A DNA stretch of 28,735 bases from a virus (taxonomy: Duplodnaviria > Heunggongvirae > Uroviricota > Caudoviricetes): the IMG/VR virus record IMGVR_UViG_2585427791_000002; one strand, written 5' to 3'. The notes beneath the pieces were generated by a model. The model made no database searches. It was not told the DNA's origin and saw only the letters and a program-made list of their open reading frames with translations. Positions 1 through 28,735 of the stretch are shown piece after piece. The position numbers and the translations under genes were made by a program. Numbering within the stretch: position 1 is the stretch's first letter; every line of letters begins with the position of its first letter.

Positions 1-53
1 GCAATAGTGGACACGCGGCTAAGTGAGTAAACTCTCAGTCAGAGGTGACTCAC

Positions 54-353
54 ATGACAAAAACAGTATCAACCAGTAAAAAACCCCGTAAACAGCATTC
101 GCCTGAATTTCGCAGTGAAGCCCTGAAGCTTGCTGAACGCATCGGTGTTACTGCCGCAGCCCGTGAACTCAGCCTGTATGAATCACAACTCTACAACTGG
201 CGCAGTAAACAGCAAAATCAGCAGACGTCTTCTGAACGTGAACTGGAGATGTCTACCGAGATTGCACGTCTCAAACGCCAGCTGGCAGAACGGGATGAAG
301 AGCTGGCTATCCTCCAAAAGGCCGCGACATACTTCGCGAAGCGCCTGAAATGA
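54..353 (+). CDS. insE: IS3 transposase OrfA (InsE), helix-turn-helix DNA-binding subunit
   Basis: Translation [56 protein letters not shown]... matches remembered IS3 InsE. ATG at 54 preceded by AGAGG; the track ORF at 45 begins on an in-frame GTG. Confidence 0.9.
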
Positions 354-1216
354 AGTATGTCTTTATTGAAAAACATCAGGCTGAGTTCAGCATCAAAGCA
401 ATGTGCCGCGTGCTCCGGGTGGCCCGCAGCGGCTGGTATACGTGGTGTCAGCGGCGGACAAGGATAAGCACGCGTCAGCAGTTCCGCCAACACTGCGACA
501 GCGTTGTCCTCGCGGCTTTTACCCGGTCAAAACAGCGTTACGGTGCCCCACGCCTGACGGATGAACTGCGTGCTCAGGGTTACCCCTTTAACGTAAAAAC
601 CGTGGCGGCAAGCCTGCGCCGTCAGGGACTGAGGGCAAAGGCCTCCCGGAAGTTCAGCCCGGTCAGCTACCGCGCACACGGCCTGCCTGTGTCAGAAAAT
701 CTGTTGGAGCAGGATTTTTACGCCAGTGGCCCGAACCAGAAGTGGGCAGGAGACATCACGTACTTACGTACAGATGAAGGCTGGCTGTATCTGGCAGTGG
801 TCATTGACCTGTGGTCACGTGCCGTTATTGGCTGGTCAATGTCGCCACGCATGACGGCGCAACTGGCCTGCGATGCCCTGCAGATGGCGCTGTGGCGGCG
901 TAAGAGGCCCCGGAACGTTATCGTTCACACGGACCGTGGAGGCCAGTACTGTTCAGCAGATTATCAGGCGCAACTGAAGCGGCATAATCTGCGTGGAAGT
1001 ATGAGCGCAAAAGGTTGCTGCTACGATAATGCCTGCGTGGAAAGCTTCTTTCATTCGCTGAAAGTGGAATGTATCCATGGAGAACACTTTATCAGCCGGG
1101 AAATAATGCGGGCAACGGTGTTTAATTATATCGAATGTGATTACAATCGGTGGCGGCGGCACAGTTGGTGTGGCGGCCTCAGTCCGGAACAATTTGAAAA
1201 CAAGAACCTCGCTTAG
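350..1216 (+). CDS. insF: IS3 transposase OrfB (InsF), DDE catalytic domain; normally expressed as an OrfAB fusion by -1 frameshift
   Basis: 288 aa ORF matching remembered IS3 InsF (…[31 protein letters not shown]…[10 protein letters not shown]…), overlapping the orfA stop (ATGA); a CCAAAAGG stretch typical of the IS3 slip site lies near the orfA end. Confidence 0.9.
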
Positions 1217-1243
1217 GCCTGTGTCCATATTACGTGGGTAGGA

Positions 1244-3217
1244 TCAATCAGCACCAGGTGCGGATATTGACAGGCCATCTTCGATAAACGCAAAAACAGG
1301 GAAAGCAGCGCCATCAACATAGAACACAGAGCGCAAATCATCGCCCTTATTACTCATCATTATTGAGTGGATGGCTCGTTCATTGTTTTGATATTGCCAG
1401 AACATTCCATAAGCATAACGCCCCCTGTCAGTCCAGCCACCAGGCATAACAAATCCGTTAAACTCGCAGTTATTCATCGGATCGCCTGCGGTTCGCGTTG
1501 CCGTGGTGATAATGACCCTTGATGCCAGTTCGCTTACTGAGCCAGCAGAACGCATAACAACAACAGGGTAATATTTTCCAGATGTTGCACCTGCAGGAGC
1601 GTTAACCCGCACATAACGCATACCACGCTTATCAGCAAAGTCTGTTTTACTGACCGCGTTAATGTTGTTCAGGAAGCGTCCCTTATCGGGTATATCAGCG
1701 CCGTTCTGGTCTTTCTGCAGACGTTTCTCTGCATTGTCATAGGCTGATTTTACTGCCTTTGGCGTTGCCGCCAGCGTTTCAGACGTACTGTTGGTCGCAC
1801 TGCTGAGCTGTACTATCCCCTTTTTCGTCGTGCTCGCATCCTCAAGCGCCACGGCGGATGCAATATCCTCTGCCCGTTTTGCCGCTGTCTCGGCGCGCGT
1901 TGCCGCGGATTCCGCCGTACTTTTGCTCTGTGCTGCCGCCGTCGCACTGCCAGCTGCCTCTGTCGCCTTCGTGGATGCTGTCGTGGCGCTGCCCTTCGCT
2001 GCTGACGCCTGTCTGGTCGCCTCATCTTTTGAAGCAGACGCCGATGAGGCCGATGACGCCGCCGAACTGGCTGACGATGCGGCAGCCGTTTTTGAGGATT
2101 CTGCGCTGGTTTCCGACGCTTTCGCGTTCGTTTCGGATGTCTTCGCTGCGGAAGCAGAACTCGCTGCTGCGCTGGCCTGTTCAGTGGCTTCGCCAGCCTT
2201 CGTTGTGGCTGTTGAAGCGGATGATGCGGCGCTTTCTGCCGATTTTCCGGCGGCGGTGGCACTGGCTGAGGCCTGCCCGGCACTTGTTGACGCGGCGCTG
2301 GCAGATGATGCAGCCGCTGTTTTTGAGCCTGCCGCAGCTGAGGCGCTCTGTCCCGCTGCCGTCTCAGAAGACTTAGCGTTCGTCTCGGACGTTTTTGCCG
2401 CCTTCGCGGAATTTCCTGCCGCCGTTGCCGAGGAAGTTGCGCTACTGGCGCTCGAGGATGCGTTCGTTTCTGATGATTTCGCTGCCTCTTTTGAGGCCGC
2501 CGCATCCCGGGCTGAGGTGGCAGCTTCTGACGCTTTCGTGGTCGCGGTGGATGCAGAAGTGGCTGCTGATTGTTGTGACGCTGCGGCATTCGTTTCTGAC
2601 GTTTTCGCGGCACTGGCACTGGTAGCTGCCGCGCTTTTTGAGGACTCTGCAGCAGCAGCACTTTTCGATGCTTCACTGGCCTTTGTTGATGCCGTTCCTG
2701 CGCTGGAAGACGCTGACTGAGCCGACGACGCGGCCTGTCCGGCTGACGTGCTGGCTGCGCGTGCTGAGCCTGCAGCATCAGTCGCATGGGTTGCCGCCTC
2801 ACGGGCTGATGTGCCGGCATCGCCGGCTGACTTCTTCGCGGCTGCCGTGTTCTGTGCCACCGCGGACGCGTTACGCGCCACCTCTTCCACCATCAGCTCA
2901 AAACGGCGCAGTGCCTCTGGCCGGGCATCATCCTCCGTCATGGCACCGAGAAAATCATTCAGCGTACCGGGTCGGGAGTCTTCATACACGGTGATGGTCC
3001 CGGCATGTGACGGCGGGAATCCTTCCACCAACAGAATAACGCTGTACTGACCGTACTCAACGTCCATGCTGTAACGCCCGGCTTCATCCGGATTTTCTGA
3101 GGCCACCGTGTTCACCACCACCGTGGTGCTGTTACGTTTTGCTTTCAGCTGGATTGTGCAGTTCTGTACCGGTTTTCCTTTGCCGTCTTTCAGTACACCT
3201 GAAATCTTTACTGCCAT
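1244..3217 (-). CDS. stf: Side tail fibre protein (lambda Stf-like), 3' end interrupted by IS3; the stop codon is supplied by the IS3 terminus
   Basis: N-terminus MAVKISGVLKDGKGKPVQNCTIQLKAKRNSTTVVVNTV… matches lambda Stf, followed by the characteristic Ala/Ser/Thr-rich region. The reading frame runs directly into the IS3 right end at 1244-1246. Track start at 3223 is a GTG; ATG at 3217 matches the lambda start. Confidence 0.8.
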   Translation of the reverse strand: MAVKISGVLKDGKGKPVQNCTIQLKAKRNSTTVVVNTVASENPDEAGRYSMDVEYGQYSVILLVEGFPPSHAGTITVYEDSRPGTLNDFLGAMTEDDARPEALRRFELMVEEVARNASAVAQNTAAAKKSAGDAGTSAREAATHATDAAGSARAASTSAGQAASSAQSASSSAGTASTKASEASKSAAAAESSKSAAATSASAAKTSETNAAASQQSAATSASTATTKASEAATSARDAAASKEAAKSSETNASSSASSATSSATAAGNSAKAAKTSETNAKSSETAAGQSASAAAGSKTAAASSASAASTSAGQASASATAAGKSAESAASSASTATTKAGEATEQASAAASSASAAKTSETNAKASETSAESSKTAAASSASSAASSASSASASKDEATRQASAAKGSATTASTKATEAAGSATAAAQSKSTAESAATRAETAAKRAEDIASAVALEDASTTKKGIVQLSSATNSTSETLAATPKAVKSAYDNAEKRLQKDQNGADIPDKGRFLNNINAVSKTDFADKRGMRYVRVNAPAGATSGKYYPVVVMRSAGSVSELASRVIITTATRTAGDPMNNCEFNGFVMPGGWTDRGRYAYGMFWQYQNNERAIHSIMMSNKGDDLRSVFYVDGAAFPVFAFIEDGLSISAPGAD

Positions 3218-3225
3218 ATTCACCC

Positions 3226-3255
3226 CACAAAAAAGCCCGCCTGAACCGGCGGGCT
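3226..3255 (-). terminator. Putative rho-independent terminator between lom and stf
   Basis: On the minus strand an 8-bp GC stem (AGCCCGCC / GGCGGGCT, loop of 6) is followed by a T6 run, about 30 nt downstream of the lom stop. Confidence 0.55.
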
Positions 3256-3281
3256 GTCATAACACTGTGTTACCTGGCTAA

Positions 3282-3881
3282 TCAGAATTTATAACCGACA
3301 CCCACGATGAAACCGTCAGTGCGCCAGTCACCACTGCCGGAGCCTTCATAAGCAATATCAATGGCCACGGATTCGGTCGGGTTAAACTGCACGCCAGCCC
3401 CCCACGCCAGAGACGTGTTGCTGTGGCGACCGTCATCACTTCCGGTCAGCACATCGTGCGTTTTCCCCTTGTTGTCAGTTACGCGGAGATAATCCCCGAA
3501 GAAAGTCGACACACGGCTGTAAGCCACACCCGCCATCGCATACACGCTGAACCATTCATTCACGCGCACAGACGGCCCCGCCATTACGCTGAACCAGCGG
3601 TTACGCACGGAATCTTCATGCCAGCGGGTATCGCTGTAATGCGTTTTTTGCTCATCTTCAGCGTTGGCATAACTGAATGACGTAATCAGCCCCAGCGTGT
3701 CCGTAAACTCATAACGGTATTTCACGTTAATCCCGTTCAGATTATCGCTGCCGGGAGCGTTCGTACGGGCATGAAGATACCCTGCGCTCAGTGTGGCCTG
3801 CTGCTCAGACGCCCATGCAGGCGCACCGGATACGGCCAGACAGATGGCTGTGGACAAAATGGCTGCACAAACTTTACGCAT
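3282..3881 (-). CDS. lom: Lom outer-membrane protein (Ail/Lom/OmpX family), a lambda accessory gene
   Basis: 199 aa; signal peptide (…AVSGAPAWA) and C-terminal …[11 protein letters not shown] beta-barrel signature; near-identical to remembered lambda Lom; sits between J and stf as in lambda. Confidence 0.93.
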
Positions 3882-3902
3882 AATTACCTCTCGCTTTTCT
3901 GC

Positions 3903-3929
3903 AATAAAAAAGGCGCCATTTCTGGCGCC
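3903..3929 (-). terminator. Putative rho-independent terminator downstream of J
   Basis: Minus strand: GGCGCC-AGAAAT-GGCGCC hairpin followed by TTTTTTATT, directly after the J stop and before the lom ribosome-binding site. Confidence 0.55.
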
Positions 3930-3948
3930 CGTATATGGGTTATAAAAT

Positions 3949-6900
3949 TCAGCTGATACTGATGCCTGCGGTGGCTTTCTTCATCACCACAACCAGCAAA
4001 TCGCTGATACTTGCTGTGGGATGCCAGTCATTTACCAGCCATGCTGACACCGAAAACTCCAGCGTCATGTGGCCGTGACCAGCTGGCATATCAATAACAC
4101 CACTGTAAATCAGCGTATTATCCAGCGCGGTACGGTTATAAATTTCAGCACCATTTTTCTTCACTATCAGGCGGCATGAGGAGTAAATATCAGTATGCTC
4201 TCTCTCATGTTTAGCACCGCTGAATGCCACCGCCGGAATAACAATCTGCCGGTCAAACGGCTGATCGTCATAAATCCTGACGGTAATGGTCCCTGATGGC
4301 CACCGCTCCGGTGCCCGGGAGTCCCGCGGGAAAGCCTTACCCACTGTTTTGACAATATCGCCTTCAATCTGGTTGGCTGACAGTTTCCCTTTAATCTGAC
4401 AGTTTTCATTTATCGTAACGTTGTTGAGCGTCCCGGCGTTCGCATTCACACTGCCACTGATATCTGCATTTTTAGCGGTCAGCTTTCCGTCCGGTGTCAG
4501 GGAAAATGCAGGAGGATTACCGCCGCTGGTAATGGTGGGAGCCGTCAGATATTTCAGGAACACTTCATTCATGAATATCTGATCACCCTGACCAACAAAC
4601 ATCGGTTTTGTGTTGCCATTTGCAGGATTAATCATCGCAATCCTGTCTGCCGCCAGCAGTACCTGACTCTGCATGCCGTCGGGGGTGTTCTCAATACCGG
4701 CACCGATACCCGCAATATAAAGGCGTCCGTCCTGCATCTGCTGCAGCTTCACAGCCCACATGCTGTTCAGATTATTATTTGTATCAACCTGAACCTTCTG
4801 TATCTGCTGGATCGCTGCACTCTGGTCTTCCAGTTTCTTATTGACGGTCTGTGTGATTTCATTGCTGACATCCGTAATGGATGTCCTGATTTCAGCCAGG
4901 TCAGGCGCAAGCTGACCGTTATCAATCTGCGTCCACAGCTCCTGAGCCAGATGGGTTTTCCCTATCTCGCCTTTGAAAAAATCCAGATAGCCGGATGCGT
5001 CATCACTCGGCTGACCAACAGCCTCCACGAATGCCGATTTGCCAACGGTGTTCACACTGCGAACGTAAAAATAATAATTATGGCCCGGCCTGATATTGAT
5101 ACTGGCGGCTATCCAGTACAGCGCCGTGCCAAGATAGCGTGCTGTGGTTTCAACCTGCCTGATATCCGCAATCCGCTTTTCCGAGAACCAGAACTCAAAC
5201 TGTACCGTCGGATCATAAACCGCAAGATGCGGCGTGGCGGTTATCTGAAAATAGCCCGGCGTCAGCTCAATCCGCGACGGCGCTGCCGGTGCGGCAATCC
5301 GGAACGATACCGACGCCGGATCGCCCTGCTGCCCCCACGCATTTACCGCCCGGACTGTCAGCCTGTAGTTCCCCAGAGCCAGTTGTGTGAAGCGGTAAGT
5401 GGTTTCCGTCGTCCGGGCCGTGCTGACCAGCCGCTCACTGCCGTCATCCGCTGCCACGGTCAGGCGAAGCAGGAAGCTCACGCCCTTCACCACCTTCGGC
5501 GTGTCCCAGCGGGCCAGCACCTGGTATTCCCCGCTGTCTGCAGTGACTTCTGCGGTCAGGTGCTGCACCGCTGGCGGCGTGACACCGTTCACCGTGCCAC
5601 TCTGTTCGCCGTCAAAGTGCGCCCCGTTATCCACGATGACCTCTTTTTCCGGCACATGCTGCACGGCGGTGATGGCATACGTGCCGTCGTCGTTCTCACG
5701 GATACTCACGCAGCGGAACAGTCGCTGGCGCAGCCTCGGCAGCTTCAGCCCCCATACGCTGTATCCGGCAACACCGTCAGGAACACGGCTCACTTTCACC
5801 TTCACGCCGTCGGTGACGGACTGAACCTCCACGCTGACCGGATTGCCACTTCCGTCAACCAGGCTTATCAGCGTGGTACCGGAGGATGGCAGCGTGATTT
5901 CACGGTCAAGCGTCAGCGTCCGGGTCAGGCTGTTCACCGCCAGCACACGACCACCGGTGCTGATACCGGCATAGTCATCATCACAGATTTCAATAACATC
6001 GCCCGGTACATGGCGAAGCCCTTCTGCGCCGACGCTGAAATCCACGGTCTGCGTTTCCAGCAGCTCCGTTTTAATCAGCCACAGCCCGGCTCGGTGTGCC
6101 TGCCCCCGGCTGGTACAGCCAAAGGCATCCATCTTCGTGACATTACGACCGTAACGGGCAATGGCCTGCGTGTCCTCCACAAGCTCTGTCGCCGTCTCCC
6201 AGCCGTTATCCGGGTCAATCCAGTTCACCTCAACGGCATTATGGCGGTCCTTCAGGGCGCTGAAGCTGTAGCGGAACGGCGCGCCATCATCCGGCATCAC
6301 CACATTACTGCGGTTATAGGTCCACACCTTATCCGACGGTCGGTCCTGCACGAACGTCAGCGTCTGCCCGTTCCATACCGGCATACAGCGCATCGCCGAG
6401 CAGAAATCACTGAGCACATCCCACGCCTTGCGCTGTGTGGTCAGCCAGGCATTACAGGTGATGCGCGGCTCCGTGCTGCCAAAGCCGTCCGGCACCGACT
6501 GGTCGCAGTACTGGCCGATGACATACAGCGCCCATTTATCCACATCTGCCGCACCAAGACGTTTCCCCATGCCGTAGCGCGGGTGGGTCAGCATATCCCA
6601 CAGACACCAGGCCATGTTGTTGCTGTATGCCGGTTTAAACGTTCCGTCCCAGATACCGCTGTATTGCCGCGTCTGCGGGTTATAATTCGACGGCACCTGC
6701 AGAATACGCCCGCGCAGATGATAATTACGGCTCACCTGCTGGCTGCCGAACTGCTCCGAATCCACCTGTACGCCGACCAGTGCCGTGTTCGGGTAGCACT
6801 GTTTCACATCGATGATTTCGGTGTATGACGACCAGAGCGTTTTGTTCTGCAGCTGGTCTGTGGTACTGTCCGGCGTCATTCTGCGCATCCGGATATTAAA

Positions 6901-7428
6901 CGGGCGCGGCGGCAGGTTATCCACCACCACCGAGGCCAGATACTGCGAGGTGGTTTTGCCCTTAATGGTGATGTCTTTTTCCGTCACCCAGCCACCATTA
7001 CGCTGTATCTGAACCAGCAGGCGAACTTCCGACGGATTCCGGTCCCCCTTTGAGGTGGTTTCCACCAGTGCCTGCACACCGAAGGTAAAGCGCAGTCGGT
7101 CGATGTTTGCCGACGTGATGGCGCGGGTGATCGGCGTGTCGTATTTCACTTCCGTACCCAACACCGTCTCGGAGCCGGAGGATTCAAATCCCTCCGGCGG
7201 AGTCTGCTCCTGCTCACCGGCCCGGAACACCACCGTGACGCCGGAGATATTGGTATTCCCCTCACTGTCCAGCACCGGCGTACTGTTCAGCAGCACGCTT
7301 TTTAATCCCTCCACCGGACCTTCAATCGGCCCTTCGCTGATGGCATCGATCACACTCAGCAACTGCGTGGTCTTCAGGTTGTCCTTCGCTTCGCGCGGAG
7401 TATGCCCCTTACTGCTTCCTTTACCCAT
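3949..7428 (-). CDS. J: Tail tip / host specificity protein J (central tail fibre)
   Basis: 1159 aa; N-terminal about 850 aa match remembered lambda gpJ ([19 protein letters not shown]…); the C-terminal receptor-binding portion differs from lambda. Confidence 0.96.
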
Positions 7429-7449
7429 TCCTCACGCTCCATAAACGAC

Positions 7450-7470
7450 AAAACCGCCCGCAGGCGGTTT
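7450..7470 (-). other. Short GC hairpin plus T-tract in the I-J intergenic gap (possible attenuator or RNA-stability element)
   Basis: ACCGCC-CGCA-GGCGGT stem-loop with a T-run on the minus strand; function unknown, and late-operon transcription under Q antitermination would read through it. Confidence 0.3.
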
Positions 7471-7488
7471 CACATAAAACATTTTGCA

Positions 7489-8130
7489 TCAGCGACCAAT
7501 CACCACAACCTGACCACCATCCCCTTCATCTGCTGTGCTGATCTCCTGAGATACCACCCGCGACCCCACACGCATTTCACCGTACAGAACGGGCAGGACA
7601 TTGCCCTGGGCAACCATATTATCCAGTGAAGAAAAATAGGTGTTCTGTTTGCCGTTATCCGTTGTCTGTGTGCGGGGAGTTCTGGCTTTCGGTGCCAGCA
7701 TCTGCGCCACACCACCGAGCACCATACTGGCACCGAGAGAAAACAGCAGATTACTCGCCATAATTCCTCCCCCCGGCATCCATATAGCAACCGCCATAAC
7801 AGCCGCCCCCAGCACAGCCTGAAACACACCGCCACTTTTGGCTCCTGCCAGACGCAGCACGATATGGATCACAGCACCATTTGCCAGCGGTTCATTAAGA
7901 CGGGCTGATAATTCATTTTCGCCTGCATCACGCCCGGCAATGCGCACCTGATACCAGCCCTCATTCAGTTTCTGGCGAAACGACGGAAGCTGCGTGGCCA
8001 GCGCCCGGATGGCTTCGGCCCCCGTTTTCACACGAAGGTCGATGCGGCGGCCAAATCGTTGTAAATCCCCGTAAAGGCAGATGCGTGCCATGCCCGGTGA
8101 CGCCAGAGGGAGTGTGTGCGTCGCTGCCAT
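7489..8130 (-). CDS. I: Tail tip assembly protein I
   Basis: 213 aa; MAATHTLPLASPGMARICLYGDLQRFGRRIDLRVKTGAEAIRALATQLP… matches lambda gpI; overlaps the 3' end of K as in lambda. Confidence 0.93.
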   Translation of the reverse strand: MAATHTLPLASPGMARICLYGDLQRFGRRIDLRVKTGAEAIRALATQLPSFRQKLNEGWYQVRIAGRDAGENELSARLNEPLANGAVIHIVLRLAGAKSGGVFQAVLGAAVMAVAIWMPGGGIMASNLLFSLGASMVLGGVAQMLAPKARTPRTQTTDNGKQNTYFSSLDNMVAQGNVLPVLYGEMRVGSRVVSQEISTADEGDGGQVVVIGR

Positions 8131-8771
8131 TTGTCGGTGTACCTCTCTCGTTTGCTCAGTTGTTCAGGAATATGGTGCAACAGCTCGCCGTCGCCGCAGT
8201 AAATGGCGGCATGATTCGGCACCGATGAACCAAAACAGCACAGCAGCACATCGCCCGGCTGCGCCGCTGACAACGGCACCTGATACAGCCCTGTGGCCTC
8301 CAGATTATCCAGATAGAGATTCTGACCGTGACGCCACCAGTCATCCTCACGATGAAAATCAGGCATCTCAATTCCCGCCAGATGGTAAGCATCCCGGAAC
8401 AGCGTGTAACAGTCCGTCACCCCGTGCTCAAAGCGCCGCCCGGTAAGATGTGGCACACAGCGGAACTTGTGAATCGCCCCCCGGCAGACCAGCCACCACG
8501 GCAAATCACTCTGCACCTGCAGCCGTCGGTCGGCCTCACTCAGCCAGGGCAGAGCACCGGGGTGACTGTGGACCAGCGCCACAATCTCACCCTGCATTTC
8601 TGCCCGCAGCCAGTCCTCCGGAGCCATCCGGAAATACGCCTCCGGCTCACCGGAGATATTCACGCAGGGAAAATATCTTTCCCCTTCCGGCGTGCTTACC
8701 ACGAAGCCGCACGACTCCGCTGGCGCACATCGCCGGGCGTGCGCCAGAATCGCTGATTCTGTCTCTGTCAT
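8028..8771 (-). CDS. K: Tail tip assembly protein K (MPN/JAMM-like plus NlpC/P60-like domains)
   Basis: 247 aa open frame starting 6 nt after the L stop; contains HSHPG…S..D and downstream Cys/His motifs; C-terminal 199 aa correspond to the lambda gpK annotation as I recall it (internal Met at about 8627). Confidence 0.9.
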   Translation of the reverse strand: MTETESAILAHARRCAPAESCGFVVSTPEGERYFPCVNISGEPEAYFRMAPEDWLRAEMQGEIVALVHSHPGALPWLSEADRRLQVQSDLPWWLVCRGAIHKFRCVPHLTGRRFEHGVTDCYTLFRDAYHLAGIEMPDFHREDDWWRHGQNLYLDNLEATGLYQVPLSAAQPGDVLLCCFGSSVPNHAAIYCGDGELLHHIPEQLSKRERYTDKWQRRTHSLWRHRAWHASAFTGIYNDLAAASTFV

Positions 8772-8776
8772 GGGAT

Positions 8777-9475
8777 TTACTGCGAAAGTTTGTTAATGGA
8801 AAGGAAGCCGCCAAAGTTGCCGACGTTATTGCGAAACTTACAACCGCTCAGGCATTTGCTGCATTTATCCTTCGTGATATCGGACGTCGGCTGGTCATAT
8901 TCATCCGCGACAGCCGGACCGTGATAACCGCACTCATCACCGCGATAGGTCCAGGTGCAGGTATTAGCCAGCATGATGCGGCCCGGAAAAACGGCACCAT
9001 CCGTTTCCGTCGGTGTGGAGAGCACAAAGGAAGCACTGACCGCGCTCAGTTCGCTGCACTGCTCGATGCGCCAGCGGCTGATCACCTCCTGCTCCGGATC
9101 GGCGTCGCTGTTTCCGTTGACGAAGTTCACCGCATCCAGAAAACGGGCGTAAACCTTACGCCGGACCACCGTTCCGCCGACCAGACTCTGCAGATCTTCC
9201 GCCATCTCGGTGACCATACCGTACAGGTTAGAAACCGTCAGCGTGGGGCGCGTACTGGTGCCTTTGCCATTCAGTTCAAAACCACTCCCCTGAATGGGAT
9301 ACGGCTGATACTGTCGCCCCTGCCAGGTGACCGGCTCACCTTTTTCGTTCTGCTCATTACAGAAAAAATAACGTTCTCCACCGACCTCTGTCAGGTCGAT
9401 TTCCCAGAGCACCACGCTGGCCGACTGCTCCGCACGGGTGCATTCATTCAGTGTTTCCTGCCGGATATCCTGCAT
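8777..9475 (-). CDS. L: Tail tip assembly protein L
   Basis: 232 aa; MQDIRQETLNECTRAEQSASVVLWEIDLTEVGGERYFFCNE… matches lambda gpL including the C-terminal Cys cluster. Confidence 0.95.
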   Translation of the reverse strand: MQDIRQETLNECTRAEQSASVVLWEIDLTEVGGERYFFCNEQNEKGEPVTWQGRQYQPYPIQGSGFELNGKGTSTRPTLTVSNLYGMVTEMAEDLQSLVGGTVVRRKVYARFLDAVNFVNGNSDADPEQEVISRWRIEQCSELSAVSASFVLSTPTETDGAVFPGRIMLANTCTWTYRGDECGYHGPAVADEYDQPTSDITKDKCSKCLSGCKFRNNVGNFGGFLSINKLSQ

Positions 9476-9804
9476 CAGTTCACCACCTGTTCAAACTCTG
9501 CGCTGAACTCAACACGCAGCATACTGACCCGCGACGACCATTTTGCGCAGGTCACCTTTATCTGCCGCCACTCATAAGGCGGCGTCCACAGAAAGGCTTT
9601 CCAGCCCCCGTGCTCTTCCAGAAACGACTCCAGTACCGTGGCCTCCTCACGGGGGACAGAAAGCGTCACGCTGTACGTTTTCAGGTTGGCATTCAGCCCG
9701 GCAGGCGCTCGCTGGGAATAGCCATCACCAAAGCGCACCTTTCTTACAGAAGGGGCCGAAGCCACATCCATACCGGGTTTCACTTTCCAGCGGAAGGTTT
9801 TCAT
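9475..9804 (-). CDS. M: Tail tip assembly protein M
   Basis: 109 aa; MKTFRWKVKPGMDVASAPSVRKVRFGDGYSQRAPAGLNANLKTYSVTL… matches lambda gpM. Confidence 0.95.
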   Translation of the reverse strand: MKTFRWKVKPGMDVASAPSVRKVRFGDGYSQRAPAGLNANLKTYSVTLSVPREEATVLESFLEEHGGWKAFLWTPPYEWRQIKVTCAKWSSRVSMLRVEFSAEFEQVVN

Positions 9805-12380
9805 CGTCCACCTCCGGAGAACAGACCACCATCGCGCATCTGTGCCTGGATTTCATCACGGGCACCCTTGCGGGCCATGTCATACACCGCCTTCATCATC
9901 TGTGGACCTGGCAGACCATTCGTACCGTCGTTCTGAATCACCACGTGATTGTTCTGATTAAAATTAATGCCTTCAGCCCGCCGCATCTGCGCCGGACTTC
10001 CGGCACCGCCCACATAACCACCTTCCGCATAGCCCCGCATCAGGCGGTACAGGTTGCCGACACCAATCCGGCTGGTTGCCTCCTTCGTGAAGACAAATTC
10101 ACCACGGTGAACAATCCCCGCTGGCTCATATTTGCCGCCGGTTCCCGTAAATCCCCCGGTCGCAAAATGGAATTTCGCCGCAGCGGCCTGAATGGCTGTA
10201 CCGCCTGACGCGGATGCGCCGCCACCAACAGCCCCGCCAATGGCGCTGCCGATACTCCCGACAATCCCCACCATTGCCTGCTTAAGCAGAATTTCTGTCA
10301 TCATGGACAGCACGGAGCGGGTGAAGCTGCGCCAGTTCTGTTCACTGCCGGTCAGCATCGCCGCCATATTCTGCGCAATACCATCAAAGGTCTGCGTGGC
10401 TGCACTTTTAACCTGCGACATACTGTCCGTGGCACTCTCTTTCCACTCGCTCCAGCCGGACCTGAGGCCTGCCATCCAGTTCCCGCGAAGCAGGTCTTCA
10501 GCCGCCCAGGTCTTTTTCTGCTCTGACATGACGTTATTCAGCGCCAGAGGATTATCGCCATACTGTTCCTTCAGGCGCTGTTCCGTGGCTTCCCGTTCTG
10601 CCTGCCGGTCAGTCAGCCCCCGGCTTTTCGCATCAATAGCGGCCCGTTTTGCCCGTTGCTGCTGTGCGAATTTATCCGCCTTCTGCGCCAGCGCGTTCAG
10701 GCGCTCCTGATACGTAACCTTGTCGCCAAGTGCAGCCAGCTGGCGTTTGTACTCCAGCGTCTCATCTTTATGCGCCAGCAGGGATTTCTCCTGTGCAGAC
10801 AGCTGGCGACGTTGCGCCGCCTCCTCCAGTACCGCGAACTGACTCTCCGCCTTCCACAAATCCCGGCGCTGCTGGCTGATTTTCTCATTTGCTCCGGCAT
10901 GCTTCTCCAGCGTCCGGAGTTCTGCCTGAAGCGTCAGCAGGGCAGCATGAGCACTGTCTTCCTGACGATCGCCCGCAGACACCTTCACGCCGGACTGTTT
11001 CGGCTTTTTCAGCGTCGCTTCATAGTCCTTTTTCGCCGCCGCCATCAGCGTGTTGTAATCTGCCTGCAGAATTTTCCCGTCCTTCAGTGCCTTGTTCAGT
11101 TCTTCCTGACGGGCGGTATATTTCTCCAGCGGCGTCTGCAGGCGTTCGTAAGCCTTCTGCGCCTCTTCGGTATATTTCAGCCGTGATGCCTCAGACTCGG
11201 CCCAGTCCTTTGCTGCCATCTCTCTGGCCTTTTCAAGATCGGCCTGCAACGTGGCGGCTGAAAGCCCAAGTTGCGCATTCGCTCTGTCCTCCCATGCTCC
11301 CCGGAGATTGGCAAGAAATGCTGAGGTTTTACCGCGCCGGTGGCTCCGGCTCTGATACCACTGCCATTTTTTGTCCGCCTCATCAAAAGCCTTTTCTGCT
11401 TTCTCCAGCATTCCCTGGGCAGTGTCCGGGCGACCAATATCCAGCACCGAATCCCACATGGATTTGAATGCCCGTGCTGTCCTGTCTGCCCAGGTCTCCA
11501 GCGTGCCCATGTTCTCTTTCAGGCGGCGGGTCTGGTCATCAAACCCTTTCGTTGCGGCCTCGTTCGCCGCCTGCAATGCCCCGGCTTCATCTCCGGAACG
11601 CTGCAACTGAGCAACATACGCAATCTGCTCCGCCGTCACGTTATGGAACTGACGTGCCATCGCTGTCAGTCCCGACGTCGGGTCTGTGGTCAGCTTCCCG
11701 AAGGCTTCAGCGACCTTGTCCACCTCCACGCCGGATGCAGAGGAGAAACGCGCCACACTCTGGCTGATCGCCTCAAACTGCTCACCACCACGCACACCGG
11801 CATTCACCAGCGCCGTCAGTGACTCGCTGGTCTGGTTAAACGTCAGCCCTGCCGCCTGCCCGGCTCTGGACAGGACCAGCATACGATCTGCCGTCAGTCC
11901 CGCCTGATTGCCGGAAAGGACCAGCGTTTTGTTGAAATCGGACAGGGTTGAGTTGCCCTGATACCAGGCATACGCCAGCGCACCGGTCGCCACCGCCAGC
12001 GAGGTGGCCCCCACCATCGGCAGGGTGATCGCACCGGCAAGCCCCCTGAACATGGGGATCATCCCGCCGAAGGAGTCCTTAACCTGACCACCCTGTTGCA
12101 GCAGGATCAGCCACGGGCTTTGCCCGCCTGCAAGCTGCGTGGCCACGTCGGTGAACTGTGCAGGCAGCATACGCATGGCGGCTTTATACTGCCCGACGGA
12201 AATCCCCGCTTTCTGTGCAGCCAGCGCCTGTCGGCTCAGCGACTGTTCAACGACTGCCGCTGTTTTTTTCGCATCAGTTTCCGTACCGGAAAAATGACGC
12301 CTGACTCTGGCCATCTGCTCGTCAAATCTGGCCGCATCCAGACTTAAATCAACGACCAGATCGCCTACCGGTTCAGCCAT
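9801..12380 (-). CDS. H: Tail tape-measure protein H
   Basis: 859 aa; MAEPVGDLVVDLSLDAARFDEQMARVRRHF… matches lambda gpH over most of its length; coiled-coil-rich centre and Gly-rich C-terminal segment. Confidence 0.96.
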   Translation of the reverse strand: MAEPVGDLVVDLSLDAARFDEQMARVRRHFSGTETDAKKTAAVVEQSLSRQALAAQKAGISVGQYKAAMRMLPAQFTDVATQLAGGQSPWLILLQQGGQVKDSFGGMIPMFRGLAGAITLPMVGATSLAVATGALAYAWYQGNSTLSDFNKTLVLSGNQAGLTADRMLVLSRAGQAAGLTFNQTSESLTALVNAGVRGGEQFEAISQSVARFSSASGVEVDKVAEAFGKLTTDPTSGLTAMARQFHNVTAEQIAYVAQLQRSGDEAGALQAANEAATKGFDDQTRRLKENMGTLETWADRTARAFKSMWDSVLDIGRPDTAQGMLEKAEKAFDEADKKWQWYQSRSHRRGKTSAFLANLRGAWEDRANAQLGLSAATLQADLEKAREMAAKDWAESEASRLKYTEEAQKAYERLQTPLEKYTARQEELNKALKDGKILQADYNTLMAAAKKDYEATLKKPKQSGVKVSAGDRQEDSAHAALLTLQAELRTLEKHAGANEKISQQRRDLWKAESQFAVLEEAAQRRQLSAQEKSLLAHKDETLEYKRQLAALGDKVTYQERLNALAQKADKFAQQQRAKRAAIDAKSRGLTDRQAEREATEQRLKEQYGDNPLALNNVMSEQKKTWAAEDLLRGNWMAGLRSGWSEWKESATDSMSQVKSAATQTFDGIAQNMAAMLTGSEQNWRSFTRSVLSMMTEILLKQAMVGIVGSIGSAIGGAVGGGASASGGTAIQAAAAKFHFATGGFTGTGGKYEPAGIVHRGEFVFTKEATSRIGVGNLYRLMRGYAEGGYVGGAGSPAQMRRAEGINFNQNNHVVIQNDGTNGLPGPQMMKAVYDMARKGARDEIQAQMRDGGLFSGGGR

Positions 12381-12807
12381 ACCGGACTCCTCCTGCGATC
12401 CCTTCTGATACTGTCATCAGCATTACGTCATCCTCCGTCATGTCCGCCACATCCGGGGAAGCGGGGATAACTTCATTCCCGTCCGGGCCAAAACGAACGC
12501 CTCCGGCAAGCCCTGCCGCTTTCTGCATCAGCACATCATCTTCAGGCTCTTCGTCAGCCTCGCGCCGGTTCAGCAGACTGAAATCCAGCGGATGCATCTC
12601 CGGATCGCTGAAAAACAGGCTGAGCACGGTGTACGTCAGCCCGGAAAAGTGCATATCCAGCAGAACATCATGAAAATAATGGGTACTGTAAAAGCGGTGC
12701 CAGTCGGCATACTCCGTGGATGACATCCCGGCAAGCATGGCGCGCCAGTCGGGTCGCCCCATCTCACGCGCCAGTTTCAGGGCAAAACTCAGCTCACCGT
12801 CGAACAC
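12373..12807 (-). CDS. T: T frame of the tail assembly chaperone, expressed only as a G-T fusion by programmed -1 frameshift
   Basis: 144 aa frame matching lambda gpT; opens at the slippery heptamer at the end of G and has no independent ATG. Confidence 0.9.
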   Translation of the reverse strand: MFDGELSFALKLAREMGRPDWRAMLAGMSSTEYADWHRFYSTHYFHDVLLDMHFSGLTYTVLSLFFSDPEMHPLDFSLLNRREADEEPEDDVLMQKAAGLAGGVRFGPDGNEVIPASPDVADMTEDDVMLMTVSEGIAGGVRYG

Positions 12808-13211
12808 TTTCCCGCAGAAACAGGCTCTGCAGGCCCGGCGTCCTCTGCCTGTTCAGGAGCATCATTCACCACAAACTCATACATACCGGACAGCCGGTAC
12901 ACCACGTTTTCAGCATGAGAAATTGCCTCTGTGGGCCAGGTGGTAAGCACTTCCTGCTCAATCTGTTTAACGGCTTCATTCATGGAAGGCAGCTTTGTCT
13001 TCTTCGGATGGTTATGCCACAGGGACATCGCCACCAGAAACGCGCCGGTTCTGATGGCGTCTTCCACAGTAAACTTCCGGTTGCTGTCTGACTCCGCCTG
13101 TTCTGCCTGCCGTTTCATCAGGGCGAGATGCTCAATACGCTGCAGGGCTGACAGTTCAGAAAGCGTGACGGTCACACCGTTATGTTCAAATGATTCGGTT
13201 TTCAGGAACAT
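12789..13211 (-). CDS. G: Tail assembly chaperone G
   Basis: 140 aa; MFLKTESFEHNGVTVTLSELSALQRIEHLALMKRQAEQAE… matches lambda gpG. Confidence 0.95.
   Translation of the reverse strand: MFLKTESFEHNGVTVTLSELSALQRIEHLALMKRQAEQAESDSNRKFTVEDAIRTGAFLVAMSLWHNHPKKTKLPSMNEAVKQIEQEVLTTWPTEAISHAENVVYRLSGMYEFVVNDAPEQAEDAGPAEPVSAGKCSTVS
12807..12813 (-). promoter_or_regulatory. Programmed -1 ribosomal frameshift slippery heptamer G GGA AAG (G to G-T)
   Basis: Minus-strand GGGAAAG lies in the G/T overlap, the same heptamer as the lambda G-T frameshift site. Confidence 0.8.
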
Positions 13212-13226
13212 CGCTGACTCTCCGGA

Positions 13227-13967
13227 TTAACTGGCGGTGACGTTGATTTCTGCAACCGCAGCAAACTCACCATTACCGGATACGACCGGAATGTTGACCT
13301 TGCCTGCAGCAACACCTTTCACGGTGATGGTCATACCACTGACCGACACGGTGGCTTTTGTTTTATCCGCAGACACCGCACGGAAGCTCTTGTCGGTTGC
13401 GCCATCCGGCTGGAATGCCACGGTCAGCGTGGTGCTCTGCCCTTTCACTACGGAAGCACTGGCGGGGGTCACCGTCATGCCGGTTGTCGCCGTCACCGTG
13501 CTGCGATCTTCTGCCATCGACGGACGTCCCACATTGGTGACCTTCACCGTGCGGGTAATCACTTCCTTCGCCGTCACCGCCTTACCGATACTGCTGACCC
13601 AGCCACGGAACACATCGACCGTGCCGTTCGGGAAGCGGATTTTATAGGCACGGGTATCGCCTTCATTAAACCACGCCAGCAGCGCCTGCTGCCCCTGCTC
13701 TCCGGGCATCCACGCCAGCGTGAAGCTGGTATCTCCGGCAGATTTCTGCCCCTGCCCGGTCGCAGTCCAGTCTGCATCTTCATCATCGAGATAGCTGTCG
13801 TCATAAGACTCAGCGGTCAGTTCGCCGGGCGTCAGGTCTTTAACTTTTGCCAGACGCGACCAGTCAACGTCTGAAAGCGGATTCGCATAAGGGTCACCAC
13901 TCCCCTTATAAACCCACAGGGTGGTCCCGGCCCCTTTCACCGGCATTACAGGATTTGGTACAGGCAT
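13227..13967 (-). CDS. V: Major tail tube protein V (C-terminal Ig-like domain)
   Basis: Matches lambda gpV from [22 protein letters not shown]… (246 aa); the track ORF extends 10 codons upstream, but the lambda start is the Met at 13967. Confidence 0.93.
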
Positions 13968-13974
13968 AGCGTCC

Positions 13975-14370
13975 TCACATTTCATAGGTAATGACATAAG
14001 TCAGATCGGCTGAACTCCACAGGCCCGCATCATCGTCGCGCCGATAGTCATAGCCGCTGGTCACCATACTGGTGATCAAATCTGACAGTGCCGGGATATC
14101 ACTCATCACCGGATAAATCCGGGACTCCATCCACGCATCCAGCTCTGAATCCGGCACCTGAGCAGGCAGGAAAACTTCAATATGCAGCTCCGCCTGCCAG
14201 GTATCGCTGTCCAGCTCTTCGCCCGTGTATTCAGCGCCGGTGAGATAAACGGCAATTGCCGGAAAATCTTCCTCATCAAAAACAGCGGGGCGACCATCAA
14301 AAAGCGTCGCCCCGGTGTCATGCTTCTCCAGTGCATCCAGTACGGCTGCTCGGAGTTCAGTATGTTTCAT
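13975..14370 (-). CDS. U: Tail terminator protein U
   Basis: 131 aa; [45 protein letters not shown]… matches lambda gpU. Confidence 0.95.
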
Positions 14371-14945
14371 CGCTTTATTACCATCCTCAGTTGATGCTGC
14401 AGCGCATAGCCCAGCTCTTTCGGAAGACGCTCACGCCGTATCCGCTCAATATTCTGTTTAAACGCCGTGGTCAGCGGCACCGCCATCGGGATTTTCACCA
14501 CATCAATGGGGTAACGATTTTTCCCGGCCACACGCTGCATGACATGCCAGCGGCCATTTTTCAGTTGCTGAATAAACGCGCCGGGAATACGACGGTTTCC
14601 CACCACAAGCACGCTGCCGCCACCTTTCAGGGCTGAACGCTGCCCCTTTTTACGACGCCTGCGTCGGGGCAGGACAATCCGCGCGTTACCCAGCTTTATT
14701 ACGGGCAAATCCCCCCGGTTAACCTTGATTCTGGCCTGCGGATTTTTGACCGTGGCCCTTTTCAGCCTGGCCCTTTCCTTTACCAGTTTCCGGCGTACCT
14801 TTGTCTCACGGGCAACCTGTGACGCCGACTGCGATATCGCGGATGAAGCAACGCGGTTAATGGCCATTGCGGCGGCACCGGGCACCGCCGTTCTGCTGAT
14901 ACGGCTGAGGTTTTCAACGGCCTGCTCAAGACCTTTTATGGCCAT
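14367..14945 (-). CDS. Z: Tail completion protein Z
   Basis: 192 aa; MAIKGLEQAVENLSRISRTAVPGAAAMAINRVASS… matches lambda gpZ; start overlaps the U region. Confidence 0.94.
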   Translation of the reverse strand: MAIKGLEQAVENLSRISRTAVPGAAAMAINRVASSAISQSASQVARETKVRRKLVKERARLKRATVKNPQARIKVNRGDLPVIKLGNARIVLPRRRRRKKGQRSALKGGGSVLVVGNRRIPGAFIQQLKNGRWHVMQRVAGKNRYPIDVVKIPMAVPLTTAFKQNIERIRRERLPKELGYALQHQLRMVIKR

Positions 14946-14956
14946 ACATCCCCCTT

Positions 14957-15310
14957 TCAGCGGCGACGGTTAACGGCAGGCGGTACGCCCCGCCCAAGCC
15001 AGAGATGACAGCTTCCGCCATCATCTGGCGAAATCCGGTCTATCCAGAAGTTTTCCTCACCGATGGTCAGCGTGTCGCCGCGCCGCAGCTGCCGCACATC
15101 ATCAGTCCGGACAAACAGGGACGGGCTGGAGCCTTCAACGCGCACGCCCTGTCCGGCATAGCTGATATTTTCAGGGTCATCAAAAACACCACGTATCACA
15201 GCACCGGACTGCTCACCGGATGTCATGGTGGCTGACGTTCCCATGTACCCGCGTATCGTTTCATCGGCGCGGGCAATGGCAGCATCGAACAGGTTATCGA
15301 AATCAGCCAC
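14957..15310 (-). CDS. FII: Head-tail connector protein FII
   Basis: 117 aa; MADFDNLFDAAIARADETIRGYMGTSATMTSGEQ… matches lambda gpFII. Confidence 0.95.
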   Translation of the reverse strand: MADFDNLFDAAIARADETIRGYMGTSATMTSGEQSGAVIRGVFDDPENISYAGQGVRVEGSSPSLFVRTDDVRQLRRGDTLTIGEENFWIDRISPDDGGSCHLWLGRGVPPAVNRRR

Positions 15311-15321
15311 AGCGCCTCCCG

Positions 15322-15717
15322 TTATTGCATTCTGGCCAGGCCGCGCTCTGTCATTTCAGCTGACACACCGGCAGAGACACGGAACGCCGTTCCCGGCAGC
15401 ACAAATGCCACAGCCTCATCCCGCGTGGCGTGAAGTGCATCAGTATGCAGCGTCACCAGTGCCACAACCGTGACCAGATCAGCCGTATCAGTCACGGTAT
15501 CCGGCTGCGCTGATACCACCTCATTTTCATGTCCGGTCAGCGCATTTTCCGGGCTGACAGATGTGTCCTGACCGGCAGCGTCATCCGTGTCATCAAGCTC
15601 CTCTTCCAGCTCTGCCACACGGAGCACCAGTTCTTCTTTCGTCCCCGTCAGGCTGACATCACGGTTCAGTTGCTCACCCAGCACCTGAAGACGGGCAATC
15701 AGTTCATCTTTCGTCAT
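15322..15717 (-). CDS. FI: DNA packaging protein FI
   Basis: Matches lambda gpFI from MTKDELIARLQVLGEQLNRDVSLTGTKEEL…; the upstream in-frame extension in the track is not conserved. Confidence 0.9.
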   Translation of the reverse strand: MTKDELIARLQVLGEQLNRDVSLTGTKEELVLRVAELEEELDDTDDAAGQDTSVSPENALTGHENEVVSAQPDTVTDTADLVTVVALVTLHTDALHATRDEAVAFVLPGTAFRVSAGVSAEMTERGLARMQ

Positions 15718-15758
15718 GGACTCCTCCACAGAGAGAAAATGGCCCCGAAGGGCCATGA

Positions 15759-16784
15759 TTACGCCAGTTGTACGGACACGAACGCATCAGGGTCAGCCAG
15801 CAGCATCAGCGGTGCTGACTGAATCATGGTGAACTCACGCGCCGGATCGCCGGTGGTCACCCAGTTTTTCGGGTAGCGGGCAGAGGCGTTAATACCTTCG
15901 CGCTGTGCGTCCGCATCCTGAATGCAGCCATAGGTGCGCAGACCGCGTGCCTGAGTGTTCCCCAGCACCATCGTGTTGTCCGGAAGGAAGTTCTTTTTGA
16001 CGTCGTTTTCCACGTACTGTCCGGAATACACGACGATCGCCGTATCGCCATACATCCCCTTATAGGACACCGCTTCGCCCAGGTCTTTTACCGCTGTCTC
16101 CAGCTCGGAATTAGAGCCGCGACGGGTATCCAGCTTCTCCCTGACGGCTTTGAAGGAACGGAACAGCGCCCAGCCTTTCGGATCAAACACGATGATATTC
16201 ACCACTCCGCTGGCGTTCAGCGCATAGGCTTCGATATCGTCGGTCGGGTCATACGTGGACTTGTCACGCTTGCTCCACTCCGTACCACCGGACTGTGTGA
16301 TGTTGTTCGCCGCACTGCGGCCCATATCCACCTCAACCGGATCGAAGGCTTCACCGGTCATGGTGTATTTGCCCTTAAGCACAGCAGAAACTGCCTGCAT
16401 CTCTTCGACCTGAGCAATGGCCAGCTCTTCGTCTCGCATGTTCTGCATGATGATGCGACGGCGGCGGTAAGCCGGGTCCGCCAGATTCTGCGGATCTTCA
16501 TCCGGCAGGCGACGCAGGGTCATCTGCGGATTCACCTCATGCTTCGGCTTGACATATCCCGGTGTAAATTCAGAGGTGGAGCCGCCACGGGAGCGGATAA
16601 CCTCACCGGAAACAATCGGCGAAACGTACAGCGCCATGTTTACCAGTCCCGGAATTTGTGAGAGATAGACTTTCTCCGTGGTGAAGGGATAGCTCTCACG
16701 GAAAAAGAGACGCAGAAACAGCGGATCAAACTTAAATTTCTTCTCATTTGCCGCCAGCAGCTGGGCGGTTGTGTACATCGACAT
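15759..16784 (-). CDS. E: Major capsid protein E (HK97 fold)
   Basis: 341 aa from MSMYTTAQLLAANEKKFKFDPLFLRLFFRESYPFTTEKVYLSQIPGLVNMALYVSPIVSGE…; matches lambda gpE; ATG at 16782-16784. Confidence 0.96.
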   Translation of the reverse strand: MSMYTTAQLLAANEKKFKFDPLFLRLFFRESYPFTTEKVYLSQIPGLVNMALYVSPIVSGEVIRSRGGSTSEFTPGYVKPKHEVNPQMTLRRLPDEDPQNLADPAYRRRRIIMQNMRDEELAIAQVEEMQAVSAVLKGKYTMTGEAFDPVEVDMGRSAANNITQSGGTEWSKRDKSTYDPTDDIEAYALNASGVVNIIVFDPKGWALFRSFKAVREKLDTRRGSNSELETAVKDLGEAVSYKGMYGDTAIVVYSGQYVENDVKKNFLPDNTMVLGNTQARGLRTYGCIQDADAQREGINASARYPKNWVTTGDPAREFTMIQSAPLMLLADPDAFVSVQLA

Positions 16785-16839
16785 AAAAAAATCCCATAAA
16801 AAAAGCCGCACAGGCGGCCTTTAGTGATGAAGGGTAAGG

Positions 16840-17172
16840 TTAAACGATGCTGATTGCCGTTCCGGCAAACGCGGTCCGTTTTTTCGTCTCGTCGCTGGCA
16901 GCCCCCGGCCAGAGCACATCCTCATAACGGAACGTGCCGGACTTGTAGAACATCAGTGTGGTGCTGGTCTGGTCAGCAGCAACCGCCAGAATGCCAACGG
17001 CAGCACCGTCGGTGGTGCCATCCCACGCAACCAGCTTACGGGTGGAGGTGTCCAGCATCAGCGGGGTCATTGCAGGCGCTTTCGCACTCAATCCGCCGGG
17101 CGCGGTTGCGGTATGAGCCGGGTCACTGTTGCCCAGCGGCTGGTAATGGGTAAAGGTTTCTTTGCTCGTCAT
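16840..17172 (-). CDS. D: Head decoration protein D
   Basis: 110 aa from [43 protein letters not shown]…; matches lambda gpD. Confidence 0.95.
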
Positions 17173-17181
17173 AAACATCCC

Positions 17182-18481
17182 TTACACTGGTGTGTTCAGC
17201 AAATCGTTAACGGCATCAGATGCCGGGTTACCTGCAGCCAGCGGTGCCGGTGCCCCCTGCATCAGACGATCCAGCGCAGTGTCACTGCGCGCCTGTGCAC
17301 TCTGTGGTGCTGCGGCCAGAATGCGGCGGGCCGTTTCCACGGTCATACCGGGGGTTTCTGCCAGCACGCGGGCCTGTTCTTCGCGTCCGTGAGCCTCCTC
17401 ACAGTTGAGGATCCCCATAATGCGGCTGTTTTCTGCCGCAACCGCAGCGGTGATCTGCGCGTTCACGTCCGGCTGCGCCGCGCTGGCGTTTTCGCCCTCC
17501 GTCGCTGGCACCACGTCAGTAACGTCAGCCTGCGAAGCAGTGGCTGAAACAGTTGTTGATTGAGTCTCTTTGGTCATTCGCCCTCCTGAGAGACGGGATT
17601 TACGTGCATCCAGTGCATCACGCATAACGGTGATCGCATCGGTGCTGTTGACAAGTTCATCAGCCAGTCCGGCATCAATGGCCTCCTGACCGCTGTACAC
17701 TGCAGCCTCGGTATCCAGCACAGCCTGCACGGACAGGCCGGTATATGCCGACACCTTCTGCGCAAACATCCGGCGGGTTGCATCCATCCGGGACTGCAGT
17801 GTCTCCCGGACGTCATCCGGAAGATGGCTGTAGGGGTTGCCATCCACCTTATGGCTGCCGCTGTAAATCAGCGTGATTTCCACGCCCTGTTTCTCCAGCG
17901 CAGCGCCGTAATTACTGTGAGCCATCATGACGCCGATGGAGCCTGTCCGGGCGGTCTGCGTGACCAGACGTCGGGAGGCGGCACTGGCAAGCAGCTGACC
18001 TGCACTGCAGTTCATGTCGTTGGCCAGCGCCCATACCGGCTTTATGTCACGCACACGGGCGATGATGTCAGCGCAGTCAAATGCTCCCGCCACCATTCCG
18101 CCCGGTGTGTCCATATCGAGCAGAATGCCGTCCACCATCGGGTCGCTGGCAGCCTGTTGCAGACGGGCGATAATGCCGTTGTAACCGGTCATCCCCGAGT
18201 ACAGCTGCAGCGCCCGCGTCCGGCTGACCAGCGTGCCGGACACCGGCAGCACGGCGATGCCGTTCATGACCTGATAACTGCGGGCCTGTCGTGGTCCGTC
18301 ATCATCACCGGATAATGCCAGCGTCGCGGGTGCCTCCTGGGCAGTCAGGCTGTCGCCGGACACCGCATCCGTCAGGCGGCTGATCCCAAGCTGGCCTGCA
18401 AGCGCACAAAAGAAAACCCGCGCATAGGCGGGTTCAAGCATCAGCGGCTCATTAAAGGCCATGCTGGCAATATGCGGGAGA

Positions 18482-18501
<20 letters not shown>
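17182..18501 (-). CDS. C: Head maturation protease / minor capsid protein C, with the Nu3 scaffold nested in frame in its 3' portion
   Basis: 439 aa matching lambda gpC (…TAELRNLPHIASMAFNEPLMLEPAYARVFF…); GTG start at about 18501 preceded by GGAGGAG; the track ORF runs further upstream in frame through the end of B. Confidence 0.9.
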
Positions 18502-22182
<3,681 letters not shown>

Positions 22183-22208
<26 letters not shown>

Positions 22209-22728
22209 TCAGCAACCCCGGTATCAGTTCATCCAGCGCGGCTGCTTTGTTCATGGCTTTGATGATATCCCGTTTCAGGAAATCAACATGTCGGTTTTCC
22301 AGTTCCGGAAAACGCCGCTGCACCGACAGGGGGATCCCGTCGAGAATACTGGCAATTTCACCTGCGATCCGCGACAGCACGAAAGTACAGAATGCGGTTT
22401 CCACCACTTCAGCGGAGTCTCTGGCATTCTTCAGTTCCTGTGCGTCGGCCTGCGCACGCGTAAGTCGATGGCGTTCGTACTCAATAGTCCCTGGCTGGAG
22501 ATCTGCCTCGCTGGCCTGCCGCAGTTCTTCAACTTCCCGGCGCAGCTTTTCGTTCTCAATTTCAGCATCCCTTTCGGCATACCATCTTATAACGGCGGCA
22601 GAGTCATAAAGCACCTCATTACCCTTGCCACCGCCTCGCAGAACGGGCATTCCCTGTTCCTGCCAGTTCTGAATGGTACGGATACTCGCACCGAAAATGT
22701 CAGCCAGCTGCTTTTTGTTGACTTCCAT
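22183..22728 (-). CDS. Nu1: Terminase small subunit Nu1
   Basis: 181 aa; MEVNKKQLADIFGASIRTIQNWQEQGMPVLRGGGKGNEVLYDSAAVIRWYAERD… matches lambda gpNu1 (winged-helix DNA-binding N-terminus). Confidence 0.97.
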
Positions 22729-22739
22729 TGTTCATTCCA

Positions 22740-22960
22740 CGGCCAAAAACAGAGAAAGGAAACGACAGAGGCCCAAAAGCTCGTTTTCAGCACCTGTCGT
22801 TTCCTTTCTTTTCAGGGGGTATTTTAAATAAAAACATTAAGTTACAACGAAGAAGAACGGAAACGCCTTAAACCGGAAAATTTTCATAAATAGCGAAAAC
22901 CCGCGAGGTCGCCGCCCCGTAACCTGTCGGATCGCCGGAAAGGACCCGCAAAATGATAAT
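22740..22960 (-). other. cos: cos packaging site: cosB (terminase/IHF binding) next to Nu1, cosN 12-nt cohesive-end sequence at about 22906-22917, cosQ beyond
   Basis: The plus strand carries the reverse complement of the lambda left end (…CGAAAACCCGCGAGGTCGCCGCCC) contiguous with right-end sequence (CGTAACCTGTCGGATC…), i.e. the unit-length genome ends joined as in an integrated prophage. Confidence 0.85.
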
Positions 22961-23116
22961 AATTATCATCTGCATGTCACAACGTGCATCTACGCCATCA
23001 AACCACGTCAAATAATCAATTATGACGCAGATATCGTATTAATTGATCTGCATCAACTTAACGTAAAAACAACTTCAGACAATACAAATCAGCGACACTG
23101 AATACGGGACAACCTC

Positions 23117-23350
23117 ATGTCAACGAAGAACAGAACCCGCAGAACAACAACCCGCAACATCCGCTTTCCTAACCAAATGATTGAACAAATTAACATCGCT
23201 CTTGAGCAAAAAGGGTCCGGGAATTTCTCAGCCTGGGTCATTGAAGCCTGCCGCCGGAGACTGTGCTCAGAAAAAAGAGTTTCTTCTGAAGCAAACAAAG
23301 AAAAGAGTGACATTACTGAATTGCTCAGAAAACAGGTCAGACCAGATTGA
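23117..23350 (+). CDS. ynfO: Small hypothetical protein conserved next to cos in lambdoid prophages (Qin YnfO-like)
   Basis: 77 aa ORF MSTKNRTRRTTTRNIRFPNQMIEQINIALEQKGSGNFSAWVIEACRRRL…; same position and orientation relative to cos as the lambda right-end ORF; name from memory of the K-12 Qin layout. Confidence 0.6.
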   Translation: MSTKNRTRRTTTRNIRFPNQMIEQINIALEQKGSGNFSAWVIEACRRRLCSEKRVSSEANKEKSDITELLRKQVRPD

Positions 23351-23407
23351 AGCAATTTAGATAATCGTGCAGACTACGCCCCCTCATATCACATGGAAGG
23401 TTTATCT

Positions 23408-23818
23408 ATGGATCAGGTAGTCATTTTTAAACAAATATTTGATAAAGTTCGAAACGATTTAAACTATCAATGGTTTTATTCTGAGCTAAAACGTCACAAT
23501 GTCTCACATTACATTTACTATTTAGCCACAGAGAATGTTCATATTGTATTAAAAAATGATAATACAGTGTTATTAAAGGGCCTAAAAAACATTGTGTCTG
23601 TCAAATTTTCAAAGGATAGGAATCTTATAGAAACGACCTCTAATAAGCTGAAATCCAGAGAGATCACATTTCAGGAATACAGAAGAAACCTTGCTAAAGC
23701 AGGAGTTTTTCGGTGGGTTACAAATATCCACGAACAAAAAAGATATTACTATACCTTTGATAATTCATTACTATTTACTGAAAGCATCCAGAAAACTACA
23801 CAGATCTTACCACGCTAA
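23408..23818 (+). CDS. ydfO: DUF1398-family prophage protein (YdfO/YbcV-like)
   Basis: 136 aa from [39 protein letters not shown]… preceded by GGAAGG; resembles remembered K-12 YdfO; the track ORF starts 5 codons upstream. Confidence 0.7.
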
Positions 23819-23969
23819 ACCATAACGTCCGGCTTCTCTCACTCCTGAGCCGGACTGCATTGGTTTAATAAAAACCATCAACAATTGTGATTTAGATATT
23901 CGGAACCATTCAAATATAACAAAACCCCGTAAAAACGAGGTTTATGGATAAATTTTATTATTGAATACA

Positions 23970-24146
23970 TCAGATTAAATTAATCTTGACATCATAGCTT
24001 TCAAGACCCGTCATTTTTTCCCGTGCGGTAAACTGAATACTGGTAACTTCTTTCCCGGTCTTTTTCTTAAGTTCAATAATTTTTTTTGTTATATATTCAG
24101 AAATATCTGCTTCTGCTTTTGTTTTTAAGTTTTCAATATTCATCAT
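23970..24146 (-). CDS. gnsB: GnsA/GnsB-family small protein
   Basis: 58-codon ORF not in the supplied track, translated by hand: MMNIENLKTKAEADISEYITKKIIELKKKTGKEVTSIQFTAREKMTGLESYDVKINLI; AGAGGA ribosome-binding site; GnsB-like position next to ydfO. Confidence 0.65.
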   Translation of the reverse strand: MMNIENLKTKAEADISEYITKKIIELKKKTGKEVTSIQFTAREKMTGLESYDVKINLI

Positions 24147-24314
24147 TTCCTCTTTTAGTCTGTTATGACTTTCCAGTTACACAGTAAGTCGATTATATGG
24201 TGCAAACGTGTAAAAGATAAGATGAAACATCGCAATAATCAACATACGATAGTCTAAATTTTACACAAACAGACAAAGAGAATTTTCCTGAATTATCAAT
24301 GCAATAGCATCAAA

Positions 24315-24545
24315 TCAACTCAAGAGCCTTATTGCTGCTTCCAGAATTTCTTCTGAAGTAACATGTCGATCCGCGGCTACATAAATGACTTTATGATCTC
24401 CGGTCAGAGATGGAAACCCTGCGGCCATTACAGTAAGGTGTGTTTTTTCGCCATTTGGATATTCACGCATGATGGTGTTAACTCCAGTCATCGCTGGCAC
24501 TACCACTGCTGGTTCAGAGTTAAAAAAAACTATGATTTTTTTCAT
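24315..24545 (-). CDS. Small hypothetical protein (occupies the position of ynfN in Qin)
   Basis: ORF MKKIIVFFNSEPAVVVPAMTGVNTIMREYPNGEKTHLTVMAAGFPSLTGDHKVIYVAADRHVTSEEILEAAIRLLS; the longer track ORF has an unlikely N-terminal extension; no family recognised. Confidence 0.4.
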   Translation of the reverse strand: MKKIIVFFNSEPAVVVPAMTGVNTIMREYPNGEKTHLTVMAAGFPSLTGDHKVIYVAADRHVTSEEILEAAIRLLS

Positions 24546-24816
24546 GATGTTACCGTAGTATGTGAGTATCCATCGAATAGACACCAAGCCAAAAAGCTCC
24601 CGAAGGAGCCTTCATTTTCACTTTTTTAAATCCAACGACAGACGGCTGGCATTTAAGTATTGTGAAATATTATCAAATGTAATCATCATTGATTTACAAA
24701 AGATACATTTTGCCCCGAAAGGATTCATGTCAGAAACATCAAAAGATGATGTTCTATACTGGGAACCATGACAACACGGGCATCTAAAGTGAATATGGTT
24801 TGTAATATTGTCTACC

Positions 24817-25029
24817 TCAAAGCGCCACTACATGAACAGCGGCAGGACCTTTAGGTCCGTTCTCAATACCAAATTCAACTTCCTGATTCTCAGTTAATGT
24901 TTTGAAATCGTTGCTCTGAATTGCTGAGAAATGGACAAACACATCTTTGCTGCCATCTTTCGGCGTGATGAAACCAAAACCTTTTTCAGGGTTAAACCAT
25001 TTTACTAAACCAGTCATTTTGTTAGACAT
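24817..25029 (-). CDS. cspI: Cold-shock protein (CspA family), CspI-like
   Basis: 70 aa [70 protein letters not shown] with RNP1/RNP2 motifs (KGFGFI, VFVHF); long AT-rich leader upstream. Confidence 0.93.
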
Positions 25030-25391
25030 AATTATTACCTTTTGAAGAAATTAGCCCTTGGGCAGAATGGTCCGAAAAAAAATATCAGAGAGAAAAACCA
25101 ACAAGGAAATCTCAAGAGGTACAAATAATAAAATTATAACAATGACTGCTTCAGATAAATTTGTAACAAACCAGAACACCATTAACGCATGATTAACCAC
25201 CCATAGCAAGGATTACTTTTGTAAAGAAAAACACAGCAATGAAAGAATAGCTTTATTTATTAATAAAACGTGTCATTCTGATTAAGACCTTTTATCTTAC
25301 CCTTAAGATTTCAGGAATTTTGGCTCATGGAAGAGTCCTTTTTATTTAAATTTTACATTCCGCGATGTAAATGTTCCGATTTAATATTACC

Positions 25392-26419
<1,028 letters not shown>

Positions 26420-26730
26420 AGATATTTATGATGAGGACGCTCGTGCTTATTGGCAGGATTTTCAATCTTAAAGGAGTACTGACGCTGCAGATAAGACTCA
26501 ACTTTTCTGACAATTTTTCTGCTACTTCCAGGAAGACTTGCCGGACGCTCATTCTGGCTGCTGCCTCATAAAACTCCAGCGTAGCTCCTTCAACACGGTC
26601 CATGGCGACATCCAGGCCAAAAATTTCACCGTCAAAGCGTTCTTTGTCCTGTAAGGCTACAGTTACCGTAACTTTATTCTCAAAATTACGGACTCCTTTC
26701 ACAACCAGTTCATAGTCTTGAGTCATTGGA

Positions 26731-26946
26731 TTATTCTCCTCTCGCAGCCTTACGCCTGTCTTCTTTAATCTTGAAATAAAGATTTGTCAGATACGTCAGC
26801 AGGCCAAAAACCAGGCTACCCAGCACACCGATTGCAGCCCACTGTGACGGAGTTACTTTATCGAGTAACTGCAATGCCCAGAAACCAGCATTACCCGCCG
26901 ATGTGCCATAGGCAACACCTGTTGTTAACTTATCCATTGATTTCAT
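26731..26946 (-). CDS. essQ: Class II holin / pinholin (S21-like) with dual-start motif
   Basis: 71 aa [71 protein letters not shown]; two transmembrane segments, Met1/Met4 dual start, charged C-terminus; lies immediately upstream of the ydfR-like gene and endolysin. Confidence 0.9.
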
Positions 26947-27165
26947 ATCCTCACCCCGATGTACACGGATGGTGCAATATGTTTGAAAAGATCGGAGTCT
27001 ACGGGGTAGTTTTGACAGCACACGTTGTTCTCAACGGCGCTAAAAAAACATACACATTAAAAATGTGGGTAATTATTTTGAAAGAAAGTCATATATAAAA
27101 TAATAATACGAGAAATGTTTTCATATTTAGTGTACTGTATACGGCCATTTATACAGGAAAAGCCT

Positions 27166-27336
27166 ATGTCAGAACGTAAAGACTCAAAATCACGCCGTAA
27201 TTATCTCGTTAAATGTTCCTGCCCAAACTGCACCCAAGAGTCAGAACACAGTTTTTCAAGAGTACAAAAAGGTGCCCTTTTGATCTGCCCTCATTGCAAC
27301 AAAGTATTCCAGACAAATCTTAAAGCTGTAGCCTGA
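27166..27336 (+). CDS. ynfU: Small putative zinc-ribbon protein (YnfU-like), opposite strand to the lysis genes
   Basis: 56 aa MSERKDSKSRRNYLVKCSCPNCTQESEHSFSRVQKGALLICPHCNKVFQTNLKAVA with CxCxxC…CxxC; AGGA ribosome-binding site 7 nt upstream; name from memory of K-12 Qin. Confidence 0.6.
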   Translation: MSERKDSKSRRNYLVKCSCPNCTQESEHSFSRVQKGALLICPHCNKVFQTNLKAVA

Positions 27337-27394
27337 TTGATTTTATTAGTAACAAGTATTTTTTATATTTTAATAATATATTTAAAGCAGATAA

Positions 27395-27420
27395 TAAAAA
27401 ACCCGCCTGAGCGGGTTTGA
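27395..27420 (-). terminator. Putative rho-independent terminator (possibly bidirectional)
   Basis: AACCCGC-CTGA-GCGGGTT hairpin; the minus strand has a following T-run (TTTTTTATT), the plus strand only TTTGAGATT. Confidence 0.45.
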
Positions 27421-27699
27421 GATTGTGGTGCTTTTTGTGGGAGTCATCCACTTACGCACTTTGTTTTGCGATGCCAGCAGTTAGCTTCTGCTGTGAAACT
27501 ATTCATGCAGCAAACCTGCACTTCACCACAATGGTTAGCATACTTTTCCTGATTAAGATTTTGCCAAATATGCTGGCCATTGTTTCATGTATTGGACCTC
27601 CTTACTTTTTATTAAAGAGATCCAATATTCACTACTCTGTCCGTATCTCTACTCAGGCATCAGCCTTCTTCGTTATCGTATACAGACGAGCGATGAATT

Positions 27700-27915
27700 T
27701 TAATCAGTAATGATGACATTTGCTGCTGCAGGACCTTTAGCACCACTCTCTATAGAGAAGGTAACCTTTTGACCTTCAAATAAGGTTCGATAATTATCAT
27801 TCTGAATCGCAGAAAAATGCACAAACACATCTTTACTACCATCAACAGGAGAAATAAAGCCGAAACCTTTATCAGCGTTAAACCATTTTACTAAACCAGT
27901 CATTTTATTTGACAT
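27700..27915 (-). CDS. cspB: Cold-shock protein (CspA family), CspB-like
   Basis: 71 aa [71 protein letters not shown]; AAGGAA ribosome-binding site; long AT-rich upstream leader. Confidence 0.93.
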
Positions 27916-28212
27916 TCTACATTCCTTAACTTGAGCCTTTCGGCATAAATGGTTTGCATAACAGAAACGACTTCGTACTTAATTGGAGAGACTCAAAGAA
28001 GGAATAAGTGAATAACACCTGAAATGAGAACTGCTTTAGTAAACTACTTCGTATATCGTCTGTTCTTCAAACCGACACAGTCATTAACTCATAGTTGAAC
28101 ATATGAAGCAATGTTTATTTTAGACATCCAGCCACCTTCAACCCTATCAAAAAAGTAGTTTTCTCCAGGAACGTGTGTATGGTGCACCAGGTTATCAGTA
28201 TTAAGGAGTTTT

Positions 28213-28439
28213 TCTGTCCCCTAAAATGACAGGAATTGTCAAAAACTTTGACTACAAAAGCAGCAAAGGTCTTATATTCCCATCCGATGGCGTATCGATG
28301 CCCAGCTTCACGTTTCAGCTCTCAATCTTCGAGATGCAGAAGAAATTACCACAGGATTACGCGTGGAATTTTGCTGGATAAATGGTTCGCGTGGACCTTC
28401 AACTGCCAATGTTTATCCCGGGATGAGATTCAATATCTC
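28213..28439 (+). pseudogene. cspF: Decayed cspF-like cold-shock gene (start codon lost, internal frameshift), ending at the IS1 junction
   Basis: After AAGGAG the frame reads (L)[25 protein letters not shown], then shifts; a second frame continues …[40 protein letters not shown]…, together resembling a CspF-type protein; the expected ATG position is CTG. Confidence 0.55.
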
Positions 28440-28735
28440 GGTAATGACTCCAACTTATTGATAGTGTTTTATGTTCAGATAATGCCCGATGACTTTGTCA
28501 TGCAGCTCCACCGATTTTGAGAACGACAGTGACTTCCTGCCCAGCCTTGCCAGATGCTGCCTCAGATTCAGGTTATGCCGCTCAATGCGCTGCGTATATC
28601 GCTTGCTGATAACGTGCAGTTCTCCCTTCAGGCGTGATTCATAAAGCGGCCAGCCATCTGTCATCCATACCACGACCTCAAAGGCCGACAGCAGGCCCAG
28701 AAGACGCTCCAGCGTGGCCAGCGTGCGTTCACCGA
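28440..28735 (-). mobile_element. IS1: IS1-family insertion sequence (divergent variant), terminal repeat at 28440 and continuing past the window end
   Basis: Terminus GGTAATGACTCCAACTTATTGATAGTG… matches the IS1 inverted repeat; the adjacent minus-strand ORF matches the InsB C-terminus. Confidence 0.88.
28455..28735 (-). CDS. insB: IS1 transposase InsB, C-terminal part (5' end outside the window)
   Basis: …[75 protein letters not shown]; the frame stays open to the window edge; a few substitutions relative to canonical IS1 InsB as I recall it. Confidence 0.88.

Follow-up and report, generated by a model that had tools for sequence, protein, structure and literature searches.

In Escherichia coli K-12, the cryptic prophage Qin has the gene order ydfJ'-ydfK-pinQ-tfaQ-stfQ'...nohA-ynfO-ydfO-gnsB-ynfN-cspI-rzpQ-rrrQ-essQ-cspB-cspF. 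Phage lambda can dispense with side tail fibres, its primary adsorption taking place through J. Hendrix and Duda are said to have described, in 1992, laboratory lambda without side tail fibres and the stf frameshift of lambda PaPa. According to the literature consulted here, lambda PaPa carries a mutation in stf, recombination takes place between lambda and both Qin and Rac through their common stf/tfa homology, and prophages with insertion sequences in life-cycle genes are treated as defective (PMC3945230). Searches of the literature for the present assembly accession, or for IS3 together with the side tail fibre, returned nothing specific. As an exact look-up of the 657-aa Stf product showed, the stretch of DNA analysed here (the window; 28,735 bp) is the whole draft contig JOSE01000034.1 of assembly GCA_000713535.1, which starts in IS3 and ends in IS1, as contigs commonly do where assembly breaks at repeated sequences. 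The results reported below make it very likely that a copy of IS3 jumped into the side tail fibre gene, stf, and interrupted it after codon 657, the gene belonging to a Qin-like lambdoid prophage that occupies the ydfJ locus.

The IS3 sequence at the beginning of the window was identical, over all of its length (1246/1246 nt), to the corresponding part of a complete 1258-bp copy in E. coli strain 6409, while the first 12 nt of the element (TGATCTTACCCA) fall outside the contig end. According to the list of open reading frames, the two IS3 genes overlap, orfA ending at 353 and orfB starting at 350, and the identical copy of strain 6409 is labelled in RefSeq as "IS3 family transposase, programmed frameshift" over the equivalent of window positions 54-1216. 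Direct reading of the sequence revealed that the right terminus of the element (...GGGTAGGATCA) ends exactly at position 1246. Of the imperfect terminal inverted repeats expected for IS3 (5'-TG...CA-3'), the right end is present in the window, and the left tip was seen only in complete copies. The features of the window are listed in Table 1.

Table 1. Position of the IS3 element, the disrupted stf gene and neighbouring features in the 28,735-bp window (strand left empty where none is assigned).
Feature	Position	Strand	Description and evidence
IS3 (nt 13-1258 of the 1258-bp element)	1..1246	+	Identical in all 1246 nt to the complete copy of strain 6409
IS3 orfA (HTH)	54..353	+	Pfam HTH_Tnp_1; fused to orfB via a -1 programmed frameshift
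IS3 orfB (DDE/rve catalytic domain)	350..1216	+	Pfam rve, rve_2, rve_3, HTH_21
TGA stop of the truncated stf	1244..1246	-	Last 3 bases of the IS3 right inverted repeat; read directly
Predicted 3-bp target-site duplication (ATC)	1247..1249		One copy visible; the other would be left of IS3
stf, 5' portion (codons 1-657 of 1116)	1247..3217	-	N-terminal tail-attachment domain, Ala/Ser-rich shaft and middle region; 100% identical to stfR of NZ_AP023286.1
lom (Ail/Lom outer-membrane protein)	3282..3881	-	Pfam Ail_Lom, E = 2e-124; annotation; upstream neighbour of stf
Gene J (tail tip / host specificity protein)	3949..7428	-	Pfam families; annotation
IS1 fragment at the other contig end	28438..28735		Matches three IS1 copies in the relative; InsB C-terminal ORF; abuts frameshifted cspF

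The open reading frame of stf, as called mechanically on the minus strand, spans 1244-3223, and the annotation of homologues places its start at the ATG at 3217 rather than at 3223. From this start, 657 native codons (3217-1247) are followed directly by the TGA at 1246-1244. As IS3 contributes this TGA with its final three bases, Stf gains no amino acid from the element, and the protein ends in ...SAPGAD. The initial annotation had proposed that the stf frame runs without a native stop into the right terminus of IS3 at about 1246 and uses a TGA of the element, and this was confirmed to the base; its remark that no tfa gene lies between stf and IS3 also holds for the window. Pfam analysis assigned residues 1-134 of Stf to the prophage tail fibre N-terminal domain (PF08400, E = 4e-72). 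The distal region with the trimerisation domain, the collar and the fibre repeats, the C-terminal tip and the adjacent tfa are absent from the window reading frame and present with the uninterrupted allele. Tandem Repeats Finder reported a single weak array, located in the Ala/Ser-rich shaft of stf; tandem repetition does not account for the truncation.

The uninterrupted allele was found in the complete genome of strain 2018-18.25PC (NZ_AP023286.1; pig, Viet Nam), whose gap-free alignment with window positions 1247-28735 spans 27,489 bp and has 8 mismatches. The alignment begins at 1247, the base directly after the end of IS3, and extends through the IS1 junction at the other end of the window. 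In this genome IS3 is absent from stf, the gene is annotated as stfR with 1116 codons, and tfa (191 aa, with a 1-nt overlap) comes next, ahead of pinQ, ydfK, ynfT and a truncated ydfJ. The empty site reads ...AACAACGAG/ATCAGCACC..., or in a longer reading ...AACAACGAG/ATCAGCACCAGG... (the slash marking the insertion point), and the uninterrupted site across the junction is also given as ...AACAACGAGATCAGCACC...; the encoded protein continues across this point as ...APGAD/LVVNDTTYKF... for 459 further codons. Since a near-identical genome without IS3 reads stf straight across the site, the stop used in the window is derived from IS3. IS3 entered between codons 657 and 658, at 59% of the 1116-codon stf, and 459 residues (41%) were cut off. 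The insertion claimed in the initial annotation therefore stands, whereas its placement at the 3' end of stf does not, the site being after codon 657 of 1116; the expectation that the receptor-binding tip of Stf would be missing or displaced is supported by the empty-site gene, which reads across and leads on to tfa and pinQ. The 657-codon reading frame is a truncated member of Stf, i.e., a pseudogene.

Genomic context analyses revealed that J, lom and stf are arranged in the lambda order, all on the minus strand, and that the late region of the window is complete and lambda-like, comprising nohA/terminase, portal, protease, decoration and capsid proteins, tail genes, J, lom and stf. The window also contains the Qin accessory genes ynfO, ydfO, gnsB, ynfN, cspI, rzpQ/rrrQ/essD, cspB and cspF. 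At the spot in NZ_AP023286.1 equivalent to the IS1 end of the window, an IS1 transposase is annotated; this IS1 abuts the frameshifted cspF, and beyond it the annotation lists a hypothetical gene, a further IS1 copy and, next to rspA, a truncated oxidoreductase gene. Genes for a late-gene antiterminator, immunity, replication or an integrase are missing from the annotation beyond IS1 in NZ_AP023286.1. The prophage of this relative is a Qin-like remnant whose early region was lost next to IS1, and the source strain has very probably lost this region as well, given that the window ends at this IS1 junction too.

No match spanning the IS3/stf junction of the window was obtained among 5,426 complete E. 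coli genomes, and the junction was likewise not found in the GTDB representative genomes. In the gene-position index, the exact 657-aa truncated product was recorded on only 2 contigs, representing the same contig for 2 samples. The absence of the junction elsewhere and the small distance to the genome with the empty site (8 SNPs in 27.5 kb) indicate a recent and strain-specific transposition, as judged from these sequence comparisons.

IS3 was also found in the stf/tfa genes of other E. coli. Twelve complete genomes showed a match spanning IS3 and the 5' part of stf, and four loci were examined. In strain 6409, with nine more genomes of equal match span, IS3 interrupts another stf allele and is flanked by the duplication CAC, and the far side of the element holds the stf remnant, tfaQ and pinQ; in strain 6409, the TGA of IS3 likewise closes the stf frame. 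In strain J6, IS3 lies in tfa (duplication TCT), in strain 23CRST009 near the end of stf in a prophage adjoining ybhB (ATC), and in strain EC190486 in stf (TAT). All of these insertions (4/4) are simple, with perfect 3-bp duplications. The orientation of IS3 shared among the loci is a bias from how the search joins pieces and not a finding. No common target sequence was apparent among the duplications CAC, TCT, ATC and TAT and the predicted ATC of the window.

The insertion in the window and those in the four other lineages are independent IS3 events, which gives five independent insertions in stf/tfa in total. It seems improbable that the stf-tfa module is a preferred or positively selected target of IS3; if it were, loss of the fibre or uncoupling of the tip module would favour the host or the phage. 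A rough estimate suggests that chance plus neutrality accounts for the five insertions, because stf/tfa occupies a few kb per prophage, there are several prophages per genome, and IS3 events are numerous across the 5,426 genomes.

The truncated frame could in principle belong to a naturally short variant of Stf with its own stop codon at this point, a reading for which the open frame ending at 1244 speaks and nothing else. Its stop, however, consists of IS3 bases, and the 100%-identical allele has no native stop at that residue and runs 459 codons further. In full-length Stf, Pfam analysis placed a Gp34_trimer domain (663-762), a Collar domain (907-954) and Phage_fiber repeats (near residue 1002) beyond the break, and identified the Tfa downstream of the uninterrupted stf as Caudo_TAP, a tail-fibre assembly chaperone. 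The lost 459 aa occur at full length with 95% identity in Escherichia phage 2H10, and the module is present at 87-90% identity in mEp332, Kati, ev099, PhiR34_1 and Chlobot. As the lost module occurs at full length in isolated lambdoid phages, the long form of Stf is, on this comparison, the functional architecture. A naturally short Stf was rejected on the IS3-derived stop, the continuing identical allele and the long form carried by isolated phages.

The arrangement on the far side of IS3 was considered by analogy. Since the four other insertions are simple with perfect 3-bp duplications, a simple insertion is also expected in the window, and IS3 is likely to be flanked by the predicted ATC duplication, the rest of stf, as the initial annotation had expected, and tfa lying beyond the element. 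The left junction would then read ...GTATCATTAACAACGAGATC/TGATCTTACCCAGCAATAGTGG, the left end of IS3 (TGATCTTACCCAGCAATAG...) being preceded by ...ATTAACAACGAGATC, with the stf side also given as ...AACAACGAGATC. Alternatively, IS3 could mark a rearrangement in which an adjacent deletion or IS3-IS3 recombination removed or relocated the 3' part of stf, tfa and pinQ, so that unrelated DNA would lie leftward. The window ends inside IS3, with the far side outside the contig, and the same prophage in the relative has IS1-associated deletions. In EC190486, about 1.6 kb of unannotated sequence separates IS3 from an stf 5' fragment annotated as lacking its C-terminus, yet this insertion, like the other comparable ones (4/4), keeps its 3-bp duplication. 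Possible remnant reading frames were guessed, starting at the TTG of codon 703 (414 aa), the ATG of codon 724 (393 aa) or the GTG of codon 813 (304 aa), or as contig-edge forms at or inside the left end of IS3, and the 393- and 414-aa forms were not found for this assembly. The 393-aa form is present under accessions of other strains, without a recorded gene position, whereas the 414-aa form, a form starting at the junction and one that reads out of the IS3 end were not in the protein collection. This result has little weight, given that the same collection also misses the 657-aa product (and a 659-aa form), the 657-aa form being on record on the 2 contigs of the gene-position index; moreover, remnants of this kind are usually labelled as pseudogenes or interrupted by the end of a contig, which makes their absence weak evidence. 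The event is also very recent, and the 8 SNPs that separate the window from the empty-site genome leave little time for a second event. Overall, a rearrangement at IS3 is unlikely. Still far less credible is an assembly artefact, in which the repeated IS3 would have been mis-joined to the stf flank while stf is intact in the strain. The contig is indeed a draft with repeats at both ends (IS3 and IS1), and its junction is shared by no other genome, but the breakpoint coincides exactly with the canonical final base of IS3 and the match to the empty site resumes at the next base, a pattern that marks a genuine transposition and not a chance mis-join, and the same contig is on record for 2 samples.

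For a transposition of IS3 into stf, the element would have entered by the standard copy-out/paste-in route with a 3-bp duplication, as expected from knowledge of the IS3 family and from the four examples. Given how IS3 is oriented and in which frame it is met, stf terminates at the TGA that closes the right end, and what is left of the gene encodes no more than the N-terminal attachment domain, the Ala/Ser-rich shaft and a portion of the middle region. Cut off from stf are 459 aa, comprising the Gp34-like trimerisation domain, the collar domain, the GAHTHS fibre repeats and the C-terminal tip, as well as the tfa chaperone gene; the stf remnant, tfa and pinQ would lie directly beyond IS3 with the ATC duplication. 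By analogy with lambda PaPa, a truncated product without the trimerisation and Tfa-dependent tip region would not form a functional fibre. The remnant prophage is unable to produce phage by itself, as far as the early-region loss seen in the relative applies to the source strain. Because the prophage had very probably already lost its early and regulatory half, the disruption of stf is most simply explained as selectively neutral decay.

These results have consequences mainly for annotation, beyond which their significance is little. The 657-codon reading frame should be labelled as an IS3-disrupted stf pseudogene instead of a complete "tail fibre N-terminal domain protein". As a recent strain-specific marker, the insertion distinguishes the source strain from the near-clonal 2018-18.25PC, and it adds one more documented step in the decay of Qin-like prophages. 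Prophage remnants of this type remain able to pass stf/tfa sequence to infecting lambdoid phages through recombination (PMC3945230), and an IS3 inside the stf/tfa module would interrupt the homology tract for such recombination. The type of event is already known, being an ordinary IS disruption in a decaying prophage, and no new kind of element is involved.

Compared with the IS3 reference (IS3 family, E. coli, 1258 bp), the element of the window shows the same sequence over 1246 nt, the same orfA/orfB frameshift layout and, of the TG...CA termini, the right end; the element itself is without differences, and the insertion site alone is new, being absent from the 5,426 complete genomes. The insertions of strains 6409, J6, 23CRST009 and EC190486 share with that of the window the element, the gene module and the relative orientation, and differ from it in their positions, stf alleles and, in part, prophages. 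The stf frameshift of lambda PaPa results in the same split of the N-terminal part from the distal receptor-binding part, although the lesion in the window is an IS insertion in a prophage remnant, while that of PaPa is a 1-bp frameshift in a viable phage. With the cryptic prophage Qin of K-12, the prophage shares the chromosomal locus (as seen in the relative) and the accessory genes; in contrast to K-12 Qin, however, the version in the window keeps the complete set of head and tail genes from nohA to stf, which K-12 Qin has lost, and it carries another set of lesions, namely IS3 in stf and IS1 at cspF.

In other Escherichia coli prophages, IS3 was found to have entered stf or tfa on four separate occasions, and each of the four IS3 copies was flanked by a perfect 3-bp target duplication (CAC, TCT, ATC, and TAT). 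In strain 6409, the stf frame was likewise ended by the IS3 TGA. Disruption of the gene was further indicated by P0002, a C-terminal fragment of 393 amino acids (MIGGEY…) that is identical to residues 724–1116 of the Stf encoded at L004, a locus with an uninterrupted stf. This fragment has been deposited as a protein of its own under several accessions (e.g., SQM82175.1) and on six contigs, and because exactly these 393 amino acids were deposited separately, the same stf allele is broken upstream of codon 724 in further strains too. The gene-position records contained no entry for the fragment. The 657-aa truncated Stf (window 1247–3217) was found on two contigs in the gene-position index, whereas it had no entry in the collection behind the cluster look-up, the two resources differing in the gene calls that they cover. 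The long ORFs predicted within the stf shaft and gene J are mechanical calls overlapping real genes; the three of them are most likely by-products of composition, without any support as genes.

Coordinates of the features discussed (window positions unless a locus is named)
Feature	Position	Strand or frame	Remarks
IS3, strain 6409 (L002)	5989–7246		
IS3, L005, L006, and L007	2989–4246 (each)		
309-aa ORF	within 1791–2820	plus	inside Ala/Ser-rich stf shaft
335-aa ORF	within 1791–2820	alternative frame	inside Ala/Ser-rich stf shaft
625-aa ORF	4951–6828	antisense	inside gene J
90-aa ORF	25442–25714	other frame	within Rz-like gene rzpQ (25392–25889)
ORF	26337–26726		between lysozyme (rrrQ) and holin; DUF1327 pseudogene, frameshifted and truncated, per annotation of the relative
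IS1 fragment	28438–28735		right contig end, inside region 28214–28735

At the right end of the window, a frameshifted cspF adjoins the IS1 fragment. In the near-clonal relative (NZ_AP023286.1), this IS1 is followed, according to the annotation, by a second IS1 and a truncated oxidoreductase adjoining rspA, and the genes annotated past it include none for an antiterminator, immunity, replication, or an integrase; the entire early and regulatory half of the relative's prophage is lost.

Of the only eight SNPs between the window and the relative, two (26483 and 26553) are located in the ORF that the relative's annotation gives as a DUF1327 pseudogene. The 90-aa ORF embedded in rzpQ is absent from the relative's annotation, and its placement is as expected of a spanin gene of the Rz1/rzoQ type.
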